Part shown: one piece after another, positions 1 to 39,374 of the stretch | Numbering within the stretch: position 1 is the first letter of the stretch | Layout: every line of letters begins with the position of its first letter | Virus genome (UHGV): UHGV-0391889 | Length of the DNA stretch: 39,374 nt | DNA from: a virus | Direction: 5' to 3' (one strand) | The notes under the pieces: generated by a model | Told to the model about the DNA's origin: nothing | The model's database searches: none | Seen by the model: the letters and a program-made list of their open reading frames with translations, nothing else | Made by a program: the position numbers and the translations under genes

Positions 1-68
1 AACGTTTATGAAAATGCAGAAATAACGAGCAAATGGCATCATTCCTGCTTTTGTCAGGGAGATCTACC

Positions 69-623
69 ATGCTTATTGGCTATGTACGCGTATCAACAAA
101 TGACCAGAATACCGATCTACAACGTAATGCGTTGAACTGTGCAGGATGCGAGCTGATTTTTGAAGACAAGATAAGCGGTACAAAGTCCGAAAGGCCGGGA
201 CTGAAAAAACTGCTCAGGACATTATCGGCAGGTGACACTCTGGTTGTCTGGAAGCTGGATCGGCTGGGGCGTAGTATGCGGCATCTGGTCATTCTGGTTG
301 AGGAGTTGCGCGAACGTGGCGTTAATTTTCGCAGCCTGACGGATGCTATTGATACCAGCACACCGATGGGGCGTTTTTTCTTTCATGTGATGGGGGCCCT
401 GGCTGAAATGGAACGAGAACTGATTGTTGAACGAACAAAAGCTGGACTGGAAGCTGCTCGCGCACAGGGACGAATTGGTGGACGTCGTCCCAAACTTACA
501 CCAGAACAATGGGCGCAGGCCGGGCGACTAATTGCATCAGGAGTTCCTCGCCAGAAGGTGGCGATCATTTATGATGTTGGCGTATCGACTTTGTATAAGA
601 AGTTTCCGGTCGGAGATAAATGA
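69..623 (+). CDS. pin: Serine DNA invertase, Pin/Hin/Gin family
   Basis: Translation from the internal Met (MLIGYVRVSTNDQ...) has the resolvase N-terminal catalytic Ser motif and a C-terminal HTH; very close to my recollection of e14 PinE. Track ORF 33-623 trimmed to the conserved start. Confidence 0.9.
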   Translation: MLIGYVRVSTNDQNTDLQRNALNCAGCELIFEDKISGTKSERPGLKKLLRTLSAGDTLVVWKLDRLGRSMRHLVILVEELRERGVNFRSLTDAIDTSTPMGRFFFHVMGALAEMERELIVERTKAGLEAARAQGRIGGRRPKLTPEQWAQAGRLIASGVPRQKVAIIYDVGVSTLYKKFPVGDK

Positions 624-783
624 AACCGTAGCACGTCGTATGCAAGAACGTGCCACGGCTGGCTGATGGACGTTCGATAGCGCGAGTTTGAATGAAAATC
701 AGCCGGAGGTGATTTTACATAATTGTTGCGGAATCATTCAATATAGGGATTGCTTATTTCTGCCTGGATTGGTCTGAAATAGT

Positions 784-1018
784 CCCGAAATTTTCTCTAA
801 AAAACTCGAAAAAAATGGTAACTAATTGAATGCATTAATATGCAATGGTACGTGTTTGGGATTAAAAGATGAGCGTAATTTTGCTTAACAAATTAATTTA
901 AAAAGGGTTTCTTGTTTGTTGACGAAAACAGGAATCGTATTCGGTCTTTTTTTAATTGTATTTAAAATCAATTAGTTGCAAACGTCTCCCCGAAATTACT
1001 CGAAATTTACTCGAATTT
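784..1018. repeat. attP-like region with five arm-type direct repeats, consensus (A/C)nnCGAAAtT
   Basis: Copies at 784-794, 805-814, 988-997, 998-1007 and 1009-1018 in an AT-rich non-coding stretch just beyond the 3' end of int. Confidence 0.45.
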
Positions 1019-1084
1019 CTGTATTCCGGTCTTTTTTGGTTATATCACAACCAAAACACATTTAACAATCCATTTACGTTAAAA

Positions 1085-2161
1085 TCAGAGCAGTAAGTAC
1101 GTTTTTTCTCTCTCATCAAGATACATTTTTGTTGTCTTCTCCGATGTGTGGCCAAGTAGACGTTGAGCAAATTCTTCCCCACATGTTTCTTTGTACAATC
1201 GTCCAGCCAGGCTTCTGATCTCGTGAAAAGTTGGTGGGTTTTCACTGAACTGGATACCTGTTAATTTTCTGGCTGCGACAAATTTCTTTGTCAGGCCGTC
1301 CGGGTGAATGCTGCCGTCAGGGCTGTTTTTTCTAATCCCGGCACTGATTAGATAATCCCCCCTACTTACCATGCGGCACTGTTCAACTACTGTACCAAGT
1401 CGTAAACCAGCGACAGGAAGGCTGAGTGACAGGGGGATAGCAATCATCATTCCTGTCTTAATTTGCCTGATGTGGAGACGATCATCATAAATCTCACTGA
1501 ACCGCATATTTGTTATGTCTTCGCGACGTTGTCCTGTTACAAGGGCTAAGTCCATAGCTAATGGGAACCATGTCGGAAGTTGATCTGCTGCCTCCCTGAT
1601 GCAGTTGTATGTCTTTAGTTTCAGCCGTTCTCTTGTAACTACTATTTTCGGTGCTCTTGTTGGCGTTACTGGATTTTGAGATATACGTCCTTCAACAATG
1701 GCCTCGCGGAACATATCAGATAACACAGAACGCATTGATCCTGCCATCGTGTTTTTCCCTCCTTCAATCCACAAATCAAGAAACTCGGCAATATGGCGAG
1801 TGGTTATTTCTGTCAGTAAAACTCCTCCTAATTTTTCTTTTATTGTCTCCAGTTGATTTACCCGAATTTTATAAGTATTTCTGGACACTTTTCTCCTTAT
1901 AAGAATCGTTTTGTAACGTTCAATCCAGTCTGCCATAGTAAATGAGTCGAACCCTTTTAGTTTTTCAATTAAGGCAGCAGGAGAGTAGTTTTTGTATATA
2001 TAATGATTTGCTTCAATTGCCTGCGCTACTGCATCTCTTCTTGAAATTTTACCTAGTGTAAATTCTTCTTTCGTCAGAGGGTTGCGCCAGTAATATGCTT
2101 TGTCCCTCCTTCGATATGTTAAGTTTTTAGGCAAATTGGGATCGTATTTTTTCCGCTGCAT
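1085..2161 (-). CDS. int: Tyrosine integrase, lambda Int family
   Basis: 358 aa ORF; C-terminus carries the R...HxxR...Y catalytic signature ([16 protein letters not shown]); followed by xis and an attP-like region. Confidence 0.85.
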
Positions 2162-2408
2162 GTTTTAACTTCTCCAGTAACGGACTGTCTCTCCCTTGTC
2201 GCCCATTAGGCTGATGGTGTGTTATATCGGTATCAACCTTATTTGGGTTGATATAGAAAGCTTCCGGAACCACCCTGTAACTCCTCCCGTGTAGTTCAGG
2301 TGCAGGATAAATGTTTCCATTCCTTGCCCATCGTCTCAGCGTTGATATTGATGGTGGGTTATCCGGATATCTGAGTTTTCCCCACGTTTTGAGTGTCACA
2401 AGATTCAT
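2127..2408 (-). CDS. xis: Excisionase (Xis-like DNA-binding protein)
   Basis: Small basic protein overlapping the int start, with the lambda xis-int arrangement; start taken at the third codon, which has an AAGAGG RBS 7 nt upstream. Confidence 0.7.
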   Translation of the reverse strand: MNLVTLKTWGKLRYPDNPPSISTLRRWARNGNIYPAPELHGRSYRVVPEAFYINPNKVDTDITHHQPNGRQGRDSPLLEKLKHAAEKIRSQFA

Positions 2409-2514
2409 TGCCATACCTCTTACGATATGACCGCCAGTAAATATACAGAATACTGGCGGGTGTGGTTGATTTTTAATAATCAGCTATGAAGTTCTAATTT
2501 GTATATAATGCAAC

Positions 2515-2703
2515 TCACGAGGACAGAAGTTTCTCGCAATTAAAATTTATCAGCTTTACTTTCTGCTCTCTGGACACGCCTGCTTCTTTTTTCCCTGAGA
2601 GCATTTTTTCGCATTCTGATTTCGTTAATTTAGATTTTGAATATCTTGTCCAGTTAGTAGGAGTGCCACCTTCTTTTTCAATAGTGGCAGTTATTTTATA
2701 CAT
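2515..2703 (-). CDS. YdaC-like small protein of unknown function
   Basis: Start at MYKITAT with a GGAGG RBS 5 nt upstream; sits between xis and ralR as in Rac. Confidence 0.5.
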   Translation of the reverse strand: MYKITATIEKEGGTPTNWTRYSKSKLTKSECEKMLSGKKEAGVSREQKVKLINFNCEKLLSS

Positions 2704-2890
2704 GAACACCTCCATTATTATTTCCAGTAGTTCGTTTATTCCATCTTTCGAGTGCTTCTTTTTCACTTCCACCATAGCCAGTTCGGGATTCGCATCCGTT
2801 GCATTTTGCCCGGTAATATCCTGAAATTGCTTTCACCGTAACAGATGGACAACCACAAAACGGACATGGTTTAACATCGTCATATCTCAT
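2696..2890 (-). CDS. ralR: RalR (Lar) restriction-alleviation protein, also a type I toxin endonuclease
   Basis: 64 aa from MRYDDVKPCPFCGCPSVTVK..., matching recalled Rac RalR almost exactly; CxxC...CxxC zinc ribbon. Confidence 0.85.
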   Translation of the reverse strand: MRYDDVKPCPFCGCPSVTVKAISGYYRAKCNGCESRTGYGGSEKEALERWNKRTTGNNNGGVHV

Positions 2891-2946
2891 AATTTTTGTC
2901 ATAAAAACTGTCTCACGTTGGCGGTGCATTACACCGCCAGGCTGAA

Positions 2947-3756
2947 TTATTCTTCTGAATTATCGATTACACTGTATTCCCCGGTTAATACAGAGGAGTC
3001 TGCCGGATCGATTGTCAGTGGTTCCTTTTCATCCATTGATACTGCACGCTGGATTTCAATTGAGACAGGCAGGTATTTAAACAGGCGACGAATAGCCGTT
3101 TTTTTTGCCATTTCTTCCCAGTGAGTTACCCATGGCCCGTTATTACCAGCCTTACTCTGGCTGCGCACCAGTTCAATCTGTTTGCGCGTCATAACTTCAA
3201 ACTGAGTCCCTCCGTCTTTCAGTCTTGCGACAGCATAGACGTGGGTCACTGGTGCATCTTCGTTTTCTCCCGGGCGGTGTATTAACTTTTCATCAAGGCC
3301 AAATTCAAAACTAAACTCGTCACCTTCACGGACAACACGGGCTGACAGGCTGGCGATTTGACCAGAACGGCGAGCCAGATCAATCATGCCGCGATAACCA
3401 ATGATTAGCTGAACGTTCTTTTTACCGCTCTTTTCGTTTTTATTACCAAAAGGCAGTAAATATGCGTGGCCGAGGGCGCTACCTGGCTCAAGGCCGAGCT
3501 GTGAACACTGAACGATCGCACTGACAAAACTCATGGTGTCACAGTTTCCTAGCGCCGGAACCTTACGAATTTCTGTGGTGGCGATACGTATCATTCGTTC
3601 AGCCGTCATATGGCGTGGGAGAGCTGCTGCCAGTTGCTCTTTCATTGATGGCTGATTAATAAAGCTGATCACGTCGTTATTTTTTACTGCTGCTGGTGCA
3701 CGGTTTCCCTGGGTTTTTTGCAGATCGGCTTTTGCGATAGGTGGTTGCTTAGTCAT
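2947..3756 (-). CDS. recT: RecT single-strand annealing recombinase
   Basis: 269 aa from [16 protein letters not shown]..., matching recalled E. coli Rac RecT; AAGGAG RBS upstream; track ORF trimmed to this start. Confidence 0.95.
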
Positions 3757-6382
3757 TTGCATACTCCTTAGCCCAGCGGGGCAGTGATAACGTTTTAATA
3801 GCTGGCCATTCATCGGTATTCAGGCAGTCAGCCAGGGTCCTCAGATTGCGGTGATATTCCTGCTGGCCTGCCAGTTTTGCTTCTTCGCCCATCATGAAAA
3901 TCTCAACCGGGTAACGTCCGCATTCAACAGTTGTGCTGGCAACCAGAAAAACGAAAGTTGGCAGCACGCCAAACTGTGCTTCATAACCGTCACTGTAGAA
4001 TGCATCCTGAACGTGATAGCGGTAGTCGTAATAAGCCGTTTTGAATCGTTGAATATCCGCTGTGGTTTTCACGTCCATGATCCAGTGAAATTCAGGAATA
4101 ATTTTGTCCGGACGGCACCGACACAAAATTCCTGTTTCCGGATCTTCCCAGTAAATTGATGATTCAGCGTGTCCGGCGCTTTCAACAAGCCATTGCCCCA
4201 GCGGCAAAGCCATAACGCTTTGATACATGAGTTCAATTTTCCGGCCTTCTTCCGCAGTGATAACCGTTTTTCCTGTGCTTGCGCATTCCATCAGAAACGC
4301 TTTCTCTTCTTCTTTTCCGGCGTTTGTACGGCGGTTAAATTCAGGTGCTACGATAAAGCGGTTACTGAATTCTTCCGGTTCAAGTACCCGGCAGTGGAAA
4401 GCGGTTCCTAAATCGAGCGTTTTTGTCTTTGTAGTGTCCACGGGGGCATTTTTACGCCACAAATACAGTGCCGGAGTATCAGCAATGTCATCGAGCTGAG
4501 ACTTACTGACACCGGGACCCGCGTGGTAATTCTCATTCGAAATTCCGTAATAAATACCTGGCTCTATGTCTTCTACGATTACGGGATCTGCGACTTCGCC
4601 AGTTTCATCACTGCAATCGCGATGCGGATCGCTGCCAGCATTCTCATTGTGCGGATGTTCAGCGCCTTCCATTTCCTCCGGATCTTTTTCCTTAGCTTCA
4701 ACCTGATTCTCTTCACCGAATGTTTCCTGGTATGTTGCGTCGCCCATCACCGCACCACAGTCAGGGCAGTTATCCCCGCCAGTCTGACCGCAGGCATTGC
4801 AGACTATTTCCGGTTCCTGTTGCACTACTGGCTCAGGTTGTTTCGCATCCGGGCTGATTTTTTCCGTTTCTGGCTGGTTCTGGTACACAGAATCGCGAGT
4901 CTGGATCCCCTTAACCCATTTCGGATCGTTCGGGTCGCTAATCCCTTCAACAAATTCTCCGCGAGAGGCAGCCAGTAATTTGTCTGCATCGACAGGATTT
5001 TTGGGCGGAATGTTTTTCCGGGCTTCATGGAGTTCTGCCCGCAGTTTCTGATATTTCGCATCAACAGAATTTACCTGTGACTGAGCATCCAGCGACTGCG
5101 TGTCCTGATGATGTTCAGTTGCATCCGGTTCCACTGTTTCAGCCGTTGCCTGTTCATCTGCCATTGCGCAAGATGGTTGCAGTTTTTCTTCATCATCCTG
5201 TTTTTCTTCTTCTGTTACACGCTGCGGCATCGGGGCAGAGGAACGACCGCAGGCAATATCCACGATTTCTGGATCAGGGTTGGCATGATCAGTTTCAGTC
5301 AGTACTTTGTTCAGATATTCAGTGACGTGTGCGGGGATAACCTCGATCCCAATTGGTGCTTCTTTTACGGACGCAACCACGATGGCGCGGGAATAATCCA
5401 GCCCACCAGGCATGGTGATGAATTTGTCGCGGAAAACAGAAAAGGGTGGTTTATTTTCAGCGATAATTTCCTCGACACGTTTAGCGTGTGCCGGATGAAG
5501 GTTATAAATGTCCACGTCCATTGAACGAGCCAGTACGCCAGTGGCTACGTCGCGCGCCAGTGACGTCAGATCGTGAACGAAACCTTCGCCGCGATCGGTG
5601 AGGTTCCCGCCGCCAGCATTAGCGCCGGAAGCCGTGCGCGTGATGCGTGAAACACGATTTCCTTTCATCCACTCTTTTGTCAGCAGACCGCGATCGGTGT
5701 AGTCTGCGTCCAGGTATGCTTCGAAAAAAGCAGTCATCAGCCCCAGGCTTGAATTGCCTGGATTAGGGAAAACTCTGTCAGTATCACGCACCAGTTTGTG
5801 GAGATCGCGAATTTCCAGCGGGTCGAGCAGGCTGGTTTTGTGGGAAACAGCCAGGGCAGTAACAGCTGGTAGTTCTTCAGCTCGTGCAATGTGTAATGCC
5901 TGTAGTTCGTCGCGTGAAACGTGCGTTACCGGTTTTTCGCTGCCGTGTTGAGCAAGCCAGCGAATGGGCAGCTCCTGACCGGAAATCGGGAGTAGCATAT
6001 TCTCCTCAATCTCCGTCATGTCTTCGCCATTAACATTGGTATTGTCAGTGCTGGCTGGTTTGTCCTGCGCAGAGGATGAGGGCGCGATAAATACCATTGT
6101 GATGCCATCTTCCCCGCCTTTTTCGTAACGGTTGCAGAATTCCGTATCAAATACGCCTTCTGGTGGAAGGTCATCAACAACGGGCAAATTGACGCGAACA
6201 GGTTTTTTAAAGTCATCTTCATCGTAGCCAGCATCGTCAATCGCAACAGCACCACGGGAGATGGCAATGGATAATTTTTTCGCTTCAGCCCAGTAAAAAC
6301 CGCCTTTAATACCGAGACGTTTTCTTACTTTGTCATTTTTTGCTTCGTAATACAGTGGGTAAACTTGTTTATCGGTGCTCAT
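3749..6382 (-). CDS. recE: RecE exonuclease VIII
   Basis: 877 aa; the C-terminal ~750 aa match recalled Rac RecE ([27 protein letters not shown]...[10 protein letters not shown]); the N-terminal ~100 aa look divergent. Confidence 0.9.
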
Positions 6383-6482
6383 TGTTTTTTAACCTCAACT
6401 CAGATTAAAATTCGTTTGTTCAGTGAATAATCTTGCCGGATACACACTGTTCATAGCCTGCGCCATACGCAGGCTATTTCTT

Positions 6483-6758
6483 TCAGATTTCACCTTTTAA
6501 TTTCATTGCAATCAGAGTTGCCAGAAATTCGGCTTTTTTTTCTGCGGGCAGATTCTTTCCGATATGCACCAGGCACATTTTTTTGACGCCTTCGTTAAGT
6601 GTTTTAACGTTGCCTGATGGACCGTCGATATCAACCACAGTGAAAGGGGTTTCTTTATTTTCTGTTTTAATCACGTAGCCAATACGCTTTCCTTCCAGGC
6701 TGACTTCGTGAACAATGTCATCAGTAGTAACAACAGTGGCTTCATAACTGGTAATCAT
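6483..6758 (-). CDS. racC: RacC-like protein
   Basis: 91 aa from MITSYEATVVTTDDIVHEV..., matching recalled Rac RacC; track ORF trimmed. Confidence 0.8.
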   Translation of the reverse strand: MITSYEATVVTTDDIVHEVSLEGKRIGYVIKTENKETPFTVVDIDGPSGNVKTLNEGVKKMCLVHIGKNLPAEKKAEFLATLIAMKLKGEI

Positions 6759-6832
6759 GTTTTTCTCCTTAATTAAGGTTGAGCGAATCCCTGCCATTGC
6801 TGGCATAAATTCAGTTTCGGATAGTCAGTTAA

Positions 6833-7003
6833 TTAAAGTTCGTGTGCCATCTGGTCTTTTTCGGCACAATTTTCACTACAATATTTTTTCATTTCCGTCG
6901 TTGGGATAACTCCACGCATGAAATGAAGTGGTCTTTTAATGCTTTTGCTTTCTTCAATTCCTTTATTGCAAAGGTGGTAAGCACATTTTATTTTCTTAGT
7001 CAT
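6833..7003 (-). CDS. YdaE-like small zinc-ribbon protein (56 aa)
   Basis: Hand translation of the minus strand gives [56 protein letters not shown]; below the 60 aa cutoff so absent from the track; same position as ydaE in Rac. Confidence 0.55.
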   Translation of the reverse strand: MTKKIKCAYHLCNKGIEESKSIKRPLHFMRGVIPTTEMKKYCSENCAEKDQMAHEL

Positions 7004-7224
7004 CACCATGACTCCGCCTTTACAGGTAAACCATCACGACCGAGGAAGACTTTAATCATGCAGTCAGAAATGCATGTTTTTGTAGTCAGGTTACGAATAT
7101 AAAGTTTTCGCTTTTTAATATTGTTTGCCGAGGCGATATATGTCCGACCTTCATGAAGAACATAATCGCCAGGAGTCACACACTGACGTGGTATTTCATC
7201 AGTTCCGAAGTGATGAGCAATCAT
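7003..7224 (-). CDS. kilR: KilR-like FtsZ-targeting cell-division inhibitor
   Basis: 73 aa from [29 protein letters not shown]..., close to recalled Rac KilR. Confidence 0.85.
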
Positions 7225-7559
7225 AATTATCTCCATTTTTACAAATGAATTTTGTCGATGCGGTGCCTGGTGCCTCCAGGTGACGTTAACCAGTTAACAA
7301 TTAACGCCGGATACAGAGAATCCACCCATAACACTGTTTTTAGCTTTAACTGTTCCGCGTGCGCTTAGCCGCATTCACCGCATCACAAAATTCACTTTAA
7401 AAAGGGCGGACATCAGCCAAACTTCAAGAAAAAACTGATGCCGCCAGGACTACACACAGCAATGTCGTTATTTACAACCGGAGGCGCACTCCCACCATTT
7501 AAATTTAACAGACAAGACCGACTCTTTATGGATACCGGAAATGCGCCTTCGTGTTGTGC

Positions 7560-7600
7560 GCCTGTCTTTTTACCACTTCAGGCTCGGTGGTATACTGGAG
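7560..7600 (+). promoter_or_regulatory. Candidate promoter with extended -10 (TGGTATACT)
   Basis: TGG at 7588-7590 plus TATACT at 7591-7596, about 35 nt upstream of the ORF starting at 7631. Confidence 0.35.
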
Positions 7601-7630
7601 TTCTCACACAACCAGTAATAAGGTATTCCT

Positions 7631-7825
7631 ATGGATAATAAAGACAAAGCCTGGCTACTTGCTTTAGCTTTCAGCATCAGATCGCAGCGAGAAACAACTC
7701 ATCAAGAATTTTTCTCGGAAATCGAGAATGCTGAGAATGAGTTTTTGTCATTACTCAATGAACGTGATGCTAAAAAAAGCGCCGATTCACTTAAGGCTTG
7801 GGCGAAACTAGGCTCTTCAAAATAA
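7631..7825 (+). CDS. Hypothetical small protein (64 aa)
   Basis: ORF directly downstream of the extended -10 promoter; no recognisable family; weak RBS. Confidence 0.3.
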   Translation: MDNKDKAWLLALAFSIRSQRETTHQEFFSEIENAENEFLSLLNERDAKKSADSLKAWAKLGSSK

Positions 7826-8009
7826 TTGCTTCTGTAGCGGCATGAACAACTGTTTTTGCCGCCTCTTCAACTTCCTTGTCTGGACGACCAGCCTTTACTT
7901 TTTCTGCAATGACCTCCAGCACAGTTGGAAGAACCTTGCTAATAAGCATGGCTGCCACATCTTTGCTGCACAATTGACCGTTAATAACAACCAGATCTTC
8001 ACCAACCAT
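7791..8009 (-). CDS. Hypothetical protein (72 aa from MVGEDLVV...)
   Basis: Internal ATG with an AAGGGGA RBS 7 nt upstream; lies downstream of the repressor gene; no family assignment. Confidence 0.4.
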   Translation of the reverse strand: MVGEDLVVINGQLCSKDVAAMLISKVLPTVLEVIAEKVKAGRPDKEVEEAAKTVVHAATEAIILKSLVSPKP

Positions 8010-8254
8010 CTTTTTTCCCCTTAACGCCGGGTGGCGGAACGTTTTATCTACTGCGCTTTGTATCAATCAACAACTGCCGTCATGTTCGTATGCCTCAGGC
8101 TGGCTACTTAGCCCTGTTCAGTGGCTGGATAACTCGAGGTATTGTCCAGCCGTTCTCTGGTGGGGCGTTGTTTGGATATGGCAAATGCTCACATATCGTG
8201 AGTGATTTGTCAACTCAATATGTGAGCACTGTTGTTTTTGGATTTTTGATGGAC

Positions 8255-8288
8255 AAAAAAAGCCCTCGCTAATAGCGAGAGCTTTTTG
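8255..8288. terminator. Bidirectional rho-independent terminator
   Basis: Stem AGCCCTCGCT / AGCGAGAGCT with an A-run on one side and a T-run on the other, just downstream of the repressor stop. Confidence 0.5.
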
Positions 8289-8313
8289 ATTGGAATCGAG
8301 GGAGATTAAAGGT

Positions 8314-8703
8314 TTAGGAGGATTTTTTCTGTTGCCTGCTTCTTAGATATTTTTCCACATACTCATCAAGCTCTTGAAGACGGATTTCGAACAGATCAAT
8401 CATGCGTGCTTGTTCTGATCCCGGGAGCTGATTAAACAGCTCTAGCATTTTTTTCTGGTTATCATTTAACCATGAGTACGTGTTTTCCTGTTCACCGAAC
8501 ATTAATTCTGCGGGGGAAATGCCTAGTACTTGGCCGAGGATGATCGCATCCTCAGCCCCCACACTCCTGGTGCCAGCTTCGTAGTTAGCAATACGAGAAG
8601 AACCTGACCAACCACATAGTTTTGCCAGGTTTCCCATACTTAATCCTCGATTTAGGCGAGTGGCTTTTAGGCGCTCGCCTATTTGTTCTGCAATCGTTTT
8701 CAT
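8314..8703 (-). CDS. CI-like phage repressor, HTH XRE family
   Basis: 129 aa from MKTIAEQIGERLK...; HTH segment LSMGNLAKLCGWSGSSRIANYE; divergent from a Cro-like gene; the longer track ORF 8314-8808 would run across the operator region. Confidence 0.8.
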   Translation of the reverse strand: MKTIAEQIGERLKATRLNRGLSMGNLAKLCGWSGSSRIANYEAGTRSVGAEDAIILGQVLGISPAELMFGEQENTYSWLNDNQKKMLELFNQLPGSEQARMIDLFEIRLQELDEYVEKYLRSRQQKKSS

Positions 8704-8797
8704 AGTTCCGATTTTATCACGATGTGTGAAATTGGCGGTACTCACGTATCTGTAGTTGATCTCGCTCACGAAATGTGAATAATAGAGACAGGAGGTA
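8704..8797. promoter_or_regulatory. Divergent immunity-region promoters with three operator-like TCAC-N5-GTGA sites
   Basis: TCACgatgtGTGA at 8717-8729, TCACgtatcTGTA at 8742-8754, TCACgaaatGTGA at 8766-8778, spaced about 24-25 bp, between the repressor and cro-like starts. Confidence 0.55.
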
Positions 8798-9043
8798 ATG
8801 ATGAACAAAATTTCAACATATCGAAAACAGCTTGGGTTGTCTCAAAGACAACTTGCTGTTCAGTTAGGGTGGATACAAAGCCGACTGGCAAATTACGAAG
8901 CAAATTTTCGTACTCCTGGGCTAGAAGAGTGCAGAAAAATTGTTTCCACCCTTAATCGGCTTGGTGCTCATTGTGGACTTGACGATGTATTCCCCCCAGA
9001 CGGTAAGCATAGCGAAAACAGCATAGGAGCGGTTGATTCATGA
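8798..9043 (+). CDS. Cro/YdaS-like HTH regulator
   Basis: 81 aa with HTH (LGLSQRQLAVQLGWIQSRLANYE); GGAGG RBS; divergent from the repressor. Confidence 0.7.
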   Translation: MMNKISTYRKQLGLSQRQLAVQLGWIQSRLANYEANFRTPGLEECRKIVSTLNRLGAHCGLDDVFPPDGKHSENSIGAVDS

Positions 9044-9462
9044 AAATCAGGCATGAGCATATCGAATCAGTGTTGTTGGCCCTGGCAGCCGAAAAAGGGC
9101 AGGCGTGGGTCGCTAACGCAATTACTGAAGAATATCTGCGCCAGGGGGGCGGCGAATTGCCCCTTGTACCAGGCAAGGACTGGAACAATCAGCAGAATAT
9201 CTATCACCGTTGGTTGAAAGGTGAAACGAAAGCGCAAAGGGAAAAAATTCAGAAACTGATCCCTGCGGTTCTGGCAATTCTTCCGCGCGAGCTGCGTCAC
9301 CGACTCTGTATCTTCGATACCCTGGAACGCCGTGCATTACTGGCGGCGCAGGAAGCGTTGAGTACGGCAATTGATGCGCATGATGATGCAGTCCAGGCCG
9401 TTTACCGGAAAGCACATTTCAGCGGTGGTGGGTCGCCCGGCGATTCTGTCGTAGTGCATTGA
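9040..9462 (+). CDS. ydaT: YdaT-like protein (CII-like regulator / reported toxin)
   Basis: 140 aa, near-identical to recalled Rac YdaT (MKI.HEHIESVL.ALAAEKGQAWVANAITEEYLRQGGGELPLVPGKDW...). Confidence 0.8.
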   Translation: MKIRHEHIESVLLALAAEKGQAWVANAITEEYLRQGGGELPLVPGKDWNNQQNIYHRWLKGETKAQREKIQKLIPAVLAILPRELRHRLCIFDTLERRALLAAQEALSTAIDAHDDAVQAVYRKAHFSGGGSPGDSVVVH

Positions 9463-9507
9463 TTGAAATTAATCGTGCCGGATTGTTTTGTTCGGTATCA
9501 GTTAAAT

Positions 9508-9948
9508 GTAACGCTGCGAGCGTTACAAGGTGAAAACAAATGGCTTCAAACTGGATAAAGCTCGAGGTTATTACGCCGGATAAGCCGGAAATATTCAGGC
9601 TTGCTGAGATTCTGAATATTGATCCAGATGCCGCATTAGGGAAGGTTATTCGCTTCTGGGCATGGGCGGATCAACAAATGATAGACGGTAATGCAGATTG
9701 TAACGCTCGCGGCGTTACAAAAAGTGCAATAGATCGCATCACTTTTATGGCTGGTTTTGCTGATGCGTTAATTCAGGTTGGATGGCTGGTCGAAAATGAC
9801 GTTGGGCTTTCTCTACCTAACTTTGAACGCCATAACGGAAAAAGCTCTAAAAAACGGGCGGTTACAAACGAGCGAGTTACAAAAATACGTGAACTGAAAC
9901 GAAAAGGTAACGCTGCCGGCGTTACACAAACGGATCAAAAAGCGTTAC
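9508..9948. repeat. Iteron-like palindromes GTAACGC-N5-GCGTTAC (candidate replication origin)
   Basis: Near-perfect 19-bp palindromes at 9508-9526, 9700-9718 and 9907-9925, plus GTTAC half-sites at 9861, 9876 and 9944; mostly inside the initiator gene, as for lambda ori inside O. Confidence 0.55.
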
Positions 9949-10328
9949 CAGAGGAAGAGGAAGAGGAAGATCTAAATACTGATCTCCCCCTAAATCCCCC
10001 TCGCCAAAAACGAGCGTCTAAAAAATTCGAGCCGGAGGCTATTGAGCTGCCCGATTGGTTGCCGGAAACACTCTGGCATGAGTGGGTCCGGTTCAGACAG
10101 GCATTGCGAAAACCGATTCGAACGGAGCAGGGCGCTAACGGGGCGATACGGGAGCTGGAAAAATTCCGCCAGCAGGGTTTTTCACCTGAGCAGGTGATTC
10201 GACACAGCATCGCCAATGAATACCAGGGCCTGTTCGCGCCGAAAGGTGTTCGACCTGAGACGTTACTCCGACAGGTTAACACCGTCTCGTCACCGGATAG
10301 TGCGATCCCGCCAGGCTTCAGGGGGTAA
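9540..10328 (+). CDS. Replication initiator, YdaU-like (phage O-like, DUF1376-type)
   Basis: 262 aa with an acidic linker; precedes a DnaC-like loader; contains the iteron-like repeats. Confidence 0.75.
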   Translation: MASNWIKLEVITPDKPEIFRLAEILNIDPDAALGKVIRFWAWADQQMIDGNADCNARGVTKSAIDRITFMAGFADALIQVGWLVENDVGLSLPNFERHNGKSSKKRAVTNERVTKIRELKRKGNAAGVTQTDQKALPEEEEEEDLNTDLPLNPPRQKRASKKFEPEAIELPDWLPETLWHEWVRFRQALRKPIRTEQGANGAIRELEKFRQQGFSPEQVIRHSIANEYQGLFAPKGVRPETLLRQVNTVSSPDSAIPPGFRG

Positions 10329-10334
10329 CTGATC

Positions 10335-11081
10335 ATGAAAAATATTGCGACAGGCGGCGTTCTTGAACGTATCCGCAGGCTGGCTCCGCCACATGTAACC
10401 GCGCCATTCAGAACGGTAGCGGAGTGGCGCGAGTGGCAACTTGCTGAAGGCCAGAAACGTAGCGAGGAGATCAACCGCCTGAATCGCCAATTGCGGGTGG
10501 AAAAAATTCTGAATCGCTCAGGCATCCAGCCGTTGCACCGTAAATGCTCGTTTGCGAATTACCGGGTGCAGAACGACGGTCAGCGATACGCGTTGAGCCA
10601 GGCGAAATCTATCGCTGATGAACTGATGACCGGGTGTACAAATTTTGCGTTCAGCGGAAAACCTGGTACTGGAAAAAACCATCTGGCGGCGGCTATCGGG
10701 AATCGCCTGCTGAAAGATGGTCAGACAGTGATTGTGGTTACCGTGGCTGATGTCATGAGTGCTCTACACGCCAGCTATGACGACGGGCAATCAGGCGAAA
10801 AATTTTTGCGGGAACTGTGCCAAGTGGATCTGCTGGTTCTTGATGAAATTGGCATTCAGCGCGAGACAAAAAACGAGCAGGTGGTGCTGCACCAGATTGT
10901 TGATCGCCGGACAGCGTCGATGCGCAGCGTGGGGATGCTGACAAACCTGAACTATGAGGCCATGAAAACATTGCTCGGCGAGAGGATTATGGATCGCATG
11001 ACCATGAACGGCGGGCGATGGGTGAATTTTAACTGGGAGAGCTGGCGTCCGAATGTTGGTCAGCCAGGAATTGAGAAGTAA
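10335..11081 (+). CDS. DnaC/IstB-like AAA+ helicase loader
   Basis: Walker [16 protein letters not shown] and Walker B LLVLDEIG motifs. Confidence 0.85.
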
Positions 11082-11103
11082 TTTTTACCGGGAGGAAATT
11101 TTA

Positions 11104-11865
11104 ATGGAAACCGTTTTTGATGCACTGAAAGCAATGGGAAAAGCCACGTCGGTAGAACTGGCTGCGCGACTTGATATCAGTCGTGAAGAAGTTCTGAACG
11201 AGCTGTGGGAACTGAAAAAGGCTGGCTTCGTTGATAAAAGCGTATACACCTGGCGTGTGGCTGATAACAACGTTCAGCAGGAACAGCCAGCGCCAGAAGA
11301 ACAGCCGGAAGAAACCACCACGGCGACAGTAGCGAAAATCTCAGAGAGCGATTTAACCGCGACGATTGAACAACGCGGACCACAAACGGCTGATGAGTTG
11401 GCTACATTGTTCGGTACCACATCACGCAAAGTGGCTTCAACGCTGGCAATGGCAATCAGCAAAGGTCGTCTGATTCGCGTAAATCAGTGCGGTAAATTTC
11501 GTTACTGCATGCCGGGCGGTAATTTACCAGCAGAGCCGAAAGTTGAATCGGTAGCGGAAACCGATGGTAAAGCCTTTCCTCAGCCTGCAGGTGTTGCGTT
11601 ACCAGTACAGGAAGCTGCAACACAGGAAGAAATTAAAACAGAAACTGTGGCGGACATTGTGCAGTCGCTGCCATCGTTTACTGAAACGCGAGCGGATGAC
11701 CTGGTTTTACCATCGCTTCATATGGCAAACCGCGAACTGCGCCGGGCGAAAAATCATGTCCAGAGGTGGGAGCGAGTCTGCGCCGCGCTGCGGGAGCTGA
11801 ACAAGCACCGGGATATTGTTCGACAGATTTTCGATTCCTCCAGTCGTATTGTGTCGGAAAAGTGA
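11104..11865 (+). CDS. Hypothetical protein with N-terminal winged-helix-like domain
   Basis: Start at METVFDALK with a GGAGG RBS; N-terminal ~60 aa resemble a wHTH; acidic, Pro/Glu-rich linker. Confidence 0.5.
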
Positions 11866-11880
11866 TTGCCGGAGGCACCT

Positions 11881-12303
11881 ATGGCAAAAGTATTTACACC
11901 AGAAGAGCGGGAAAAAATTAAAGGGCAGGTTGTTGAACTTGTACGTCTGAGCGGTCGCGAGACGTTACGGGCTCTGGAGGCTAAAACCGGTGCATTAAGG
12001 TATTACATAAGCACTCTCGCCAGAGAATTGGTCGCCAGTGGTGATGTTTACAATTCAGGCTACGGATTATTCCCGTCTGAGCAGGCGCGTAAAGACTGGC
12101 AAAACGCCCGCAAAAAACTATCAAGGGCAAAGGTGAAGAAACCGGTTGTGGTTGATCCTGACCTTATCTGGTCATTACCAGACGGAGAAATACGTCGTTA
12201 CAACAGACGACAGAACATAATCTGTCGCGAGTGCCGGAATAGTGAGGTTATGCAGCGAGTGCTGGCGTTTTATCAGGGGAGTTTTCAGGAGGTGGCACAG
12301 TGA
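11881..12303 (+). CDS. Hypothetical protein
   Basis: ORF with a GGAGG RBS (start MAKVFTPEE); basic C-terminus with CxxC. Confidence 0.5.
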   Translation: MAKVFTPEEREKIKGQVVELVRLSGRETLRALEAKTGALRYYISTLARELVASGDVYNSGYGLFPSEQARKDWQNARKKLSRAKVKKPVVVDPDLIWSLPDGEIRRYNRRQNIICRECRNSEVMQRVLAFYQGSFQEVAQ

Positions 12304-12500
12304 GCGGGATTGACTACCAAGAATTGGCTGCTGCCAACGCTTTCCTGGCTGATGTACGGGCGGTGGCGTTTAACGAGCTTCGCGCGGCGTTTGTCAGGCA
12401 CGCAAAAGTTGCAGGACTGGATGATGCCGATACCGTAACGCTTAAGGAAGTGACAGAAGCATTGTTGCATTGTGCGGAACAGATTCGCGCGCCTGAATAA
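12300..12500 (+). CDS. Hypothetical small protein (GTG start)
   Basis: Start overlaps the upstream stop (GTGA), consistent with translational coupling. Confidence 0.4.
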   Translation: MSGIDYQELAAANAFLADVRAVAFNELRAAFVRHAKVAGLDDADTVTLKEVTEALLHCAEQIRAPE

Positions 12501-12595
12501 TTAAATTTAGTGTTGTAAATAAAATTTAATCCTTAACCGGAGGGATTTCTGCACCCTCAGAACATCAGGAGGCCGTCCGAAAGGGCGGTAGTGAA

Positions 12596-12778
12596 ATGCG
12601 AAAATTTAAAATAATTATTGAAACGGGAATAGCCGGTGGAGATTTCGAGGATGAATTCGAAGTGGATGATGATGCGACACCAGATGAAATACAGGATGAA
12701 GCTAAAGATATTTTCTTTAACTACTGCAATTACTCATACCACGAAATAAAAGACGAAGAGGAAGAACAAAATGGCTGA
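12596..12778 (+). CDS. Hypothetical small acidic protein
   Basis: 60 aa ORF, Asp/Glu-rich. Confidence 0.4.
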   Translation: MRKFKIIIETGIAGGDFEDEFEVDDDATPDEIQDEAKDIFFNYCNYSYHEIKDEEEEQNG

Positions 12779-12947
12779 TTTTGGTTCAACTAAATATAAC
12801 GCCAGTTTTGAAGAATGGCATGAACTGTTAATGGATTATGCAGAGTTACGCGGTGGAAGTGCCGCTGATGCTGAAGCATGGCGTGATGATTATGAAGCAG
12901 GGAAAACACCGGTCGAAGCATATTGTGATGAGTGGGGCGATGAATGA
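12771..12947 (+). CDS. Hypothetical small acidic Trp-rich protein (58 aa)
   Basis: Hand-translated: MADFGSTKYNASFEEWHELLMDYAELRGGSAADAEAWRDDYEAGKTPVEAYCDEWGDE; GAGGAAG RBS; overlaps both neighbours at start and stop; below the track cutoff. Confidence 0.35.
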   Translation: MADFGSTKYNASFEEWHELLMDYAELRGGSAADAEAWRDDYEAGKTPVEAYCDEWGDE

Positions 12948-13303
12948 GCGAGATTAATTATCAGGAAGGGCATGAAAAGGCAGGGCAGGCAAAACCAGTG
13001 GCATGGCGATATCGCTACGTGAAAAAAGGCGTTACAGACTTTCAGGGGAAGCAGTGGGCTGGTGACTGGAAATATGTCCCGACAAAAGAAGATTGTAACG
13101 ACAGACCAAACTATGAAATCCAGGCGTTATTCACGGCCCCGCCAGCCCCGGTGACATCAGAAGGACTGGTTAAAGCTGTGCGCTTTTATGAACAGGTACG
13201 GCGTGAGGATCCGCCAGTTGAAACCGGAGCATGGAAAGACGCTATTGACTGGGTACTCAAGGAGGCCTGTCTGGTTGTAAATACGGGCATCAAAGGAGGC
13301 TGA
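12944..13303 (+). CDS. Hypothetical protein
   Basis: 119 aa ORF, coupled to its neighbours. Confidence 0.5.
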   Translation: MSEINYQEGHEKAGQAKPVAWRYRYVKKGVTDFQGKQWAGDWKYVPTKEDCNDRPNYEIQALFTAPPAPVTSEGLVKAVRFYEQVRREDPPVETGAWKDAIDWVLKEACLVVNTGIKGG

Positions 13304-13519
13304 ATGGGTATTGCCGCAAGTTTCACTATGCATCTCTATTGTGATTGCCGCCAGTGTACGGATGGCAAATATCAGTCGCCAGATTTTGGTGAGTATATCG
13401 GTACGTCATGGGCTGGCTGTGCAAAAGAGGCACGTAAAGATGGGTGGCGAATAAGCGCCGACAAAACGCGTGCTTTTGCGCCAGGGCATAAAATTTTGCG
13501 GAGCATCAAAGGAGAGTGA
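13304..13519 (+). CDS. Hypothetical small Cys-rich protein
   Basis: 71 aa with CDCRQC...C; possible zinc-binding. Confidence 0.45.
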   Translation: MGIAASFTMHLYCDCRQCTDGKYQSPDFGEYIGTSWAGCAKEARKDGWRISADKTRAFAPGHKILRSIKGE

Positions 13520-13520
13520 T

Positions 13521-13739
13521 ATGCCTACATTATTCAGAAAAGAATATCCGCGAAGAAGTCGAATAACAGAACTCCTGTTTCTCATTCTGTTTATCGTGTT
13601 GATGATACCGATATCCCCGCTAATTTTTGTCTGGGCAATCGGGAAAATAATTGAGCCAGTTATTGAATTGTATAACGACGTGGTATGGGCGTCGTTCAAC
13701 ACACTGCACAATAAAATTAATCCATATAAGGAAAACTGA
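13521..13739 (+). CDS. Hypothetical small membrane protein
   Basis: Start MPTLFRK with a GGAGAG RBS; one strongly hydrophobic segment (LLFLILFIVLMIPISPLIFVWAIG). Confidence 0.45.
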   Translation: MPTLFRKEYPRRSRITELLFLILFIVLMIPISPLIFVWAIGKIIEPVIELYNDVVWASFNTLHNKINPYKEN

Positions 13740-13740
13740 A

Positions 13741-14106
13741 ATGGCACTGACGAAAAAACAACGTGCAGAGCTGCGCATGAAGTTCGGCGGTCGCTGTGCT
13801 TATTGTGGCTGCGAACTTGGCGAAAAGTGGCATGTAGACCATGTAAAACCGGTCATTCGTTTTGCTGGAAATATGCTTCACCAGGAACGTGACGATATAT
13901 CCAACATGGTTCCGGCATGCCACCCATGCAATCTGCACAAGCATTGCAGCAGCCTGGAAGATTATCGGCGAATTATCAGTGATGGTCGTCGTGAATTCCT
14001 TGCGTCCGGGAAAGGCAAGGCGCTGGTTCGTATGGGATTGGTTGAAATGAAATCTGACCCGGTTGTGTTCTGGTTTGAAAAATATCAAGAAGGGGCTACA
14101 GCATGA
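13741..14106 (+). CDS. HNH endonuclease
   Basis: 121 aa from MALTKKQRAELR...; HNH signature CAYCGCEL...HVDHVKP...N...ACHPCNLHK. Confidence 0.8.
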   Translation: MALTKKQRAELRMKFGGRCAYCGCELGEKWHVDHVKPVIRFAGNMLHQERDDISNMVPACHPCNLHKHCSSLEDYRRIISDGRREFLASGKGKALVRMGLVEMKSDPVVFWFEKYQEGATA

Positions 14107-14597
14107 CCACTTTTACCGACAAAGAACTGATTAAAGAAATCAAAGAGCGCATCAGCAGCCTGGACGTGCGAGACAATATTGAGCGCCGGGCTTATGAGAT
14201 TGCACAGGCATCTCTGGTAGCAGAGCCAGTGGCATATCAGTATCGCCAGTGGGATGCAGAATATGATGAATGGGGAGAATGGGAAGATTGCGGGGAAAGT
14301 GCTTTCGAAAGATTTGTTGAGGAAGAGAAATGCCTGGGGGCAGGTGTTCAGACCCGTAAGCTTTACACCGCCCCTCCAGTGCATCAACCCGGTGGATTTA
14401 CAATTGAGGAAACACAAGAACTTTACGAAGACTTGGTTCGAAGCCACATAAGCCAAGCTTTAAGTGGCGAAAAGATGAAAAAGAAAGATCGCGATGCTGA
14501 TTTACGCTGGATTCATGGCGTTATAGTTCAGGCTGCGTGGTTTGTGAAAGCATCACTGGAAGCGTTGCCTGAACCACCGCAGGAGGTGAATCAATGA
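14103..14597 (+). CDS. Hypothetical protein
   Basis: 164 aa ORF, coupled to the HNH gene; acidic, Trp-rich central region. Confidence 0.55.
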   Translation: MTTFTDKELIKEIKERISSLDVRDNIERRAYEIAQASLVAEPVAYQYRQWDAEYDEWGEWEDCGESAFERFVEEEKCLGAGVQTRKLYTAPPVHQPGGFTIEETQELYEDLVRSHISQALSGEKMKKKDRDADLRWIHGVIVQAAWFVKASLEALPEPPQEVNQ

Positions 14598-14677
14598 CCT
14601 GGCCTGAAGCATTCACAACGGTAGGAATTGCGATGGCGGTGGCGCTGGTGGTGTATTCGATTTTCCGATGGGGATAA
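14594..14677 (+). CDS. Candidate 27-aa hydrophobic peptide
   Basis: MTWPEAFTTVGIAMAVALVVYSIFRWG; AGGAGGTGA RBS 5 nt upstream; ATG overlaps the upstream stop. Confidence 0.35.
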   Translation: MTWPEAFTTVGIAMAVALVVYSIFRWG

Positions 14678-14769
14678 AAACGGTTTGCGGGAAAAGGAGA
14701 GTTAAGTAGAATTGCTGCGGGTGCTTGAGGCTATCTGCCTCGGGCATGAACACCAACGGCAGATAGAGA

Positions 14770-14838
14770 AAAGCCCCAGTTAACATTACGCGTCCGGCAA
14801 GACGCTTAACATTAATCTGAGGCCATATCTATGCGACA
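14770..14838 (-). ncRNA. Candidate Sok-like antisense RNA
   Basis: Minus-strand promoter-like TTGACC (14868-14873) and TAATCT (14844-14849) with 18 nt spacing, facing into the hok leader; minus-strand hairpin then T-run near 14770. Positions approximate. Confidence 0.3.
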
Positions 14839-14890
14839 CATAGAGATTAGCCTCTTACGGACCGAAAGGTCAAGGAGAAGCAGGCTATGA
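14831..14890 (+). CDS. Mok-like leader ORF (19 aa)
   Basis: Short ORF whose stop overlaps the hok start (ATGA). Confidence 0.4.
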   Translation: MRHIEISLLRTERSRRSRL

Positions 14891-15042
14891 AGCAGCAAAA
14901 GGCGATGTTAATCGCCCTGATCGTCATCTGTTTAACCGTCATAGTGACGGCACTGGTAACGAGGAAAGACCTCTGCGAGGTACGAATCCGAACCGGCCAG
15001 ACGGAGGTCGCTGTCTTCACAGCTTACGAACCTGAGGAGTAA
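14887..15042 (+). CDS. hok: Hok/Gef family type I toxin (HokD/RelF-like)
   Basis: 51 aa MKQQKAMLIALIVICLTVIVTALVTRKDLCEVRIRTGQTEVAVFTAYEPEE: N-terminal TM helix and conserved Cys, as recalled for E. coli HokD. Confidence 0.85.
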   Translation: MKQQKAMLIALIVICLTVIVTALVTRKDLCEVRIRTGQTEVAVFTAYEPEE

Positions 15043-15111
15043 GAGACCAGGCGAGGGAGAAATCCCTCGCCACCTCTGATGTGTCAGGCATCCTCAACGC
15101 ACCCGCACTTA

Positions 15112-15132
15112 ACCCGCTTCGGCGGGTTTTTT
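15112..15132 (+). terminator. Rho-independent terminator after hok
   Basis: CCCGC-ttcg-GCGGG followed by TTTTTT; a second hairpin (GGCGAGGGA/TCCCTCGCC, 15046-15070) lies directly after the stop. Confidence 0.6.
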
Positions 15133-15317
15133 GTTGCGCGCTGAATACGCAGGGTGAAAAATAACCATATATTTGATTATATACACAACAAAAAATAAAA
15201 GTCATTGTACCTGCACATTAAACAATCAAATATACGGCGTGAAATAAATATTTTTCAGATTAATATTTTTGTCTCTATGTGGATATAACCGTTTGTACTT
15301 ATAAACCTGGAGGCATC

Positions 15318-15530
15318 GTGGAAAAAATAAAGAAACTATTTAGTAGCAAATATGCAGTCATACGTCGTGATGACCTGTCAGTTATAGTCGAAATGGATTA
15401 CTTCCCTGAAACAAAAAAATCAATGATGTATCGTAATGGTCGAAAGGCAATTTTTTTACCGATGAGGGTAAGTGACATTATGGGAAATGATAAACTGCAG
15501 GATGAATTGCGAGTCAGAGCATCCTGTTAG
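15318..15530 (+). CDS. Hypothetical small protein in an AT-rich island (GTG start)
   Basis: GGAGG RBS 4 nt upstream of a GTG; sits in a markedly AT-rich segment (about 15140-15320). Confidence 0.35.
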   Translation: MEKIKKLFSSKYAVIRRDDLSVIVEMDYFPETKKSMMYRNGRKAIFLPMRVSDIMGNDKLQDELRVRASC

Positions 15531-15545
15531 TATTGGCATTAATTC

Positions 15546-15554
15546 TGGTATACT
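15546..15554 (+). promoter_or_regulatory. Extended -10 element TGGTATACT upstream of the nin-like operon
   Basis: Same TGGTATACT motif as at 7588-7596, about 48 nt upstream of the 15602 start. Confidence 0.3.
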
Positions 15555-15601
15555 ACATAACGGGCTGAACACCCATTCTACTGCGCCAGCGGAGAACTAC
15601 G

Positions 15602-16201
15602 ATGGCGCATATACAACTGGTCAAACAAACCTCTTCTGGATTACTTCTCCCGGCGACGCCGGAGAGTTGCGATTTTTTGCATCAAATCAAAATAGGTGAG
15701 TGGATACACGCGGACTTTAAGCGAGTACGTAACTACGCGTTCCACAAGCGTTTTTTCAAACTCCTGCAACTGGGATTCGATTACTGGACTCCGAACGGTG
15801 GGGCGATCACGCCTCGCGAACGAGAACTGGTGTCCGGTTTCGTTGATTTCCTGTGCGAATCAGTAGGTCGGGAACATACGCCAGCCCTGAGTGATGCCGC
15901 AGAGCAATACCTTAACACCGTTGCGACTTGCAGAACCCGGGATACGGCCTTACTCAAGTCCTTTGACGCTTTTCGCGAATGGGTAACCATTCAGGCCGGA
16001 TTTTACACCGAACATTTTTATCCGGACGGTAGTCGTGGGCGCAGGGCAAAATCTATCGCATTTGCGAACATGGACGAAACCGAGTTTCAGCAGGTTTATA
16101 AATCTGTACTTAATGTGCTGTGGAACTGGATCCTGTTCCGTAAATTTTCCTCTCCGGAGGAAGTCGAAAATGTGGCCGCGCAGTTACTGGAGTTTGCGTA
16201 A
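15602..16201 (+). CDS. Nin-region protein, YdfU-like (DUF1367-type)
   Basis: 199 aa ORF with a GGAGAA RBS; position and recalled family membership. Confidence 0.6.
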   Translation: MAHIQLVKQTSSGLLLPATPESCDFLHQIKIGEWIHADFKRVRNYAFHKRFFKLLQLGFDYWTPNGGAITPRERELVSGFVDFLCESVGREHTPALSDAAEQYLNTVATCRTRDTALLKSFDAFREWVTIQAGFYTEHFYPDGSRGRRAKSIAFANMDETEFQQVYKSVLNVLWNWILFRKFSSPEEVENVAAQLLEFA

Positions 16202-16491
16202 TGGTGGATTTACGTAAAGCGGCGCGGGGGCAGATGTGCACCGTCAGAATTCCTGGCTACTGCAATCACAATCCCGAAACTTCTGTGCTGGCGCATTACA
16301 GGCTGGCGGGGACGTGCGGAACAGCGACAAAACCACACGATATGCAGGCAGCGATTGCCTGTAGCTCATGCCACGATTTAATCGACGGGAGAGTAAAAAC
16401 CAGCGATTACACCAAAGAAGAATTACGCCTGATGCATGCAGAAGGTGTTTTTCGCACACAAGAAATCTGGAGAAAGGAGGGATATTTATGA
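16201..16491 (+). CDS. Small Cys/His-rich nin-region protein (DUF1364-like, putative zinc-binding)
   Basis: 96 aa with a C..C...H...C.C...C..CH pattern; coupled to both neighbours. Confidence 0.55.
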   Translation: MVDLRKAARGQMCTVRIPGYCNHNPETSVLAHYRLAGTCGTATKPHDMQAAIACSSCHDLIDGRVKTSDYTKEELRLMHAEGVFRTQEIWRKEGYL

Positions 16492-17042
16492 TTTACCCAA
16501 CGAATACAGGCAAAAGCGGGGAACACCTTCGTCTCACCACGCTGGAAAGTGTCTGGATTCAGGGAAAACTGCGCATGTGGGGGCGCTGGTCGTATATTGG
16601 CGGCGGTAAGACGGGAAATATGTTTAACCAGTTGCTGGCATCCAAAAAATTGACGAAAACAGCCGTCAATGAAGCCCTGCGCAGGATGAAAAAAGCGGGA
16701 ATAGAGAAACCTGAGCTGGAAGCGTTTTTGCGAGAGATGATCAATGGCAAGCAAAAGACCTGGCTGGCGCATTGTACTGATGCAGAGGCGTTATGTATTG
16801 ATAGAGTCATAAGTGAGGTGCTAGCAGAGCATCCTGGATTGATTAGTGTCCTCCGGCAACGGTATGAAGGGAGGGGGATGACTAAGCGAAAAATGGCTGA
16901 ATTGCTGAATGATTCACACCCTGAGTGGTGTTTTCGGACGTGCTGCAGTCGGGTAGATGTATGGCTAAATCTTGCTGAATATATGCTCTATCTACCGATG
17001 CGTGATGCATTCTCTTCCGGGGATCTAAAAACCGTCTGTTGA
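16488..17042 (+). CDS. Q-like late-gene antiterminator
   Basis: 184 aa from MIYPTNTG with an AGGAGGG RBS; last gene before a strong promoter plus terminator and the lysis cassette. Confidence 0.6.
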   Translation: MIYPTNTGKSGEHLRLTTLESVWIQGKLRMWGRWSYIGGGKTGNMFNQLLASKKLTKTAVNEALRRMKKAGIEKPELEAFLREMINGKQKTWLAHCTDAEALCIDRVISEVLAEHPGLISVLRQRYEGRGMTKRKMAELLNDSHPEWCFRTCCSRVDVWLNLAEYMLYLPMRDAFSSGDLKTVC

Positions 17043-17068
17043 CTCAATCTGTTATCCGGGGCTATATT
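17039..17068 (+). promoter_or_regulatory. pR'-like late promoter
   Basis: TTGACT at 17039-17044, 18-nt spacer, TATATT at 17063-17068; overlaps the Q stop codon. Confidence 0.5.
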
Positions 17069-17128
17069 CCTCACGCGCCAGCAAAATCTGGCGTCGGGAT
17101 TGGAACCCCGGATAGAGACCGCGACAGA

Positions 17129-17152
17129 CACACGCCGCGAGCGTGTTTTTTA
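17129..17152 (+). terminator. tR'-like rho-independent terminator
   Basis: ACACGC-cgcga-GCGTGT followed by TTTTTT, about 60 nt downstream of the candidate late promoter. Confidence 0.6.
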
Positions 17153-17312
17153 TTGTCGTATGCACGCGCACATCTGAATTATGGTGGGGCGCATGGGGGA
17201 GCTGAAAAGCTCGCCGGTCGGTTTCCCGGTAGTTCCAACCCTGTGCGTCTCACCACCCGATGATTGGAACCTGACGGTGGTGATAGTTTAGAAACCACCA
17301 GAGGGCGTCATT

Positions 17313-17870
17313 ATGACAACTCAAATTTCTGTTGAAACTCTCTCCCCGATCACCCATAACCGGATTCCTGTTATTACCACCGAACTTTTGGCGCAGCTTT
17401 ACGGCACTGAGCCGGTGCGTATTCGCCAGAATCATCATGAGAACAAAGTACGCTTCGTTGAAGGGAAACACTTTTTCAAAGTTGTTGGTAATGACCTTAA
17501 AGAATTGCGGGTAGCTTTAAACTACTCACAAAATCCCATCTCTCCCAAAGCCCGCTCCCTTATCCTCTGGACAGAACGCGGAGCAGCCCGCCACGCAAAA
17601 ATGCTCGAAACCGATCAGGCGTGGGATGTGTTCGAAAAACTGGAAGACTGCTATTTCAGTCAAAAGGATCCGTCAACGCCAGTTTCATGCCAGAAAAGTT
17701 ACGACACGCGAGTTCTCTGTTATCAGCGAGGCGGTGTCACTGTTTCCACAATTCAGTTACGGGATGATGATATTGTTATTTCCCTTGAGTCATGGCTGGA
17801 ACTGGCGAGAGCCAATGGTTGGTTTGTTGTTCGCAGAGATAAACTGGTGGAAAGGTTGATGCAGCTTTAA
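17313..17870 (+). CDS. ORF6N-domain protein (antirepressor-like / KilA-N-related)
   Basis: 185 aa; N-terminal region resembles the ORF6N fold as recalled; GAGGG RBS. Confidence 0.55.
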   Translation: MTTQISVETLSPITHNRIPVITTELLAQLYGTEPVRIRQNHHENKVRFVEGKHFFKVVGNDLKELRVALNYSQNPISPKARSLILWTERGAARHAKMLETDQAWDVFEKLEDCYFSQKDPSTPVSCQKSYDTRVLCYQRGGVTVSTIQLRDDDIVISLESWLELARANGWFVVRRDKLVERLMQL

Positions 17871-17966
17871 AAAAGTTCTTGCATTTTTGCACATAAACTG
17901 CTTCAATTCCGGTACGCTTCGCAAAGCTGTATCGCGAGGCGAATCAAGCGCATGAACTTTACCAGA

Positions 17967-17994
17967 ACCCGCCATTGAGCGGGTTTTGTTGTTT
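17967..17994 (+). terminator. Rho-independent terminator
   Basis: ACCCGC-cattga-GCGGGT followed by TTTGTTGTTT. Confidence 0.45.
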
Positions 17995-18217
17995 CTGACG
18001 GATAGAAAAATGAAATAGCTAAATAAAAAGAATGCATTGGATGCCATATATTGGCAACGTGACGACAGCGTTAATCTGGTCGGGCTCCCATGGCGACGTA
18101 GTGAGGGAGAGGAAGCGTAAAGCATCACTGAGTTACGGTTGGCACCCGGTTTAACGCGTAAGTGGCCTGATAAAGAGATAGTGCGCCGCGGCACTCACAG
18201 CGGCAACGATTAACTGA

Positions 18218-18241
18218 CCTCGGCATTTGCCGAGGTTTTTT
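18218..18241 (+). terminator. Rho-independent terminator
   Basis: CCTCGGC-attt-GCCGAGG followed by TTTTTT. Confidence 0.55.
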
Positions 18242-18341
18242 ATTTAAGGCCGCAGACAGGCCCATTTAGTGCAACGCCTTTCCCCGTTTCCGCTCCTGGA
18301 ATATTCGGGGATTTTTTATTCCCTCAATTTGCACCCGCGAT

Positions 18342-18701
18342 ATGTGCGAGGTGAGAGATGATGAAATGCCTCATAACCCAAATACCTGGCCGGACTGGCT
18401 GGAGTTGTTTCAGAGCTGGTGGCGTGGAGACACACCGCTGGGTGCAGTGATTATGTCGATCGTTATGGCTGGTTTGCGCATCGCCTATTTTGGCGGTGGT
18501 GGGGGCTGGAAACGAAAAACGCTTGAGATTTTGCTCTGTGGTGCCCTGACGCTGACCTTTGCATCCGCGCTTGAGTATGTCGGATGGCCTAAATCACTTT
18601 CTGTTGCCATTGGTGGTGGGGTGGGGCTGATTGGTGTTGATGCTATTCGTGGTGCGGCAATGAGGGTCATCGGTAACAAGTTCGGTGCCCATAAGGAGTA
18701 A
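18342..18701 (+). CDS. Holin, lambda S-like class I
   Basis: Three predicted TM segments, charged C-terminus, immediately upstream of the endolysin; start uncertain (ATG at 18342 or 18366). Confidence 0.7.
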   Translation: MCEVRDDEMPHNPNTWPDWLELFQSWWRGDTPLGAVIMSIVMAGLRIAYFGGGGGWKRKTLEILLCGALTLTFASALEYVGWPKSLSVAIGGGVGLIGVDAIRGAAMRVIGNKFGAHKE

Positions 18702-18704
18702 TTA

Positions 18705-19181
18705 ATGCAGACACTTAATTCCCAGCGTAAAGCTTTCCTTGATATGGTGGCATGGTCAGAAGGAACGGATAACGGGCGACAACCGACACGTAACCACGGT
18801 TATGATGTTATTGTTGGTGGCGAACTGTTCACTGATTACTCCGATCACCCTCGCAAACTTGTCACACTAAATCCGACACTCAAATCAACAGCCGCCGGAC
18901 GTTACCAGCTTCTTTCACGCTGGTGGGATGCCTACCGCAAGCAACTTGGTCTGAAAGATTTTTCTCCAGAAAGCCAGGATGCTGTAGCGCTGCAGCAGAT
19001 TAAAGAGCGTGGCGCTTTACCGATGATTGACCGCGGCGATATTCGTCAGGCAATCGACCGGTGCAGCAATATCTGGGCGTCGTTACCTGGTGCAGGTTAC
19101 GGTCAGTATGAACATAGAATCGGTGACCTGATTTCCCGATTTAAAGAAGCTGGTGGGGTGGTAAATGAAGCTGAGATATAA
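18705..19181 (+). CDS. Endolysin, lambda R-like lytic transglycosylase
   Basis: 158 aa, near-identical over most of its length to recalled lambda R (NSQRKAFLDMVAWSEGTDNGRQPTRNHGYDVIVGGELFTDYSDHPRKLVTLNP...). Confidence 0.9.
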   Translation: MQTLNSQRKAFLDMVAWSEGTDNGRQPTRNHGYDVIVGGELFTDYSDHPRKLVTLNPTLKSTAAGRYQLLSRWWDAYRKQLGLKDFSPESQDAVALQQIKERGALPMIDRGDIRQAIDRCSNIWASLPGAGYGQYEHRIGDLISRFKEAGGVVNEAEI

Positions 19182-19557
19182 GCTGGTTATTGTTGCCTTC
19201 TTTGTTACCGTCATCGGTTCTTTTATCTGGTCTGCCGGGCATTACTACAGCAAATATCAACACGAAAAGGAGCGTGCTGATGAGGCTGTACGAAATGCTG
19301 AATCTGCAACAGCCATTACCAGTAACGTCCTGCAATCACTGCAAATCATCAATACAGTTATAGAGGCTAACCAGCATGCAAAACAGCAGATCGCACTGGA
19401 GTCACAGAGAACCCAGGAAGATATCAAAGTGGCTGTTGCGGATGATGATTGTGCTGTTCGTATCGTTCCTTCTGGCGCAGTTAAGCGGTTGCACGAATAC
19501 GCGAACGGTATACGTGTCGGTGCCGGTCGTTCCGTTACCAGCCAGTCTGACGGATGA
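19165..19557 (+). CDS. Rz-like inner-membrane spanin
   Basis: N-terminal TM helix then a predicted coiled-coil periplasmic domain; directly after the endolysin. Confidence 0.7.
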   Translation: MKLRYKLVIVAFFVTVIGSFIWSAGHYYSKYQHEKERADEAVRNAESATAITSNVLQSLQIINTVIEANQHAKQQIALESQRTQEDIKVAVADDDCAVRIVPSGAVKRLHEYANGIRVGAGRSVTSQSDG

Positions 19558-19720
19558 AACACCCCAGCCAGATTTACCTGACCCGTTTACGTGGGGAGCC
19601 AGCATTAACCTGAATGTTGCGTTGTTGTCAGCGTTAGCACAGTGCAACAGGGATAAGGCTGATATCAGGACTTTTGAGAAAAACAGGGCAGCACAAACCA
19701 ATGGCACGATTAAACGTTGA
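19442..19720 (+). CDS. Rz1-like outer-membrane lipoprotein spanin (overlapped arrangement)
   Basis: Starts in the +1 frame inside Rz; signal peptide with lipobox LSGC; Pro-rich mature region; extends 163 nt beyond the Rz stop. Confidence 0.55.
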   Translation: MMIVLFVSFLLAQLSGCTNTRTVYVSVPVVPLPASLTDETPQPDLPDPFTWGASINLNVALLSALAQCNRDKADIRTFEKNRAAQTNGTIKR

Positions 19721-19886
19721 AGTTATCCCACCAGACAGCGAAACGATGAACGGGATTTTTGCAGAGATTGAACGTAAATATGCGCATCAGCCGATGACGC
19801 CAAAAGTTATCGATGAAATGCAACGCGAAGCGGCGCGCCTTGTACGGCGAGCGACAAACACGAAGGTTACGTTCGTTCGGGACTGA
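19701..19886 (+). CDS. Hypothetical small protein
   Basis: ORF between the spanins and the terminase small subunit; start uncertain. Confidence 0.3.
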   Translation: MARLNVEVIPPDSETMNGIFAEIERKYAHQPMTPKVIDEMQREAARLVRRATNTKVTFVRD

Positions 19887-19946
19887 CATTACAGAAGCTC
19901 CTTTGATAAGGGGCTTCGATAATGTTAACAACTTGTGGAAACCATC

Positions 19947-20564
19947 ATGGCATCGAAAAAGCTAACGGCAGAACAGCAGCGCCTTTTCGATGTGCTGACT
20001 CCGCTTCAGAAAAGATTCAGCTTAGCCATTATCAAGGGCAAGAATCAGACAGAGGCTTACCGCAAAGCCGGAGGGAAAGCGAAGGGCGACAACCTCCGCA
20101 AAGCTGCGCACGTAATTGCGACAAATTGCGACGTTCAGGCGTTCATTAAGTCTGTTCAGCGTGAAATCATCGATGAGGCCATCATGACCCGCGAAGAAGC
20201 TCTTAAGCGTTTGTCTAAAATAGGCCGTGCTTCAATCGCCGATATCGCCGAGTTTAGTAATAGCATCGTGGGGGAGGATGAAGACGGGAATCCTGTCTAT
20301 CAAGCCGTCTGGAGCTTCAAGGATTCTTCCCTTCAAGACCCTGACGCGATGAGCGCAGTATCAGAACTGACCTCAGGGAAAGATGGTATCAAATTGAAGA
20401 TGCACGACCCGAAAGCAGCAATAAAGCAGTTGGCTGAATTGCAGGGGTGGGAAGCACCTAAGAAAACCGAACTGACTGGCGCGGAGGGTGGACCGATCAA
20501 GGCCGAGACAACCAATCTCACCGCAGATCAGGCCGCAGAGATTTACCGCAAAATGATGGGGTGA
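19947..20564 (+). CDS. Terminase small subunit
   Basis: About 205 aa, immediately upstream of and overlapping the large terminase; N-terminal HTH-like region. Confidence 0.65.
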
Positions 20565-20566
20565 TC

Positions 20567-22189
20567 ATGCCTCTTCCGTTTAAATTCGATTTCAGAAACC
20601 CTGATTACCAGATGGTTTTTGAATGGCGGATGGAACGCCTACAGCGTATTCGCCAGAATCCTGAAATATTGCCTGCACTAAAACAGTTTTACCGAACCAA
20701 TCCGGCTCAGTTCATCATCGACTGGGGCATGACAACGGACCCGCGTAATATTGATTATGGCCTGCCGGTGACCATTCCGTTTTTACTCTTCCCTAAGCAG
20801 GAGGAGTGGATCCACTGGATTATGGAACGCTGGAGCAATCGGGAGAATGGTATTACCGAAAAATCCCGTGAAATGGGGCTCAGTTGGACCGCGATCGGAC
20901 TGGCCTGCTCGCTTTGTCTCTTCAACAAAGAAATGGTTATCGGTTTCGGCTCCCGTAAAGAGGAATACGTCGACAGCACTGGTGACCCGAAAGCATTGTT
21001 CTGGAAGGCACGCAAGTTCGTGGAAACGCTACCTGTAGAGTTTCGCGGTTCGTGGAGCGAGAAGAAGCACGCGCCATATATGCGTGTTGAGTTTCCTGAA
21101 ACTGGTGCCGTTATCAAAGGCGAGGCTGGCGATAATATTGGTCGTGGTGACCGTACCACGCTTTATCTGGTTGATGAGGCTGCATTCCTTCAGCGTCCTC
21201 TGCTGATTGATGCGGCGTTGTCACAAACGACGCGTTGCCGTATTGACCTGAGTTCAGTTAACGGCATGGCGAACCCGTTCGCTCAGAAGCGTCATGGCGG
21301 GAAGATACCGGTATTCACATTCCACTGGCGGGATGATCCTCGCAAGGATGAAGAGTGGTATCGCAGGGAATGCGAGAAAATCGATAATCCGGTGGTGGTG
21401 GCACAGGAACTTGATCTGAACTACAGCGCATCAGCGGAAGGCGTCCTGATTCCATCCGAATGGGTACAGGCTGCCGTTGATGCGCATATCAAACTGGGTA
21501 TCCAGCCAACAGGCAAACGACTTGGCGCGATGGATGTCGCCGACGAAGGCAGGGACAAAAATGCCTTTTCCACCCGTCATGGCTTCCTCCTGGAAAATGT
21601 GCGGGAATGGTCCGGTGTGGGCAGCGACATTTATCAGTCCGTCGAGAAGGTTTTCGGCTTTTGCGAACAGGACAACCTCGAAGAGTTTCGCTTTGACGAG
21701 GACGGGCTGGGCGCTGGCGTTCGCGGCGATGCACGCGCTATCAACGAACTGCGTAACGCTGCGCGTCGACCGTCAATACTTGCCACACCGTTTCGAGGTA
21801 GTGGCGCGGTATTTGATCCGGATGATGAAGCTGTTCGCGGGGACAACGGGCAAGCCGCACGTCTGAACAAGGACTTCTTCGCTAACGCCAAAGCCCAGAG
21901 CTGGTGGCGGTTACGTAAACTTTTTCAGAATACCTGGCGCGCCGTGGTTGAAGGTATGGCTTACAACCCGGACGAAATCATCTCAATCAGCAGTAGCATG
22001 GCACTCAAAGATAAACTCATCATCGAGCTTTCGCAGCCGACCTATTCCATTAATGGTGTGGGAAAAATAGTTATTGATAAACAGCCTGATGGAACCCGAT
22101 CGCCAAACCTTGCCGACTCGGTGATGATCAACTATGCCCCAATGAATTCAGCCCTGAACATCTGGGAGCTGCTAGGGAGACAGGCCTGA
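20567..22189 (+). CDS. Terminase large subunit
   Basis: About 540 aa with an ATPase N-terminal domain and a nuclease C-terminal domain with acidic residues; start could be the GTG at 20561. Confidence 0.85.
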
Positions 22190-23655
22190 TGGCACGAAAC
22201 AAACAAGCCCTGCGGCGAACTGCGCAGGCCACAGCTGATGGTTATGAGAATTTTATTGCCCGCGTAGGGATGCAGACACCTAACCAGCACTCAGCATCCA
22301 CCTACCGGGCTAATTTCACCAGTCGTAACCGCATGCTGGTGGAATGGTCCTATCGTTCATCCTGGATTATCGGCGAAGCAGTCGATGCTATCCCGGATGA
22401 TATGACCCGCAAAGGCATTCGCATCACGTCGGAAATTGATGCAAAAGATCGTGGCATTCTCGAATCACAACTGGATGAGTTGCAAATCTGGGATGCGCTG
22501 AATGACGTGCTGAAATGGTCGCGCCTCTACGGCGGCGCGGTGGGTTTCATCATGATTGAGGGGCAGGCACCAATGACCCCGCTGCGACCCGAAACCATCG
22601 GTAAGGGCAAGTTTAAGGGGATTCTCCCGCTCGACCGCTGGATGATCGACCCGGTACTGACCCGCCGCATTAAAGATATGGGGCCGGACCTGGGTAAACC
22701 TGAGTTTTACGATGTGGTGACCACAGCAACGGGAATTCCTGCCTGGCGCATTCATCACAGTCGCCTGATTCGCTTTGATGGCGTCACGCTGCCATTTCAG
22801 CAGAAGATGACCGAGAACGAATGGGGAATGTCGGTTGTAGAGCGTATCTGGGATCGTCTTACCGCGTTCGACAGCGCTACTGTCGGCGCGGCGCAGCTGG
22901 TCTACAAGGCGCATCTGCGCACCTACAGCGTGGAGAAGCTACGCGAGCTTATCGCACTTGGTGGTCCTGCGTATGAAGCGTTGCTGAAGAATATCGACCT
23001 GATTCGACAGTTCCAGAGCAATGAAGGTATGACGCTCATGGACTCGCGGGATAAGTTTGAAACGCATCAGTACAGCTTCAGTGGTCTGGATGACATCCTT
23101 TCGCAGTTTGCAGAACAGATTAGTGGCGCTGTTGGTATCCCACTGGTGCGGTTGTTCGGACAGTCCCCGAAAGGATTTTCTACCGGCGATGCAGACCTTG
23201 CCAACTATTACGACCGGGTAAGCTCGTTACAGGAGAGGCGTTTACGTCTTCCGGTGCGGCGGATACTGGACATCATGCATCGTTCGGAGCTTGGCAAGCC
23301 GCTGCCGGACGATTTCACGTTTGAGTTTAACCCGCTCTGGCAAATGTCTGATGTCGATCGCTCAACGGTGGCGTTAAACACTACCAACGCAATCAGTACG
23401 GCGCTGGGTGATGGTCTGATGACACTGAAAGCCGCTATGACTGATTTGCGCGAAAATTCTGACGTAACCGGCATCGGGGCATCCATTACCGACGAGGACA
23501 TCGAGAATGCCGAAGATGAAGCGCCGCCCGGCATCGGCGAATCTGATGACGAACCGCAGGAACCGTCAGGCGGAAATCCGCTATCGAACCAGCCTACGCA
23601 GGATAGCGCGGGCGGTCGGAGACATCGTAAATGGTCGCTACGATGGTTCAAATGA
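22189..23655 (+). CDS. Portal protein
   Basis: 488 aa; follows the large terminase with an ATGA overlap; acidic C-terminal tail. Confidence 0.8.
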   Translation: MARNKQALRRTAQATADGYENFIARVGMQTPNQHSASTYRANFTSRNRMLVEWSYRSSWIIGEAVDAIPDDMTRKGIRITSEIDAKDRGILESQLDELQIWDALNDVLKWSRLYGGAVGFIMIEGQAPMTPLRPETIGKGKFKGILPLDRWMIDPVLTRRIKDMGPDLGKPEFYDVVTTATGIPAWRIHHSRLIRFDGVTLPFQQKMTENEWGMSVVERIWDRLTAFDSATVGAAQLVYKAHLRTYSVEKLRELIALGGPAYEALLKNIDLIRQFQSNEGMTLMDSRDKFETHQYSFSGLDDILSQFAEQISGAVGIPLVRLFGQSPKGFSTGDADLANYYDRVSSLQERRLRLPVRRILDIMHRSELGKPLPDDFTFEFNPLWQMSDVDRSTVALNTTNAISTALGDGLMTLKAAMTDLRENSDVTGIGASITDEDIENAEDEAPPGIGESDDEPQEPSGGNPLSNQPTQDSAGGRRHRKWSLRWFK

Positions 23656-24280
23656 CAGTATCACGGAAATTATTGAGGCGCTGGAACGCTACAGTGAAAT
23701 CATCACCCCCTGGGCGACAAAGGTCGCGGAAAACTTTACTGCGGACCTAACCCGGCAGAACGAGAAAGTTTGGCGGCAACACAGCAAGAACATCAGTCGC
23801 GAGCTCCGCAATCTTGTGGAAAGCGCTCCTGTGGGCCAGGTGATGCAATCCATCATCGCCGAACAGGTCAAGTACATCAAATCGCTCCCCCTCGAGGCGG
23901 CTGACAGGGTGTACGACATCCAGAATCGGGCGACAGAAGCTGTTGTGACCGGTGGGAGAGCAGAATATTTTGCTAAAGAAATAGCCGCATCGGGTGATAT
24001 AGCAAAGTCCAGAGCTGACCTGATTGCCCGTACTGAACTTGGACGTGCAACCGGCGCGCTGGATCAGGCGCGTGCGCTGTCAATTGGTTCGAATGGTTAT
24101 ATCTGGCGTACAGCCGAAGATGGTGACGTCAGGCATTCTCATCGGGAAATGGAAGGTAAATTTGTCGAATGGGGCAAACCTCCAACGCTTGATGGCATGA
24201 CCGGTCACGCTGGCGAGCTCCCGAATTGTCGCTGTTATAAAGAAATAGTTTTTCCCACCTCCCATTCTTATCCCGCCTGA
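23507..24280 (+). CDS. Head morphogenesis protein (Mu F-like / SPP1 gp7 family)
   Basis: C-terminal domain typical of the family (…GKFVEWGKPPTLDGMTGHAGELPNCRCYKE…); start uncertain, the ORF overlaps the portal by 149 nt. Confidence 0.7.
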   Translation: MPKMKRRPASANLMTNRRNRQAEIRYRTSLRRIARAVGDIVNGRYDGSNDSITEIIEALERYSEIITPWATKVAENFTADLTRQNEKVWRQHSKNISRELRNLVESAPVGQVMQSIIAEQVKYIKSLPLEAADRVYDIQNRATEAVVTGGRAEYFAKEIAASGDIAKSRADLIARTELGRATGALDQARALSIGSNGYIWRTAEDGDVRHSHREMEGKFVEWGKPPTLDGMTGHAGELPNCRCYKEIVFPTSHSYPA

Positions 24281-24294
24281 ATCGCAGGTAACAC

Positions 24295-25515
24295 ATGAAA
24301 TATTTTTTCAATACCCGGCTGGGGGAAACCCGCTATCAGCTGGCTGACGGCTCGTTGCTGTGCAAAGACGTGCCGATAGGACGAACAGGTAAGCAGCTCT
24401 ATGGTGCTGATGACCTGCCAAAACTGAAACCCGATAAGTTCGGTGAAATAGTCGCCACGCGTTCTCCTGAGCAGGTATTCCATCCGGCCACGCTTGCCTC
24501 ATTCGAAGGGATGAGCATCACGATCCTGCATCCTGAAGATGAAAACGGGAATGTGCGGCTGGTAAATCCCGAGAACTGGAAAGAGCTTGCTGTCGGGCAC
24601 CTCCAGAATGTCCGGCGCGGGACGGGTGAGCAGTCTGATTTGATGCTGGCTGACCTTATCGTCAAAGACGAAAGCGCCATTCAGCTTATCGAAGATGGCC
24701 TGCGCGAAGTGTCGTGCGGCTATGACGCGGAGTATGAGCAGACCGAGCCAGGTAAAGCCGAGCAGGTCGATATTACCGGAAACCATGTGGCTCTTGTCCC
24801 CAAAGGCAGAGCCGGAAATCGTTGTGCAATTGGAGACAGAGACACAATGGCAAATCAAAAGAAAAACTGGTGGAACCGCATGCGTGCAGCCATCAAGACA
24901 GGAGATGCCGACACCATGAACGAACTGGTGGAGTCGGCTCCCGCATCGGTTACAGGAGATGAGGGGGATTTGCCGCAGGGCGTTAATCTCAACATCAACC
25001 TGTCCCCGCAGCAACCGCTACCGGACAAAGCACCAGAGATGGGCGGAGGTCCAACCGGCGACAGTGATGATGACCTCAAAACATTATTGAAAGCCCTGCT
25101 GGCTAAGCTGGAAGGACATGCGACGGGCGATAACGACAATAAGCCTGACGATAATCCGACCGGTGACGCCGAGGACGATGAAGAGGAAACCACGATTACT
25201 GGTGACTCAGCCTGGCGTGCCGAAGTTATCGTTCCGGGTATCGATCTGAGCCGTAAGATGAAACCGACCGCGTTCAAACGCGAGGTTCTGGCTTCTGCTG
25301 ACAAAACGCTGGTTCGCCAGATAGTCGGTGATGCGGATATCCGCAAATTACCGAAACAATCGGTCGACATGGCGTTTAATGCCGTGTCTGAGATTGCCAA
25401 AGGGCAAAACACCCGCGCCACCACCGGCGATGCACAGCGCCCAAACATGGGCATGACCAGTATCGCTTCCCTGAACAAACAAAACGCTGAATTCTGGGCA
25501 AACCGTAAAGGGTAA
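24295..25515 (+). CDS. Putative scaffolding protein / prohead protease (DUF2213-like)
   Basis: 406 aa between the morphogenesis and capsid genes; highly acidic low-complexity middle region. Confidence 0.5.
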   Translation: MKYFFNTRLGETRYQLADGSLLCKDVPIGRTGKQLYGADDLPKLKPDKFGEIVATRSPEQVFHPATLASFEGMSITILHPEDENGNVRLVNPENWKELAVGHLQNVRRGTGEQSDLMLADLIVKDESAIQLIEDGLREVSCGYDAEYEQTEPGKAEQVDITGNHVALVPKGRAGNRCAIGDRDTMANQKKNWWNRMRAAIKTGDADTMNELVESAPASVTGDEGDLPQGVNLNINLSPQQPLPDKAPEMGGGPTGDSDDDLKTLLKALLAKLEGHATGDNDNKPDDNPTGDAEDDEEETTITGDSAWRAEVIVPGIDLSRKMKPTAFKREVLASADKTLVRQIVGDADIRKLPKQSVDMAFNAVSEIAKGQNTRATTGDAQRPNMGMTSIASLNKQNAEFWANRKG

Positions 25516-25518
25516 AAA

Positions 25519-26025
25519 ATGAATAATGTATTTCTGTACCGGATGCCTGTTGGCATTGCCGGGGCTGTCTCTCGCCCGCAGGACTTAACCGTCGAACCGG
25601 TGGTCCTTAAATCCGATAACGCCTTCGCTGCCTATGGGCTGGCTGGTAAATACGATGATGACGGTTTTTTCGTGCCGCTGGCAGATGGTGATACCGCAGA
25701 CAAGGTGAAGGGGATCTACGTGCGCCCTTATCCGACCACTTCGCAGCCGGACATGGTTCGCCAGGTGGGAACAGGCAAGAACTTCCCTGGCGACGCCATG
25801 AAGCGTGGCTACGTGACTGTTAATCTCGGTTCTGATTTTGATGCCAGCACCATCAAAAAAGGCGACCCGGTATACGTTGTCGTCTCCACTGATGAATCCA
25901 TCAAAGTGCCGCTGGGTGGATTCATGTCCACGTCAGTCAGTGGCAAAAATGTGGTGCTGACCAACGCTGAATTCACAGGTGCCGGTGATGCTGACGGCAA
26001 TGCAGAAATTTCCTGGAAGATTTAA
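25519..26025 (+). CDS. Putative head structural or decoration protein
   Basis: 168 aa ORF immediately upstream of the major capsid gene. Confidence 0.45.
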   Translation: MNNVFLYRMPVGIAGAVSRPQDLTVEPVVLKSDNAFAAYGLAGKYDDDGFFVPLADGDTADKVKGIYVRPYPTTSQPDMVRQVGTGKNFPGDAMKRGYVTVNLGSDFDASTIKKGDPVYVVVSTDESIKVPLGGFMSTSVSGKNVVLTNAEFTGAGDADGNAEISWKI

Positions 26026-26036
26026 GGAACAGACGA

Positions 26037-26978
26037 ATGATTACTTTTGATCAGGCAACCGTTGACAGCTCTGGTGCCTTTCTCATCGGGGAGCTGGAGC
26101 GACTCGACCAGACGCTGAACCTGCCACTGGTGGGGTACACCTGGACCCGCGATATTCAGTTGCGTGAAGATGTCTCTATCGCAGATGACATTTCCAGCTG
26201 GACGAATACCAGCTTCGCCGCTGCGGGTACTGGTGCAAATCCGAATGGCAAAAACTGGGTAGGCAAAGACTCAACCGCTATTGCTGGCGTGAACGTGGAT
26301 ATCGGCAAATCCGGTAACCCGCTGAACCTGTGGGGGATGGAACTTGGCTGGACGGTCATAGAATTGCAGGCTGCTCAGCAGGTCGGCCGCCCGATTGATA
26401 CGCAGAAGTATGACGGTATGCAACTGAAATGGCAGATGGATAACGATGAACAGGTATATGTTGGCGATTCCGCATTAAACCTGAAAGGCCTTGTTACCCT
26501 GGACGGCGTGCCTGTCAACAACGCTGCTAAAACGTGGGCAACCTCAACACCGGACGAAATCCGCGCAAGCATTAACCAGGTGCTGTCTGATGCGTGGGCC
26601 GCTTCCGGTTACTCTGTGGTTCCGCGTGATTTGCTGATCCCGCCTGAGCAGTTTGCTCTGTTGTCCAGCATCATCGTTTCATCTGCGGGTAACCAGTCCC
26701 TGTTGACGTATCTTCAGACCAACACCATCAGCTATCACCAGAACGGTGTTCCGCTGAATATCCGCGCGGTTAAATGGCTGAAAGGCCGTGGTGTGGGGAA
26801 AAAGGATCGCATGGTTGCGTACACCAACGATAAAAAATACGTCCGCTACCCGCTGGTTCCGCTTCAGAGCGTGCCGGTGCAGTATCGCGGTCTGTATCAG
26901 ATCGTCACTTACTACGGCAAGCTGGGTGCAGTCGAGCCAGTGTACAAAGAAACCATTTCGTACGTTGATGGCATTTAA
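26037..26978 (+). CDS. Major capsid protein (DUF2184-like)
   Basis: 313 aa, AAGGAAC RBS, position in the head module, a strong stem-loop directly downstream. Confidence 0.75.
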   Translation: MITFDQATVDSSGAFLIGELERLDQTLNLPLVGYTWTRDIQLREDVSIADDISSWTNTSFAAAGTGANPNGKNWVGKDSTAIAGVNVDIGKSGNPLNLWGMELGWTVIELQAAQQVGRPIDTQKYDGMQLKWQMDNDEQVYVGDSALNLKGLVTLDGVPVNNAAKTWATSTPDEIRASINQVLSDAWAASGYSVVPRDLLIPPEQFALLSSIIVSSAGNQSLLTYLQTNTISYHQNGVPLNIRAVKWLKGRGVGKKDRMVAYTNDKKYVRYPLVPLQSVPVQYRGLYQIVTYYGKLGAVEPVYKETISYVDGI

Positions 26979-27019
26979 CAGCCATATGGCCCCCTGGCGG
27001 GGCCATTAAGGATGACCCG

Positions 27020-27241
27020 ATGGCAAAAAATAATGCAGTAATACACGTACATACCCCGTTTGTGCTCACGCTTCCCGACGGTTCGCGGCGCGAGTTTGTT
27101 AAAGGCCGTCATGCTGTGGAGGAAGACGTTGCCACGCACTGGTTCACTCGTGCGCACGCGGAAGTATCCGTTGGCAAAGCCACAGACGCGCGTAACGAGG
27201 TAAAAAATGCCAAAGAATCAAAGTCTGCCAGCGGTAAGTGA
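27020..27241 (+). CDS. Hypothetical small head-module protein
   Basis: 73 aa ORF after the capsid gene. Confidence 0.4.
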
Positions 27242-27614
27242 TTTTCGCCGCGACTTCCCGCAGTTTGCTGACCCTGCCAAATATCCCGAAGCGCAAATCC
27301 AGTTTCGTCTGAATCTGGCCGATGAACTGCTGAGCGAAAACGTCACCGGAAAAAAGTTGTTTCCGTACTTTGCCGGGTTGTTCGTTGCGCACTACATGAC
27401 GCTCTGGGCGGCAGACAGCTGGGCGATGCTGGCTGGTGGTCCGGGCGGTTCAACCAATGGTGTTCAGTCCTCAAAGTCCGTGGATAAGGTAAGCGTCAGT
27501 TATGACACCAGCGCGACGCTGAATCCTGATGCAGGTTTCTGGAATAACACCCGATATGGCGCTGAATTTTATCAGTTGATCACGATGTTCGGTGCAGGCG
27601 GTCGCCAGCTATGA
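27207..27614 (+). CDS. Putative head-tail connector protein (DUF4054-like)
   Basis: Position and size in the head-tail joining block. Confidence 0.45.
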
Positions 27615-28165
27615 GTTTCAAAAGCGGTGTAACAACGAGGGTGGATAACGCTCAGGCCATTCTGGATGCGCTCAGGTCGTTAACCAAAAAAGATGTGCTG
27701 GTCGGCATCCCTTCGGAAGACAGCGAGCGGGATGATGTTCCGTTTGGTAATGCGGGCATCGGTTACCTCAACGAATACGGCTCACCGGCGCAAAACATCC
27801 CGCCACGACCTCACCTGGTCCCCGGCGTTAAATCGGTAGAAGAACAGACAGTGCCGCAGCTCAAAGCAGCGGCGCAGGCTGCGCTTGATGGTAATGCGGC
27901 GGGTGCGGAAAGAGCGCTCAACCGTGCCGGAACGCTGGCCGCTAATGGCGTCAGGCGTTACATGACCATTACCGGCTTTACGCCGCTTGCTGACAGTACT
28001 GTTGAAGCCCGGGCTCGTCGGGGGCGCAAGGGGGCAACACTGGAACTTACCCGGCGTGCTGCTGGCGAATCCCCGGGAACCGAACTGGCGAAACCATTAA
28101 TTGACACCGGGCAATATCGCAGAGCGATTACCCATGTAGTGAGGGATAAAGATGCCGACTCTTGA
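27611..28165 (+). CDS. Putative head completion / neck protein
   Basis: Overlaps both neighbours; position between capsid and sheath genes. Confidence 0.45.
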
Positions 28166-38359: not shown

Positions 38360-39036
38360 GCAAATACACCGAACTAATCACGAACTACCACGCCACCAAA
38401 CCTAAATTTCTTGCGCATGTTGATCTGATGACCCGGCCACTTATTGATGTTGCGGCTGCCACCAGAGGGCTGATTACTGCATTTGATATTGACTCTGCGG
38501 TTGGTGTGCAACTTGACATTCTGGGATTGTGGATCGGACGTAGCCGTGTTGTCAGCCAGCCTATCTCAGGTGTCTATTTCAGCTGGGATACCGACGGGCT
38601 TGGATATGATCAGGGGGTATGGCAGGGACCATACGATCCTGATTCAGGATACATGTATCTCAGCGATGAAACTTATCGTGTCATTCTTAAAGCGAAGATT
38701 GCGATTAATAACTGGGACGGACGGAATGATTCGCTTCCGGCAATTCTTGACGCGGCAACAGCAGGATCCGGGCTGCGAATGCAGATAGTCGATAACCAGG
38801 ACATGACGATATCGGTCTGGGTCTTTCCTGATACTGATATTTCAGATGTATCGCGTGAGTTAATTGCGGCAATTAAACAGGGGTATCTAACAGTAAAAGC
38901 CGCCGGGGTATGGGCGGGGGGCATTGAAACACCTTCGGTGGAAACTCCATCGGAAGGCTCTAAATTTTTTGGTTTTGACATGGATAACGAATTCATCAGT
39001 GGTTTTGATGTAGGGGCATGGGGAGTATTACTCTGA
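38356..39036 (+). CDS. Baseplate / tail protein I-like (DUF2313-type)
   Basis: 226 aa immediately upstream of the tail fibre gene. Confidence 0.7.
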   Translation: MSKYTELITNYHATKPKFLAHVDLMTRPLIDVAAATRGLITAFDIDSAVGVQLDILGLWIGRSRVVSQPISGVYFSWDTDGLGYDQGVWQGPYDPDSGYMYLSDETYRVILKAKIAINNWDGRNDSLPAILDAATAGSGLRMQIVDNQDMTISVWVFPDTDISDVSRELIAAIKQGYLTVKAAGVWAGGIETPSVETPSEGSKFFGFDMDNEFISGFDVGAWGVLL

Positions 39037-39374
39037 TGGCGAAAAATGACTTTAAAGCGTTTGCAACTGATCGAAATGCCAATGTTATGTCGCAGGAGGA
39101 ATGGGAAGCGTTGCCTGCGCTTATATCCGGATTTACAGCAGGGAAAGCATCCAGTGCGCAAGTCAATAAGGTTATTCGGCAGGCCAGCTTTATTGCTGCA
39201 GCTCTGGCCCAGTTTGTAAGTGATAAAACGCAACGGGATGTGCTTGATAATGGTGATCTGCCCGGTTTTGTTGAATTGCTGGGATCGGGGTTTGCTGTTG
39301 AATACCTGAGCCGCAAGAATCCGTTTGGTGATATCAAATCGGATGGCACGGTGAAAACGGCTCTCGAAAACCTT
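39036..39374 (+). CDS. Tail fibre protein, N-terminal part (runs off the window)
   Basis: ATG overlaps the upstream stop; MAKNDFKAFATDRNANVMSQEEWEALPALISGFTAGKASSAQVNK resembles the conserved N-terminus of side tail fibre proteins. Confidence 0.7.
   Translation, partial: MAKNDFKAFATDRNANVMSQEEWEALPALISGFTAGKASSAQVNKVIRQASFIAAALAQFVSDKTQRDVLDNGDLPGFVELLGSGFAVEYLSRKNPFGDIKSDGTVKTALENL

What the first reader, a model, noticed from the sequence alone, without database searches (positions are those of the whole stretch)
1..2414. Invertase, attP-like region and integrase are adjacent, implying a circularly permuted full phage genome
An integrated prophage normally has int at one end and the tail-fibre/invertase block at the other, separated by host DNA. 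Here pin is only about 460 bp from the int 3' end, the interval carries arm-type repeats typical of attP, and the far end of the window stops in a tail fibre gene. The window therefore most likely represents an excised or virion-form genome, or a tandem or circular replicon, rather than a host-flanked prophage.
Basis: inference. Interest (0 to 1): 0.45.

Follow-up and report, generated by a model that had tools for sequence, protein, structure and literature searches.

The report
Phage contig in attP form
The window is an ordinary E. coli temperate phage assembled in its non-integrated (attP) arrangement; it starts and stops at the two recombination sites of its invertible tail-fibre segment, so about 1.8 kb of the genome is missing.

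Summary

The gap is a real attP. A 32-bp core (923-954; identical crossover stretch ACAGGAATCGT, 928-938) is shared with the K-12 attB, which is the 3' end of the sRNA gene sdsR/ryeB between pphA and yebY. The same core sits in attL and attR of single lysogens. Five arm-type repeats flank it in a 2+3 layout.

The window maps as a circular permutation of a host-flanked prophage (strain AVS0790).

Both window termini lie at the central dinucleotide of the two e14-type Pin crossover sites. The window is therefore the phage genome minus its 1.8-1.9 kb invertible segment, about 95% of roughly 41 kb, and not a full genome. Independent assemblies of the same phage break at the same base, so the ends are assembly breaks.

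An intact attP is rare in complete E. coli genomes (5 of 597 that carry the module). The two examined are tandem prophage arrays. Excised or virion DNA versus a tandem array cannot be settled without reads; I favour the former.

Everything here is a known kind of feature, so interest is low.

The parts
1..14 (.). Central dinucleotide plus outer half-site (AA CGTTTATGAAAA) of the pin-proximal Pin crossover site. The inner half-site and the invertible segment are missing.
   Evidence: Matches e14 (K-12) CCTTCTCCCAAACC|AACGTTTATGAAAATG just upstream of pinE, and the same site in L001, L016 and L038.
69..623 (+). pin, a serine DNA invertase of 184 aa.
   Evidence: Pfam Resolvase (E 9e-52) and HTH_7. 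176 of 184 residues identical to K-12 PinE. The exact protein is seen on at least 1000 contigs.
618..695 (+). Hairpin just after the pin stop, followed by a 65-bp element conserved downstream of tail-fibre genes in lambda and Stx phages. Probably a terminator region. The shared att/int module begins near 631.
   Evidence: Sub-threshold Rfam CssrB hairpin at 618-657. Window 631-695 matches lambda and Stx phage records at 85-91%. Module breakpoints at 616/631.
624..922 (.). attP arm on the pin side (P arm), with two arm-type repeats at 784-792 and 805-813.
   Evidence: Contiguous with attR in lysogens: 90% identity to 300709 and 99.8% to AVS0790. Repeats.
923..954 (.). attP common core of 32 bp. 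The strand exchange is inferred to fall within ACAGGAATCGT (928-938). The core corresponds to the 3' terminator of the host sRNA gene sdsR/ryeB and lies inside ryeA.
   Evidence: Four-way alignment of attP, attB, attL and attR. K-12 annotation of sdsR and ryeA. Sub-threshold Rfam hits to SdsR_RyeB and SraC_RyeA. The attL hybrid keeps the terminator hairpin at -15.8 kcal/mol.
955..1084 (.). attP arm on the int side (P' arm), with three arm-type repeats at 989-997, 999-1007 and 1010-1018.
   Evidence: 99.6% identical to attL of 300709. Repeats.
1085..2161 (-). int, a lambda-type tyrosine integrase of 358 aa, intact.
   Evidence: Pfam Arm-DNA-bind_1, Phage_int_M and Phage_integrase. The gene is 100% identical at nucleotide level to int of lysogen 300709.
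2127..2414 (-). xis, the excisionase. The ORF is 95 aa; relatives are annotated from the ATG at 2408, giving 93 aa.
   Evidence: Pfam PF07825 Exc, E 6.5e-14. Annotated as excisionase in H1, H2 and H6.
39036..39374 (+). Constant N-terminal part of the tail-fibre gene (113 codons), cut off at the crossover site.
   Evidence: Colinear with the tail protein gene of L001 at 17796-18134. It follows the baseplate J and DUF2612 genes.
39361..39374 (.). Outer half-site plus central dinucleotide (CTCTCGAAAACC TT) of the distal Pin crossover site.
   Evidence: Same as e14 GGCTCTCGAAAACCTT|GGTTTGGGAGAAGG inside stfP/ycfK and as L001 and L038. Contigs L025 and L027 end at the identical base.

Best explanation
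The window is an assembly contig of a temperate E. coli phage of about 41 kb. The phage has a Rac-like lambdoid early region and a SEN34 / vB_EcoM-606R2-like contractile-tail module. The contig shows the phage in its non-integrated (attP) arrangement.

How integration works (inferred from the anatomy): Int, helped by arm-type sites laid out 2+3 as I recall for lambda (from memory, not checked here), recombines the attP core at 923-954 with the 3' end of the host sRNA gene sdsR/ryeB, between pphA and yebY. Integration places int next to yebY and pin next to pphA. The phage-borne copy of the core rebuilds the sdsR terminator in attL.

Why the contig has these ends: it is opened at the Pin-invertible tail-fibre segment. 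Its termini are the outer half-sites of the two e14-type crossover sites. The intervening 1.8-1.9 kb segment was not assembled, most simply because both orientations were present in the sequenced DNA.

Source of the DNA: because the contig runs through attP without a fork, I infer that attP junctions outnumbered attL and attR junctions. That points to excised, replicating or virion DNA rather than a single integrated prophage.

Shown here: the attP identity, the circular permutation, the missing segment, and the recurrent break point. Inferred: the cause of the break and the physical form of the DNA.
For: - attP, attB, attL and attR share the core with clean arm swaps.
- The window maps to the AVS0790 prophage as 923-39374, then a 1814-bp gap, then 1-954.
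- Both window termini match the e14 crossover sites exactly.
- The segment occurs in opposite orientations in 12089 and AVS0790, and in L016.
- Independent contigs of the same phage break at this site. L025 is an isolate draft. L027 is a Logan contig, 100% identical to the window. Both end at the same base as the window.
- L024, from a different strain, ends 13 nt later, exactly where the two orientations would diverge.
- Both Pin orientations coexist in clonal cultures of K-12 carrying e14 (PMC4272514).
- The attP junction is reproducible. It is 454/454 identical in the complete genome of strain 12089. An independent metagenome contig, L016, is 99.2% identical over 5.7 kb.
- int is intact.
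- The ryeA/ryeB locus is a published phage attachment site in Salmonella (PMC7380047).
Against: - No reads, coverage or assembly graph are available, so the physical form of the DNA is not observed.
- In complete E. coli genomes, the intact attP junctions examined lie inside tandem prophage arrays.
- The break lies exactly at the central dinucleotide, not after a shared inner half-site as in L024. That requires this strain's two inner half-sites to differ at their first base, or a third recombination partner. I could not check this.
- The argument that the contig shows no fork at the core assumes a de Bruijn graph assembler, and I do not know which assembler was used.
Confidence: 0.6

Rival explanations
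1. Tandem prophage array. Two phages using the same attB sit head to tail at sdsR (attL - prophage 1 - attP - prophage 2 - attR). The window would then run from pin of copy 1 across the internal attP into copy 2.
For: Five of 597 complete genomes carrying this att module have an intact attP. The two examined are tandem arrays. Strain 12089 has the structure yebY - attL - a window-like prophage - pin - attP - a second lambdoid prophage. Strain 6817 has an nleC-carrying lambdoid prophage - attP - int. The other three (93.2% identity, also O157-like) match over the same window span. Tandem integration at a shared attB is documented (PMC8112680).
Against: A collapsed array of two near-identical copies should fork at the core in a graph assembly, yet the window runs straight through it. 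In strain 12089 the second prophage has a different late region, whereas the window's late region matches that of the first prophage. Tandem arrays are rare, under 1% of genomes carrying the module.
Confidence: 0.3
2. Assembly mis-join. A single integrated prophage whose attR-side and attL-side contigs were wrongly joined through the repeated core.
For: The core is duplicated at attL and attR in every lysogen.
Against: Exact identity between attL and attR runs only 11, 8 and 6 bp, because of two core polymorphisms. That is shorter than usual k-mer sizes. The same junction exists in a complete genome at 100% identity and in an independent metagenome contig.
Confidence: 0.05
3. A stable circular replicon or a deletion derivative in which the two window ends are directly joined, that is, a phage that has lost the invertible segment.
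For: None directly. Only that the window ends sit at recombination sites.
Against: The sites are in inverted orientation, which gives inversion and not deletion. A direct join would fuse the tail-fibre gene to out-of-context sequence, with a stop about 43 codons later (read). There is no terminal overlap indicating a circular contig. No plasmid-maintenance family appears among the Pfam hits listed for the called genes. 597 of 5426 complete genomes match this att region, 870 of 872 matched places lie on chromosomes, and in all but five genomes attP is split into attL and attR parts.
Confidence: 0.03

Closest known systems
Phage lambda attP / Int / Xis integration module
   Same: A tyrosine integrase with an N-terminal arm-binding domain. 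xis overlaps the start of int. int is transcribed toward attP. There are three arm-type repeats on the int side and two on the far side of a short core. The result is attL and attR in lysogens.
   Different: The core and attB are different: the 3' end of sdsR/ryeB rather than the gal-bio site. The arm-site consensus is different (C[CT]CGAAWWW). Binding sites for IHF, Xis and Fis were not examined. Nothing was tested biochemically.
Salmonella phage PhiW104 integration into the ryeA/ryeB sRNA locus (Balbontin et al. 2008, as summarised in PMC7380047)
   Same: The attachment site lies in the last ~23-31 bp of ryeB (sdsR) and inside ryeA. The phage supplies a replacement 3' end for the sRNA.
   Different: The host here is E. 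coli, and the phage backbone is different. I did not compare the sequence with PhiW104. Effects on RyeA and SdsR expression were not tested.
e14 Pin / invertible P segment (also Mu Gin/G, P1 Cin/C, Salmonella Hin)
   Same: Pin is 95.7% identical to K-12 PinE. The outer half-sites and central dinucleotides are identical to the e14 sites. In relatives the segment is ~1.8 kb and carries alternative tail-fibre C-termini and assembly genes.
   Different: In the window only the outer half-sites are present; the segment itself is absent. Here the system belongs to an apparently intact phage, not a cryptic remnant.
Tandem prophages at a shared attB (Nakamura et al. 2021, PMC8112680)
   Same: An internal attP junction between neighbouring prophages, as in strains 12089 and 6817.
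   Different: The window shows no second prophage and no host flank, so membership cannot be shown.
Escherichia phages vB_EcoM-606R2 / 611R5 and Salmonella phage SEN34
   Same: The terminase-to-baseplate module is 97% identical (E. coli phages) and 82% identical (SEN34) over 65-73% of window 14400-39374.
   Different: These phages have different early regions and integration modules. The 611R5 record ends in host genes yfhH, pgpC and tadA.

Membership tests
Lambda-type attP/Int/Xis site-specific integration module | Tyrosine recombinase with catalytic domain and arm-type DNA-binding domain | tested here: met
   PF00589, PF22022 and PF09003 are all above their curated cut-offs.
Lambda-type attP/Int/Xis site-specific integration module | Core sequence shared between attP and a bacterial attB, with recombinant attL and attR in lysogens | tested here: met
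   The 32-bp core at 923-954 is 29/32 identical to the K-12 attB. Arms are swapped cleanly in 300709 and AVS0790.
Lambda-type attP/Int/Xis site-specific integration module | Arm-type repeats on both sides of the core | tested here: met
   Five same-strand copies of C[CT]CGAAWWW lie within 235 bp, in a 2+3 layout, where about 0.04 are expected by chance. Binding by Int was not tested.
Lambda-type attP/Int/Xis site-specific integration module | Adjacent excisionase | tested here: met
   PF07825 Exc. The ORF overlaps the 5' end of int.
Lambda-type attP/Int/Xis site-specific integration module | Recombination activity (integration and excision) | not testable with these tools
   Supported only indirectly, by 592 complete genomes that carry the module split into attL and attR.
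Pin/Gin/Hin/Cin DNA inversion system | Small serine recombinase (resolvase domain plus C-terminal HTH) | tested here: met
   PF00239 and PF02796. 176/184 residues identical to PinE.
Pin/Gin/Hin/Cin DNA inversion system | Two inverted 26-bp crossover sites flanking an invertible segment next to the invertase gene | tested here: inconclusive
   The window holds only the two outer half-sites and central dinucleotides (1-14 and 39361-39374). Complete sites and the 1814-1866 bp segment are seen in relatives L001, L038 and e14.
Pin/Gin/Hin/Cin DNA inversion system | Segment found in both orientations | tested here: met
   Orientations are opposite in 12089 versus AVS0790 and L016. This was shown in relatives, not in the window's own sample.
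Pin/Gin/Hin/Cin DNA inversion system | Fis-dependent enhancer inside the 5' part of the invertase gene | not tested
   Not examined.
Tandem prophage array | attL - prophage - attP - prophage - attR with host flanks | not testable with these tools
   The window ends at contig breaks, so no flanks are available. Examples were seen in strains 12089 and 6817.
Excised / virion phage DNA | attP junction reads and phage coverage exceeding host junctions and host coverage | not testable with these tools
   Needs reads from the source sample. The contigs 100% identical to the window come from ERR8081709 and SAMN18354210.

The most novel reading that the evidence does not exclude
Three independent assemblies of this phage strain break exactly at the central dinucleotide of the Pin sites, not after a shared inner half-site. 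This could mean that more than two recombination partners exist in the cell or sample. One possibility is a multi-site, shufflon-like tail-fibre segment. Another is Pin acting in trans between this phage and identical e14-type sites of other prophages, exchanging tail-fibre cassettes between prophages.
Probability: 0.12. Interest if true: 0.4.

Novelty: already known. Interest (0 to 1): 0.15.

Why it matters
The main value is for annotation and quality control.

- The contig should be labelled as a near-complete temperate phage (about 95%) in attP form, with a defined attB at the 3' end of sdsR/ryeB. It is neither a host-flanked prophage nor a complete genome.
- It is a clean example of an invertible tail-fibre segment fragmenting phage assemblies at base-pair-precise positions. 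Completeness tools and host-range prediction would miss the receptor-binding cassettes because of this.
- If reads confirm an excess of attP, the phage was actively excised or released in the sampled community.

None of this changes current understanding of these systems.

Tried and rejected
- Exact 46-mer across the attP junction: no hit in IMG/VR and none in GTDB representative genomes. The only hit was metagenome contig L016. The window's own record was therefore not found.
- Looking for the source contig through rare proteins: this found contigs 100% identical to the window (ERR8081709 Logan contigs; scaffold_317 of SAMN18354210), but none of 39374 bp.
- Reaching the int-side end of scaffold_317 through the 107-aa repressor-like protein: this failed because the protein is too common, and only long host-flanked contigs were returned. 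By arithmetic, that end should lie at window ~884. That equals 939 minus 55, which is what a k=55 SPAdes edge would give if the graph forked at the A/G core polymorphism. This is suggestive only, because the sequence was not seen.
- The nearest phage records, vB_EcoM-606R2 and 611R5, were checked as possible virion-form references for pin-attP-int. They carry a different integration module and host genes at the record end, so they are uninformative.
- The idea that the ends mark a circular contig was rejected: there is no terminal overlap.
- The idea of Pin-mediated deletion was rejected: the sites are in inverted orientation.

Full report
**Observation**

The stated features are present.
- pin occupies 69-623 (+). 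It is 184 aa with Resolvase and HTH_7 domains.
- int occupies 1085-2161 (-). It is 358 aa with the lambda-type arm-binding domain, the central domain and the catalytic domain.
- An excisionase ORF overlaps the start of int at 2127-2414 (-).
- The gap between the pin stop and the int stop is 461 bp.
- The window ends at codon 113 of a tail-fibre gene that starts at 39036, directly after the baseplate J and DUF2612 genes.

**The interval is a real attP**

I compared window 561-1150 with three references: the empty site of K-12, and both prophage ends of a single lysogen, strain 300709.
- A 32-bp stretch (923-954) is common to all four sequences.
- Left of it, the window follows the pin-side end of the prophage (attR). 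Right of it, the window follows the int-side end (attL, 99.6% identity).
- Two polymorphisms inside the core place the strand exchange within ACAGGAATCGT (928-938).
- In K-12 the core is the last ~31 nt of the sRNA gene sdsR (ryeB). It lies inside the antisense gene ryeA, between pphA and yebY.
- Rfam gives sub-threshold SdsR_RyeB and SraC_RyeA hits over the core.
- The attL hybrid keeps the sdsR terminator hairpin at the same predicted stability, -15.8 kcal/mol. The attP sequence itself does not form it.
- The motif C[CT]CGAAWWW is not enriched in the window as a whole. However, five of its nine copies lie on one strand within 784-1018, two on the pin side and three on the int side of the core. 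As I recall it, this is the lambda layout; that comparison rests on memory and was not checked here.
- The ryeA/ryeB locus is already published as a phage attachment site in Salmonella (PMC7380047).

**Permutation relative to an integrated prophage**

In the single lysogen AVS0790, oriented yebY to pphA:
- Window 923-39374 aligns colinearly from attL to the tail-fibre gene, with the usual mosaic substitutions.
- A stretch of 1814 bp absent from the window follows.
- Window 1-954 then aligns at 99.8% up to attR.
- The 11-bp crossover sequence occurs twice in that prophage, 42.5 kb apart, and once in the window.

The missing stretch is the Pin-invertible tail-fibre segment, and the window termini sit exactly at its crossover sites.
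- In relatives and in the classical e14 element of K-12, the distal site reads CTCTCGAAAACC TT GGTTTGGGAGAA. It lies inside the tail-fibre gene.
- The pin-proximal site reads TTCTCCCAAACC AA CGTTTATGAAAA.
- The window ends ...CTCTCGAAAACCTT and begins AACGTTTATGAAAA....
- Pin is 176/184 identical to K-12 PinE.
- The absent segment is 1866 bp in strain 12089 and 1814 bp in AVS0790. The two are in opposite orientations. Metagenome contig L016 also shows the AVS0790 orientation.
- The window therefore holds about 95% of a genome of roughly 41.2 kb. It lacks the variable tail-fibre ends and the tail-fibre assembly genes, so it is not a full genome.

**The termini are assembly breaks**

Other assemblies of the same phage stop at the same place.
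- An NCBI isolate draft contig (L025, 99.84% identical) ends at the identical base.
- A Logan contig from ERR8081709 (L027, 100% identical) also ends at the identical base.
- A scaffold from SAMN18354210 (L026, 100% identical) ends 11 nt earlier.
- A scaffold of a more distant strain (L024) ends 13 nt later, exactly at the end of the inner half-site shared by the two orientations.

Coexisting orientations of the e14 segment in clonal cultures are documented (PMC4272514). The simplest reading is a graph fork caused by mixed orientation. Breaking right at the central dinucleotide would require this strain's inner half-sites to differ at their first base. I could not check this.

**Physical form of the source DNA**

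- Among 5426 complete E. coli genomes, 597 match this att region, and only five have it intact as attP.
- Strain 12089 (attP 454/454 identical to the window) has this structure: yebY - attL - a window-like prophage - invertible segment - pin - attP - a second lambdoid prophage.
- Four O157-like strains match over the same span. In the one I examined, strain 6817, an nleC-carrying lambdoid prophage is followed by attP and int.
- A tandem array is therefore a real alternative, and it is a documented phenomenon (PMC8112680).
- Against it: a collapsed pair of near-identical prophages should fork at the core, yet the window runs through it. The downstream prophage in 12089 also has a different late region.
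- A mis-join through the core is unlikely. Exact identity between attL and attR is at most 11 bp. The same junction also recurs in a complete genome and in independent metagenome contig L016 (99.2% over 5.7 kb).
- A stable plasmid form or a deletion derivative is unsupported.

My estimates are about 0.6 for excised, replicating or virion DNA, 0.3 for a tandem array, and the remainder for artefacts. Only reads can decide.

**Comparison with known systems and verdict**

- The integration module behaves like lambda Int/Xis/attP and meets every sequence-level criterion I could test.
- The attachment locus matches the published ryeA/ryeB site.
- The inversion system is the e14 Pin system.
- The structural module is that of vB_EcoM-606R2 and SEN34-like myoviruses.
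- The early region is Rac-like, with recET, kilR and ydaT (the homologous regions of relatives).

Nothing here is a new kind of feature. Its interpretation is right about topology and wrong about completeness.

Noticed in passing
L001 21086-22164 and L014 14222-15300 (E. coli 12089, NZ_CP159875.1): Both int copies of the tandem prophage array are 1079 bp instead of 1077 bp, each with two gaps and no mismatches against the window's int. Both are therefore frameshifted, and the array may be locked in place. The change is possibly the same two-base insertion, but I did not compare the two copies directly. The cause could be gene conversion or an assembly effect.
   Followed up: partly
L018 (PP818812.1, 'Actinobacillus phage vB_Apl-pPE4') 9001-10531: A record labelled as an Actinobacillus pleuropneumoniae phage carries this E. 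coli attP/int module at 96% identity. It also matches 3.4 kb of the window (14594-17997) at 92%. The host label looks doubtful. It does show tail-fibre genes, then attP, then int contiguous in a phage record.
   Followed up: partly
window 631-695: A 65-bp element just after pin is conserved at 85-91% identity downstream of tail-fibre genes in lambda (about 24.17 kb on its map), lambda imm21 and many Stx phages. It overlaps inverted repeats at 654-667 and 698-711. It is possibly a late-operon terminator, or a sib-like element facing int.
   Followed up: no
window 854-957: The sub-threshold Rfam hits to SraC_RyeA and SdsR_RyeB extend about 70 nt beyond the core into the phage P arm. This hints that the phage carries a diverged remnant of the sRNA locus and not only the core.
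   Followed up: no
window 14103-14597 (+): This 164-aa ORF is the sole member of its 90%-identity cluster among about 15 billion proteins. It was seen on only one other contig (scaffold_317). Its function is unknown.
   Followed up: no
L019/L026 (ERZ28599971 scaffold_317, 38480 bp): This metagenome scaffold is 99.98-100% identical to the window. By coordinate arithmetic its int-side end falls at window ~884, exactly 55 nt left of the A/G core polymorphism at 939. A k=55 graph fork at the att core would give this. That would imply two att forms coexisting in that sample. The sequence itself was not retrieved.
   Followed up: partly
window 2500-9500: The early region is Rac-like, with recT, recE, kilR, ydaE and ydaT-family genes; relatives also carry ralR here. 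It is combined with a different integrase from the K-12 Rac type: 358 aa at sdsR, versus the 411-aa integrase at ttcA seen in L030, L033 and L034. This is a clear mosaic module swap.
   Followed up: no

What the first reader, a model, noticed from the sequence alone, without database searches (positions are those of the whole stretch)
7237..8313. Variable slot between kilR and the repressor (the lambda sieB/rex position) holds two uncharacterised convergent small ORFs
There is a candidate promoter with an extended -10 (TGGTATACT at 7588-7596), a 64-codon plus-strand ORF, a 72-codon minus-strand ORF with a good RBS, and a bidirectional terminator. In lambda and Rac this position carries superinfection-exclusion or defence genes (sieB, rexAB). 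The products here resemble neither as far as I can tell, so they are candidate lysogen-expressed exclusion factors.
Basis: partly seen in the sequence, partly recalled or inferred. Interest (0 to 1): 0.45.

Follow-up and report, generated by a model that had tools for sequence, protein, structure and literature searches.

The report
Convergent prophage gene pair, portable promoter
Both small ORFs are real, conserved prophage genes of unknown function, but only the 64-codon one looks lysogen-expressed (from a promoter cassette shared by many prophages), while the 72-codon one is the first gene of the repressor-controlled early operon.

Summary
Its interpretation is only half right.

- **Both ORFs are real genes.** They are conserved across Enterobacterales and under purifying selection. 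They recur as a convergent pair overlapping by 29-35 nt at the 3' ends.
- **72-aa gene (8009..7791, minus).** It lies downstream of a PL-type promoter whose operator matches the two operators beside the repressor gene. It is therefore the first early-left gene and should be silent in a lysogen.
- **64-aa gene (7631-7825, plus).** It is a distant YdiH-like protein in the position sieB holds in Rac. Its promoter and 5'UTR form a near-invariant portable cassette. That cassette sits in 24 species-representative genomes, in front of mostly unrelated small genes, including ymfI of E. coli K-12 prophage e14.
- **Support from K-12.** RNA-seq lists ymfI-ymfJ and sieB-ydaF as convergent excludons. ymfJ rises about 16-28-fold late in the SOS response.
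The interval also holds a KilS (DicF-like) sRNA and an STnc100-like kilR leader.
- **Function.** Neither protein matches SieB, Rex, any PADLOC defence model or any solved fold. An exclusion role for the 64-aa protein is only a guess from position.

The parts
7217..7402 (-). STnc100-like structured leader of kilR. It is the same sequence as the dicF-dicB spacer of Qin-like prophages.
   Evidence: Rfam RF02076 scores 38.1 bits (gathering 47), E 9e-7. Window 7244-7409 is about 97% identical to the dicF-dicB spacer in L004. The first 170-350 bases of the query (this leader, and in Rac-type genomes KilS too) account for nearly all the matches in 4633 of 5426 E. coli genomes.
7399..7495 (-). KilS sRNA homologue. 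It has a DicF-like terminator stem-loop (7404-7458) but a different 5' seed.
   Evidence: Rfam DicF scores 37.6 bits, below the gathering score of 48. It differs at 2 positions from kilS (b4833) annotated in K-12 MG1655. The terminator hairpin plus U5 is predicted by folding. KilS was verified by northern blot and Hfq RIL-seq, and global TSS data indicate it can be transcribed from its own promoter (PMC8175672).
7560..7630 (+). Portable sigma-70 promoter plus 5'UTR cassette of the 64-aa gene. Elements: -35 TTTACC at 7569-7574; extended -10 TGgTATACT at 7588-7596; inferred TSS near 7603; SD AAGG. It contains the inverted repeats GCCTG..CAGGC and ACCAC..GTGGT.
   Evidence: Consensus scan. Conserved in front of the 64-aa gene in 5 genera, with variation only at weak promoter positions. 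The same cassette precedes an unrelated 80-aa gene in L022 and ymfI in K-12 e14. The 20-specified-base pattern hits 24 species-representative genomes, each 29-37 nt upstream of an ATG (most preceded by an AAGG-type SD), with mostly unrelated cargo.
7631..7825 (+). 64-aa gene (WP_001419881, phrog_22868). It encodes a soluble helical protein distantly like YdiH (PF15930).
   Evidence: ORF. 46 homologue clusters in Enterobacterales. Purifying selection. AF2 predicts a short helix plus a long helix, pLDDT 78. hhalign against E. coli YdiH gives probability 71%, E 3.8e-5, including the C-terminal W-x-K/R-L-G. No Pfam, NCBIfam, PADLOC, PDB or BFVD match.
7791..7825 (.). 35-nt dual-coding 3' overlap of the two convergent genes.
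   Evidence: Same geometry in L006-L012 (35 nt) and in L013, L014 and L017 (29 nt). Synonymous divergence falls to pS 0.06-0.3 here, against 0.6-0.9 elsewhere.
7791..8009 (-). 72-aa gene (WP_000232638 family, phrog_23495). It is the first gene of the early-left (PL-type) operon, with SD AAGGGG at 8022..8017.
8010..8179 (-). Conserved early-left leader of about 170 nt. This is backbone, not cargo.
   Evidence: Shared with L005 (upstream of a DUF1391 gene) and with Rac (upstream of ydaG), right up to the SD. Its first bases, ATCCAAACAACG, also begin the leader in Edwardsiella and Citrobacter.
8185..8213 (-). PL-type promoter: TTGACA (8213..8208), 17-nt spacer, GAGCAT (8190..8185), preceded by TG. 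Operator OL (TCACATATCGTGA, 8189-8201) overlaps it.
   Evidence: Read from the sequence. The exact operator motif occurs only 3 times in the window: here and at 8717-8729 and 8766-8778. Prophages of another immunity type keep TTGACA at the same place with a TTTAAT -10, and homology breaks at 8181, a typical immunity-module boundary. The simple scan did not call this promoter because its -10 matches only 3 of 6.
8253..8290 (.). Bidirectional intrinsic terminator. It ends the repressor transcript (minus strand) and is the first good stop for the plus-strand transcript of the 64-aa gene.
   Evidence: Scan. Folds at -20.2 and -20.1 kcal/mol, z -4.4 and -5.2, with U-runs on both strands.
8314..8703 (-). 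Immunity repressor. It is HTH only, with no peptidase S24 domain.
   Evidence: Pfam HTH_31 and HTH_3; PHROG transcriptional repressor families; RefSeq annotation.

Best explanation
The interval is the promoter-proximal part of the prophage's early-left (PL-type) operon, with one separately promoted gene set against it.

**Layout, read right to left on the minus strand.**
- Repressor gene and its terminator.
- OL/PL.
- A conserved leader of about 170 nt.
- The 72-aa gene.
- The KilS sRNA.
- The STnc100-like leader.
- kilR.

**72-aa gene.** It is the first early-left gene. It should be held off by the repressor in a lysogen and switched on at induction.

**64-aa gene.** It is convergent and YdiH-like, and overlaps the 72-aa gene by 35 nt. 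It is driven by a portable extended -10 promoter and 5'UTR cassette. In other Enterobacterales prophages the same cassette drives many unrelated small cargo genes, ymfI of e14 among them. I infer that it is the lysogen-expressed member of the pair.

**Inferred interplay.** I infer that the two genes form an excludon.
- In the lysogen, the 64-aa transcript runs antisense through the 72-aa gene and PL to the bidirectional terminator. This would damp leaky early transcription.
- At induction, strong PL transcription would override the 64-aa gene and silence it.

**Function.** Both products are small soluble helical proteins with no DNA-binding or membrane signature, so they most likely act by binding other proteins.

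**Shown:** gene reality, pair conservation, operon position, operator and promoter anatomy, and promoter portability. **Inferred:** expression states, the antisense interplay, and any exclusion or host-modulating role.
For: - Gene reality: homologues in 5 or more genera, with saturated synonymous and low non-synonymous divergence.
- Pairing with fixed geometry in about ten contexts with different repressors. Very diverged pairs also occur in L019 and L021.
- PL/OL: operator motif at 3 exact sites, all beside the repressor. TTGACA is kept across immunity types and homology breaks at 8181. PL and the start of the leader directly precede the gene in Edwardsiella and Citrobacter.
- The terminator isolates the operon from the repressor transcript.
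- Promoter portability.
- Experimental analogues in K-12. ymfJ (first early-left gene of e14) reaches log2FC 4-4.8 late in SOS, while ymfI reaches at most +2 (PMC11002266; PMC10012262). RNA-seq lists ymfI-ymfJ and sieB-ydaF as convergent excludons (PMC12288877).
- The Qin dicBF operon has the same layout: repressor, small ORFs, DicF, division inhibitor (bioRxiv 10.1101/2023.04.14.536235).
Against: - No expression data exist for this prophage. The TSS of both promoters is inferred from consensus.
- The PL -10 (GAGCAT) is weak, and the scanner did not call it.
- The plus-strand promoter contains inverted repeats that could be an operator, so it may not be constitutive.
- There is no terminator right after the 64-aa gene, and the bidirectional terminator is not conserved in other loci.
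- Each family also occurs without the other (L015, L018, L022), so functional coupling is not obligatory.
- ymfI does rise about 4-fold late in SOS. That is not the fall a strict excludon predicts. I did not check whether those data sets are strand-specific.
- No fold or sequence evidence points to any function.
Confidence: 0.55

Rival explanations
1. One reading: both small ORFs are lysogen-expressed superinfection-exclusion or defence factors that fill the sieB/rex slot.
For: The slot holds sieB in Rac. The 64-aa gene has its own promoter. Diverse cargo under one promoter resembles a defence or moron hotspot.
Against: The 72-aa gene lies downstream of an operator-covered PL and behind a terminator. 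Its e14 positional analogue ymfJ is induced with the lytic genes. Neither protein resembles SieB or any PADLOC model, and none of the 20 alternative cargo proteins hits PADLOC. Both are soluble, unlike SieB and RexB. Nothing occupies the true rex position.
Confidence: 0.08
2. An effector plus cognate antidote. The 64-aa protein, made in the lysogen, blocks an early step of incoming or own phage growth. The 72-aa protein, made first from PL, neutralises it so the prophage can grow after induction. This is comparable in logic to SieB/Esc or BstA/aba self-immunity.
For: The two families stay paired through deep divergence. The 72-aa gene is always at the very start of the early operon, directly after PL or after N. 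Opposite regulation is predicted.
Against: Each family also occurs alone. In L022 the 72-like domain faces an unrelated cargo gene. A physical overlap alone would keep the two genes linked. No interaction or toxicity data exist, and multimer modelling was not available.
Confidence: 0.17
3. Two functionally unrelated accessory genes. They are co-inherited only because their coding regions overlap, and convergent transcription has no regulatory importance.
For: Lambdoid early regions are mosaics of small independent genes. Solo occurrences exist. The portable promoter takes any cargo, and the opposing first gene also varies: ymfJ, ydaF, DUF1391.
Against: Pairing persists at very low sequence identity with differing overlap lengths of 29, 35, 83 and 104 nt. 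That is harder to explain by frozen overlap alone. K-12 analogues show overlapping convergent transcripts.
Confidence: 0.2
4. One or both ORFs are not translated, and the region acts only through RNA (an antisense transcript against the early operon).
For: In L005 and Rac a diverged form of the promoter element is present. L005 has no plus-strand gene behind it. The Klebsiella phage record annotates only the 72-aa ORF.
Against: Both frames show pS far above pN outside the overlap. Length and start are conserved, SD sequences are conserved, and amino-acid motifs are conserved down to about 41% identity.
Confidence: 0.03

Closest known systems
ymfI / ymfJ of E. coli K-12 cryptic prophage e14
   Same: Same layout: repressor gene (ymfK), then the first early-left gene (ymfJ), then a convergent overlapping plus-strand gene (ymfI). 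Both loci match the 24-nt promoter pattern, and the surrounding cassette differs at only a few positions. Published data show ymfJ is SOS-induced, and ymfI-ymfJ is listed as a convergent excludon.
   Different: The proteins are unrelated. YmfI (113 aa) is not YdiH-like, and YmfJ shows no match to the 72-aa profile. However, the N-terminal 40 aa of YmfJ is found fused to a 72-aa domain in P0072. The overlap is 63 nt rather than 35 nt. The function of YmfI and YmfJ is also unknown.
sieB / ydaF-ydaG of Rac (E. coli K-12)
   Same: Same backbone: the kilR-KilS side is 88% identical and the early-left leader is shared up to the SD. sieB sits on the plus strand where the 64-aa gene sits, and ydaF and ydaG sit where the 72-aa gene sits. 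sieB-ydaF is listed as a convergent excludon in K-12.
   Different: SieB is a 162-aa superinfection-exclusion family protein with no similarity to the 64-aa protein. YdaF is unrelated to the 72-aa protein. The Rac version of the promoter element is diverged and lacks the good -10.
YdiH (PF15930), an uncharacterised 62-aa E. coli chromosomal protein
   Same: Same length. Shared motif pattern LA..Y/F......S/T-P..Y/F-L...E.E/D-F..LL and C-terminal W-x-K/R-L-G. hhalign gives probability 71%, E 3.8e-5. Intermediate phage homologues hit the Pfam model at E about 1e-4. One alternative cargo under the same promoter hits it at 5e-7.
   Different: The window protein itself does not reach the Pfam threshold. 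Chromosomal ydiH has no annotated convergent partner and is not in a prophage. YdiH has no known function, so the link gives no mechanism.
dicBF operon of Qin (dicA, ydfA-ydfB-ydfC, dicF, dicB)
   Same: Same operon logic: a CI-like repressor, a repressed promoter, small ORFs, an sRNA with a terminator-like 3' stem, a structured spacer about 97% identical, and a cell-division inhibitor.
   Different: Here the sRNA is KilS, with a different seed and a score below the DicF gathering threshold. The inhibitor is KilR rather than DicB. The small ORFs are unrelated (YdfC against the 72-aa profile).
Lambda N-ral-sieB-kil segment of the PL operon
   Same: In relatives that have an N gene, the 72-aa gene directly follows N (the ral position). 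The 64-aa gene lies between it and kil (the sieB position).
   Different: No sequence similarity to the Rac SieB homologue was found. Ral and lambda SieB were not compared directly. From established knowledge, lambda sieB runs in the same direction as PL, whereas here the gene is convergent. This window has no N gene.

Membership tests
SieB superinfection-exclusion family | Sequence homology to SieB | tested here: not met
   hhalign of the 64-aa profile against Rac SieB gives probability 0.1%. No Pfam, NCBIfam or PADLOC hit.
SieB superinfection-exclusion family | Membrane protein of roughly 160-190 aa | tested here: not met
   The proteins are 64 and 72 aa. Their predicted helices carry many charged residues, and no hydrophobic span is visible. 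I judged this by eye; no TM predictor was run.
SieB superinfection-exclusion family | Located in the early-left operon region between the repressor/N and kil | tested here: met
   The 64-aa gene occupies the exact place of sieB in the Rac backbone.
RexAB-type exclusion (lambda) | Genes lie between the repressor gene and OL/PL and are co-transcribed with the repressor | tested here: not met
   The repressor stop at 8314 is followed directly by the terminator (8253-8290) and then by OL/PL. Both ORFs lie beyond PL.
RexAB-type exclusion (lambda) | Homology to RexA/RexB | tested here: not met
   No PADLOC, Pfam or PHROG match other than two unknown-function PHROGs. I did not confirm that PADLOC-DB 2.0 holds Rex models; I assumed so.
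YdiH family (Pfam PF15930) | Score at or above the Pfam gathering threshold (27 bits) | tested here: not met
   The window protein has no hit at E<=1. One of 25 family members hits at E 0.093. Diverged phage relatives score 22.6-22.8 bits.
YdiH family (Pfam PF15930) | Profile-level similarity over the full length to E. coli YdiH | tested here: inconclusive
   hhalign gives probability 71%, E 3.8e-5 over 48 columns. Length and the C-terminal W-x-K/R-L-G also match.
Excludon (convergent genes with overlapping transcripts and mutually exclusive expression) | Convergent genes whose transcription units overlap | tested here: met
   The coding regions themselves overlap by 35 nt. There is no plus-strand terminator before 8151, and the first good one is at 8265-8279.
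Excludon (convergent genes with overlapping transcripts and mutually exclusive expression) | Reciprocal expression, or RNase III-dependent decay, of the two mRNAs | not testable with these tools
   Only analogues are available. ymfI-ymfJ and sieB-ydaF are listed as excludons in K-12 RNA-seq. ymfJ is strongly and ymfI weakly SOS-induced.
Moron (autonomous promoter-gene-terminator unit expressed from the prophage) | Own promoter independent of the phage operon | tested here: met
   Extended -10 consensus. It is conserved with variation only at weak positions, and it is portable in front of mostly unrelated cargo genes in 24 species-representative genomes.
Moron (autonomous promoter-gene-terminator unit expressed from the prophage) | Own terminator directly downstream | tested here: not met
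   No terminator-like site lies between 7825 and 8150 on the plus strand.
Moron (autonomous promoter-gene-terminator unit expressed from the prophage) | Expression in the lysogen | not testable with these tools
   No transcript data exist for this prophage.
DicF sRNA (Rfam RF00039) | Covariance-model score at or above gathering (48 bits), with the ftsZ-pairing sequence conserved | tested here: not met
   The score is 37.6 bits. The 3' stem is conserved, but the 5' region and loop differ.
KilS sRNA of Rac (b4833) | Sequence identity and position in the kilR 5' region | tested here: met
   97 nt against 98 nt with 2 differences, in the same position upstream of kilR.
Lambda N-type antiterminator (for the 72-aa first gene) | N_peptide domain or arginine-rich motif | tested here: not met
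   No Pfam hit. By my own count the protein is near-neutral, with no arginine-rich stretch. In L017 and L018 a separate N_peptide gene precedes the 72-aa homologue.

The most novel reading that the evidence does not exclude
The near-invariant promoter and 5'UTR cassette, with its two inverted repeats, may be a dedicated and regulated expression platform. It would mark a cargo-exchange hotspot for lysogen-expressed anti-phage or host-modulating genes across Enterobacterales prophages. The opposing first early gene would act as the cognate off-switch or antidote. On this reading the 64-aa and 72-aa proteins are a new exclusion plus self-immunity pair, wired as an excludon toggle.
Probability: 0.12. 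Interest if true: 0.7.

Novelty: new member of a known kind. Interest (0 to 1): 0.38.

Why it matters
- It corrects the map of a very common prophage region. It shows which small gene belongs to the lytic programme and which to the lysogenic one.
- It shows that an sRNA (KilS) and a structured leader fill what looked like empty spacer.
- The more useful by-product is the portable promoter and 5'UTR cassette. One 24-nt pattern finds the lysogen-side cargo gene of this slot in many genera. That gives a simple handle for collecting candidate conversion or exclusion genes, and for testing whether convergent transcription against PL helps keep toxic early genes (kilR, KilS/DicF, dicB) quiet.
- The two proteins themselves remain of unknown function. 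The E. coli version of the module is rare, in 29 of 5426 complete E. coli genomes.

Tried and rejected
- **Sequence families.** Pfam, NCBIfam, PADLOC and PDB-sequence searches of both proteins and their profiles found nothing. PHROGs returned only unknown-function families.
- **Positional equivalents.** Profile comparisons with YdfC, YdaF, SieB and YmfJ, and between the two families, showed no relation.
- **N analogue.** I rejected the idea that the 72-aa protein is an N analogue, because it follows a true N gene in L017 and L018.
- **RNA hairpin or pseudoknot in the promoter.** The inverted repeats do not fold stably on either strand (z about 0), despite compensatory-looking variants. I now treat them as a possible DNA operator.
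- **A third deep pair in Lelliottia (L025).** The YdiH-like cargo is real. The opposing 128-aa ORF is not demonstrably 72-like, so I dropped it.
- **Literature.** Searches by accession and PHROG id found nothing. YdiH is uncharacterised.
- **Other ORFs.** I did not pursue the plus-strand ORFs 7438-7638 and 8090-8272. They lie antisense to KilS and to the conserved leader, with no family hits.
Full report
**1. What is in the sequence**

The window is a Rac-like lambdoid prophage of E. coli. On the minus strand it carries recE, a racC-position ORF, ydaE and kilR. The repressor gene is also on the minus strand, at 8703..8314. A cro-like gene, ydaT, a replication gene and ydaV follow on the plus strand.

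- The promoter-like site TTTACC-16-TATACT, with TG giving TGGTATACT at 7588-7596.
- The 64-codon ORF at 7631-7825 on the plus strand.
- The 72-codon ORF at 8009..7791 on the minus strand, with AAGGGG 7 nt upstream of its ATG.
- A hairpin at 8253-8290 that works as an intrinsic terminator on both strands (dG about -20 kcal/mol, z -4.4 and -5.2).

On their own these are chance-level features. The scan found 3 promoter-like sites where 4.1 were expected, and 62 ORFs of at least 30 aa overlap 5.5 kb. The case therefore rests on comparison with other loci.

**2. Both ORFs are real genes**

RefSeq annotates both as hypothetical proteins. Each matches an unknown-function PHROG end to end.

The 72-aa protein has 24 homologue clusters, or 15 representatives at 50% identity. 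The 64-aa protein has 46 clusters once a profile is used. These come from Escherichia, Klebsiella, Raoultella, Citrobacter, Edwardsiella and Superficieibacter, down to about 41% identity, with length nearly fixed.

Outside their overlap both genes show near-saturated synonymous change (pS 0.6-0.9) against pN 0.2-0.38. Inside the last 12 codons of each gene, which contain the overlap, pS falls to 0.06-0.3, as expected for dual coding.

**3. They travel as a pair**

In Klebsiella michiganensis (L006), Raoultella (L007, L008), Escherichia sp. E4385 (L009, L010) and a metagenomic E. coli-like contig (L011, L012), the two genes are convergent with the same 35-nt 3' overlap. In Edwardsiella (L013), Citrobacter (L014) and L017 the overlap is 29 nt. 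A Klebsiella phage record (L016) matches the module at 67% identity, though only the 72-aa ORF is annotated there. All these loci lie in early-left operons beside different repressors.

Two very diverged 72-like proteins, P0079 and P0078, also face overlapping YdiH-like ORFs (L019 and L021).

There are exceptions:
- A 64-like gene without the partner (L015).
- A 72-like gene without the partner (L018).
- A 72-like domain facing an unrelated 80-aa gene (L022).

In E. coli the module is rare but almost invariant. It occurs in 29 of 5426 complete genomes, all at 99% identity or more, while the flanks are about 96% identical. That is the signature of a cassette.

**4. Where the 72-aa gene sits**

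The motif TCAC-N5-GTGA occurs exactly three times in 39 kb: at 8189-8201, 8717-8729 and 8766-8778. These sites lie on both sides of the repressor gene.

The left site overlaps a minus-strand promoter: TTGACA (8213..8208), a 17-nt spacer, then GAGCAT (8190..8185), preceded by TG. Prophages with another immunity type keep TTGACA at the same position, with TTTAAT as the -10. Their homology to the window ends at 8181, a classic immunity-module boundary.

In Edwardsiella and Citrobacter a TTGACT-17-TATCGT or CATAGT promoter and the same first leader bases (ATCCAAACAACG) directly precede the 72-aa gene. The 170-nt leader here is backbone. It is shared, right up to the SD, with Rac (before ydaG) and with L005 (before a DUF1391 gene).

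The 72-aa gene is therefore the first gene of the repressor-controlled early-left operon. A strong terminator shields it from the repressor transcript.

It is not an N analogue, because in L017 and L018 it follows a true N_peptide gene. Nothing occupies the lambda rex position between the repressor gene and PL.

**5. The 64-aa gene and its promoter**

The cassette boundary on this side falls at about 7597, so the gene replaces sieB of Rac precisely.

Its upstream 70 nt are better conserved than the coding sequence across genera. Changes fall only at the weak promoter positions: -35 position 3 and -10 position 4. The TG and the SD AAGG are retained.

The same cassette drives an unrelated gene in L022. 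A pattern of 20 specified bases (CCACNTCAGGCTNNGTGGTATNCT) should give about one chance hit in the 596-Gb collection, by my own arithmetic. It hit 24 species-representative genomes. They include Enterobacter, Lelliottia, Rahnella, Pantoea, Hafnia, Buttiauxella, Kluyvera, Salmonella, Klebsiella, Citrobacter, Edwardsiella and E. coli.

In each case an ATG, usually preceded by an AAGG-type SD, follows 29-37 nt later and opens a small gene of 63-163 aa. The 24 hits gave 19 distinct cargo proteins; these plus the L022 cargo were the 20 sequences scanned. They include the YmfI family (3 of the 20 scanned), the ECs1072 family, ECs_2282-like zinc ribbons, one YdiH family member, and many with no family. 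None hits PADLOC.

In 21 of the 24, an opposite-strand ORF ends inside or next to the cargo gene, although several of these ORFs may be spurious.

E. coli K-12 prophage e14 has a near-identical cassette in front of ymfI. Its layout is the same: repressor ymfK, first early gene ymfJ, and convergent ymfI with a 63-nt overlap.

**6. Experimental analogues from the literature**

- In K-12, ymfJ rises to log2FC 4-4.8 late in the SOS response, together with other CI-controlled e14 genes. ymfI changes between -0.5 and +2 (PMC11002266; PMC10012262).
- ExcludonFinder lists ymfI-ymfJ and sieB-ydaF among the convergent excludons detected in E. coli RNA-seq (PMC12288877).
- The Qin dicBF operon has the same logic: a repressor-controlled promoter, small ORFs, a processed sRNA and a division inhibitor.

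These results support the regulatory reading by analogy. They do not show it for this prophage.

**7. What else fills the interval**

Window 7495..7399 (minus) differs at two positions from kilS (b4833) of K-12 Rac. KilS is an Hfq-associated sRNA verified by northern blot, and global TSS data indicate it can be transcribed from its own promoter (PMC8175672). Rfam sees it as a sub-threshold DicF: the 3' stem is conserved, but the seed and loop differ.

Window 7402..7217 is an STnc100-like structured leader of kilR. It is about 97% identical to the dicF-dicB spacer of Qin-like prophages. It, together with KilS in Rac-type genomes, accounts for nearly all the matches in about 4600 of 5426 E. coli genomes. 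STnc100 and PasD are described as prophage-borne sRNAs.

**8. What the proteins might do**

AF2 predicts a beta-hairpin plus two 24-residue helices for the 72-aa protein (pLDDT 80). For the 64-aa protein it predicts a short helix plus one long helix (pLDDT 78).

The 64-aa family is distantly YdiH-like (hhalign probability 71%, E 3.8e-5, with the same C-terminal W-x-K/R-L-G). YdiH itself is uncharacterised.

Both proteins look soluble and, by my count, near-neutral to acidic. I see no DNA-binding or membrane signature. Protein-binding modulators are the most reasonable guess.

**9. Verdict**

- The 64-aa gene is a plausible lysogen-expressed cargo gene at the sieB position.
- The 72-aa gene belongs to the repressed early operon.
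- 'Exclusion' remains a guess from position.

I put about 0.55 on the architecture and excludon reading as a whole. I am much more confident of its anatomical part than of the expression states. I put about 0.2 on any exclusion or defence role for the 64-aa protein.

The pair is a new member of a known kind: small accessory genes of lambdoid early regions. The portable promoter cassette is the most interesting by-product.

Noticed in passing
window 7399-7495 (minus): An unannotated homologue of the Rac sRNA KilS. It has a DicF-like terminator stem but a different seed, and differs from K-12 kilS at 2 positions. A possible extended -10 (TGTTAAATT) lies just upstream of the expected 5' end. That would make it divergent from the 64-aa gene promoter, about 100 nt away.
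   Followed up: partly
window 7217-7402 (minus); L004 3001-3165: An STnc100-like structured leader runs into the kilR start codon. It is about 97% identical to the dicF-dicB spacer of Qin-like prophages. This leader (with KilS in Rac-type genomes) accounts for nearly all the matches in about 4600 of 5426 complete E. coli genomes, always unannotated.
   Followed up: partly
window 7560-7596; L003 about 3310-3350; L015 about 3900-3950: The promoter cassette holds two interleaved inverted repeats, GCCTG..CAGGC and ACCAC..GTGGT. Variants look compensatory (CCCGG..CCGGG in Rac, GCCGGG..CCCGGC in L015). Neither strand folds stably as RNA (z about 0). They may be a protein operator.
   Followed up: partly
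P0072; L011 3706-3918; L048 4277-4585: The N-terminal 40 aa of e14 YmfJ (KHVIALLLEDAKRLQQIEPNAGTEARI) is fused to a 72-aa domain in P0072 (78% identity to YmfJ). It appears as a separate ORF just upstream of the 72-aa gene in L011. The first early-left genes therefore seem to be built from shuffled modules.
   Followed up: partly
L011 5608-5796; L005 2739-2927: Strong Rfam hits to isrK and C4 antisense RNA (67-79 bits) lie next to a Rha/Ash-type gene inside the same early-left operons. This is a P1/P7-type c4 antirepressor control module embedded in Rac-like prophages.
   Followed up: no
window 8314-8703: The immunity repressor is HTH only (129 aa) with no peptidase S24 domain. Induction is presumably through an antirepressor rather than RecA-mediated cleavage. 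Relatives carrying the same gene pair have S24-type repressors (L013, L018, L021).
   Followed up: no
window 7755-7767: A one-mismatch copy of the operator motif (TCAATGAACGTGA) lies inside the 64-aa ORF. It is probably chance, since 14 one-mismatch sites were found against 14.8 expected.
   Followed up: no
L039 (contig titled Geobacteraceae MAG): The enterobacterial promoter cassette, with a convergent-ORF layout, occurs on a contig binned as Geobacteraceae. This is probably mis-binning or contamination.
   Followed up: no
window 6833-7236: The kilR ORF as listed starts 4 codons upstream of the start implied by the 73-aa RefSeq annotation in related loci (77 vs 73 aa). It overlaps the ydaE-family zinc-binding gene by 7 nt. 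In L022 KilR and YdaE domains are fused in one 124-aa protein.
   Followed up: no

What the first reader, a model, noticed from the sequence alone, without database searches (positions are those of the whole stretch)
8704..8797. Immunity switch with three phased operator-like sites
Between the divergent repressor and cro-like genes are three sites of form TCAC-N5-GTGA (the middle one degenerate) at about 24-25 bp spacing, resembling a tripartite operator such as lambda OR1-OR3. The immediate neighbours are YdaS- and YdaT-like proteins, which have been reported to be toxic when derepressed.
Basis: partly seen in the sequence, partly recalled or inferred. Interest (0 to 1): 0.4.

Follow-up and report, generated by a model that had tools for sequence, protein, structure and literature searches.

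The report
Lambda-style operator set of a prophage switch
The 94-bp gap between a prophage repressor gene and its cro-like neighbour holds three evenly spaced repressor-binding sites laid out almost exactly like phage lambda's OR3-OR2-OR1; it is a correct but ordinary example of a well-known kind of genetic switch.

Summary
TCAC-N5-GTGA occurs perfectly at 8717-8729 (S1) and 8766-8778 (S3). A half-degenerate copy lies at 8742-8754 (S2). The spacings are 25 and 24 bp. The only other perfect copy in the 39-kb window, 8189-8201 (OL1), lies just past the repressor gene. Beside it is a second half-degenerate site (OL2, 8213-8225).

In 69 distinct related intergenic regions (IGRs), the same three-site layout recurs wherever the repressor has the SRxxNYE recognition helix. 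Repressors with a different helix-turn-helix carry different palindromes at the same positions.

Site centres lie 20, 45 and 69 bp from the repressor ATG; lambda's lie at 19, 42 and 66 bp. S3 and S2 cover the -10/spacer and the -35 edge of the cro promoter. S1 covers a conserved extended -10 that ends 7 nt before the repressor ATG, which predicts a leaderless mRNA as for lambda cI.

- The repressor is a short DicA/Gifsy-type protein without a protease domain, not RacR-like.
- The cro-like protein is unrelated to YdaS.
- Only YdaT (95% identical) is Rac-like.

Verdict: a new member of a known kind, of low-to-moderate interest. No binding has been tested.

The parts
8314..8703 (-). Repressor gene (129 aa). 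It has an N-terminal XRE/lambda-repressor-like HTH and a C-terminal helical domain of the DicA/Gifsy type. It has no S24 protease domain.
   Evidence: ORF. Pfam gives HTH_31/HTH_3 only. DicA match: 29% identity, E 6e-15. hhalign to lambda CI residues 16-77: 92.7% probability. AlphaFold model pLDDT 88.9: 5-helix HTH, a linker, then helices 81-91 and 95-128. Foldseek hits: SinR, P22 c2, 434 and lambda repressors.
8715..8731 (.). S1, the OR3 analogue: TATCACGATGTGTGAAA (core 8717-8729). It overlaps the extended -10 of the repressor promoter. Predicted to be the autorepression site and the preferred Cro site.
   Evidence: best matrix hit in the window. Position +13/14 from the ATG is conserved in all related loci. 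The centre lies 20 bp from the ATG, against 19 bp for lambda OR3.
8711..8719 (-). PRM-like extended -10 (TGATAAAAT on the minus strand). It ends 7 nt before the repressor ATG, which predicts a leaderless mRNA.
   Evidence: Sequence. The key positions (TG, TA...T) are invariant in alignment A6. GTG[AG]TAnnnT followed by 5-8 nt and ATG is found in nearly all distinct intergenic regions. The analogue paaR2 is shown to be leaderless in PMC8630535.
8740..8756 (.). S2, the OR2 analogue: ACTCACGTATCTGTAGT (core 8742-8754). It has a consensus left half and a degenerate right half that abuts the -35 of the cro promoter. Presumed to be a weak site filled cooperatively.
   Evidence: TCAC is invariant across 7 genera. 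It lies at a fixed distance from TTGAC in all group-A intergenic regions. It is not detected by the full-site matrix.
8756..8783 (+). PR-like promoter for cro-ydaT: -35 TTGATC (8756-8761), 16-nt spacer, -10 AATAAT (8778-8783).
   Evidence: It is the only sigma-70-like site found in 7700-9600. TTGA and TA are invariant in A6.
8764..8780 (.). S3, the OR1 analogue: GCTCACGAAATGTGAAT (core 8766-8778). It fills the spacer and overlaps the -10 of PR.
   Evidence: second-best hit. Conserved at +59 to +63 from the repressor ATG in all related loci.
8798..9043 (+). Cro-like repressor gene (80-81 aa). The likely true start is the ATG at 8801, 5 nt after AGGAGG at 8790-8795. Its helix GWIQSRLANYE closely matches that of the repressor.
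   Evidence: Orthologues start with MNKIS or MNLIS. No similarity to YdaS or DicC. PDB 28tn_A 'lambda repressor-like protein', E 8e-15.
9033..9050 (.). YdaT box TTGATTCATGAAAATCAG, which spans the cro stop codon and the ydaT start codon. This is the expected binding site of the CII analogue YdaT.
   Evidence: One mismatch to TTGATT-N6-AATCAA. Only 2 such hits occur in the window against 0.17 expected. The same position is footprinted in CP-933P (PMC9986795) and in Rac (ATGATTCATGAAAATCAA; PMC11879457).
9040..9462 (+). ydaT (140 aa), the CII analogue.
   Evidence: Pfam YdaT_toxin, E 5e-11. 95% identical to K-12 Rac YdaT.
8187..8203 (.). OL1: GCTCACATATCGTGAGT (core 8189-8201). It lies between the -35 and -10 of the leftward promoter.
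   Evidence: Third perfect pattern match and third-best matrix hit. A class-matched full site lies about 100-115 nt past the repressor stop codon in most related loci.
8211..8227 (.). OL2: CAACTCAATATGTGAGC (core 8213-8225, ACTC-N5-GTGA). It is half-degenerate, overlaps the PL -35, and its centre is 24 bp from OL1.
   Evidence: Sequence. The geometry mirrors S2/S3. The same arrangement is seen in Salmonella, Citrobacter and Enterobacter loci.
8185..8213 (-). PL-like promoter for the leftward early operon: -35 TTGACA (reverse complement of 8208-8213), 17-nt spacer, -10 GAGCAT (reverse complement of 8185-8190) preceded by TGn.
   Evidence: Read by eye; it was not returned by the consensus scan. 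TTGAC followed by a full site is conserved in related loci. The homology break with the alternative immunity cassette falls just left of it.
8254..8290 (.). Bidirectional intrinsic terminator (A-run, GC stem, T-run) that ends the repressor transcript before OL/PL.
   Evidence: Terminator scan: stem 8265-8279 followed by a T-run. The A7 run at 8254-8260 is visible. Conserved in L002 and L003.

Best explanation
The window carries the immunity switch of a Rac-like lambdoid E. coli prophage. The switch has five 17-bp operators of the type nnTCAC-N5-GTGAnn.

Proposed mechanism:
- The short, non-cleavable repressor (8314-8703) binds as a dimer to the strong sites S3 and OL1.
- Through its C-terminal helical domain it then helps fill the weak neighbours S2 and OL2, 24 bp away. 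This shuts the rightward cro-ydaT-replication promoter (PR) and the leftward early promoter (PL).
- S1 overlaps the extended -10 of the repressor's own promoter. That promoter probably makes a leaderless mRNA. S1 would give autorepression at high repressor levels.
- S1 would also be the preferred target of the Cro-like protein, whose recognition helix is nearly the same as the repressor's. Cro would thus turn the repressor gene off first, as in lambda.
- YdaT (the CII analogue) binds its box at the cro/ydaT junction and would favour the repressor state.
- The repressor has no protease domain, so induction should need an antirepressor.

Status of each step:
- Shown directly: site sequences, positions, conservation, and covariation with the HTH type.
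- Inferred: binding itself, cooperativity, the order of occupancy, the leaderless start, and the induction route.
For: (1) Specific clustering. The only 3 perfect sites in 39 kb flank the repressor gene. An independently trained matrix returns exactly these three as the top hits, with a clear gap to the next.

(2) Phylogenetic footprint. In 8 intergenic regions from 7 genera with 57-84% identical repressors, the invariant columns are the S1 and S3 CAC/GTG cores, the S2 TCAC, the -35 TTGA, and the -10 elements.

(3) Family-wide pattern. Every one of the roughly 60 distinct intergenic regions whose repressor has the GW..SRxxNYE helix (bar the rearranged locus L010) has full sites at +13/14 and +59-63 from the ATG, 46-49 bp apart. 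Full sites are about 40 times denser in the intergenic and OL zones than elsewhere: 6.1 against 0.15 per kb.

(4) Three-way covariation. Repressors with the same C-terminal domain but a QAVNGWF-type HTH have no CAC-N5-GTG sites. They carry GTAAAC-N6-GTTTAC palindromes and pair with YdaS/DicC-like Cro proteins. Within the family, Gln-type helices go with A at half-site position 2 (24/24). Ser/Ala-type helices go with T at position 3 (95/100).

(5) Shared recognition helix between repressor and Cro: GWSGSSRIANYEAG against GWIQSRLANYEAN.

(6) Geometry. Site centres at 20/45/69 bp from the ATG compare with 19/42/66 bp in lambda. S2 abuts the -35, S3 overlaps the -10, and S1 overlaps the extended -10.

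(7) The HTH domain is homologous to lambda CI (hhalign 92.7%). It is 58% identical to the S24-type CI of phages mEpX1 and VT1-Sakai, whose intergenic region has the same layout.

(8) Experimentally studied analogues behave this way: CP-933P PaaR2/YdaS (PMC8630535), Rac (PMC9638921) and DicA with the antirepressor Rem (PMC10448788).
Against: - No binding, transcription-start or reporter data exist for this immunity type. A search for the exact site sequences in the paper library found nothing.
- S2 and OL2 are only half-sites and fail the full-site matrix. Cooperativity is inferred from geometry and analogy.
- The repressor promoter has no recognisable -35, and the consensus scan did not report it or PL.
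- The predicted PR start leaves only about 10-12 nt of leader before the cro ATG.
- The identical Cro protein occurs beside a different repressor and operator set. Cro specificity may therefore differ from what a simple 'same sites' model assumes.
- Whether bound repressor at S2 activates its own promoter cannot be judged. The acidic patch that lambda CI uses is not evident in helix 2 (read from the sequence; the role of the patch is recalled knowledge).
Confidence: 0.85

Rival explanations
1. The switch is bipartite. Only S1 and S3 (plus OL1) are true operators. The conserved TCAC(G/A)T at S2 and OL2 is a promoter-context element, or a monomer contact, and is not a third operator filled cooperatively.
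For: S2 and OL2 are not found by the full-site matrix. One-mismatch matches to the pattern are at chance level. The right half of S2 varies widely between loci: GTAG, GTAT, GTTA, GAGG, CGTC.
Against: The TCAC half-site is invariant across 7 genera, while flanking spacer bases are free to vary. It keeps a fixed register to S3 and to the -35. The same strong-plus-weak pair, 24 bp apart, is duplicated at OL. The half-site changes class with the repressor: AACG or ACAC in Gln-type loci. Lambda OR2 is likewise the weak, -35-overlapping middle site.
Confidence: 0.1
2. The sites are bound by the repressor only. The Cro-like protein acts at other DNA, or only at S1, so the region is not a true two-protein bistable switch.
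For: The same Cro protein accompanies two different repressor and operator sets, and only S1 stays TATCACGA...GTGA in both. A at half-site position 2 is confined to S1 in Ser/Ala-type loci. In Rac, YdaS was reported not to repress racR (PMC9638921).
Against: The Cro and repressor recognition helices are nearly identical. All partner Cro proteins in the family keep GW.Q[SP]R[IL][AS]NYE, and Cro type switches together with repressor HTH type. In CP-933P the Cro analogue footprints both promoters (PMC8630535).
Confidence: 0.04
3. The palindromes are chance features, or sites for another factor such as YdaT or a host regulator.
For: In Rac, YdaT also binds inside the racR-ydaS intergenic region (PMC11879457).
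Against: The clustering and matrix statistics argue against chance. YdaT is 95% identical to Rac YdaT, although the intergenic regions are unrelated. The sites covary with the repressor and Cro HTH type, not with YdaT. The known YdaT motif is different and lies at 9033-9050.
Confidence: 0.01

Closest known systems
Phage lambda OR (OR3-OR2-OR1) with PRM/PR, plus OL/PL
   Same: - Divergent repressor and cro genes, about 100 bp apart (94 bp here, 100 bp in lambda).
- Three 17-bp sites of the same form ([T/A][A/C]CAC-N5-GTG), with centres 20/45/69 bp from the repressor ATG against 19/42/66 bp in lambda.
- The middle site abuts the PR -35, the promoter-proximal site overlaps the PR -10, and the repressor-proximal site overlaps a TGnTAnnnT -10 just before the ATG.
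- Matching operators sit at a leftward promoter beyond the repressor gene.
- The HTH domain is homologous.
   Different: - The repressor is 129 aa, and a DicA-like helical C-terminal domain replaces the S24 autoprotease.
- Cro is an all-helical XRE protein paralogous to the repressor HTH, not the lambda Cro fold.
- The CII role is taken by YdaT.
- Only two OL sites are present here.
- The operator inner positions differ, so heteroimmunity with lambda is expected (inference).
CP-933P PaaR2-YdaS-YdaT switch of E. coli O157:H7 (PMC8630535, PMC9986795)
   Same: - A short non-cleavable repressor, a roughly 97-bp intergenic region with multiple phased operators overlapping divergent promoters, and a leaderless repressor mRNA (shown there, predicted here).
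- PL with OL sites.
- YdaT binding TTGATT-N6-AATCAA at the cro/ydaT junction.
   Different: - The operator sequence differs: half-site GTTTAGTAA there, TCAC-N5-GTGA here.
- Cro there is YdaS-like, here it is HTH_3.
- No paaA2-parE2 toxin-antitoxin genes lie behind the repressor here; a terminator follows it.
- Homology of PaaR2 to this repressor was not tested.
Rac prophage racR-ydaS-ydaT (E. coli K-12)
   Same: - Same prophage backbone: YdaT 95% identical, the YdaU C-terminal part 64% identical, and the RalA, recE and kilR context.
- Three operators lie between divergent repressor and cro-like genes.
- The YdaT box sits at the ydaT start.
   Different: - RacR and YdaS show no detectable similarity to the repressor and Cro here.
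- RacR operators are (T/A)TAGGC-n3-GCCTA(T/A).
- The immunity cassette has been swapped.
Qin DicA-DicC and Salmonella Gifsy GfoR/GfhR/GtgR short repressors (PMC10448788, PMC3121763)
   Same: - Repressor class: about 130 aa, an N-terminal HTH, a helical C-terminal part, and no Ala-Gly/S24 cleavage module.
- DicA aligns over its full length (29% identity, E 6e-15).
- This class is induced by antirepressors such as Rem and GfoA.
   Different: - DicC is unrelated to this Cro.
- The Qin intergenic region has different repeats.
- No antirepressor has been identified here. The only candidate is an ORF6N-domain gene behind an isrK/C4 RNA.
S24-type CI of phages mEpX1 and VT1-Sakai (Stx1)
   Same: - The N-terminal 74 residues are 58% identical, including the recognition helix (GWAAPSRLGNYE).
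- Cro carries GWGQSRIANYE.
- The intergenic region has the same S1/S2/S3 layout: TAACACGCAACGTGATT, ACACGAATTGAGG+TTGAC, AATCACAAATTGTGTGT.
   Different: - The C-terminal domain is a LexA-like S24 protease (RecA-inducible).
- CII is HK97/lambda-like rather than YdaT.
- The outer bases of the half-sites differ.

Membership tests
Lambdoid tripartite right operator (lambda OR type) | Divergent repressor and cro genes separated by about 100 bp | tested here: met
   The intergenic region is 94 bp, between the ATG at 8703 (minus strand) and the ATG at 8798 (plus strand).
Lambdoid tripartite right operator (lambda OR type) | Three roughly 17-bp partially symmetric sites spaced about 23-25 bp centre to centre | tested here: met
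   S1, S2 and S3 have centres at 8723, 8748 and 8772. Two are perfect and one is half-degenerate. The layout is conserved in all family members examined.
Lambdoid tripartite right operator (lambda OR type) | Sites overlap two divergent promoters (PR and PRM) | tested here: inconclusive
   PR matches the consensus. An extended -10 for the repressor is conserved. No transcription starts have been mapped, and the repressor promoter lacks a -35.
Lambdoid tripartite right operator (lambda OR type) | Repressor and Cro bind the same sites with opposite order of preference; repressor binds cooperatively | not testable with these tools
   Only indirect support is available: near-identical recognition helices, A at position 2 confined to S1, and strong/weak site pairs.
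Lambdoid tripartite right operator (lambda OR type) | Related operators at a leftward early promoter (OL/PL) | tested here: met
   OL1 at 8189-8201 is perfect. OL2 at 8213-8225 is half-degenerate. They flank a TTGACA -35.
Lambda CI / LexA-like cleavable repressors | C-terminal Peptidase_S24 domain with a cleavage site | tested here: not met
   Pfam finds HTH families only. The model shows a helical C-terminal part. Relatives with S24 are separate 214-aa proteins.
Rac racR-ydaS-ydaT module | RacR-homologous repressor | tested here: not met
   BLASTP against K-12 RacR gives no hit.
Rac racR-ydaS-ydaT module | YdaS-homologous Cro analogue | tested here: not met
   BLASTP against K-12 YdaS gives no hit. 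Pfam gives HTH_3 and no YdaS family.
Rac racR-ydaS-ydaT module | YdaT homologue with a YdaT box at its start codon | tested here: met
   95% identity. The box lies at 9033-9050 and matches the footprinted Rac box.
Rac racR-ydaS-ydaT module | RacR operators (T/A)TAGGC-n3-GCCTA(T/A) | tested here: not met
   The stretch 8704-8797 contains no TAGGC or GCCTA. The Rac intergenic region is shown for comparison.
DicA / Gifsy-type short non-cleavable prophage repressors | About 130-150 aa, N-terminal HTH, no cleavage module, sequence similarity to DicA | tested here: met
   129 aa. DicA match of 29% identity over residues 1-125, E 6e-15. The class is described in PMC10448788 and PMC3121763.
DicA / Gifsy-type short non-cleavable prophage repressors | Inactivated by a dedicated antirepressor | tested here: inconclusive
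   Only a candidate exists: an ORF6N-domain ORF at 17313-17870, directly after isrK/C4-like RNAs. No Rem or GfoA homologue was searched for.
CP-933P PaaR2-YdaS-YdaT switch | Operators with half-site GTTTAGTAA, and a paaA2-parE2 operon behind the repressor | tested here: not met
   The operators here are TCAC-N5-GTGA. The repressor gene is followed by a terminator and OL.

The most novel reading that the evidence does not exclude
Repressor and Cro may tell the operators apart through a simple two-position code. A Gln at the start of the recognition helix (Cro, and the Gln-type repressors) reads A at half-site position 2. The Ser/Ala-type repressor of this window instead reads T at position 3.

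In Ser/Ala-type loci, A at position 2 is kept only in S1. One Cro would therefore always hit the repressor promoter first. The same Cro could also serve, and perhaps cross-flip, at least two repressor immunity types that coexist in E. coli. If so, heteroimmune prophages would be linked through a shared Cro.
Probability: 0.3. Interest if true: 0.45.

Novelty: new member of a known kind. Interest (0 to 1): 0.25.

Why it matters
The result gives a precise, testable operator map for an uncharacterised immunity type of Rac-like prophages. The map has five sites, three promoters and a YdaT box. About 10 of 5,426 complete E. coli genomes carry this exact cassette, and close relatives occur in Salmonella and in IMG/VR viral contigs.

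It shows that the lambda OR scaffold is reused almost base for base with a non-cleavable DicA/Gifsy-type repressor.

The family offers a natural series of recognition-helix and operator variants for studying how immunity specificity evolves. It does not change what is known about how such switches work.

Tried and rejected
Rejected as the model.
- **Pattern with one mismatch:** at chance level, so degenerate copies cannot be called from sequence alone.
- **Consensus promoter scan:** found only PR. The repressor promoter and PL had to be argued from conservation.
- **Rfam** at gathering and E-value thresholds over the region: nothing relevant to the switch.
- **PDB sequence search with the repressor:** only distant XRE regulators.
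- **Literature search for the exact operator sequences:** no paper.
- **Consensus RNA fold of the PL leader** on a mixed alignment: only two short hairpins and little covariation. Left unresolved.
It was redone with alignment A7.
- **Considered and rejected:** LexA box, YdaT binding at S1-S3, and chance palindromes. See the rival explanations.

Full report
**1. What is in the sequence**

The window is an E. coli Rac-like lambdoid prophage.
- It matches E. coli chromosomes at 98-99% identity.
- It carries an integrase and an excisionase, the RalA sRNA, a DnaC-like gene and a YdaT gene.

At the finding:
- A 129-aa helix-turn-helix (HTH) repressor is encoded on the minus strand (8314-8703).
- An 80/81-aa HTH_3 protein is encoded on the plus strand (8798 or 8801 to 9043).
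- ydaT follows at 9040-9462.
- The stated coordinates, 8704-8797, are exactly the intergenic region (IGR).

The three sites are as described.

| Site | Sequence | Coordinates | Match |
|---|---|---|---|
| S1 | TCACGATGTGTGA | 8717-8729 | perfect |
| S2 | TCACGTATCTGTA | 8742-8754 | left half perfect, right half degenerate |
| S3 | TCACGAAATGTGA | 8766-8778 | perfect |

The spacings are 25 and 24 bp.

**2. Is it more than chance?**

- The perfect pattern occurs three times in 39 kb, against 0.59 expected.
- The third copy, at 8189-8201, lies just downstream of the repressor gene. All three perfect copies therefore bracket that gene.
- I trained a weight matrix only on the S1 and S3 sites of Salmonella, Serratia, Citrobacter, Enterobacter and Kosakonia loci.
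  - Its three best hits in the whole window are S1, S3 and 8187-8203, scoring 19.5, 17.9 and 15.8 bits.
  - The next hit scores 11.0, and the mean maximum in shuffled sequence is 13.2.
- S2 is not significant as a full palindrome. Its support is comparative, as described next.

**3. Comparative evidence**

The repressor family was collected from three sources: protein databases, genome contigs, named assemblies and viral contigs. This gave 103 loci and 69 distinct IGRs.

- Every IGR whose repressor has a GW..SRxxNYE recognition helix (bar the rearranged locus L010) has one full CAC-N5-GTG site 13-14 nt from the repressor ATG. A second lies 46-49 bp further on.
- Between the two sites, TCAC(G/A)T always sits 12-14 nt before a TTGAC -35 in the group-A (Ser/Ala-type) IGRs.
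- In an alignment of eight IGRs from seven genera, the invariant columns are exactly these elements plus the two -10 regions.
- A class-matched full site lies about 100-115 nt past the repressor stop codon in most loci.
- Full sites are about 40 times denser in these zones than in the rest of the loci.

There is also three-way covariation.
- Some repressors share the C-terminal domain but have a different HTH (QAVNGWF type). They have no such sites.
- They carry GTAAAC-N6-GTTTAC palindromes instead, and pair with YdaS/DicC-like Cro proteins.
- Operators, repressor HTH and Cro therefore change together. This is the best available argument that the sites are what these two proteins bind.

**4. 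Anatomy and likely mechanism**

*Rightward promoter (PR).*
- It is TTGATC (8756-8761), a 16-nt spacer, then AATAAT (8778-8783).
- S3 fills the spacer and touches the -10. S2 abuts the -35.

*Repressor promoter.*
- On the other strand, TGATAAAAT (reverse complement of 8711-8719) is a conserved extended -10. It ends 7 nt before the repressor ATG.
- The pattern GTG[AG]TAnnnT followed by 5-8 nt and ATG is found in nearly all IGRs.
- This predicts a leaderless mRNA, as shown experimentally for paaR2 and known for lambda cI (PMC8630535).
- S1 overlaps this -10.

*Leftward promoter (PL), read by eye.*
- It is TTGACA (reverse complement of 8208-8213), a 17-nt spacer, then TGnGAGCAT.
- OL1 lies in the spacer and -10. 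A half-degenerate OL2 (8213-8225) lies on the -35. Their centres are 24 bp apart, repeating the S2/S3 pair.

*Comparison with lambda.*
- Site centres are 20, 45 and 69 bp from the repressor ATG. In lambda, OR3, OR2 and OR1 are at 19, 42 and 66 bp.
- The lambda sites have the same CAC-N5-GTG form and the same promoter overlaps.
- The repressor HTH aligns to lambda CI residues 16-77 (hhalign 92.7%, E 4e-7).

*Protein model.*
- The model (pLDDT 88.9) has a five-helix HTH domain that superposes on P22 c2, 434 and lambda repressors.
- After a linker come two helices, an arrangement that recalls SinR.

*Proposed working.*
- Dimers bind the strong sites S3 and OL1.
- They recruit further dimers to the weak sites S2 and OL2 through the C-terminal domain, which represses PR and PL.
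- S1 provides autorepression and is the Cro entry point.
- YdaT acts at its box, TTGATTCATGAAAATCAG (9033-9050). This is the same position as the footprinted boxes of CP-933P and Rac.

Binding, cooperativity, looping and order of occupancy are all inferences.

**5. A specificity pattern**

- The Cro helix (GWIQSRLANYE) and the Gln-type repressors place Gln-Ser where lambda CI has Gln44-Ser45. The contact of Gln44 with the adenine at operator position 2 is recalled knowledge.
- Gln-type repressors have A at half-site position 2 in 24 of 24 half-sites.
- Ser/Ala-type repressors such as this one have T at position 3 in 95 of 100 half-sites. Among their sites, A at position 2 occurs almost only in S1: 12/22 half-sites there, against 0/32 in S3 and 1/46 in OL.
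- The repressor-proximal half of S1 is TATCAC in 11 of 11 distinct IGRs.
- This fits a Cro that prefers S1.
- It would also explain why the identical Cro protein sits next to two different repressor and operator cassettes in E. coli. Homology between the two cassettes breaks at about 8181 and 8786, and only S1 stays TATCACGA...GTGA in both. This idea is untested.

**6. Comparison with known systems**

- The architecture is that of lambda OR/OL.
- The repressor belongs to the short, non-cleavable DicA/Gifsy class.
  - It has no S24 domain.
  - It is 29% identical to DicA.
  - Members of this class are inactivated by antirepressors (PMC10448788, PMC3121763).
- Its HTH domain also occurs fused to an S24 protease in Proteus prophages (61-63% identity).
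- In phages mEpX1 and VT1-Sakai the HTH is 58% identical, and the mEpX1 IGR, the one examined, has the same layout.
- The region is not a member of the Rac racR-ydaS module (no homology of repressor, Cro or operators) nor of the CP-933P PaaR2 operator type. Only YdaT and its box are shared.
- The cassette itself is rare: 10 of 5,426 complete E. coli genomes carry it.

**7. Verdict**

- The operator interpretation is well supported by statistics, conservation and covariation, but it is untested experimentally.
- The 'YdaS-like' and Rac framing is incorrect.
- This is a new member of a well-known kind of system, so the interest is low to moderate.

Noticed in passing
window 2466-2483 (also L114 704-721 in K-12 Rac): There is a second YdaT-box-like inverted repeat, TTGATTTTTAATAATCAG. 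It lies between the excisionase gene (start at 2414, minus strand) and the RalA sRNA (2519-2697). It abuts the -35 position of a TATAAT promoter at 2504-2509. The box is conserved as TTGATTATTAATAATCAG in K-12 Rac between xisR and ralA. It could be a CII-like (YdaT) control point for xis/int or for RalA. A term search of the 2025 NAR YdaT paper found no mention of it.
   Followed up: partly
window 8003-8180, minus strand (PL leader); same block in L004-L017, L025-L031 and many viral contigs: A roughly 150-nt leader lies between the PL-like promoter and the first leftward ORF. It contains a sequence block conserved across all immunity types, including those with unrelated repressor HTH domains: AGTAGC..GCC.G.GGCATACGAA ... 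CGCAG[CT]AG ... ACGTTCCGCC-loop-GGCG. The terminal hairpin shows compensatory changes (CGTC/GACG in L016 and L107). There is no Rfam match. It may be a nut- or put-like antitermination element.
   Followed up: partly
window 8798-9043, compared with L001 2223-2468 and L003 2199-2444: The identical Cro protein (WP_373384158.1) is annotated next to two different repressor and operator cassettes in E. coli genomes. The recombination joints lie just left of OL (about 8181) and between the PR -10 and the cro Shine-Dalgarno sequence (about 8786).
   Followed up: partly
window 17062-17260 and 17313-17870: isrK and C4-antisense-like RNAs (Rfam RF01394, RF01695, RF03163) lie directly after a Q-like antiterminator gene (16368-17042). 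They are followed by an ORF6N-domain protein (185 aa). This arrangement resembles C4-controlled antirepressor modules, so the ORF is a candidate antirepressor for the non-cleavable repressor.
   Followed up: partly
window 8314-8703 (repressor), compared with P0045-P0116 and L113: The repressor's DNA-binding domain is 58-63% identical to the N-terminal domain of 214-aa LexA/S24-type CI repressors of Proteus prophages and of phages mEpX1 and VT1-Sakai. One HTH-and-operator module has therefore been joined to two different C-terminal domains, one SOS-cleavable and one not.
   Followed up: partly
window 14719-14889: There is an Rfam sok antitoxin RNA hit (101 bits), which suggests a hok/sok-type toxin-antitoxin locus inside the prophage.
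   Followed up: no
L002 (PP818812.1, 'Actinobacillus phage vB_Apl-pPE4'): A phage record attributed to Actinobacillus pleuropneumoniae carries this immunity region at 96% identity, with a 100% identical repressor. Its neighbours are typical of E. coli Rac-like prophages (exodeoxyribonuclease VIII, Kil, YdaT). The host assignment looks doubtful.
   Followed up: no

What the first reader, a model, noticed from the sequence alone, without database searches (positions are those of the whole stretch)
9508..9948. Array of GTAACGC-N5-GCGTTAC palindromes in and just before the replication initiator gene
Three near-perfect 19-bp palindromes (9508-9526, 9700-9718, 9907-9925) and at least three further GTTAC half-sites fall within about 440 bp, mostly inside the ydaU-like gene. 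This mirrors lambda, where the ori iterons lie inside O. The coding sequence at these sites repeats a short A-G-V-T peptide motif, consistent with DNA repeats constraining the protein.
Basis: seen in the sequence. Interest (0 to 1): 0.5.

Follow-up and report, generated by a model that had tools for sequence, protein, structure and literature searches.

The report
Replication origin inside phage initiator gene
The three palindromes are real, deeply conserved DNA sites that most likely form the replication origin of this Rac-like prophage, embedded in its own initiator gene next to a previously undescribed, nucleotide-conserved polypurine tract found in related phages across several bacterial phyla.

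Summary
Confirmed and extended. Three perfect GTAACGC-N5-GCGTTAC palindromes lie at 9508-9526, 9700-9718 and 9907-9925 (0.12 expected by chance). Homologous initiator genes from Enterobacterales, Pseudomonas, Xanthomonas, Burkholderiales, Planctomycetota and Verrucomicrobiota carry the same two intragenic palindromes at the same gene offsets. Arms are invariant and spacers free. Synonymous codons are frozen (GTT 61/63, GGT 53/54), and site 3 is read in different frames in different phages. So selection acts on the DNA, not the peptide. Where the half-site changes (GTCAC, GTTGC, GTCCGC), two residues of a basic helix of the initiator (T109, V113) change with it, which points to the initiator as the binder. 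A last half-site (9942-9949) abuts a polypurine tract (9950-9970). Outside the enterics this tract is a near-invariant (GAGAA)4-5 read in all three frames, with Arg coded AGA 85/86 times. It is the likely opening or loading site. The protein is a mosaic: an N-terminal domain with generic winged-helix resemblance and no Pfam family, plus a DnaT-like C-terminal domain shared with K-12 YdaU. A DnaC-like loader follows. K-12 Rac carries a different N-domain with its own iterons. No binding or replication experiment exists, so origin function is inferred. This is a new variant of the "origin inside the initiator gene" kind.

The parts
9508..9526 (.). Site 1: perfect dyad GTAACGC-TGCGA-GCGTTAC, intergenic, ending 14 nt before the initiator ATG
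   Evidence: An equivalent site lies at -32 to -44 in Enterobacterales relatives only: 11 of 86 non-redundant loci. Among 59 close relatives the arms have 1 variable column and the spacer has 4 of 5.
9540..10328 (+). Replication initiator gene (262 aa). It has an N-terminal DNA-binding domain of an unnamed family, a disordered linker, and a DnaT-like C-terminal domain.
   Evidence: phrog_2509 'replication initiation protein', E=1e-88. No Pfam hit even at E<=10. AF2 model, mean pLDDT 76. The N-domain family has 6,637 50%-identity cluster representatives at E<=1e-3.
9549..9839 (+). N-domain core (aa 4-100) with generic winged-helix resemblance
9688..9694 (.). Degenerate extra left half-site GTAATGC, 12 bp upstream of site 2. 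It reads GTAACGC in some close relatives and sits in a 12-nt insertion relative to other homologues.
   Evidence: 4-aa insertion CNAR; L001 has GTAACGC at 1376.
9700..9718 (.). Site 2: perfect dyad GTAACGC-TCGCG-GCGTTAC. It encodes aa 54-60, a low-confidence loop of the N-domain.
   Evidence: A homologous site lies at gene offset 148-160 in 70 of 86 non-redundant loci. Codon freeze at this site: GGT 53/54, AAC 63/63, GTT 61/63. The loop at aa 52-56 has pLDDT below 50.
9840..9911 (+). Coding region of the long basic helix (aa 101-124, KSSKKRAVTNERVTKIRELKRKGN). This is the proposed DNA-reading element. T109 and V113 co-vary with the half-site.
9861..9881 (.). Two GTTACA half-site-like words (9861-9866, 9876-9881) in direct orientation. 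They are specific to this lineage and their function is uncertain.
   Evidence: Absent from most homologues. 4 of 16 columns vary among close relatives.
9907..9925 (.). Site 3: perfect dyad GTAACGC-TGCCG-GCGTTAC. It encodes aa 123-129 in the disordered linker.
   Evidence: A homologous site lies at offset 337-412 in 62 of 86 loci. It is read as GNAAGVT here but as KVTLAAL in L002-L005.
9942..9949 (.). Terminal half-site GCGTTACC, flush against the polypurine tract
   Evidence: It changes with the dyads in relatives: GCGTGACC in L167, GCGCAACC in L139, GCGGACC in epsilon15.
9950..9970 (+). Polypurine tract AGAGGAAGAGGAAGAGGAAGA, purine-rich on the coding strand. Candidate strand-opening or helicase-loading element.
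   Evidence: In non-enteric relatives it is AGAGAAGAGAAGAGAAGAGAAGA, read in frames 0/2/1 = 27/6/3. Arg is coded AGA 85/86 times. Among E. coli relatives it has 2-5 GAGGAA units.
9971..10000 (.). Short A/T-rich patch followed by a CCCCC-TAAAT-CCCCC repeat. This is the mosaic junction where homology to K-12 ydaU begins. Its role is uncertain.
10047..10325 (+). C-terminal domain (aa 170-262), homologous to the C-terminal domain of E. coli DnaT. The tail ...PDSxIPPGFRG is shared.
   Evidence: PDB 2RU8 E=1.9e-5, 9ZBT E=5.3e-5. NCBIfam DnaT tail. 88% nt identity to K-12 ydaU.
10335..11081 (+). DnaC-like helicase loader (YdaV-like), the presumed partner of the initiator
   Evidence: Pfam IstB_IS21 6.8e-20; NCBIfam PRK12377 3e-153 and DnaC 2e-91; phrog_50.

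Best explanation
The palindromes are binding sites for dimers of the initiator encoded by the same gene. Together with a terminal half-site and the adjacent polypurine tract they form the phage's origin of replication.

Proposed sequence of events:
- Transcription from the early rightward operon produces the initiator.
- Its N-terminal domain, through the basic helix at aa 101-124 (T109 and V113 near the A/T of GTAAC), binds GTAACGC-N5-GCGTTAC at sites 1-3. A further monomer binds the half-site GCGTTACC.
- The duplex opens at or next to the abutting polypurine tract.
- The DnaT-like C-terminal domain recruits host DnaB through the phage DnaC-like loader encoded next door.

What is shown: the sites exist, are under DNA-level selection, co-vary with initiator residues, and move with the N-domain as a cassette.

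What is inferred: that the initiator binds them, that replication starts here, that the tract is where strands open, and that the C-domain hands off DnaB-DnaC.
For: (1) Three perfect sites against 0.12 expected.

(2) The same dyads lie at the same gene offsets in relatives with 40-70% amino-acid identity, from Klebsiella, Enterobacter, Xanthomonas, Ralstonia and Pseudomonas phages and from genomes of Planctomycetota, Verrucomicrobiota and others. Of 86 non-redundant loci, 70 have site A, 62 have site B and 58 have the tract.

(3) Selection is at the DNA level.
- Among 115 distinct sites there are 87 distinct spacers but 83 arms reading GTAACGC.
- Synonymous codons are frozen: GGT 53/54 against 25% elsewhere, GTT 61/63 against 33%.
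- Site 3 is read in another frame in L002-L005.
- Among 59 close relatives, arms vary in 5 of 42 columns and spacers in 11 of 15.

(4) Protein and DNA co-vary.
- GTAAC goes with R-A-L-T-x-x-R-V.
- GTCAC goes with R-K or R-Q, at 3-4 separate places in a rough NJ tree (L008 clade, L137, L167, L168).
- GTTGC goes with R-M.
- GTCCGC (epsilon15 clade) goes with Q-D...R-K.
- Both arms and the terminal half-site change together.
- N to H (AAC to CAC) in the left arm is matched by a synonymous GTT to GTG in the right arm.

(5) The N-domain is the only constant partner. C-terminal halves differ (a DnaT Pfam domain in some, none detected in others) and so do the neighbouring genes.

(6) The sites fall in codons for a low-confidence loop and the disordered linker.

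(7) The cassette from site 1 to the tract (about 9468-9966) is replaced in K-12 Rac by a DUF1376 N-domain with its own iterons at the equivalent place.

(8) The C-domain is homologous to DnaT. DnaT acts in loading DnaB-DnaC (PMC13220808). A DnaC-like gene follows.
Against: - No experiment exists: no binding, footprint, replicon or origin-mapping data for this module were found.
- There is no classical AT-rich unwinding element. GC is 0.40-0.50 across 9825-10000.
- The dyads are 189-279 bp apart with no fixed helical phase, unlike compact iteron arrays.
- A Verrucomicrobial clade keeps only half-sites, and some Pseudomonas prophages lack site B and the tract.
- The reading-helix assignment rests on covariation and a model whose helix has pLDDT of only 51-70.
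- A (GAGAA)n repeat yields cyclic permutations of the same peptide (EKRRE) in every frame, so the 'three frames' argument for the tract is weaker than it looks. The AGA codon bias and the exact nucleotide pattern are the stronger evidence.
Confidence: 0.7

Rival explanations
1. The initiator does bind the sites, but they act as autoregulatory operators or roadblocks that limit its own expression, and the true origin lies elsewhere.
For: Site 1 ends 14 nt before the ATG and directly abuts the Shine-Dalgarno-like AAGGTGA. Many initiators repress their own genes (general knowledge).
Against: No promoter-like site lies near site 1; the only one in 8700-10400 is at 8756-8783. The most conserved sites are intragenic. 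Site 1 exists only in Enterobacterales. Autoregulation does not explain the fixed junction between the terminal half-site and the conserved polypurine tract. K-12 Rac has iterons at the equivalent linker position.
Confidence: 0.1
2. The palindromes work as hairpins in the mRNA (controlling translation, processing or stability) or in single-stranded DNA (a primosome assembly signal), not as duplex binding sites.
For: Each site folds into a stable hairpin of -10.9 to -15.4 kcal/mol, z -2.4 to -3.0. Complementarity is maintained when the arms change. The C-domain is DnaT-like.
Against: The arm sequence itself is invariant across phyla instead of drifting through compensatory pairs: 83 of 115 arms read GTAACGC. 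Of 82 mismatches only 8 are G.T wobble. Unpaired half-sites at spacings of one helical turn, and the terminal half-site, co-vary with the dyads but cannot form hairpins. The arm variants track amino-acid changes in the initiator. No Rfam family matches.
Confidence: 0.07
3. The sites are recognised by another factor (a host protein, repressor, methyltransferase or packaging enzyme) rather than by the initiator.
For: Some relatives encode a C5-methyltransferase immediately upstream. No binding data exist.
Against: Hosts span several phyla and the neighbouring genes differ; only the N-domain is constant. Half-site variants correlate with initiator residues. There are no DnaA boxes in the region.
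Confidence: 0.05
4. The repeats are a by-product of a repeated peptide motif (xNAxGVT) or of chance.
For: G50, N51, A52 and V59 are nearly invariant residues.
Against: Chance is excluded. Synonymous positions are frozen. Site 3 encodes different peptides in different frames. In the epsilon15 clade the first dyad sits at a different place in the gene, offset 65. Site 1 is non-coding.
Confidence: 0.03

Closest known systems
Phage lambda ori / O protein (ori-lambda inside gene O, partner P)
   Same: The cis sites lie inside the initiator's own gene, around the region coding the linker between an N-terminal DNA-binding domain and a C-terminal recruiting domain. The sites are about 19 bp with dyad symmetry. 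The N-domain plus sites exchange as a cassette between lambdoid phages, while the C-domain matches the loader. A helicase-loader gene follows. The region lies in the early rightward operon behind cro/cII-like genes.
   Different: There is no detectable homology to the O N-domain (no Pfam Phage_rep_O hit). There are 2-3 dyads 190-280 bp apart plus half-sites, not four tight iterons. There is no AT-rich block but a sequence-conserved polypurine tract. The C-domain is DnaT-like and the partner is DnaC-like, not P.
E. coli K-12 Rac replication module (ydaU-ydaV, origin named oriJ in the literature)
   Same: The same prophage type and gene order (repressor, cro-like, ydaT, initiator, ydaV, ydaW). 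The C-terminal domain of the initiator and ydaV are homologous (88% nt identity from window 9967 on).
   Different: K-12 YdaU has a DUF1376 N-domain. Instead of GTAACGC dyads it carries 4-5 copies of (A/C)AGATGTTCAAACA in its linker (L171 2357-2463). I could not retrieve the published fine location of oriJ.
SPP1 G38P / oriL and other 'replisome organiser' initiators whose binding boxes lie in their own gene (from my own knowledge, not tested here)
   Same: An initiator with an N-terminal DNA-binding domain that binds repeats inside its own coding sequence and recruits a helicase-loader pair.
   Different: No sequence relationship was found. Box sequences, layout and hosts differ.
Bacterial oriC basal unwinding system (DnaA box abutting DnaA-trio repeats) and the DnaD recognition element (PMC10201434 appeared in the listing; details are from my own knowledge)
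   Same: A last duplex binding box sits flush against a short-period repeat on one strand, where opening begins. Here the half-site abuts (GAGAA)n with a fixed 0-1 nt junction.
   Different: The proteins are unrelated and the repeat period is 5 (or 6), not 3. No evidence yet shows that the tract is bound as single-stranded DNA. This is an analogy only.
E. coli DnaT (replication-restart primosome)
   Same: The C-terminal domain (aa 170-262) aligns with DnaT residues 92-179, including the near-identical tail PDSxIPPGFRG. DnaT promotes DnaB-DnaC loading (PMC13220808).
   Different: DnaT has no origin-binding N-domain and acts after PriA-PriB at forks. Here the domain is fused to a sequence-specific origin binder.

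Membership tests
Lambda-type origin (ori inside initiator gene) | Repeated initiator-binding sites located within the initiator's coding sequence | tested here: met
   Sites 2 and 3 and the terminal half-site lie inside ORF 9540-10328 and are conserved in homologues.
Lambda-type origin (ori inside initiator gene) | Initiator N-domain homologous to lambda O (Pfam Phage_rep_O) | tested here: not met
   No Pfam hit at E<=10. PHROG places the protein in phrog_2509. Only residues 100-236 match an 'O-like' PHROG.
Lambda-type origin (ori inside initiator gene) | Compact array of four or more iterons at a spacing of about 20 bp | tested here: not met
   The dyads are 192 and 207 bp apart here and 189-279 bp apart in relatives. 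Only half-sites occur at 11-15 bp spacing near site 3.
Lambda-type origin (ori inside initiator gene) | Adjacent AT-rich unwinding region | tested here: not met
   GC is 0.40-0.50 over 9825-10000. A polypurine tract with strong A-over-T skew is found instead.
Lambda-type origin (ori inside initiator gene) | Initiator binds the repeats and replication starts there | not testable with these tools
   Only indirect support from protein-DNA covariation.
YdaU family (DUF1376) / K-12 Rac origin | DUF1376 N-terminal domain | tested here: not met
   No Pfam hit. K-12 ydaU matches only window 9967-10330.
YdaU family (DUF1376) / K-12 Rac origin | Shared C-terminal domain and YdaV-type loader | tested here: met
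   88% nt identity over the C-terminal 364 nt. YdaV-like: PRK12377, 3e-153.
YdaU family (DUF1376) / K-12 Rac origin | Same repeat sequence as the K-12 module | tested here: not met
   K-12 has GATGTTCAAACA repeats and no GTAACGC dyads.
DnaT-domain proteins | Sequence homology to the DnaT C-terminal domain | tested here: met
   PDB 2RU8 E=1.9e-5 and 9ZBT E=5.3e-5 over aa 170-262. The Pfam DnaT model itself does not hit this protein but does hit relatives L003, L009, L010 and L125.
Intrinsic terminator / known structured RNA | GC-rich hairpin followed by a U-run, or a match to an Rfam family | tested here: not met
   Only a minus-strand terminator-like hit at site 3, within the number expected by chance, and its T-run is not conserved in homologues. 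No Rfam match.
DnaA-dependent origin | DnaA boxes in the origin region | tested here: not met
   No TTATCCACA (up to 1 mismatch) between 8783 and 14668.

The most novel reading that the evidence does not exclude
This would be a previously undescribed origin design that spans several bacterial phyla. Its parts are two dyad sites, a terminal half-site, and a flush (GAGAA)4-5 polypurine tract that is conserved at the nucleotide level. The tract would be the sequence-specific strand-opening or helicase-loading element. It might be read as single-stranded DNA or exploited through an R-loop formed by the initiator's own purine-rich transcript, analogous to DnaA-trios. Initiator specificity would be set by about two residues (T109 and V113), so that origin specificity could be predicted and re-engineered from sequence.
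Probability: 0.4. Interest if true: 0.75.

Novelty: new variant of a known kind. Interest (0 to 1): 0.62.

Why it matters
Lambdoid replication modules are textbook material, but only a few types of origin and initiator have been dissected. This module occurs in about 680 of 5,426 complete E. coli genomes, in epsilon15-like podophages, in many Pseudomonas, Xanthomonas and Ralstonia phages, and in prophages of Planctomycetota and Verrucomicrobiota. Its N-domain family has thousands of 50%-identity clusters and no Pfam model.

If the reading is right, it provides four things:
- a ready-made, testable map of a new origin class;
- a simple protein-DNA recognition code (V to K switches A to C in the half-site);
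- a conserved polypurine element whose role in opening DNA is unknown and could show how initiators without AAA+ domains melt origins;
- an explanation of why Rac-type prophages exchange the first two-thirds of the initiator gene as a cassette.

It also gives annotators a way to call origins and initiator specificity in prophages.

Tried and rejected
- **Chance:** rejected.
- **Peptide-motif explanation:** rejected by the codon and reading-frame tests.
- **Classical AT-rich unwinding element:** none found.
- **DnaA boxes:** none near the sites.
- **Promoter at site 1:** none.
- **Terminator:** only a non-conserved minus-strand hit.
- **Rfam:** nothing.
- **Pfam for the N-domain:** nothing even at E<=10.
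- **PDB by sequence for the whole-protein profile:** nothing.
- **Literature:** searches for oriJ, ydaU/ydaV, the epsilon15 origin, DnaT-like phage initiators, DUF1376, iterons in prophages, and the literal sequences found no description of these sites or of the tract. The fine map of oriJ could not be retrieved.
- **Locus search with the variant alignment A3:** failed because it had no conserved stretch. It was replaced by single-protein scans.
- **First viral scan:** returned only near-identical E. coli relatives. These served for the within-lineage polymorphism test, not for diversity.
- **Plasmid search:** found only two phage-like circular elements and no small plasmid that would have shown a minimal replicon.
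- **Helical phasing of the dyads:** no fixed phase.

Full report
**Observation.** The window contains three exact copies of GTAACGC-N5-GCGTTAC at 9508-9526, 9700-9718 and 9907-9925. Even with two mismatches allowed, dinucleotide-preserving shuffles give a mean of 0.12 matches, and none of 100 reaches three. GCGTTAC occurs 14 times in the window against 4.0 expected, half of them within 9508-9948. GTTAC/GTAAC occurs 9 times in those 441 bp against about one expected from the rest of the window. The further half-sites are at 9861, 9876 and 9944. Site 1 is intergenic and ends 14 nt before the ATG at 9540. Sites 2 and 3 are in the same frame of ORF 9540-10328 and encode CNARGVT and GNAAGVT.

**Context.**
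- The window is a Rac-like lambdoid prophage of E. coli, 93-95% identical to phage vB_EcoS-666R9 and to 'phage Rac' MN652886.
- The gene order is repressor, cro-like HTH, ydaT/cII-like, the 262-aa ORF, a DnaC-like loader (10335-11081), then DUF1627 and DUF977 genes.
- The 262-aa protein belongs to phrog_2509 'replication initiation protein' (1e-88) but has no Pfam family even at E<=10.
- It is a mosaic. K-12 ydaU (DUF1376) matches only window 9967-10330 (88% nt).
- The C-terminal domain (aa 170-262) is homologous to the C-terminal domain of E. coli DnaT, including the tail PDSxIPPGFRG (PDB 2RU8, E=1.9e-5).
- The N-terminal 125 aa define a large family: 6,637 representatives of 50%-identity clusters at E<=1e-3 and 4,144 at 1e-10.
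- About 680 of 5,426 complete E. coli genomes carry the full module.

**The sites are conserved at the DNA level.**
- Phage homologues sharing only the N-domain carry the same dyad twice at the same gene offsets (about 148-160 and 346-412). These are Klebsiella ST11-OXA245phi3.2, Enterobacter BUCT554, E. coli ZX5 and TL-2011b, Xanthomonas Olaya, Ralstonia QkW1 and Pseudomonas VW-6S, at 40-70% amino-acid identity.
- A scan of one genome per species found the same in Enterobacterales, Pseudomonas, Burkholderiales, Planctomycetota, Verrucomicrobiota and others.
- Of 86 non-redundant loci, 70 have site A, 62 have site B, 58 have a purine tract of at least 14 nt, and 47 have all three. The upstream site occurs only in 11 loci, all enteric.
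- Among 115 distinct site sequences, 83 left arms read GTAACGC while the five spacer bases take 87 different forms. Only the first and last spacer bases are biased, which extends the consensus to GTAACGCTnnnAGCGTTAC.
- At site A the synonymous positions are frozen: GGT 53/54 (25% elsewhere in the same genes), AAC 63/63, GCT 52/63 (22%), GTT 61/63 (33%).
- Site 3 is read as G-N-A-A-G-V-T here but as K-V-T-L-A-A-L in L002-L005. That is the same DNA in another frame.
- In the epsilon15 clade the first dyad sits elsewhere in the gene, at offset 65.
- Within 59 distinct close relatives, arms vary in 5 of 42 columns (minor-allele count 6), spacers vary in 11 of 15 (56), and the region as a whole in 22% of columns.

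**Extended anatomy.**
- Half-sites flank the dyads at about one helical turn. The distance from site B to the tract is 13 nt in 24 loci and 24 nt in 7, including this window.
- A last half-site, GCGTTACC (9942-9949), is flush against a polypurine tract (9950-9970, AGAGGAAGAGGAAGAGGAAGA).
- Outside the enterics the tract is almost invariant, AGAGAAGAGAAGAGAAGAGAAGA. It has the highest information content of the whole region and is read in frames 0/2/1 in 27/6/3 distinct sequences.
- Arg in the tract is coded AGA 85/86 times, against 7% elsewhere in the same genes, many of which come from GC-rich hosts.
- A 5-nt repeat gives cyclic permutations of one peptide in any frame, so the frame argument alone is weak. 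The codon bias and the exact nucleotide pattern are the real evidence for DNA-level (or RNA-level) selection.
- When the dyads change specificity, the terminal half-site changes with them but the tract does not: GCGTGACC-AGAGAAG in L167, GCGCAACC-AGAGAAG in L139, GCGGACC-AGAGAAG in epsilon15.
- In E. coli relatives the tract varies by whole GAGGAA units, from 2 to 5.
- The region has no AT-rich block (GC 0.40-0.50) but a strong A-over-T skew.

**Who binds.**
- The only component common to all loci is the N-domain. C-terminal halves differ (a DnaT Pfam domain in L003, L009, L010 and L125; none detected in others) and so do the neighbouring genes.
- The half-site co-varies with two residues of a conserved basic segment, R106-A-V/L-T109-x-x-R112-V113:
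  - GTAAC goes with T...V in all cases.
  - GTCAC goes with D/S/G/A...K or Q (the Vibrio phage clade L008/L177/L178/L119, plus L137, L167 and L168).
  - GTTGC goes with A...M (L139).
  - GTCCGC goes with D...K (epsilon15 clade).
- In a rough neighbour-joining tree the GTCAC proteins sit at three or four separate places, two of them nested among GTAAC proteins. This suggests repeated co-switching.
- In the GTCAC lineages the left-arm change is non-synonymous (Asn to His), while the matching right-arm change is synonymous (GTT to GTG).
- The AF2 model (mean pLDDT 76) shows a helical N-domain (aa 4-100) with two short strand segments at about aa 84-91, then a long basic helix (101-124), a disordered linker (125-150) and a helical C-domain.
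- Site 2 encodes a low-confidence loop (52-56). Site 3 and the tract encode the linker. So the DNA elements sit where the protein tolerates them.

**Cassette structure.** Homology to K-12 Rac starts right after the tract, at about 9967. In K-12 the equivalent linker region of the DUF1376-type YdaU carries its own repeats, 4-5 copies of (A/C)AGATGTTCAAACA (L171 2357-2463). The ydaT gene upstream is again shared. The segment 9468-9966 therefore behaves as an exchangeable unit of 'specificity domain plus cognate sites', as in lambdoid O/ori.

**Most likely mechanism (inferred).**
- Initiator dimers occupy the dyads and a monomer occupies the terminal half-site.
- The duplex opens at or beside the polypurine tract. 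This might be aided by transcription through the gene, since the transcript is the purine strand.
- The DnaT-like C-domain brings in DnaB through the DnaC-like loader. DnaT's known role is to promote DnaB-DnaC loading in the restart primosome (PMC13220808).
- I put 0.7 on 'initiator-bound origin' and about 0.4 on the tract being the specific opening or loading element.

**Rivals.**
- Autoregulatory operators only (0.10). There is no nearby promoter, and this does not explain the tract.
- RNA or ssDNA hairpins (0.07). The hairpins are stable. However, the arm sequence is invariant rather than compensatory, only 8 of 82 mismatches are wobble pairs, unpaired half-sites co-vary with the dyads, and the variants track the protein.
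- Another binding factor (0.05).
- Peptide motif or chance (0.03).

**Comparison and novelty.**
- The module works like lambda ori/O and like other initiators whose sites lie in their own gene.
- It is not a member of the lambda O family, of the DUF1376/YdaU N-domain family, or of DnaA-dependent origins.
- It shares the C-domain and loader with K-12 Rac.
- I found no description of these sites, of the N-domain family, or of the tract in the searchable literature. That library lacks most subscription-journal papers, including the classic oriJ work.
- I classify it as a new variant of a known kind.

**Caveats.**
- All evidence is comparative.
- Loci are phylogenetically related, so the counts are not independent events.
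- The tree is a quick NJ tree.
- The reading-helix region is only moderately confident in the model.
- Some relatives lack site B and the tract or keep only half-sites.

Noticed in passing
window 9950-9970 (and L006, L007, L009, L010, L109, L113, L119, L139, L167 and others at gene offset about 375-400): A polypurine tract lies flush with the last half-site. In non-enteric relatives it is the near-invariant AGAGAAGAGAAGAGAAGAGAAGA, read in three frames with Arg coded AGA 85/86 times. In E. coli relatives it is (GAGGAA)n with 2-5 units.
   Followed up: yes
L171 (E. coli BW25113) 2357-2463, inside K-12 ydaU: K-12 Rac ydaU (DUF1376 type) carries its own repeats, 4-5 copies of (A/C)AGATGTTCAAACA, partly inverted. 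They sit at the linker position equivalent to the sites studied here and are probably the K-12 Rac origin repeats.
   Followed up: partly
window 9986-10000: CCCCC-TAAAT-CCCCC repeat (coding PLNPP) just after the tract, at the mosaic junction with K-12 ydaU. Similar C-runs, often followed by AAGGGG, or CT-rich runs (CCTCTCTCTGCGC) follow the tract in many relatives. Pyrimidine runs of 9 nt or more occur in 26% of loci against 3% of control windows. It is unclear whether this is a DNA-level or a protein-level feature.
   Followed up: partly
window 10047-10325: The initiator's C-terminal domain is a DnaT homologue with a near-identical C-terminal tail (PDSxIPPGFRG). The YdaU-type C-domain is therefore a phage copy of the restart-primosome protein domain.
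   Followed up: partly
whole window; cluster at 37685-37995: GTTAC/GTAAC is over-represented throughout the window (94 against 51 expected). A local cluster of 8 lies inside a 399-aa ORF (37160-38359). These lack the GCGTTAC context and look unrelated to the origin sites.
   Followed up: partly
L122, L145, L151, L155, L159, L163, L164 (Verrucomicrobiota incl. Akkermansia and Prosthecobacter): A clade of N-domain homologues (MRRPWIKIEV...) keeps single GTTAC/GTAAC half-sites at conserved offsets (162, 286, 369, about -55) but has no full dyads and no long tract. This may be a divergent origin layout.
   Followed up: no
L124, L130, L141, L143, L144, L147, L152, L165 (Pseudomonas prophages): These keep site A (GTAACGC...GCGTTAG) but lack the polypurine tract. 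Most also lack a clean site B. They may be decayed prophages or a recombinant layout.
   Followed up: no
L259 (Pusillimonas sp. T7-7 41-kb 'plasmid') and L260 (E. coli pE16EC1016-8, 52 kb): The only PLSDB records with this N-domain are phage-like circular elements with cII, NinB and Rha genes nearby. They may be phage-plasmids or excised phage genomes that replicate with this module.
   Followed up: partly
window 9907-9925, minus strand: Site 3 followed by CTTTTCGTTT scores as a terminator-like site on the minus strand. The T-run is absent from homologues.
   Followed up: yes
window 9699-9710 versus other homologues (alignment A1, columns about 54-58): This lineage has a 12-nt insertion (coding CNAR or similar) that duplicates the left half-site of site 2. 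Other enterics (L094-L104) show the same duplication.
   Followed up: partly

What the first reader, a model, noticed from the sequence alone, without database searches (positions are those of the whole stretch)
12300..14677. Run of about nine translationally coupled small accessory genes, including an HNH endonuclease and a terminal 27-aa hydrophobic peptide
Downstream of the replication genes, a series of short ORFs overlap by start/stop codons (GTGA or ATGA junctions). They include two acidic Trp-rich proteins, a Cys-rich protein, a small membrane protein, a 121-aa HNH endonuclease and a 164-aa acidic protein. The HNH gene is far from the terminase, so it is unlikely to be the packaging-associated HNH. 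Dense, coupled small genes in an early operon are typical of anti-defence or host-takeover cassettes, and most of these products have no family I recognise.
Basis: partly seen in the sequence, partly recalled or inferred. Interest (0 to 1): 0.55.

Follow-up and report, generated by a model that had tools for sequence, protein, structure and literature searches.

The report
Mosaic accessory gene array in prophage
This is the ordinary, non-essential "accessory" stretch of the early operon of a Rac/Qin-type E. coli prophage: nine small, independently shuffled genes of unknown function, including a stand-alone HNH nuclease and a rarely annotated 27-residue membrane peptide found in about a quarter of E. 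coli genomes.

Summary
Nine + strand ORFs fill 12300-14677. They sit between the replication genes (DnaC-like, DUF1627, DUF977) and a hok/sok locus, in a Rac-type lambdoid prophage. Eight of the nine junctions are tight (-8 to +1 nt); one is a 95-nt gap. Seven or eight ORFs show purifying selection.

This is not one machine. Each gene or gene pair is a separate module, swapped exactly at start and stop codons. The modules come from a pool shared with the pL "exo-xis" regions of Stx phages. Pieces occur in 4542 of 5426 complete E. coli genomes, but this order occurs in only one or two.

- **Families:** every ORF except the last falls in a PHROG or Pfam family, almost all of unknown function.
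- **HNH:** it is catalytically intact, never next to a terminase, and diverges much less than its neighbour.
- **27-aa ORF:** it is a real gene. I found 39 alleles, about 25 of them synonymous. It almost always overlaps the upstream stop as ATGA behind its own Shine-Dalgarno sequence, and it is always last in the array. RefSeq does not annotate it.

Nothing tested supports or excludes an anti-defence role. Verdict: a known kind of region with one modest new detail.

The parts
11881..12303 (+). Upstream context gene: DUF977 (YdaW-like, PHROG 'Ren-like exclusion protein'). Its stop overlaps the GTG start of ORF A.
   Evidence: Pfam DUF977 E 9e-28; phrog_142 E 8e-45; GTGA junction.
12300..12500 (+). 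ORF A, 66 aa. An internally deleted ead/Ea22-like gene: the N-terminal 'VS.IDYQ.L' start is joined to the roughly 55-aa C-terminal domain, and the coiled coil is missing.
   Evidence: Aligns to both ends of the annotated ead/Ea22-like proteins of L001, L002 and L003. phrog_27745 E 2e-41. AGGAGG lies 7 nt before the GTG. No purifying signal, pN/pS about 1-2.4.
12567..12598 (+). Portable junction: Shine-Dalgarno AGGAGG (12567-12572), a 6-7 bp hairpin with a GAAA loop (12573-12588), 7 nt, then the ATG of ORF B.
   Evidence: Sequence; fold. At least 75 copies in related loci precede four different genes, and the stem variants keep pairing.
12596..12778 (+). ORF B, 60 aa, DUF7167. Very acidic (20 D/E, pI 4.05), predicted beta-beta-alpha-beta-alpha fold. 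The family is restricted to E. coli phages.
   Evidence: Pfam E 1e-14; phrog_1997; pN/pS 0.0-0.08; 75 clusters, all E. coli; AF2 pLDDT 78.9; no significant fold match.
12771..12947 (+). ORF C, 58 aa, acidic, 3 Trp. It overlaps B by 8 nt.
   Evidence: phrog_519 E 8e-23, covering the C-terminal part of that profile; pN/pS 0.04-0.19.
12944..13303 (+). ORF D, 119 aa, with a 'PVAW...FTAPP' module shared with ORF H and with Ead/Ea22/DUF551-type prophage proteins.
   Evidence: phrog_660 E 2e-43. 952 clusters with lengths of 119, 148 and 170 aa; some are fused to DUF551 or Ead_Ea22 domains. D versus H: 28% identity over 65 aa. pN/pS 0.11-0.20.
13304..13519 (+). ORF E, 71 aa, Cys-rich. It belongs to a broad family of roughly 70-aa phage proteins with consensus LYCDC..C...AR..GW.I..D..C.APGH. 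The 933W homologue is L0068.
   Evidence: phrog_926 E 6e-35. 123 clusters at 50% identity. Alignment. Only a weak lead to the ZF-HD homeodomain, E 0.1. 933W context.
13521..13739 (+). ORF F, 72 aa, DUF4014. A small membrane protein with a basic N-terminus followed by about 27 hydrophobic residues. The 933W homologue is L0067.
   Evidence: Pfam E 8e-26; phrog_1832 E 9e-45; pN/pS 0.22-0.46; composition.
13741..14106 (+). ORF G, 121 aa. A stand-alone HNH endonuclease with an intact Zn-finger and catalytic residues and a conserved C-terminal helical extension.
   Evidence: Pfam HNH 31.3 bits against a cut-off of 21.4. Invariant C19, C22, H31, D33, H34, N55, C60, C63, N64 and K67 in 35 homologues. 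AF2 pLDDT 90.7. Fold hits are only HNH domains. Present in 385 of 5426 E. coli genomes. An exact gene-sized indel relative to L003.
14103..14597 (+). ORF H, 164 aa, acidic. It is a mosaic: an N-terminal coiled-coil-like module, a 'PVAY...YTAPP' module, and a helical C-terminus ending in the LPEPPQEV tail that carries the Shine-Dalgarno sequence of ORF I.
   Evidence: phrog_5117, phrog_60 and phrog_660. Different parts match different loci. pN/pS 0.08-0.31. The tail is shared with DUF551 proteins.
14594..14677 (+). ORF I, 27 aa (MTWPEAFTTVGIAMAVALVVYSIFRWG). A conserved single-pass membrane microprotein, rarely annotated, and always the last gene of the array.
   Evidence: tblastn finds 92 phage records. 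Present in 1264 of 5426 E. coli genomes. 127 of 132 copies start at an ATGA overlap behind a Shine-Dalgarno sequence, in at least 4 upstream contexts, and are followed by terminators or hok/sok. 39 alleles, about 25 synonymous; variable sites by codon position 12/11/21.
14719..15128 (+). Downstream boundary: the hok/sok type I toxin-antitoxin locus (hok CDS 14887-15042) and its intrinsic terminator (15111-15128).
   Evidence: Rfam sok 101 bits; Hok ORF; terminator scan.

Best explanation
The region is the accessory segment of the early-right operon of a Rac/Qin-type lambdoid prophage of E. coli. It occupies the position of lambda's ninR region, but its genes come from the pool that Stx phages carry in their pL exo-xis ('ninL') region.

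**Expression (inferred).** It is most likely transcribed from the early promoter together with the replication genes. It is translated as two coupled blocks, DUF977-A and B-to-I. It ends at the hok/sok locus and its terminator.

**Not one system (shown).** Each gene or gene pair is an independent module. The modules are exchanged among phages by recombination exactly at start and stop junctions.

**Content (shown)**
- A: a truncated Ea22-like protein.
- B and C: two small acidic proteins.
- D and H: two proteins of the Ead/Ea22/DUF551 module family.
- E: a Cys-rich protein of a broad phage family.
- F: a small membrane protein.
- G: a catalytically intact stand-alone HNH nuclease. Its low divergence and exact presence/absence pattern suggest recent spread as a semi-selfish gene.
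- I: a 27-aa membrane microprotein that is the constant terminal gene of such arrays.

**Function (inferred).** The products act separately, early after induction or infection. They are dispensable modulators of host physiology, of the lysis-lysogeny balance and of competition with other phages. Individual targets are unknown.
For: **Context.** The window carries YdaT, an IstB/DnaC-like ATPase, DUF1627 and DUF977 upstream, and hok, DUF1367, YbcO and a Q-like protein downstream. RecE, RecT and an integrase lie on the left.

**Transcription.** No strong + strand terminator match lies between the pR-like site (8756-8783) and 15111-15128.

**Coupling.** Junctions and Shine-Dalgarno sites are.

**Real genes.** pN/pS is well below 1 for B-H, and moderately below 1 for I (0.33-0.44).

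**Modularity**
- Homology with five related loci breaks at 12337, 13743/13762, 14117 and 14594, that is, at gene borders.
- The F stop/next start junction is shared by three different downstream genes.
- Among 80 IMG/VR loci the gene sets differ. The window's order recurs in only one or two.
- Pieces occur in 4542 of 5426 E. coli genomes, but only one genome covers 80% or more.

**Shared pool with pL regions**
- ArgO145 gp10-gp15 lie between exo/bet and int.
- 933W L0067 and L0068 lie in the exo-xis region.
- A Pantoea HNH homologue lies between cI and int.

**HNH**
- Catalytic residues are invariant and the model is confident.
- Mean pairwise identity is 97.8% against 92.1% for the adjacent gene F. 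The step falls at the gene border.

**Literature.** Exo-xis genes are dispensable and shift the lysis-lysogeny decision and host gene expression. Ea22 variants are mosaics with portable C-terminal domains (PMC8614690, PMC10834534, PMC10789677).
Against: - No expression data exist for this prophage. Co-transcription and translation are inferred from sequence only.
- None of the nine products has a tested function. The 'modulator' role is extrapolated from region-level experiments on lambda and Phi24B.
- Phi24B lacks homologues of E, F, G and I.
- B-C-D-E-F travel together in 170 genomes, and F-G are adjacent in most E. coli loci. Some functional linkage between neighbours therefore cannot be excluded.
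- ORF A shows no purifying selection and may be a remnant.
Confidence: 0.7

Rival explanations
1. Anti-defence cassette. Several of the small proteins, above all the acidic B and C, would inhibit host restriction or abortive-infection systems early in infection. They could do so as DNA mimics or as direct binders.
For: - B and C are small and very acidic (pI 4.05) and are the most strongly constrained ORFs.
- They sit in an early operon. The same slot in relatives carries methyltransferases and toxin-antitoxin genes.
- The non-significant top structural neighbours of B are small acidic phage inhibitors: T7 Gp2 (E 1.1, TM 0.49/0.56) and p56.
Against: - No hit to any named anti-restriction or anti-defence family in Pfam, PHROGs or NCBIfam.
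- No fold match for B reaches E <= 0.001.
- The B family is confined to E. coli phages, with 75 clusters.
- No dedicated anti-defence library was available.
- The published phenotypes of the related gene pool concern lysogeny, not defence.
Confidence: 0.15
2. Prophage-encoded defence or exclusion system. The HNH nuclease (G) would be the effector. It would work with the membrane proteins F and/or I to destroy the DNA of superinfecting phages.
For: - F and G are adjacent, with a fixed 1-nt junction, in most E. coli loci.
- One Shigella contig carries a DUF4014-HNH fusion (P0002).
- The HNH resembles the PtuB, Cap5 and retron HNH effectors at domain level.
- Neighbouring genes include DUF977, which PHROGs calls 'Ren-like exclusion protein'.
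Against: - G occurs without F in the more distant homologues and in four E. coli loci.
- G has a different, younger history than F.
- There is no ATPase or sensor partner such as PtuA.
- PADLOC scores are weak and confined to the HNH motif.
- I lies at a variable distance from G and is often present without G.
Confidence: 0.1
3. For ORF G only: a selfish, homing-like free-standing HNH endonuclease that spreads between related phages and gives the phage little benefit. This is compatible with the best explanation.
For: - Exact gene-sized presence/absence between otherwise collinear loci.
- 97-98% identity in 385 genomes, across both pL and pR contexts.
- Third-position divergence is half that of the adjacent gene, with a sharp step at the border.
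Against: - At 121 aa it has no extra DNA-recognition domain of the kind seen in I-HmuI-type homing enzymes.
- The whole array is mosaic at gene borders, so an exact indel is not specific to homing.
- The family is conserved at 45-98% identity across Enterobacterales with invariant catalytic residues. That suggests selection for function.
Confidence: 0.25
4. Decaying, non-functional ORFs of a cryptic prophage. The reading frames would survive only through recent common ancestry.
For: - ORF A is a deletion derivative with pN/pS near or above 1.
- Many frameshifted or truncated B homologues exist.
- Five of 132 copies of I are damaged.
Against: - B-H show a clear synonymous excess in the annotated frame only.
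- About 25 synonymous alleles encode one identical 27-aa peptide.
- The window carries intact lysis, terminase and structural genes.
Confidence: 0.03

Closest known systems
exo-xis ('ninL') region of lambda and Stx phages (orf60a, orf63, orf61, orf73, ea22, ea8.5)
   Same: - Early-transcribed, dispensable, densely packed small genes of mostly unknown function.
- Mosaic proteins with portable C-terminal domains.
- Direct homologues of B, C, F, G and I lie there in ArgO145, and homologues of E and F in 933W.
- ORF A is a shortened ead/Ea22-like protein.
   Different: - Here the genes sit in the rightward (pR) operon between the replication genes and Q, not between exo and xis.
- The conserved exo-xis core (orf60a, 63, 61, 73) is absent.
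- A lacks the Ead_Ea22 coiled coil that defines the family.
- Phi24B, the experimental model, has no E, F, G or I.
Lambda ninR region (ren, ninA-ninI, including NinG/Rap)
   Same: - Same map position, between the replication genes and Q.
- Non-essential, with ATGA-type coupled small ORFs.
- Contains a nuclease of the HNH-related kind. The NinG profile gives a weak hit to G, E 0.006.
   Different: - No nin gene homologue lies inside 12300-14677.
- The YbcO nuclease and the Q-like protein lie further downstream.
- G scores below the NinG cut-off (16.8 against 25.4 bits).
Small stand-alone HNH nucleases: Gme HNH nicking endonuclease (PDB 4H9D) and the HK97 gp74 packaging HNH
   Same: - About 110-120 aa, a single beta-beta-alpha-metal domain with a CxxC...CxxC zinc site.
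- 4H9D is the best sequence match in the PDB (E 2.5e-4) and is among the fold hits.
   Different: - Only the roughly 55-residue core aligns.
- G has its own conserved C-terminal helices and a 'PVVFWFE' motif.
- Unlike gp74, G is not next to a terminase in the window, and early-region markers flank it in related loci.
Small hydrophobic prophage peptides such as the type I toxin Hok (encoded 210 nt downstream)
   Same: ORF I is a short single-pass membrane peptide. It is encoded on prophages and often lies immediately upstream of hok/sok.
   Different: - No sequence similarity to Hok.
- No Rfam hit or antisense RNA signature over 14594-14677.
- I is translationally coupled to an upstream gene rather than held silent by mRNA folding.
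- I occurs without hok in ArgO145, BP-4795 and Av-05.

Membership tests
HNH endonuclease (Pfam PF01844, beta-beta-alpha-metal fold) | Profile score above the curated cut-off | tested here: met
   31.3 bits against a cut-off of 21.4, E 2.3e-7; phrog_2118 E 1e-56.
HNH endonuclease (Pfam PF01844, beta-beta-alpha-metal fold) | Catalytic His of the D-H pair, the Asn residues, and the CxxC...CxxC zinc ligands | tested here: met
   C19, C22, H31, D33, H34, N55, C60, C63, N64 and K67 are invariant in 35 homologues of 49-90% identity.
HNH endonuclease (Pfam PF01844, beta-beta-alpha-metal fold) | Predicted fold matches solved HNH domains | tested here: met
   AF2 pLDDT 90.7. The top 43 Foldseek PDB hits are all HNH domains (Cap5, Cas9 HNH, 4H9D, McrA), probability up to 1.0, though no E-value reaches 0.001.
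HNH endonuclease (Pfam PF01844, beta-beta-alpha-metal fold) | Metal-dependent DNA nicking or cleavage | not testable with these tools
   Needs purified protein.
Packaging-associated HNH (HK97 gp74 type) | Gene adjacent to the terminase and portal genes | tested here: not met
   G ends at 14106 and the small terminase starts at 19935, with hok, Q and the lysis genes between them. Related loci show replication, hok or integrase genes as neighbours.
Free-standing homing endonuclease | Exact presence/absence polymorphism of the gene between otherwise collinear genomes | tested here: met
   L003 lacks exactly window 13744-14108.
Free-standing homing endonuclease | Cleavage of the endonuclease-free allele and over-transmission in crosses | not testable with these tools
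   Indirect only: G diverges 2-4 times less than the adjacent gene F.
ead/Ea22-like family (ORF A) | Central coiled-coil region (Pfam Ead_Ea22 / IPR025153) | tested here: not met
   No Pfam hit for A. The alignment shows that the roughly 70-150 central residues of the L001, L002 and L003 proteins are missing.
ead/Ea22-like family (ORF A) | Homology to the N-terminal start and C-terminal domain of annotated members | tested here: met
   The last 55 aa are near-identical to those of the L001 and L003 ead/Ea22-like proteins, and the 'VS.IDYQ' start is shared.
Known anti-defence or anti-restriction proteins | Profile match to a named family (Ocr, ArdA, Ral, Gam, Abc, Acr and others) | tested here: not met
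   None in Pfam, PHROGs or NCBIfam for any of the nine ORFs. No dedicated anti-defence library was available.
Known defence systems (PADLOC) | Match to all required components of a system | tested here: not met
   Only G matches, weakly, the PtuB and PDC-M01B HNH models (best E 2.4e-9). There is no PtuA-like ATPase.
Lambdoid early accessory region (ninR / exo-xis kind) | Position inside an early operon, between core modules | tested here: met
   It lies between the DnaC-like/DUF977 genes and the Q-like protein. Homologous modules lie between exo and int in ArgO145 and 933W.
Lambdoid early accessory region (ninR / exo-xis kind) | Mosaic gene content with exchange at gene boundaries | tested here: met
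Lambdoid early accessory region (ninR / exo-xis kind) | Dispensable for lytic growth | not testable with these tools
   Inferred from the variable presence of every gene in related prophages.
Type I toxin (for ORF I) | Cognate antisense RNA, or a family profile match | tested here: not met
   No Rfam match over 14594-14677 at E <= 1. The sok hit starts at 14719. There is no Pfam or PHROG family.

The most novel reading that the evidence does not exclude
The 27-codon terminal ORF encodes a widespread membrane microprotein that reference annotation essentially overlooks. It is the one constant element of a shuffling accessory array, so it may have a specific host-directed job. Possible jobs are superinfection exclusion, modulation of a host membrane protein, or controlled membrane damage. 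In the same reading, the tightly constrained acidic pair B/C would be new inhibitors of a host nucleic-acid enzyme or defence protein.
Probability: 0.2. Interest if true: 0.55.

Novelty: new member of a known kind. Interest (0 to 1): 0.3.

Why it matters
- **Practical use.** The result shows which ORFs of a very common E. coli prophage segment are real, and where the module borders lie. It also shows that the array should not be treated as one system.
- **The new detail.** A 27-residue membrane peptide gene occurs in about 23% of complete E. coli genomes, often in several copies. RefSeq annotation omits it. Its fixed place at the end of early accessory arrays makes it a cheap, well-defined target for small-protein work.
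- **The HNH gene.** It is a tractable case for asking whether small nucleases in phage early regions are selfish or useful.
- **Overall.** None of this is surprising for lambdoid phages.

Tried and rejected
- **PDB sequence searches** for A, E and G alone found nothing useful.
- **Fold searches** with the B model against the PDB and BFVD gave no hit at E <= 0.001 and no annotated neighbour.
- **The HNH fold search** returned only generic HNH domains.
- **Literature searches** for DUF4014, DUF7167 and the peptide sequence returned nothing. The Sakai Ribo-seq supplements do not list the peptide.
- **ORF I as part of hok/sok: rejected.** The Rfam sok model starts 42 nt after the stop of I, and I occurs without hok.
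- **ORF I as the C-terminal anchor of a fused DUF551 protein: rejected.** The 121-aa proteins clustered with the peptide do not contain it. No in-frame fusion was found among 132 copies.
- **F+G as an obligate pair: rejected.** Distant homologues of G lack F, and the two genes have different divergence.
- **Phi24B as an experimental proxy: rejected.** It has no E, F, G or I.
The alignments for B and D are shallow because both families are confined to E. coli.

Full report
**What is in the sequence.** The window is a Rac/Qin-type lambdoid prophage of E. coli.
- On the left are an integrase, RecT and an 877-aa RecE/ExoVIII.
- Next come a cI-like repressor, YdaT, a replication protein, an IstB/DnaC-like ATPase, DUF1627 and DUF977.
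- Downstream are hok/sok, DUF1367, YbcO, a Q-like antiterminator, an ORF6N protein, holin and Rz/Rz1-type lysis genes, and the small terminase at 19935.

| ORF | Coordinates | Length | Note |
|---|---|---|---|
| A | 12300-12500 | 66 aa | GTG start |
| B | 12596-12778 | 60 aa | |
| C | 12771-12947 | 58 aa | |
| D | 12944-13303 | 119 aa | |
| E | 13304-13519 | 71 aa | |
| F | 13521-13739 | 72 aa | |
| G | 13741-14106 | 121 aa | HNH |
| H | 14103-14597 | 164 aa | |
| I | 14594-14677 | 27 aa | |

The junctions are:
- GTGA (DUF977/A).
- A 95-nt gap (A/B).
- An 8-nt overlap (B/C).
- ATGA (C/D, G/H, H/I).
- Direct abutment (D/E).
- A 1-nt spacer (E/F, F/G).

The array is therefore two coupled blocks, not one. 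Most starts have a Shine-Dalgarno match.

**Are they genes?** I compared the window with nine related loci and counted Nei-Gojobori synonymous and non-synonymous differences.
- pN/pS is 0.0-0.08 for B, 0.04-0.19 for C and 0.11-0.20 for D.
- It is 0.09-0.35 for E, 0.22-0.46 for F, 0.09-0.27 for G and 0.08-0.31 for H.
- The two alternative frames show no synonymous excess.
- ORF A shows none either (about 1-2.4).

ORF A is an internally deleted ead/Ea22-like gene. It keeps the N-terminal 'VS.IDYQ.L' start and the last roughly 55 residues of the proteins annotated in L001, L002 and L003, but lacks the coiled coil. A PHROG of similar short proteins exists (phrog_27745), so A may still be functional. 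That is not shown.

**What the products are.** Every ORF except I falls in a PHROG. Three fall in Pfam families:
- B is DUF7167.
- F is DUF4014.
- G is HNH.

Only G has a predicted function. NCBIfam and PADLOC add only generic HNH similarity to IscB, retron HNH and PtuB.

- **B.** It is very acidic, and its family is confined to E. coli (75 clusters). Its AF2 model (pLDDT 78.9) is beta-beta-alpha-beta-alpha, with no significant neighbour in the PDB or BFVD. The non-significant top hits are T7 Gp2 and p56.
- **D and H.** They share a weak 'PVA[WY]...[FY]TAPP' module and hit the same PHROG. D homologues come in 119, 148 and 170-aa forms, and some are fused to DUF551 or Ead_Ea22 domains. This is the domain shuffling described for Ea22 variants (PMC10834534).
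- **E.** It belongs to a broad family of roughly 70-aa proteins (123 clusters at 50% identity) with consensus LYCDC..C...AR..GW.I..D..C.APGH. The family has no Pfam model. The only lead is a weak profile match to the ZF-HD homeodomain, E 0.1.
- **F.** It is a small membrane protein.

**The HNH.**
- G has all zinc and catalytic residues invariant across 35 homologues from Escherichia, Salmonella, Klebsiella, Yersinia, Pantoea and others.
- The model is confident (pLDDT 90.7), and the structural neighbours are HNH domains only.
- The best match in the PDB is the Geobacter nicking HNH 4H9D, E 2.5e-4.
- G is not packaging-associated. It lies 5.8 kb from the terminase. In related loci it sits among replication genes, hok or integrase.
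- It is present in 385 of 5426 complete E. coli genomes at 97-98% identity.
- It is an exact gene-sized indel relative to L003.
- Across 16 F+G haplotypes, G is much less diverged than the adjacent gene F: 97.8% against 92.1% mean identity, and 5.3% against 10.9% third-position divergence. The step falls at the gene border.

This fits recent horizontal spread, possibly homing-like. It does not prove it.

**The 27-aa ORF.** This is the most informative part.
- tblastn finds the peptide in 92 phage records at 55-96% identity.
- megablast finds it in 1264 of 5426 E. coli genomes, at 1730 places.
- IMG/VR holds at least 455 loci.
- Among GTDB species representatives, the only full-length chromosomal hits are in Escherichia and Shigella. 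Three further hits sit on 0.4-1.8 kb contigs assigned to other genera.
- Of 132 copies in the fetched loci, 127 start with ATGA overlapping the stop of the upstream gene. That upstream gene falls in at least four unrelated sequence classes, each supplying a GGAGG-type Shine-Dalgarno sequence.
- Downstream come either intrinsic terminators or hok/sok.
- In ArgO145, homology to the window covers exactly 14594-14678.
- There are 39 distinct intact alleles. About 25 encode the identical peptide. Variable sites by codon position are 12, 11 and 21.
- Five copies are damaged.
- The ORF lies outside the Rfam sok match, which covers 14719-14889.
- It is absent from all twelve annotated records I inspected. 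The exact sequence does exist in nr as a 'hypothetical' or 'bacteriophage' protein, on 79 contigs.

The peptide has one hydrophobic helix with GxxxA and AxxxA spacing and a C-terminal Arg. The window's allele carries C24F.

**One system or many modules?**
- Homology with related loci breaks at gene borders.
- The junction after F is shared by three different downstream genes.
- The 80 HNH-containing IMG/VR loci show many gene combinations, and the window's order recurs in only one or two.
- Pieces occur in 4542 of 5426 genomes. One genome covers 80% or more of the query. The B-F block is whole in 170 genomes.
- The same modules lie in the leftward operon between exo/bet and int in ArgO145 and 933W. 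The DUF551-type gene plus I plus hok module also sits at the right end of 933W.

The array is therefore a mosaic of independent accessory genes. They come from the pool studied as the exo-xis region, whose genes are dispensable and shift the lysis-lysogeny decision and host expression (PMC8614690, PMC7093339, PMC10789677). Phi24B itself lacks E, F, G and I, so that literature is only an analogy.

**Mechanism and verdict.**
- *Shown:* gene structure, coupling signals, selection, modularity, an intact HNH active site, and a conserved terminal microprotein.
- *Inferred:* co-transcription from the early promoter, because no strong + strand terminator match lies before 15111. Also inferred are independent action of the products as dispensable early modulators, and semi-selfish spread of the HNH.
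- *Anti-defence reading:* it remains possible, especially for B and C, but nothing I could test supports it.

This is a known kind of region whose parts are already catalogued as hypothetical proteins. The one modest addition is the evidence that the rarely annotated 27-codon ORF is a real and very common gene.

Noticed in passing
window 12567-12598: A portable junction: Shine-Dalgarno AGGAGG, then a 6-7 bp GC hairpin with a GAAA loop, then 6-9 nt, then ATG. With the hairpin unfolded, the Shine-Dalgarno sequence is 23 nt from the start codon. Once the hairpin folds, it lies about 7 nt away. At least 75 copies in related loci precede four different genes, and the stem variants keep pairing.
   Followed up: partly
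window 14719-15128: A complete hok/sok type I toxin-antitoxin locus (Rfam sok 101 bits; hok CDS 14887-15042). A strong intrinsic terminator follows at 15111-15128.
   Followed up: partly
window 15051-15132: A sub-threshold Rfam match to the Salmonella prophage sRNA IsrK (31 bits against a gathering score of 50, E 4e-4). It overlaps the hok terminator. An unassigned 83-aa ORF follows at 15279-15530.
   Followed up: no
window 13521-14106 and loci L013-L092: The HNH gene is 2-4 times less diverged than the DUF4014 gene immediately upstream. Divergence falls from about 8% to about 2% at the gene border.
   Followed up: yes
protein P0002 (Shigella sonnei, 194 aa): A single-contig fusion of DUF4014 and the HNH domain, presumably caused by loss of the TGA-A-ATG junction.
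   Followed up: no
locus L033, 1930-5022: A tandem duplication of the end of the array: I-hok, then an HNH fragment, then I-hok again.
   Followed up: no
window 14663-14665: The window's allele of the 27-aa peptide has Phe at residue 24. Of the 126 intact copies examined, 124 have Cys there; Phe recurs only in one diverged allele.
   Followed up: no
window 33-623: A Pin-like serine invertase/resolvase gene sits just left of the prophage integrase (1085-2161, minus strand). It may belong to a neighbouring element.
   Followed up: no
window 13304-13519 and alignment A6: The Cys-rich ORF E family (consensus LYCDC..C...AR..GW.I..D..C.APGH) is widespread, with 123 clusters at 50% identity, but has no Pfam model. 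The window's member has lost the fourth conserved Cys ('RAFAPGH').
   Followed up: partly

What the first reader, a model, noticed from the sequence alone, without database searches (positions are those of the whole stretch)
14594..14677. Unannotated 27-codon hydrophobic peptide with a strong RBS
MTWPEAFTTVGIAMAVALVVYSIFRWG has a near-consensus AGGAGGTGA RBS, overlaps the upstream stop codon, and is essentially a single transmembrane helix. That is the signature of small membrane-active toxins or regulatory peptides. It lies just upstream of the hok locus.
Basis: seen in the sequence. Interest (0 to 1): 0.45.

Follow-up and report, generated by a model that had tools for sequence, protein, structure and literature searches.

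The report
Unannotated 27-residue phage membrane protein gene
The 27-codon reading frame is a real, conserved but almost never annotated phage gene for a tiny single-helix membrane protein; it is found in about a third of complete E. coli genomes, and its position next to the hok toxin locus here looks like one of many placements rather than a functional link.

Summary
ORF 14594-14677 (+) encodes MTWPEAFTTVGIAMAVALVVYSIFRWG. AGGAGGTGA lies at 14581-14589, and the ATG overlaps the TGA stop of the upstream 164-aa gene (ATGA).

It is a real gene. I recovered 296 copies from Stx/lambdoid, P1-like and rV5-like phages and prophages; 278 are exactly 27 codons, in 40 protein variants. Changes fall mainly on third codon positions (41:35:119). 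pN/pS is 0.21 in this frame and above 1.5 in the two shifted frames.

The ORF moves as its own unit. It has several unrelated upstream gene tails and many different downstream sequences. All 137 unique contexts keep the ATGA overlap, and 132 keep a Shine-Dalgarno.

Only 34% of contexts have hok downstream. The Rfam hok/sok element starts at 14719, 42 nt past the stop.

Homologous DNA is in 1739 of 5426 complete E. coli genomes. It was not annotated in any record inspected, and only 3 clusters exist among 5.8 billion proteins.

It matches no toxin or small-protein family and shows no type I toxin regulatory architecture.

Most likely it is an N-out/C-in inner-membrane peptide, translationally coupled to Ea22/DUF551-type genes, that packs against a partner through a conserved G11-A15-L18-S22 face. 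Its function is inferred, not shown.

The parts
14581..14589 (+). Shine-Dalgarno AGGAGGTGA of the small ORF. It is encoded inside the last codons (..P-Q-E-V-N-Q*) of the upstream gene.
   Evidence: Read directly. An SD-like 4-mer sits at -16..-4 in 132 of 137 unique contexts. In other contexts the SD is supplied by different upstream tails, for example GTGGAGGAT in '...GLISVEDILR*'.
14594..14677 (+). 27-codon gene for MTWPEAFTTVGIAMAVALVVYSIFRWG, including the TAA stop.
   Evidence: 296 homologous copies, of which 278 are 27 codons, in 40 protein variants. pN/pS is 0.21, against 1.58 and 1.63 in the +1 and +2 frames. Parsimony changes by codon position are 41:35:119, p=2e-15.
14594..14597 (+). 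ATGA start/stop overlap with the upstream gene, the proposed site of translational coupling.
   Evidence: ATGA is present in 137 of 137 unique contexts. Residue 2 varies (Thr, Ser as AGC, Asn, Ile) but its codon always starts with A, which preserves the upstream TGA. In an earlier set of 139 unique contexts, 121 had an upstream ORF of at least 50 aa ending in that TGA.
14609..14665 (+). Predicted transmembrane segment, residues 6-24 (AFTTVGIAMAVALVVYSIF). W3/P4 lie at one interface and Y21, R25 and W26 at the other.
   Evidence: Hessa-scale sum is about 0.0 kcal/mol for residues 6-24. Conserved residues P4, F7, G11, A15, L18, S22, R25 and W26 fall at helical-wheel angles of 200-340 degrees. 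Variable residues fall at 0-180 degrees.
14103..14597 (+). Upstream 164-aa gene, the coupling partner. It is a mosaic Ea22-like protein with a DUF551-type tail (...LPEPPQEVNQ*).
   Evidence: PHROG 5117, 60 and 660 hits with no Pfam hit. RefSeq homologs are named DUF551 or, probably spuriously, 'dTDP-6-deoxy-L-hexose 3-O-methyltransferase'. Upstream genes in other contexts are mosaic relatives with different C-terminal modules.
14719..15042 (+). Neighbouring but independent hok/sok locus: the hok mRNA leader and sok region (14719-14889), a mok-like 19-codon ORF (14831-14890) and the hok CDS (14887-15042).
   Evidence: Rfam RF01794, 101 bits, E 1e-23. Pfam HOK_GEF. The mok-like ORF ends in a TGA that overlaps the hok ATG. 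A terminator-like hairpin is at 15111-15128.

Best explanation
The ORF is a genuine, conserved phage gene that annotation pipelines miss.

Shown:
- It encodes a 27-residue peptide that is essentially one hydrophobic helix.
- Its start codon overlaps the stop codon of the preceding Ea22/DUF551-type gene (ATGA), and it has a strong Shine-Dalgarno 7 nt upstream.
- The ORF, its SD and the ATGA junction behave as one transferable cassette. The cassette recurs after different upstream genes and before many different downstream sequences.
- Its position next to hok/sok in this window is one of many placements.

Inferred:
- It is made whenever the surrounding early operon is translated. Here that is the P-to-Q 'nin-like' region; in 933W and BP-4795 it is the region next to ea22 and xis-int.
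- Initiation is SD-driven and coupled to termination of the upstream gene.
- The peptide inserts in the inner membrane N-out/C-in. The only positive charge (R25) is C-terminal, E5 is N-terminal, and aromatic residues sit at both interfaces.
- It acts by packing its conserved small-residue face (G11-xxx-A15-xx-L18-xxx-S22) against another transmembrane helix. The partner is most likely a host or phage inner-membrane protein, in the manner of other bacterial small membrane proteins, rather than the peptide killing the cell.

My probabilities: real protein-coding gene about 0.93; membrane-inserted helix about 0.85; functionally independent of hok about 0.8; partner-binding modulator about 0.35.
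For: - Sequence features.
- Conservation as a protein: 296 copies, 278 of 27 codons, 40 variants and up to 38% nucleotide divergence. Third-position bias is 41:35:119. pN/pS is 0.21, against more than 1.5 in the shifted frames.
- Independent contexts: BP-4795 (DUF551 gene, ORF, DUF4222 gene, xis-int). The Vequintavirinae phage TH18. The P1-like phages SJ46 and 813R1. ArgO145, where the ORF lies before a convergent toxin-antitoxin pair. 933W, where it lies after L0139 and before hokW. There are about 28 different downstream sequences and 3-4 classes of upstream tail.
- Coupling: 137 of 137 contexts keep ATGA and 132 of 137 keep an SD.
- Unbiased sample anchored on the hok leader: of about 31 homologous copies, 28 are intact and 3 are disrupted.
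- Prevalence: 1739 of 5426 complete E. coli genomes, up to 8 copies per genome.
- Outside hok/sok: RF01794 starts at 14719.
- Operon context: DnaC-like, DUF1627, DUF977 and HNH genes upstream; DUF1367, YbcO and a Q-type antiterminator downstream.
- Hydrophobicity and one-sided conservation.
Against: - There is no direct evidence of translation or of membrane insertion. The one O157 Sakai Ribo-seq small-gene study I checked considered only ORFs of at least 30 aa.
- The antisense frame that shares third positions gives an equally low pN/pS (0.20). I favour the + strand because it has a conserved ATG, SD and stop at fixed length in all contexts.
- Most loci were found by peptide-pattern searches, which favours intact copies.
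- About 10% of copies in the unbiased sample are broken, and 9 copies lose W26-G27, so the gene is dispensable in prophages.
- The transmembrane score is borderline (about 0 kcal/mol).
- Y21 and S22 are not strictly invariant.
- The partner-binding mechanism rests only on the conservation pattern and on analogy.
Confidence: 0.75

Rival explanations
1. It is a membrane-damaging peptide (toxin-, holin- or viroporin-like). It would oligomerise in the inner membrane and depolarise or permeabilise the cell once the early operon is expressed.
For: It has the size and hydrophobicity of pore-forming type I toxins. A conserved small-residue face could equally drive self-association. It is often found next to toxin-antitoxin cassettes: hok in 34% of contexts and a convergent toxin-antitoxin pair in ArgO145.
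Against: It matches no toxin family in Pfam, NCBIfam, PHROGs or PADLOC. It lacks the regulatory apparatus that toxins of this size usually need. There is no own promoter and no structured leader hiding the SD (z +1.1). No flanks are conserved that could encode an antisense RNA. A strong, exposed SD with coupling inside an early operon fits poorly with a potent toxin. It has a single charged residue at each end and no polar or charged residues within the helix.
Confidence: 0.13
2. It works together with hok/sok. For example, it could modulate Hok insertion or toxicity, or its translation could influence read-through transcription into the hok promoter and leader.
For: hok is the most common single downstream neighbour (46 of 137 unique contexts), always at the same junction, TAA followed by AAACGGTTTGCGGG. 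In hok loci that lack this ORF, 38 of 119 carry a different, unrelated small hydrophobic ORF just upstream. So 57% of these hok loci are preceded by some small transmembrane ORF.
Against: 66% of ORF contexts have no hok, including BP-4795, TH18, the P1-like phages and ArgO145. 44% of the hok loci have neither small ORF. The ORF ends 42 nt before the Rfam hok/sok element and upstream of the presumed hok promoter. Synonymous sites in the ORF vary freely while the hok leader is nearly invariant.
Confidence: 0.06
3. The peptide itself has no function. The ORF would persist because translating this short stretch is useful (for example to prevent Rho-dependent polarity), or because the DNA serves as a recombination linker between modules.
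For: The junction CAGGAGGTGAATCAATGA recurs at other gene boundaries, for example before the L0139-like gene in L022, as expected of a module-exchange linker. The gene is lost or broken in some prophages.
Against: Selection acts on the amino-acid sequence, not on the DNA. Synonymous sites vary freely (pS 0.27) while pN is 0.056. The third-position excess is highly significant (p=2e-15). Length is fixed at 27 codons. W3, P4, A6, G11, R25 and W26 are nearly invariant across 40 variants.
Confidence: 0.04
4. It is not a separate protein. Instead it would be a C-terminal membrane anchor joined to the upstream Ea22/DUF551-type protein by a frameshift.
For: One locus (L014) has the ORF fused in frame to the upstream gene, giving a 237-aa product that ends in the peptide. 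An SD-like sequence just upstream of a stop codon is reminiscent of recoding sites (my own knowledge of prfB).
Against: The fusion is 1 case among about 139 contexts and is explained by one extra G. The ORF is in the -1 frame relative to the upstream gene, and the site (G AAU CAA UGA) is not a slippery heptamer. The ATG and SD at optimal spacing are conserved in all contexts, including after unrelated upstream tails.
Confidence: 0.02

Closest known systems
Bacterial small single-pass inner-membrane proteins that bind larger membrane proteins (KdpF, AcrZ, MgtS, CydX, as I recall them)
   Same: It has fewer than 50 residues and is essentially one transmembrane helix with aromatic or charged residues at the interfaces. 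Conservation is on one helix face. Such genes were long missed by annotation. Like kdpF and cydX, this one is encoded inside an operon rather than as a stand-alone regulated unit.
   Different: There is no sequence membership: the best NCBIfam hit is KdpF TIGR02115 at 15.2 bits over 12 residues, against a cut-off of 26.85. It is phage-borne and mobile as a cassette, whereas those are chromosomal core genes. No partner is encoded consistently next to it. The upstream Ea22/DUF551-type proteins show no membrane-protein family match and carry mosaic C-terminal modules.
Type I toxin peptides (Hok/Gef next door; TisB, DinQ, ShoB, Ibs, Ldr)
   Same: It is a short hydrophobic peptide predicted to sit in the inner membrane, of similar length to TisB, DinQ and ShoB. 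It is found in mobile elements and often beside toxin-antitoxin cassettes.
   Different: It matches no toxin HMM. It shows no antisense RNA locus, no own promoter and no folded leader. Its strong SD is translationally coupled to an upstream gene. Toxicity has not been tested.
Small early genes of the lambdoid exo-xis / ea region (orf60a, orf61, orf63, orf73, ea8.5, ea22)
   Same: It has the same genomic neighbourhood in 933W and BP-4795 (after ea22-like and DUF551 genes, near xis-int) and the same kind of mosaic, accessory early genes. The literature describes the region as poorly characterised (PMC7093339, PMC10789677).
   Different: The papers I checked on that region do not mention this ORF. 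As I recall, the described exo-xis products are soluble, whereas this one is a membrane helix. It also occurs in the nin-like region (this window) and in P1-like and rV5-like phages.
PHROG 4612 (unknown function, 57-position profile)
   Same: The whole 27-aa peptide aligns to profile positions 33-57 (E 0.012). This would fit a family built from over-extended calls of this same ORF, such as the 45-aa database entry P0004.
   Different: The score is weak, and the 933W variant does not hit at all. I could not inspect the PHROG members.

Membership tests
Genuine protein-coding gene (general criteria) | Start codon with a Shine-Dalgarno at functional spacing, conserved across homologs | tested here: met
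   AGGAGGTGA lies 4 nt before the ATG and the GGAGG core 7 nt before it. An SD-like 4-mer is present in 132 of 137 contexts. The start is ATG in all but one GTG case.
Genuine protein-coding gene (general criteria) | Reading frame and length kept across diverged homologs and across different genomic contexts | tested here: met
   278 of 296 copies are exactly 27 codons, at up to 38% nucleotide divergence. In the sample anchored on hok rather than on the ORF, 28 of about 31 copies are intact.
Genuine protein-coding gene (general criteria) | Purifying selection on the encoded amino acids in this frame | tested here: met
   pN/pS is 0.21, against 1.58 and 1.63 in the +1 and +2 frames. Parsimony changes are 41:35:119 by codon position. 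Caveat: the antisense frame that shares third positions scores 0.20.
Genuine protein-coding gene (general criteria) | Direct evidence of translation (ribosome profiling, tagging, mass spectrometry) | not testable with these tools
   The Sakai Ribo-seq small-gene study excluded ORFs under 30 aa. The peptide sequence was not found in the paper library or in two supplements.
Type I toxin-antitoxin toxin (Hok/Gef, TisB, DinQ, ShoB, Ibs, Ldr) | Small hydrophobic membrane peptide | tested here: met
   GRAVY is 1.10, with one 19-residue hydrophobic segment.
Type I toxin-antitoxin toxin (Hok/Gef, TisB, DinQ, ShoB, Ibs, Ldr) | Sequence match to a described toxin family | tested here: not met
   Pfam, NCBIfam, PHROGs and PADLOC give no toxin family, even at E up to 10 for the first three and up to 1 for PADLOC.
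Type I toxin-antitoxin toxin (Hok/Gef, TisB, DinQ, ShoB, Ibs, Ldr) | Own promoter, structured leader that limits translation, and an antisense RNA antitoxin that travels with the toxin | tested here: not met
   No promoter-like site lies upstream. The fold is no better than shuffles (z +1.1). Flanks on both sides differ between contexts, so no linked RNA gene is conserved. The SD is coupled to an upstream gene in 137 of 137 contexts. The nearby sok belongs to hok.
Type I toxin-antitoxin toxin (Hok/Gef, TisB, DinQ, ShoB, Ibs, Ldr) | Growth arrest or membrane depolarisation when expressed | not testable with these tools
   Needs an expression experiment.
hok/sok locus (as a component of it) | Lies within the hok mRNA / sok RNA unit | tested here: not met
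   RF01794 covers 14719-14889, while the ORF ends at 14677. The presumed hok -35/-10 elements (TTGCGG...TAGAAT, about 14684-14712) lie after the ORF stop. That reading is mine from the sequence; the consensus scan did not score it.
hok/sok locus (as a component of it) | Obligate co-occurrence with hok | tested here: not met
   46 of 137 ORF contexts have hok downstream. About 30 of 119 hok loci have the ORF upstream.
Small inner-membrane accessory or regulatory proteins (KdpF/AcrZ/MgtS kind) | Fewer than 50 aa with a single transmembrane helix | tested here: met
   27 aa, with residues 6-24 hydrophobic. This rests on hydrophobicity scales only, not on a dedicated topology predictor.
Small inner-membrane accessory or regulatory proteins (KdpF/AcrZ/MgtS kind) | Homology to a named family (for example KdpF, TIGR02115) | tested here: not met
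   15.2 bits against a cut-off of 26.85, over 12 residues only.
Small inner-membrane accessory or regulatory proteins (KdpF/AcrZ/MgtS kind) | Conserved helix face suited to packing against a partner helix | tested here: met
   P4, F7, G11, A15 (A or S), L18 (L or F), S22, R25 and W26 lie at 240-340 degrees on a helical wheel. Variable positions 2, 9, 10, 12, 16 and 19 lie at 0-180 degrees. This is suggestive, not proof.
Small inner-membrane accessory or regulatory proteins (KdpF/AcrZ/MgtS kind) | Physical binding to, and effect on, a larger membrane protein | not testable with these tools
   Needs co-purification or two-hybrid assays and phenotypes.
PHROG 4612 | Significant profile match | tested here: inconclusive
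   E 0.012, 16.9 bits, for the window peptide. The 933W variant gives no hit.

The most novel reading that the evidence does not exclude
hok/sok cassettes in enterobacterial prophages may be preferentially partnered with a small single-helix membrane peptide encoded just upstream. The partner would be this 27-aa family or the unrelated 'MDRL-type' 34-aa family. Such a peptide could tune Hok action or membrane insertion, or give phage-specific protection from it. More generally, the 27-aa peptide could be a new phage-encoded modulator of a host inner-membrane machine, for example one used for DNA entry (superinfection exclusion), shared by temperate lambdoid, P1-like and virulent rV5-like phages.
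Probability: 0.1. Interest if true: 0.7.

Novelty: new member of a known kind. Interest (0 to 1): 0.42.

Why it matters
Stx-converting and other E. coli phages are among the most studied and most often sequenced mobile elements. Even so, this gene is absent from every phage and RefSeq record I inspected and from essentially all of a 5.8-billion-protein database. The probable reason, from my own knowledge of gene callers, is that its 84 nt fall under their usual minimum length (90 nt in Prodigal).

It is present in about a third of complete E. coli genomes, often in several copies. It is under purifying selection and travels as a minimal cassette of SD, ATGA junction and 27 codons.

This makes it a clean, testable small-membrane-protein candidate in the poorly understood ea / exo-xis / nin accessory regions, which influence lysis-lysogeny decisions and Shiga-toxin phage induction.

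It also corrects a tempting mis-reading, namely that a hydrophobic mini-ORF beside hok must belong to the toxin system.

Tried and rejected
I used peptide alignments instead and the 45-aa over-extended database entry P0004.
- An exact-sequence look-up found only 4 database members, all for the BP-4795 variant.
- A literature search for the peptide strings gave 0 papers. The supplements of Hücker 2017 and of 'The Cryptic Bacterial Microproteome' gave no hit. Hücker 2017 used a 30-aa minimum, so it cannot speak to this ORF. The exo-xis literature does not mention it.
- The PADLOC scan of the peptide and its neighbours gave nothing relevant; only generic HNH hits appeared for ORF 13651-14106.
- RNA folding of 14555-14700 showed no structure beyond shuffles, so I dropped the idea of a structured RNA element or a sequestered SD.
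- I rejected the antisense 57-aa ORF (14613-14786, minus strand). It spans the hok promoter and leader, which is absent from most contexts, whereas the + strand ORF keeps its start, SD and stop everywhere.
- I considered programmed frameshifting onto the upstream protein and rejected it. The site is not slippery, and the single fused case, L014, is explained by one extra G.
- I did not run structure prediction. A 27-residue helix would add nothing decisive, and the peptide is below the tool's 30-aa minimum.
- I did not check whether E. coli K-12 carries a copy, which would have allowed use of the published K-12 initiation profiling. The tools offered no way to filter BLAST hits by strain.

Full report
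**1. The observation.** The window holds an ORF from ATG 14594 to TAA 14675-14677 that encodes MTWPEAFTTVGIAMAVALVVYSIFRWG. AGGAGGTGA lies at 14581-14589, so the GGAGG core ends 7 nt before the ATG. The ATG overlaps the TGA stop of the 164-aa ORF 14103-14597 (ATGA). The peptide has a GRAVY of +1.10, and residues 6-24 form a 19-residue hydrophobic segment that sums to about 0 kcal/mol on the Hessa scale. hok follows at 14887-15042 (Pfam HOK_GEF, E 1e-23). A 27-codon ORF alone means little, because 78 ORFs of at least 20 aa overlap the surrounding 4.5 kb. The case therefore rests on comparative evidence.

**2. Conservation.** The first comparisons showed that the homology shared with 933W-type Stx phages begins about 15 nt before the ATG and runs through hok. 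933W encodes MTWPEAFANVGTVMAVVLVVYSICRWR in the unannotated gap between L0139 and sokW/hokW. A tblastn search of the phage collection found the peptide in 93 records.

I then ran peptide-pattern scans of IMG/VR and of one genome per species. Together with a scan anchored on the hok leader, these yielded 296 copies. Of these, 278 are exactly 27 codons, 9 stop at W26, and 8 are a 24-residue form in P1-like phages. The 27-residue copies fall into 40 protein variants.

- Among 64 distinct 84-nt sequences, which differ by up to 38%, parsimony changes by codon position are 41:35:119 (chi-square p=2e-15).
- Pairwise pN/pS is 0.21 in the ORF frame, against 1.58 and 1.63 in the +1 and +2 frames.
- The antisense frame that shares third positions scores 0.20, as expected geometrically. 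Only the + strand has a conserved ATG, SD and stop at fixed length in all contexts.
- These searches favour intact copies, so I also looked upstream of 119 hok loci found by an exact match to the hok leader. About 31 of them carry homologous DNA. Of these, 28 are intact, including one GTG start and W3R, P4S and P4T variants. Three are broken: two by stops at codon 3 and one by a 1-nt deletion.

**3. The ORF is its own module.** It sits in unrelated places:

- After a DUF551 gene and before a DUF4222 gene, xis and int in BP-4795.
- Within a run of unannotated early genes in the virulent Vequintavirinae phage TH18.
- In P1-like phages.
- Before a convergent toxin-antitoxin pair in ArgO145.
- Before terminator-like hairpins in many IMG/VR contigs.
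- Before hok in this window, 933W and others.

There are about 28 different downstream sequences and several upstream tail classes...LPEPPQEVNQ*...GLISVEDILR* and ...LKNIEQEVNR*. The upstream genes are mosaic Ea22-like proteins with interchangeable C-terminal modules.

All 137 unique contexts begin with ATGA, and 132 have an SD-like 4-mer. Residue 2 varies (Thr, Ser, Asn, Ile), but its codon always starts with A. Ser is encoded as AGC. This keeps the upstream TGA and points to conserved translational coupling. The junction CAGGAGGTGAATCAATGA also recurs at other gene boundaries, as expected of a module-exchange linker.

**4. Relation to hok.** Rfam places the hok/sok leader (RF01794, 101 bits) at 14719-14889, which is 42 nt past the ORF stop. 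The hok promoter I read from the sequence (TTGCGG, 17 nt, TAGAAT, about 14684-14712) also lies after the stop.

Only 46 of 137 unique ORF contexts have hok downstream, and only about a quarter of hok loci of this leader type have the ORF upstream. Within the ORF, synonymous sites vary freely, whereas the hok leader is almost invariant. I conclude that the adjacency is one placement among many.

One oddity remains. 38 of the 119 hok loci carry a different small hydrophobic ORF just upstream, such as MSDDISLAMEGALAVVAVVGVYCLVVFLMDRLGN. It matches no family. This keeps a small probability alive for some hok-related role of upstream membrane peptides.

**5. Context in this window.** The ORF lies in the rightward early operon. 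Upstream are DnaC-like, DUF1627, DUF977 and HNH genes and the 164-aa Ea22/DUF551-tail gene. Downstream are hok, DUF1367, YbcO and a DUF1133/Q-type antiterminator. No promoter-like site precedes the ORF, and the RNA around it folds no better than shuffles (z +1.1). I infer that it is expressed with the early operon after infection or induction.

**6. Why it is unannotated.**

- No record I inspected annotates it.
- An exact look-up found 4 entries, for one variant only.
- A homology search with a 45-aa over-extended entry found 3 clusters among 5.8 billion proteins.
- From my own knowledge, 84 nt is under the 90-nt minimum of Prodigal.
- Homologous DNA is in 1739 of 5426 complete E. coli genomes, with up to 8 places per genome and 164 places on plasmids.
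- In the one-genome-per-species collection, only Escherichia and Shigella gave long-contig hits. The other hits were contigs of 369-1780 nt assigned to unrelated genera, which probably reflect contamination. Salmonella appears through SJ46 and a short contig.

**7. What it is and how it probably works.** It belongs to no described family. Pfam, NCBIfam, PHROGs and PADLOC give only sub-threshold hits: KdpF at 15.2 bits against a cut-off of 26.85, and PHROG 4612 at E 0.012.

The conserved positions are W3, P4, A6, F7, G11, A15, L18, Y21, S22, R25 and W26. All except A6 cluster on one side of a helical wheel (200-340 degrees), whereas most of the variable positions lie on the other side. The single positive charge is C-terminal and the single negative charge is N-terminal. 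Aromatic residues flank the hydrophobic core.

From this I infer an N-out/C-in inner-membrane helix that packs through a G11xxxA15..L18..S22 face. The partner is most likely another membrane protein, as for known small membrane proteins (probability about 0.35). Self-association into a damaging pore is less likely (about 0.13). The ORF lacks the type I toxin architecture and instead has an exposed, coupled, strong SD in an early operon.

**8. Verdict.** It is a new family of a known kind. Interest is moderate. The gene is widespread, overlooked and easy to test, but unannotated small genes are by now an expected finding.

Noticed in passing
L175, L187, L177, L190 and about 34 other hok-anchored IMG/VR loci; not in the window: A second, unrelated family of small hydrophobic ORFs ends 35-69 nt upstream of the same hok leader in 38 of 119 loci. 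Examples are MSDDISLAMEGALAVVAVVGVYCLVVFLMDRLGN and MWEVIVLVLKCALAIAAVMAIYCLVIVLMNHLSD. They have no Pfam or NCBIfam match. Together with the 27-aa ORF, 57% of these hok loci are preceded by a small transmembrane ORF.
   Followed up: partly
window 14831-14890 (+), compared with L001 1753-1965: The mok-like ORF of this hok locus is only 19 codons (MRHIEISLLRTERSRRSRL). It ends in a TGA that overlaps the hok ATG, giving ATGA again. In 933W the annotated mokW is in frame with hok as an N-terminal extension. Small indels in the leader switch between the two arrangements.
   Followed up: partly
window 14598-14602 (CCTGG in codons 2-3); L188, L293 (phage POCJ13), L216: Codon 3 (TGG) lies in a Dcm site (CCWGG). 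Two independent pseudogenised copies carry CCTAG (TGG to TAG), the change expected from 5-methylcytosine deamination on the bottom strand. A third has TGA. The synonymous ACC-to-ACT change, the matching top-strand event, is also seen.
   Followed up: partly
L014 2371-3084: One IMG/VR contig has the 27-aa ORF fused in frame to the upstream '...KAMDYLKRNG' gene through one extra G. The predicted product is a 237-aa protein with a C-terminal transmembrane helix. This could be a sequencing error, a mutation or a natural fusion.
   Followed up: no
window 14580-14597; L022 about 2950-3000: The junction CAGGAGGTGAATCAATGA (the tail of a DUF551-type gene, an SD and the ATGA) recurs in front of other genes, such as the 933W L0139-like gene. 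It looks like a short linker at which lambdoid modules are exchanged.
   Followed up: no
window 15051-15132 (+): The hok 3' end and terminator region gives a sub-threshold Rfam match to the Salmonella prophage sRNA IsrK (31 bits against a gathering score of 50, E 1e-4).
   Followed up: no
L294 1501-1575 (phage SJ46) and L298-L304: P1-like phages carry a shorter 24-residue form, MSWPEAFAIVGVAMAIAAIFIFWG. It lacks the Y-S-I-C-R motif and follows an unrelated upstream gene, with a TAATG overlap instead of ATGA.
   Followed up: partly
window 14103-14597 and RefSeq homologs (L002 2168-2698): PGAP names close homologs of the upstream Ea22/DUF551-tail protein 'dTDP-6-deoxy-L-hexose 3-O-methyltransferase'. 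The window protein has no Pfam or NCBIfam hit and only unknown-function PHROG hits, so the name looks like annotation error propagation.
   Followed up: no

What the first reader, a model, noticed from the sequence alone, without database searches (positions are those of the whole stretch)
14700..15135. hok/mok-type type I toxin-antitoxin locus carried as phage cargo
The locus has a 51-aa Hok-family toxin, a short upstream leader ORF ending in the hok start codon, a 5' inverted repeat in the leader (CTATCTGCC...GGCAGATAG, about 14750-14790), a 3' hairpin plus terminator, and a candidate antisense promoter on the opposite strand. Hok loci in phage genomes can act in post-segregational stabilisation or abortive infection.
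Basis: partly seen in the sequence, partly recalled or inferred. Interest (0 to 1): 0.5.

Follow-up and report, generated by a model that had tools for sequence, protein, structure and literature searches.

The report
Complete hok/mok/sok toxin-antitoxin cassette in prophage
This is an ordinary, well-known kind of small "killer gene plus antisense RNA antidote" cassette (hok/sok, hokD/hokW type) carried by a lambda-like prophage of E. coli; every expected part is present and nothing about it is new.

Summary
Window 14707-15134 holds a complete hok/mok/sok type I toxin-antitoxin locus.

- **Toxin:** the 51-aa ORF (14887-15042) is a Hok/Gef protein. Its DNA is identical to E. coli K-12 hokD (relF).
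- **Leader:** it matches the Rfam hok-leader model at 101 bits against a cut-off of 59.
- **Leader ORF:** a 19-codon mok ORF (14831-14890) ends in ATGA on the hok start codon.
- **Antisense RNA:** a roughly 69-nt Sok-like RNA with its own promoter lies on the minus strand (about 14837 to 14769).
- **RNA switch:** folding reproduces the textbook R1 model. The full-length mRNA pairs its 5' end (tac) with fbi (15093-15106) and hides the mok ribosome site. An mRNA trimmed to the 15050-15071 hairpin switches to tac/ucb pairing. Thirty-four related loci support these helices by covariation.

The locus is about 92.5% identical to hokW/mokW/sokW of phage 933W, whose copy in prophage Sp5 has been shown by experiment to work. 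A match is found in 4733 of 5426 complete E. coli genomes. The host element is a Rac-like lambdoid prophage.

Minor corrections: the leader inverted repeat is at 14731-14766, not 14750-14790. Verdict: already known, low interest.

The parts
14707..14712 (+). Inferred hok promoter -10 box (TAGAAT), 6 nt upstream of the inferred mRNA start. The -35 is weak (TTTGCG, 14684-14689).
   Evidence: Read from the sequence. A TAnnnT-type hexamer sits at the same distance from the conserved GGG start in 22 of the 23 related loci, R1-type TATGAT included (the exception, L049, has GAAAAT), while the sequence further upstream diverges. The generic scan did not call it. Not verified experimentally.
14719..15134 (+). 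Predicted full-length hok mRNA, about 416 nt.
   Evidence: The 5' end is position 1 of the Rfam RF01794 match and aligns to the start of the R1-type mRNA. The 3' end is the terminator. Fold energy is -174.4 kcal/mol, z = -9.4. The transcription start is uncertain by about 3 nt.
14719..14730 (+). tac element (GGGUGCUUGAGG). It pairs with fbi in the full-length mRNA and with ucb in the truncated mRNA.
   Evidence: RNAfold; duplex -21.5 kcal/mol; helix 1: 91% of cells paired, 4 pairs with compensatory changes.
14731..14766 (+). 5' leader hairpin. GGCAGATAG.
   Evidence: (I1), and (helix 2: 96% paired, 3 pairs with changes on both sides).
14771..14779 (+). ucb / anti-SD box (AAGCCCCAG). It hides the mok SD in the full-length mRNA and is captured by tac in the truncated mRNA.
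   Evidence: Element definitions are from PMC9841398.
14769..14837 (-). Predicted Sok-like antisense RNA, about 69 nt: a mostly single-stranded 5' tail of about 13 nt, a long hairpin, then UUUU.
   Evidence: Coordinates were transferred from the sokW misc_RNA of 933W. Fold energy is -29.2 kcal/mol, z = -4.9. The 5' tail is complementary to the loop and 3' side of the target hairpin. Expression was not tested here.
14844..14873 (-). sok promoter: -35 TTGACC (14873-14868), 18-nt spacer, -10 TAATCT (14849-14844).
   Evidence: Read from the sequence. It aligns with the 933W/Sp5 promoter, in which replacing the -10 abolished antitoxin activity (PMC8621323). The -35 TTG overlaps the invariant CAAGGAG hok SD region.
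14817..14823 (+). mok ribosome-binding region (CUGAGGC, SD GAGG at 14819-14822).
   Evidence: Paired to ucb in the full-length fold and to dcb in the truncated fold. The hairpin GAGGC...GCCUC is predicted in all 34 related loci.
14831..14890 (+). mok leader ORF: 19 codons (MRHIEISLLRTERSRRSRL), with its UGA stop overlapping the hok AUG (AUGA).
   Evidence: The frame relative to hok varies in the family (56, 57 or 58 nt), which indicates that translation through the region matters and the peptide does not.
14850..14854 (+). dcb box (GCCUC). It pairs with the mok SD in the truncated mRNA to form the Sok-target hairpin, and it sits within the invariant TTAGCCTCTTAC block.
14887..15042 (+). hok toxin gene: 51 aa, SD AAGGAG at 14872-14877.
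   Evidence: The DNA is identical to K-12 hokD over the whole ORF. It differs from HokW at 4 C-terminal residues.
15050..15071 (+). 3' stem-loop (GGCGAGGGA GAAA UCCCUCGCC). This is the expected stop for 3' exonucleases and the 3' end of the active truncated mRNA.
   Evidence: I6; helix 17: 96% paired, 4 pairs with compensatory changes. The role is by analogy with R1 (PMC9841398). Processing was not tested.
15093..15107 (+). fbi element (CCUCAACGCACCC[G]), complementary to the mRNA 5' end.
   Evidence: and (I3, I5). Homology among family members ends directly after this element.
15111..15134 (+). Intrinsic terminator (AACCCGC TTCG GCGGGTT + TTTTTG).
   Evidence: It is shared with K-12 hokD but not with 933W.

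Best explanation
Window 14707-15134 is a complete hok/mok/sok type I toxin-antitoxin cassette of the hokD/hokW subgroup. It sits in the variable region between the replication genes and ninB/Q of a Rac-like lambdoid prophage.

How it most likely works:
1. A weak constitutive promoter makes a stable hok mRNA of about 416 nt.
2. In this full-length form the 5' end (tac) pairs with the 3' fbi element, and the ucb box covers the mok Shine-Dalgarno. The mRNA therefore cannot be translated and cannot bind Sok.
3. Slow 3' trimming back to the 15050-15071 hairpin removes fbi. The 5' end then pairs with ucb. The mok SD moves into a hairpin with dcb, which is both translatable and the Sok target.
4. The convergent minus-strand promoter makes an unstable Sok RNA of about 69 nt. 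Its 5' tail pairs with that hairpin, blocks mok translation and leads to cleavage of the duplex.
5. hok is translated only when ribosomes translate the 19-codon mok ORF, which ends on the hok AUG. Loss of Sok therefore releases Hok, a membrane-depolarising peptide.

Shown here: the presence, homology and predicted pairing of all elements. Inferred from R1 and from hokW-sokW: transcription, processing, Sok instability and toxicity.

The most likely biological role, by analogy with hokW-sokW of prophage Sp5, is membrane damage after prophage induction that helps lysis and phage release. Prophage addiction and exclusion of other phages remain possible.
For: - **Toxin family:** Pfam HOK_GEF 82.9 bits; PHROG 251.
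- **Leader RNA:** Rfam RF01794 at 101.3 bits against a cut-off of 59, E = 3.9e-23, over 14719-14889.
- **Fold of the full-length mRNA:** tac/fbi plus ucb/mok-SD pairing, z = -9.4.
- **Structural switch:** moving the 3' end in silico flips the structure to tac/ucb plus mok-SD/dcb at endpoints 15072, 15074 and 15080. This is the R1 model as described in PMC9841398.
- **Covariation on 34 loci from Escherichia, Kluyvera, Photorhabdus, Pantoea, Citrobacter and an R1-type plasmid:** 88.5% of cells are paired, against about 43% with slid partners. Forty pairs change on both sides, against 22 in shuffles.
- **tac/fbi duplex:** found in nearly all related loci, with compensatory U-A to C-G and G-C to A-U changes.
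- **Antisense RNA:** folds as a 5' tail plus hairpin plus U run, and its promoter is homologous to the experimentally mutated sokW promoter.
- **Close homologues:** the locus is 92.5% identical over 14600-15114 to the annotated hokW/mokW/sokW of 933W. The hok ORF is identical to K-12 hokD, which was toxic in published assays (bioRxiv 10.1101/2025.08.07.668861).
- **Function of hokW-sokW in Sp5:** HokW is toxic and sokW neutralises it. sokW disappears and HokW appears after mitomycin C in a RecA-dependent way, and deletion halves phage release (PMC8621323).
- **Phage context:**
Against: - No expression data exist for this particular copy.
- The generic promoter scan called neither the hok nor the sok promoter.
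- Relative to 933W, this copy has a 2-nt deletion in the Sok-target loop. The loop is 5 nt and lacks a YUNR motif.
- It also has a 1-nt insertion in the sok promoter spacer (18 nt instead of 17).
- Chromosomal hok loci tested in the past did not mediate post-segregational killing (cited).
- A closely related phage carries a disrupted copy, so decay of such cassettes is common.
- The biological role is inferred from one study of a copy that lies elsewhere in its phage genome and in a different transcriptional context.
Confidence: 0.9

Rival explanations
1. The cassette looks intact but is functionally silent. It would be an evolutionary remnant like the chromosomal hok loci of E. coli K-12, which are not activated and do not kill.
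For: [quoted passage not shown] K-12 hokD has lost its entire leader. The related phage vB_EcoS-666R9 has a copy that is split by an insertion and truncated at window position 15007. This copy has indels in the target loop and in the sok promoter spacer.
Against: Every regulatory element is present and pairs as in the R1 model. The hok ORF is uninterrupted and identical to a toxic protein. The same indel variant occurs in other genomes (L002), so it is not a private lesion. The 92.5%-identical Sp5 locus is functional.
Confidence: 0.12
2. The molecular mechanism is the same, but the selected role is prophage addiction (killing of cells that lose the prophage) or abortive infection against other phages, and not help with the prophage's own lysis.
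For: Plasmid hok/sok mediates post-segregational killing and reduces T4 plating (as summarised in PMC8621323). hok genes are about four times enriched in prophages. The same window also carries a second type I system, RalA/RalR, which is typical of cargo that benefits the lysogen.
Against: Neither role has been shown for any prophage hok copy. hok loci are not enriched near defence systems. Deleting hokW-sokW did not change growth of the lysogen, but it delayed growth arrest by about 40 min and halved phage release after induction.
Confidence: 0.35
3. The plus-strand Rfam matches ('sok' at 14719-14889, isrK-like at 15051-15132) mark independent small-RNA genes on the plus strand, not parts of the hok mRNA.
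For: Rfam labels RF01794 as the sok antitoxin, and the match is on the + strand. A weak isrK match covers the 3' UTR (31.2 bits).
Against: The RF01794 consensus ends in the hok AUG and begins at the conserved mRNA 5' end, so it models the sense leader (alignment). The isrK-like match is below the cut-off of 50, and a true isrK (77.5 bits) lies elsewhere, at 17075-17151. BLAST of the 3' UTR finds only hok loci and generic terminators.
Confidence: 0.03

Closest known systems
hokW/mokW/sokW of Shiga-toxin phage 933W and Sakai prophage 5 (AF125520; Takada et al. 2021, PMC8621323)
   Same: The cassette is homologous over window 14600-15114 at 92.5% identity. It has the same tac, leader hairpin, ucb, Sok hairpin, dcb, hok SD, 3' hairpin and fbi, and the Hok proteins are 47/51 identical. 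Both are carried by lambdoid prophages. Both share the upstream 27-aa hydrophobic ORF.
   Different: - In 933W the mok ORF is in frame with hok (57 nt, a 70-aa fusion). Here it is a 19-codon ORF that stops on the hok AUG (56 nt).
- This copy has a 2-nt shorter target loop without a YUNR motif.
- The sok -35 is TTGACC with an 18-nt spacer, against TTGCCT with 17 nt in 933W.
- The terminator after fbi is different.
- The cassette lies in the nin region in the sense direction of the early operon. In 933W it lies near the right end of the genome on the other strand.
hokD (relF) of the Qin cryptic prophage, E. coli K-12
   Same: The DNA is identical across the hok SD and hok ORF, and almost identical through the 3' hairpin, fbi and terminator (window 14873-15132).
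   Different: K-12 retains only that 3' part. The promoter, tac, ucb, mok, Sok RNA and its promoter are replaced by relBE. The window carries the complete form of the locus.
hok/sok (parB) of plasmid R1 and related IncF plasmids
   Same: The architecture and the two-state mRNA folding pathway are the same. The conserved boxes are GCTTGAGGCT, AGCCCC, TAGCCTCTTAC, CAAGGAGAAG and GCTTACGAA.
   Different: HokW, which is 47/51 identical to this Hok, shares only 44% protein identity with R1 Hok. The R1 leader hairpin is longer, with a 16-nt insertion. The Sok hairpin here is longer. The replicon is a prophage, not a plasmid, so post-segregational killing of plasmid-free cells is not the obvious role.

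Membership tests
hok/sok (Hok/Gef) type I toxin-antitoxin loci | Small hydrophobic Hok/Gef-family toxin ORF of about 50 aa | tested here: met
   Pfam PF01848 at 82.9 bits against a cut-off of 22. PHROG 251, E = 2.8e-33.
hok/sok (Hok/Gef) type I toxin-antitoxin loci | Conserved hok mRNA leader (sequence plus structure) | tested here: met
   Rfam RF01794 full-length match at 101.3 bits against a gathering score of 59.
hok/sok (Hok/Gef) type I toxin-antitoxin loci | Upstream mok reading frame whose translation reaches or overlaps the hok start (translational coupling) | tested here: met
   A 19-codon ORF at 14831-14890 with an SD (GAGG) 8 nt upstream and an AUGA overlap with hok. Coupling itself is not testable in silico.
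hok/sok (Hok/Gef) type I toxin-antitoxin loci | Long-range 5'-3' pairing (tac/fbi) that locks the full-length mRNA | tested here: met
   The minimum-energy fold pairs 14719-14730 with 15093-15106. Duplex energy is -21.5 kcal/mol. Compensatory changes occur across 34 loci (helix 1).
hok/sok (Hok/Gef) type I toxin-antitoxin loci | Alternative pairing after 3' truncation: tac/ucb and mok-SD/dcb | tested here: met
   RNAfold with 3' ends at 15072, 15074 and 15080 gives exactly this switch. The SD/dcb hairpin is predicted in all 34 loci.
hok/sok (Hok/Gef) type I toxin-antitoxin loci | [quoted passage not shown] | tested here: inconclusive
   Promoter hexamers, a hairpin plus U-tract, and homology to the annotated and experimentally supported sokW are all present (PMC8621323). 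Transcription of this copy cannot be shown with these tools, and the consensus scan did not call the promoter.
hok/sok (Hok/Gef) type I toxin-antitoxin loci | 3' exonucleolytic processing to an active truncated mRNA, plus differential RNA stability (stable hok mRNA, labile Sok) | not testable with these tools
   The protective hairpin at 15050-15071 is present and covaries. Processing and half-lives need experiments.
hok/sok (Hok/Gef) type I toxin-antitoxin loci | Toxicity of Hok and its neutralisation by Sok | not testable with these tools
   The protein is identical to K-12 HokD, which is reported toxic. HokW, 47/51 identical, is toxic and is neutralised by sokW.
isrK Hfq-binding sRNA (RF01394), considered for 15051-15132 | Score at or above the Rfam gathering threshold | tested here: not met
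   31.2 bits against 50. A genuine isrK match (77.5 bits) lies at 17075-17151.

The most novel reading that the evidence does not exclude
The cassette may act as a built-in sensor of prophage induction. It lies in the sense orientation of the early operon, and no terminator-like site was found between the upstream genes and the hok promoter. Read-through transcription after induction would run head-on into the convergent sok promoter and silence it. Hok would then be released at a set time to assist lysis. Separately, the variant seen here combines a 19-codon mok that stops on the hok AUG with a 5-nt target loop lacking YUNR. It could be a distinct regulatory subtype with slower Sok binding.
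Probability: 0.12. Interest if true: 0.35.

Novelty: already known. Interest (0 to 1): 0.08.

Why it matters
It matters little beyond correct annotation. The locus should be labelled as a complete hokD/hokW-type hok/mok/sok cassette, with sok and mok marked; automatic annotation names only hokD. It is a clean example of the intact form of the locus that survives only as a truncated remnant (relF/hokD) in E. coli K-12. Its position in the early operon of a Rac-like prophage differs from the position in Stx phages. That could be useful to anyone testing how prophage induction switches Hok on.

Tried and rejected
- **Promoter scan:** the generic sigma-70 scan called neither the hok nor the sok promoter. 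I located both by homology and by conserved position instead.
- **isrK-like hit:** I considered whether the weak isrK match on the hok 3' UTR meant that isrK derives from a hok 3' end. I rejected this. The score is below the cut-off, a true isrK lies at 17075-17151, and BLAST of the 3' UTR against phages found only hok loci plus generic terminator matches.
- **Missing YUNR motif:** I checked whether its absence from the Sok-target loop marks a defective copy. It does not clearly do so, because the motif is absent from 16 of the 34 related loci.
- **Short mok ORF:** I checked whether it is a private frameshift. It is not. The same 56-nt arrangement occurs in an O157:H7 prophage and in E. ruysiae and E. 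whittamii loci, and all three frame relations occur in the family.
- **Failed call:** one count of structure pairs failed on a structure string of the wrong length and was repeated.
- **Not used:** protein database, structure-prediction and metagenome searches were not needed.

Full report
**What is in the sequence**

The region 14700-15135 contains a 51-aa ORF at 14887-15042 on the + strand. It matches Pfam HOK_GEF at 82.9 bits against a cut-off of 22 and PHROG 251 'MokW-like host killing'.

The leader upstream of it (14719-14889) matches the Rfam family RF01794 end to end, at 101.3 bits against a gathering score of 59, E = 3.9e-23. Rfam names that family 'sok', but its consensus begins at the conserved mRNA 5' end and finishes with the hok AUG. 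The match therefore demonstrates the sense-strand hok leader, not the antisense RNA itself.

It runs from ATG 14831 to TGA 14888-14890, is 19 codons long, and its stop overlaps the hok ATG as ATGA. The ORF list missed it only because it is shorter than 20 aa.

It lies at 14731-14739 and 14758-14766, about 20 nt left of the stated position.

The 3' hairpin has perfect 9-bp arms at 15050-15058 and 15063-15071. An intrinsic terminator follows at 15111-15128 plus a T run.

**The RNA switch**

Both elements are present. The minimum-energy fold of the predicted full-length mRNA (14719-15132) pairs the 5' end GGGUGCUUGAGG with CCUCAACGCACCC at 15093-15106. In the same fold AAGCCCCAG (ucb, 14771-14779) covers the mok Shine-Dalgarno region CUGAGGC (14817-23). 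The energy is -174.4 kcal/mol against -123.6 for shuffles, z = -9.4.

I then shortened the 3' end in silico.
- With the end at 15106 or beyond, the tac/fbi plus ucb/SD state is kept.
- With the end at 15072, 15074 or 15080, just past the 15050-15071 hairpin, the fold switches. tac pairs with ucb, and the mok SD pairs with GCCUC (dcb, 14850-14854).

This is the two-state model established for R1 hok, as summarised by Le Rhun et al. 2022 (PMC9841398).

**Comparative support**

A scan of one genome per species with the Hok protein returned 53 loci. Most have the conserved 5' motif and a complementary 3' box about 45 nt after the stop codon. Visible compensation includes GGGUGC/GCACCC in Escherichia against GGGCGC/GCGCCC in Photorhabdus, and GAGG/CCUC against GAGA/UCUC in Kluyvera.

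I aligned 34 distinct loci, including an R1-type plasmid locus, and projected the window's fold onto the alignment.
- 88.5% of cells form standard pairs, against 40-45% when partners are slid by 1-3 columns.
- 40 pairs change on both sides, against 22.3 ± 2.6 in shuffles.
- The tac/fbi helix is 91% paired, with four compensating pairs.
- The 3' hairpin is 96% paired, with four compensating pairs.

Sequence similarity among the loci stops directly after fbi. It begins at a -10-like hexamer 6 nt upstream of the conserved GGG start; here that hexamer is TAGAAT at 14707-14712, and in the R1 type it is TATGAT. These two points mark the edges of the functional unit.

**The antisense RNA**

Phage 933W carries the same cassette, 92.5% identical over window 14600-15114. 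There it is annotated mokW, hokW and sokW.

Transferring the sokW coordinates through the alignment places a 69-nt RNA on the minus strand from about 14837 to 14769. It folds into a mostly single-stranded 5' tail of about 13 nt, a long hairpin and UUUU, at -29.2 kcal/mol, z = -4.9. This is the architecture known for Sok, whose 5' tail starts pairing at a hairpin loop of the target (PMC4485353).

Its promoter reads TTGACC, 18 nt, TAATCT (14873 to 14844). The homologous -10 in Sp5 (TAACCT) was replaced by Takada et al., which abolished antitoxin activity (PMC8621323). Expression of this particular copy is not shown.

**Differences from the closest relatives**

Relative to 933W, the window has a 2-nt deletion just after the mok ATG and a 1-nt insertion before the hok SD.
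- mok is a 19-codon ORF that stops on the hok AUG. In 933W it is an in-frame 70-aa extension.
- The target loop is 5 nt and lacks a YUNR motif.
- The sok spacer is 18 nt.

None of these is a private lesion.
- Distances of 56, 57 and 58 nt between the mok and hok ATGs all occur in the family. The 56-nt form recurs in an O157:H7 prophage and in E. ruysiae and E. whittamii.
- 16 of the 34 loops lack YUNR.

The variation in frame implies that translation across the hok start matters and the Mok peptide does not. This is consistent with the truncating mok mutations that abolish Hok synthesis in R1.

K-12 hokD (relF) in the Qin prophage is identical across the hok SD and ORF and almost identical through the 3' UTR. 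It has lost everything upstream of window 14873 to relBE. The window therefore holds the complete version of that locus.

**Context**

The window is a Rac-like lambdoid prophage. It encodes an integrase, a RecE-type exonuclease, a DnaC-like loader, NinB, Q, an endolysin, a large terminase and a portal, and it resembles Rac-type phages. The cassette lies between an Ea22/HNH/unknown-gene block and ninB, on the same strand as the early genes.

A close relative, vB_EcoS-666R9, has the same flanks. Its copy is split by a 1.2-kb insertion and truncated at window position 15007. The slot is therefore variable, and cassettes there decay.

A match to the locus occurs in 4733 of 5426 complete E. coli genomes and in 106 phage records. 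A recent survey reports that hok is about fourfold enriched in prophages (bioRxiv 10.1101/2025.08.07.668861).

**Function**

For hokW-sokW in Sp5, Takada et al. reported the following.
- HokW is toxic and sokW counteracts it, with partial dependence on RNase III and Hfq.
- sokW disappears and HokW appears after mitomycin C, and HokW production is RecA-dependent.
- Deleting the locus delays growth arrest by about 40 min and halves phage release.

By homology, the same molecular mechanism is the best explanation here (confidence about 0.9). The biological role is less certain. Help with lysis is the only role with direct evidence in a prophage. Addiction and phage exclusion are shown only for plasmid copies.

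**Verdict**

The thing is already known, annotated since 1999 and tested functionally in 2021. Interest is low.

Noticed in passing
window 14594-14677 (+): A 27-aa hydrophobic ORF (MTWPEAFTTVGIAMAVALVVYSIFRWG) has a start codon that overlaps the stop of the upstream 164-aa ORF (ATGA). It belongs to the block shared with 933W and is conserved as a reading frame in several loci. Changes are conservative, and one locus has an in-frame 2-codon deletion. It is not annotated in the records seen. It may be a real small membrane protein that travels with the hok cassette.
   Followed up: partly
window 2519-2697 (+): A full-length Rfam match to RalA, the antitoxin RNA of the RalR/RalA type I system of the Rac prophage (219 bits against a cut-off of 170). 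The window therefore carries a second type I toxin-antitoxin system.
   Followed up: no
window 17062-17260 (+): Directly downstream of the Q-like antiterminator gene (16368-17042) lie three Rfam matches above threshold: isrK (17075-17151, 77.5 bits), C4 antisense RNA (17177-17260, 71 bits) and the c4 a1/b1 target (17062-17114, 50.1 bits). This is a P1/P7-type c4-like antisense module combined with an isrK-like RNA next to Q.
   Followed up: no
window 15023-15029 (+), hok codon Tyr47 (TAC 15025-15027): The motif TTACGAA is invariant at the DNA level in all 34 aligned hok loci, R1 type included. It contains the TACG context of TadA A-to-I editing, which is reported to recode Tyr to Cys in hokB and at the equivalent of Cys46 in hokC, hokD and hokE (bioRxiv 10.1101/2025.08.07.668861). 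It also lies in the long-range helix that covers the hok start (helix 8).
   Followed up: partly
window 15135-15600: An AT-rich stretch (GC 0.33-0.36 against about 0.5 in the flanks) follows the hok terminator. It holds a 70-aa ORF (GTG 15318 to 15530, preceded by GGAGG), which corresponds to an annotated hypothetical protein in an O157:H7 prophage. Two promoter-like sites lie on the minus strand. It is probably a separate moron.
   Followed up: no
L058 (Escherichia phage vB_EcoS-666R9) 3166-4705: This closely related phage has a decayed, unannotated copy of the cassette. The 27-aa ORF and the hok locus are separated by a 1.2-kb insertion carrying a minus-strand DNA-binding protein gene. The hok ORF is cut off at the equivalent of window 15007.
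   Followed up: partly
PP818812.1 (phage record vB_Apl-pPE4): The best phage match to this region (96.7% over 601 nt, and 55% of a 10-kb query) is a record labelled as an Actinobacillus pleuropneumoniae phage. Its content is typical of E. coli Rac-like prophages, so the host assignment looks doubtful. Hok hits on short contigs labelled Acinetobacter and Xanthomonas also look like contamination.
   Followed up: no

Follow-up and report, generated by a model that had tools for sequence, protein, structure and literature searches.

The window, that is, the whole stretch of 39,374 nt (39 kb) analyzed here, was recognized as a lambdoid, Gifsy/Rac-like E. coli prophage. From the left, its map runs from the integrase through RalR/RalA and recET to a short CI-like repressor on the minus strand, which is followed by cro-like and YdaT-like genes, the replication genes, hok/sok, and an AT-rich island with a small open reading frame (ORF). 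Downstream of the ORF lie DUF1367, DUF1364/YbcO, a Q-like antiterminator, the isrK/C4 RNAs with an ORF6N Ant-like gene, and, at the right end, the lysis and morphogenesis genes. Table 1 summarizes the features around the ORF. In the region downstream of Q (17062-17870), matches to c4-a1b1, isrK, and C4 antisense RNA precede the ORF6N (Ant-like) gene; this layout is the Gifsy-1-type IsrK/AnrP arrangement and represents a second antirepressor-like module within the same prophage.

Table 1. Positions of the features discussed in the text
Feature	Position	Strand	Remarks
RalR/RalA	2519-2697		Rfam match
129-aa CI-like repressor, putative target	8314..8703	-	HTH_3/HTH_31 only, no S24 peptidase domain
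sok	14719-14889		Rfam match
hok	14887-15042
Intrinsic terminator of hok	15111..15135	+	Stem-loop 15111-15128 and T run; 7-bp stem, 5 GC pairs
AT-rich leader	15136..15308		About 31% G+C; in place of the relatives' LexA-box promoter (with or without dinI)
Leftward promoter-like element ATGACT-N18-TATAAT	15176..15205	-	Promoter scan
Weak rightward promoter candidate TTAATA-N18-TATAAC	15260..15289	+	Lacks the -7 T; below scan threshold; inferred from sequence
Shine-Dalgarno sequence (SD), GGAGG	15309..15313	+	4 nt before GTG
ORF, 70 codons	15318-15530	+	GTG at 15318; stop TAG 15528-15530
Extended -10-like box TGgTATACT	15546..15554	+	Upstream of DUF1367; candidate
Junction hairpin AACGGG-CUGAACA-CCCAUU	15559..15577	+	Between the antirepressor gene and irsA; right cassette boundary
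irsA homologue (DUF1367)	15602..16201	+	PF07105, E 4e-97; conserved downstream partner gene

An earlier note on this DNA had described a 70-codon ORF with a GTG start and a good GGAGG ribosome-binding site, and both were found as described, including the start coordinate. The identical CDS is annotated in RefSeq as WP_000411373.1, "hypothetical protein". When the ORF was compared with alleles of 80%, 71%, and 55% identity, dN/dS values of 0.24, 0.23, and 0.15 were obtained, respectively, and the reading frame was intact in 85/86 loci. Therefore, it was concluded that the ORF is a real protein gene under purifying selection. A longer in-frame start, GTG at 15279 (83 aa), was rejected, as it has no SD and is mutated in some alleles, while the GTG at 15318 is always kept. 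The ORF contains two homopolymer runs, A7 at 15413-15419 and T7 at 15451-15457; the protein clusters P0014, P0017, and P0018 are frameshifted at the T run, which reflects either sequencing errors or slippage-prone sites.

The claim of about 180 bp of strongly AT-rich sequence before the ORF, differing in composition from the surrounding genes, was borne out quantitatively. The G+C content of 15136-15317 was 31.3%, compared with 49.5% for the window, and that of the ORF was 36.6%, compared with 51.9% for hok and 49.7% for DUF1367. In the sliding-window analysis, only 0.76% of all 182-bp windows were equally low, and the lowest of the 39 kb (26.4% G+C) started at 15157, within the leader. The leader was found only together with the 70-aa gene; a search for it in other contexts yielded one phage record, which carries the same gene. 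In two IMG/VR loci (L115 and L121), an IS1 element interrupts the leader about 48 nt ahead of the GTG, equivalent to window positions of about 15268-15270, and takes away everything upstream of the TATAAC box. A phage record, PP818812.1 (L002), is named "Actinobacillus phage vB_Apl-pPE4" and attributed to Actinobacillus pleuropneumoniae, yet it is 98% identical to this E. coli prophage region, hok and DUF1367 included, and the host assignment looks doubtful.

The earlier note had also listed several TTGnnn/TAnnnT combinations in the island and suggested that the cargo has its own promoter. These combinations occurred at the level of chance: the promoter scan returned 2 sites, compared with 1.8 expected from shuffled sequences, and both were on the minus strand. 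In the island, no plus-strand sigma-70 match exceeded the scan threshold, and the LexA-controlled promoter of the relatives is absent; the claim of an own promoter was thus not upheld. In the leftward element, which is directed into the 3' end of hok, the hexamers and the 18-nt spacing of ATGAC[T/A]-N18-TA[T/C]AAT were kept in 76/83 loci of the window type, and they were also kept in the diverged upstream types of L182 and L076 despite the changed spacer sequence. A terminator search found none 3' of the ORF.

LexA sites were searched for with a position weight matrix (PWM) built from 35 distinct boxes, under which true sites score 20.9-33.7 bits. There was no CTG-N10-CAG anywhere in the island, and the best PWM score was -5.8 bits in the island and 2.9 bits in the whole window. 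As even the best score is far under that of true boxes, the prophage has no LexA site in the 39 kb available. A possible remnant of a LexA box, TTGTACTTATAAACCTG (15291-15307), matches the core of the Brenneria box at 11/12 positions, but it was ruled out, with both the CTG and CAG triplets mutated, the spacing to the start 9 nt off, and a PWM score of -11.5 bits. Control by the prophage's own repressor was rejected as well, since no TCAC-N5-GTGA operator lies in the island and such sites occur only at 8189, 8717, and 8766.

The leader and the ORF together form a discrete cassette extending from about 15130 to about 15555. Among 5426 complete E. coli genomes, 4695 matched the query, while the whole segment was present in only 173, which include O55:H7, O145, and other STEC backgrounds. 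Most of the matching genomes share only the first ~86 nt, i.e., the 3' end of hok and its terminator. Alignment with prophages holding other inserts placed the left break at about 15129-15135, just after the terminator stem, and the right break at about 15545-15560, immediately before the conserved junction sequence. The hok terminator is therefore the left boundary of the cassette, where homology to most E. coli prophages ends. In other prophages, the site is taken either by rem (L003) or by an AT-rich filler of ~400 bp that has no annotated gene (L004 and L005). Accordingly, the suggestion of horizontally acquired cargo held in part: the segment is a swappable mosaic cassette carried by 173/5426 genomes, but it is not cargo in the sense of a moron, because its ORF is homologous to the GfoA-type antirepressor gene, which belongs to the regulatory core of phages, and occupies the canonical slot of that gene upstream of irsA/DUF1367. 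Two further observations concern the left edge. The terminator (AACCCGCTTCGGCGGGTTTTTTG) is nearly identical to the one preceding the LexA box and dinI in Gifsy-2 (L013 10976-11002), and the sequences upstream of the two terminators are unrelated, so that the terminator appears to be a shared junction element. Moreover, a look-alike of the junction hairpin, GCG-CUGAAUA-CGC, is found at 15138-15150.

A homology search of the 70-aa product, which the earlier note had suggested as a check, returned phrog_1813 (function unknown) with an E value of 4e-32. Sequence searches of Pfam, NCBIfam, PADLOC, and PDB gave nothing useful; an NCBIfam match to YjbM (E 0.004; 17 bits against a cut-off of 320 bits) and a match to the BTK SH3 domain (E 0.09) were taken as chance. 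The structure search returned no match either supporting or contradicting an antirepressor assignment. A word-indexed search gave only 19 close clusters, whereas two successive profile searches, the first of them over 1.84 billion representatives, gave about 288 clusters of 70-85-aa proteins from Enterobacterales prophages. Their hosts include Citrobacter, Enterobacter, Klebsiella, Leclercia, Dickeya, and Brenneria, among others, and all are annotated as hypothetical. The family shares the motif (G)YxVIRCxD..VA...FP..ERxLMYRxG..vsFmPL..DEIiGTP.L...L.RAGY.

To compare the family with GfoA, the GfoA sequence was retrieved from IMG/VR through matches to pp866, the primer published for its cloning. 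It reads (M)SNSALQKSEDSWYDIVRRSDGCVVFSFPSSGRHLIYRVNGMVSMRPLLDDEEVFTPNGFMHFIRRLGYRVTPPSDNMKSTA with a TTG or GTG start, and the 3' primer pp867 matches its C-terminal ...RVTPPSD. Alignment of the family profile (A2, with the window protein as first row) with GfoA by hhalign gave a probability of 98.1% and an E value of 7.8e-14 over 75 columns, and direct BLASTP to GfoA gave an E value of 4e-5. On this profile evidence, the ORF product is a diverged, previously unlabelled E. coli homologue of GfoA/GfhA, the small antirepressors of Salmonella Gifsy-1/-3. The GTG start to which the earlier note drew attention is present but not peculiar to this gene. Among 64 distinct family proteins, 49 start with GTG, 13 with TTG, and 2 with ATG; as 62/64 have a non-ATG start, the GTG start is a conserved family trait, which presumably limits how much of a dangerous protein is made.

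The surroundings of the gene were compared across the family in a survey of 184 loci, whose contigs were profile-scanned with the A5 alignment, and a LexA-like box was sought within 700 bp upstream in 83 loci of the window type and 91 loci of other subfamilies. Outside the window-type clade, such a box was present in 90/91 loci. In the GfoA type, the box was found in 53/53 loci, dinI upstream in 54/57, and DUF1367 downstream in 55/57; in the 81-aa (P0054-like) type, the box was found in 28/29 and dinI upstream in 25/29. The Dickeya/Brenneria type had boxes in 6/6 loci, mostly 12-16 nt before the GTG, and the E. coli P0011 type in 3/3, 29 nt upstream. In Citrobacter, the family gene comes after a dinI homologue, and in Dickeya and Brenneria it lies directly upstream of DUF1367 or NinB, with perfect LexA boxes before the GTG. 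This pattern of dinI, LexA box, and DUF1367 around the relatives matches the published signature of the Gifsy antirepressor operon, in which a terminator, a LexA box, dinI, the antirepressor gene with a GUG start, and irsA follow one another (Lemire et al. 2011, PMC3121763).

In the case of the window type, a LexA-like box was reported in 1/83 loci, and this sole box was a poor match 554 bp away and spurious, leaving real boxes in 0/83. dinI was present in 0/86 loci, hok lay directly upstream in 67/86, and DUF1367 directly downstream in 82/86; that is, hok/sok, the terminator, and the AT-rich leader stand where the relatives have the LexA box and dinI. Judged from these sequences, the window-type clade is not wired to the SOS response, unlike nearly all of its relatives.

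On its right side, the cassette adjoins a junction that is shared with the Gifsy prophages. The order of terminator, antirepressor gene, junction hairpin, and irsA/DUF1367 is common to the window, Gifsy-2, and the GfoA loci, and irsA of Gifsy-2 (STM1020, 200 aa) is a DUF1367 homologue with the same junction sequence before ATGGCGCA. In the window, DUF1367 starts 72 nt past the stop codon of the ORF, and the slot is separate from the immunity region and comes after the replication genes. The junction hairpin has an invariant loop, CUGAAC, and a covarying 5-bp stem, with 92% of the cells of the alignment paired. Compensatory changes were found in 4/5 pairs, and the covariation score was 0.69, compared with 0.25 in shuffles (0/500 reached 0.69). 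The hairpin had no match in Rfam. Copies of it occur in E. coli, Salmonella, Citrobacter, Dickeya, and Brenneria as well as in the rem cassette, and the stop codon TGA of GfoA coincides with the TGA of its loop. The TGnTATACT box lies 7 nt upstream of the hairpin, and only its "n" varies among loci of the window type (G, T, or A); the box may serve the DUF1367-YbcO-Q operon as a promoter. Furthermore, an inverted repeat, UGCGCCA...UGGCGCA, surrounds the SD and AUG of DUF1367 at 15582-15609, is invariant in all loci examined, and could act as a translational-control stem.

The putative target of the ORF product is the 129-aa repressor of the same prophage, which shares 30-43% identity with its counterparts from GfoA-family loci in Salmonella, Dickeya, and Brenneria. 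TCAC-N5-GTGA palindromes were found at 8189-8201, 8717-8729, and 8766-8778, which is 3 compared with 0.6 expected by chance; those at 8717 and 8766, between the repressor and cro genes, probably serve as operators for this repressor. Two E. coli prophages, L073 and L074, encode a repressor identical to it at 129/129 residues. At the same site, with hok, the terminator, and DUF1367 in the same order, they hold the P0011 allele, which shares 71-76% identity with the window ORF and has a near-consensus LexA box, TACTGTATATAATTACAGTG, in front of it. One and the same repressor is thus paired with an allele that has a LexA box or with one that lacks it, which argues for functional equivalence of the two alleles, with a swap of the regulatory input only. 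In turn, the window-type allele, whose copies share at least 93% identity across loci, occurs beside at least three types of repressor, which are 60%, 84%, and 100% identical to the present one. GfoA and GfhA each act on both GfoR and GfhR, which are 66% similar (PMC3121763). The association with several repressor types fits such GfoA-like cross-reactivity, and it also fits a function unrelated to the repressor.

Compared with known systems, the window locus is closest to GfoA/GfhA. Besides the profile homology, it shares with them the small size of the protein (70 vs 82 aa), the non-ATG start, the slot, which follows a terminator and directly precedes irsA/DUF1367 and the same junction hairpin, and a prophage background that combines recET and an isrK/C4-Ant module with a short CI-like repressor of the non-cleavable kind. 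However, the identity is only ~17-33%, the C-terminal RAGYRV tail is replaced by RASC in the window protein, and hok/sok and the AT-rich leader take the place of the LexA box and dinI. GftA of Gifsy-2 has the same position, a GTG start (reported as GUG for gftA by Lemire et al. 2011, PMC3121763), and a similar size, but hhalign detected no significant similarity to the window protein.

Rem of the Qin prophage is likewise a small, LexA-independent protein, and in E. coli prophages its gene fills the slot that the window gene has, with the hok terminator on one side and the junction hairpin on the other. It relieves DicA repression 165-fold, by a route whose trigger is not known (Ragunathan et al. 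2023, PMC10448788). Unlike the window protein (PHROG 1813), Rem belongs to PHROG 340 and Pfam PF27490, and its cassette is not AT-rich. BLASTP gave no alignment between Rem and the window protein; hhalign of the two family profiles gave an alignment that was colinear over 65 columns at a non-significant score (E 0.007, probability 5.5%). A Buttiauxella protein (L109) combines a GfoA-type N-terminus (E 2e-18) with a Rem-type C-terminus (E 6.5e-13), which is a sign either of remote homology or of interchangeable halves. FsoA of Fels-1 provides a precedent for an antirepressor outside LexA control (PMC3121763); it differs in lying in the left operon under the Fels-1 repressor, whereas the island has no operator of the window's repressor. 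Tum of coliphage 186 (146 aa, with a DinI-like half) and AntC of N15 are also small proteins that inactivate a non-cleavable repressor, but both are larger and under LexA control and, as far as tested, have no sequence relationship to the window protein.

Considering the observed homology, synteny, start-codon trait, purifying selection, lack of a LexA box, and repressor type, we regard it as likely that the ORF encodes a GfoA/GfhA-family antirepressor of the 129-aa repressor under an input other than SOS. By analogy with GfoA, we infer that its product would bind this short non-cleavable repressor and take it off its operators, whereby the early operons would be derepressed, while the non-ATG start would keep translation low. 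The equivalence of slots also speaks for an antirepressor, as the slot in Qin holds rem, an experimentally shown DicA antirepressor (PMC10448788); the low identity to GfoA, the non-significant similarity to GftA and Rem, the absence of the defining LexA box and dinI, and the lack of a convincing plus-strand promoter speak against it. As the LexA box and dinI are replaced by hok/sok, the terminator, and the 180-bp AT-rich leader, synthesis would have to come from one of two sources. The first would be antiterminated read-through of the early rightward transcript, so that the antirepressor would serve as a feed-forward lock once induction has begun. The second would be a weak or silenced promoter in the leader that answers some other signal. 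These two sources are favored by the strong terminator before the leader, the absence of one after the ORF, the absence of an operator for the prophage's own repressor, and the weakness of the promoter candidate.

The same loss of the LexA box and dinI might instead mean that the gene is a retired antirepressor, a silent remnant that is carried along with irsA after losing its LexA-controlled promoter and no longer plays a part. A remnant would suit the fact that H-NS typically silences AT-rich DNA, the frameshift at the T7 run in some database entries, and the IS1 in the leader of two loci. However, the dN/dS of 0.15-0.24, the intact ORF, SD, and GTG in 85/86 loci of many lineages, and three diverged LexA-less alleles (window, L076, and L182 types) that are all in frame make such a fate unlikely.

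The atypical composition and the sharp cassette boundaries could also be those of a moron, that is, accessory cargo acquired with its own promoter and serving a host or defense function in the lysogen that is unrelated to induction. In favor of a moron, alternative inserts make the site a hot spot, and the same allele is found with several immunity types. Yet the homology of the protein is to a phage regulatory antirepressor, its slot is conserved across genera, it has no PADLOC or Pfam match, no terminator follows the ORF, and the promoter matches do not exceed chance; we therefore consider a moron quite improbable. That the key feature is instead the leftward promoter (15205->15176), giving an RNA antisense to the 3' end of the hok mRNA or a divergent regulatory transcript, is very unlikely despite an element conserved in 76/83 loci whose hexamers and spacing outlast spacer divergence (L182 and L076), because AT-rich DNA is expected to give promoter-like matches, no terminator lies in the leftward direction, and no Rfam family matches the site, and such a promoter would in any case be compatible with an antirepressor.

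Within the preferred reading of a GfoA/GfhA-family antirepressor, we propose only tentatively, and with more doubt than belief, that this widespread E. coli clade was rewired from SOS to another input carried by the AT-rich leader. This input may be relief of H-NS silencing, a temperature or host-niche signal, or antisense braking by the conserved leftward promoter. If such rewiring is true, these prophages, and possibly co-resident ones through cross-talk in trans, would be induced by cues other than DNA damage.

Small antirepressors set the time at which Gifsy-type prophages wake and are able to act in trans on co-resident prophages. The present gene is annotated everywhere as a hypothetical protein and has no Pfam family. 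Through its kinship with GfoA, it becomes a candidate, open to testing, for the switch that induces prophages with non-cleavable repressors, a common class in E. coli and Shigella. The two natural cassettes, in which the same repressor occurs with and without a LexA box, provide a system for studying the modular exchange of induction inputs and a route to the signal that replaces SOS, a question shared with Rem. In the prophages with the LexA-boxed allele (L073-L075), genes for pertussis-like toxin subunits (Pertussis_S1 and S2S3; ArtAB-like) were found about 4 kb downstream of the antirepressor allele, after Q.
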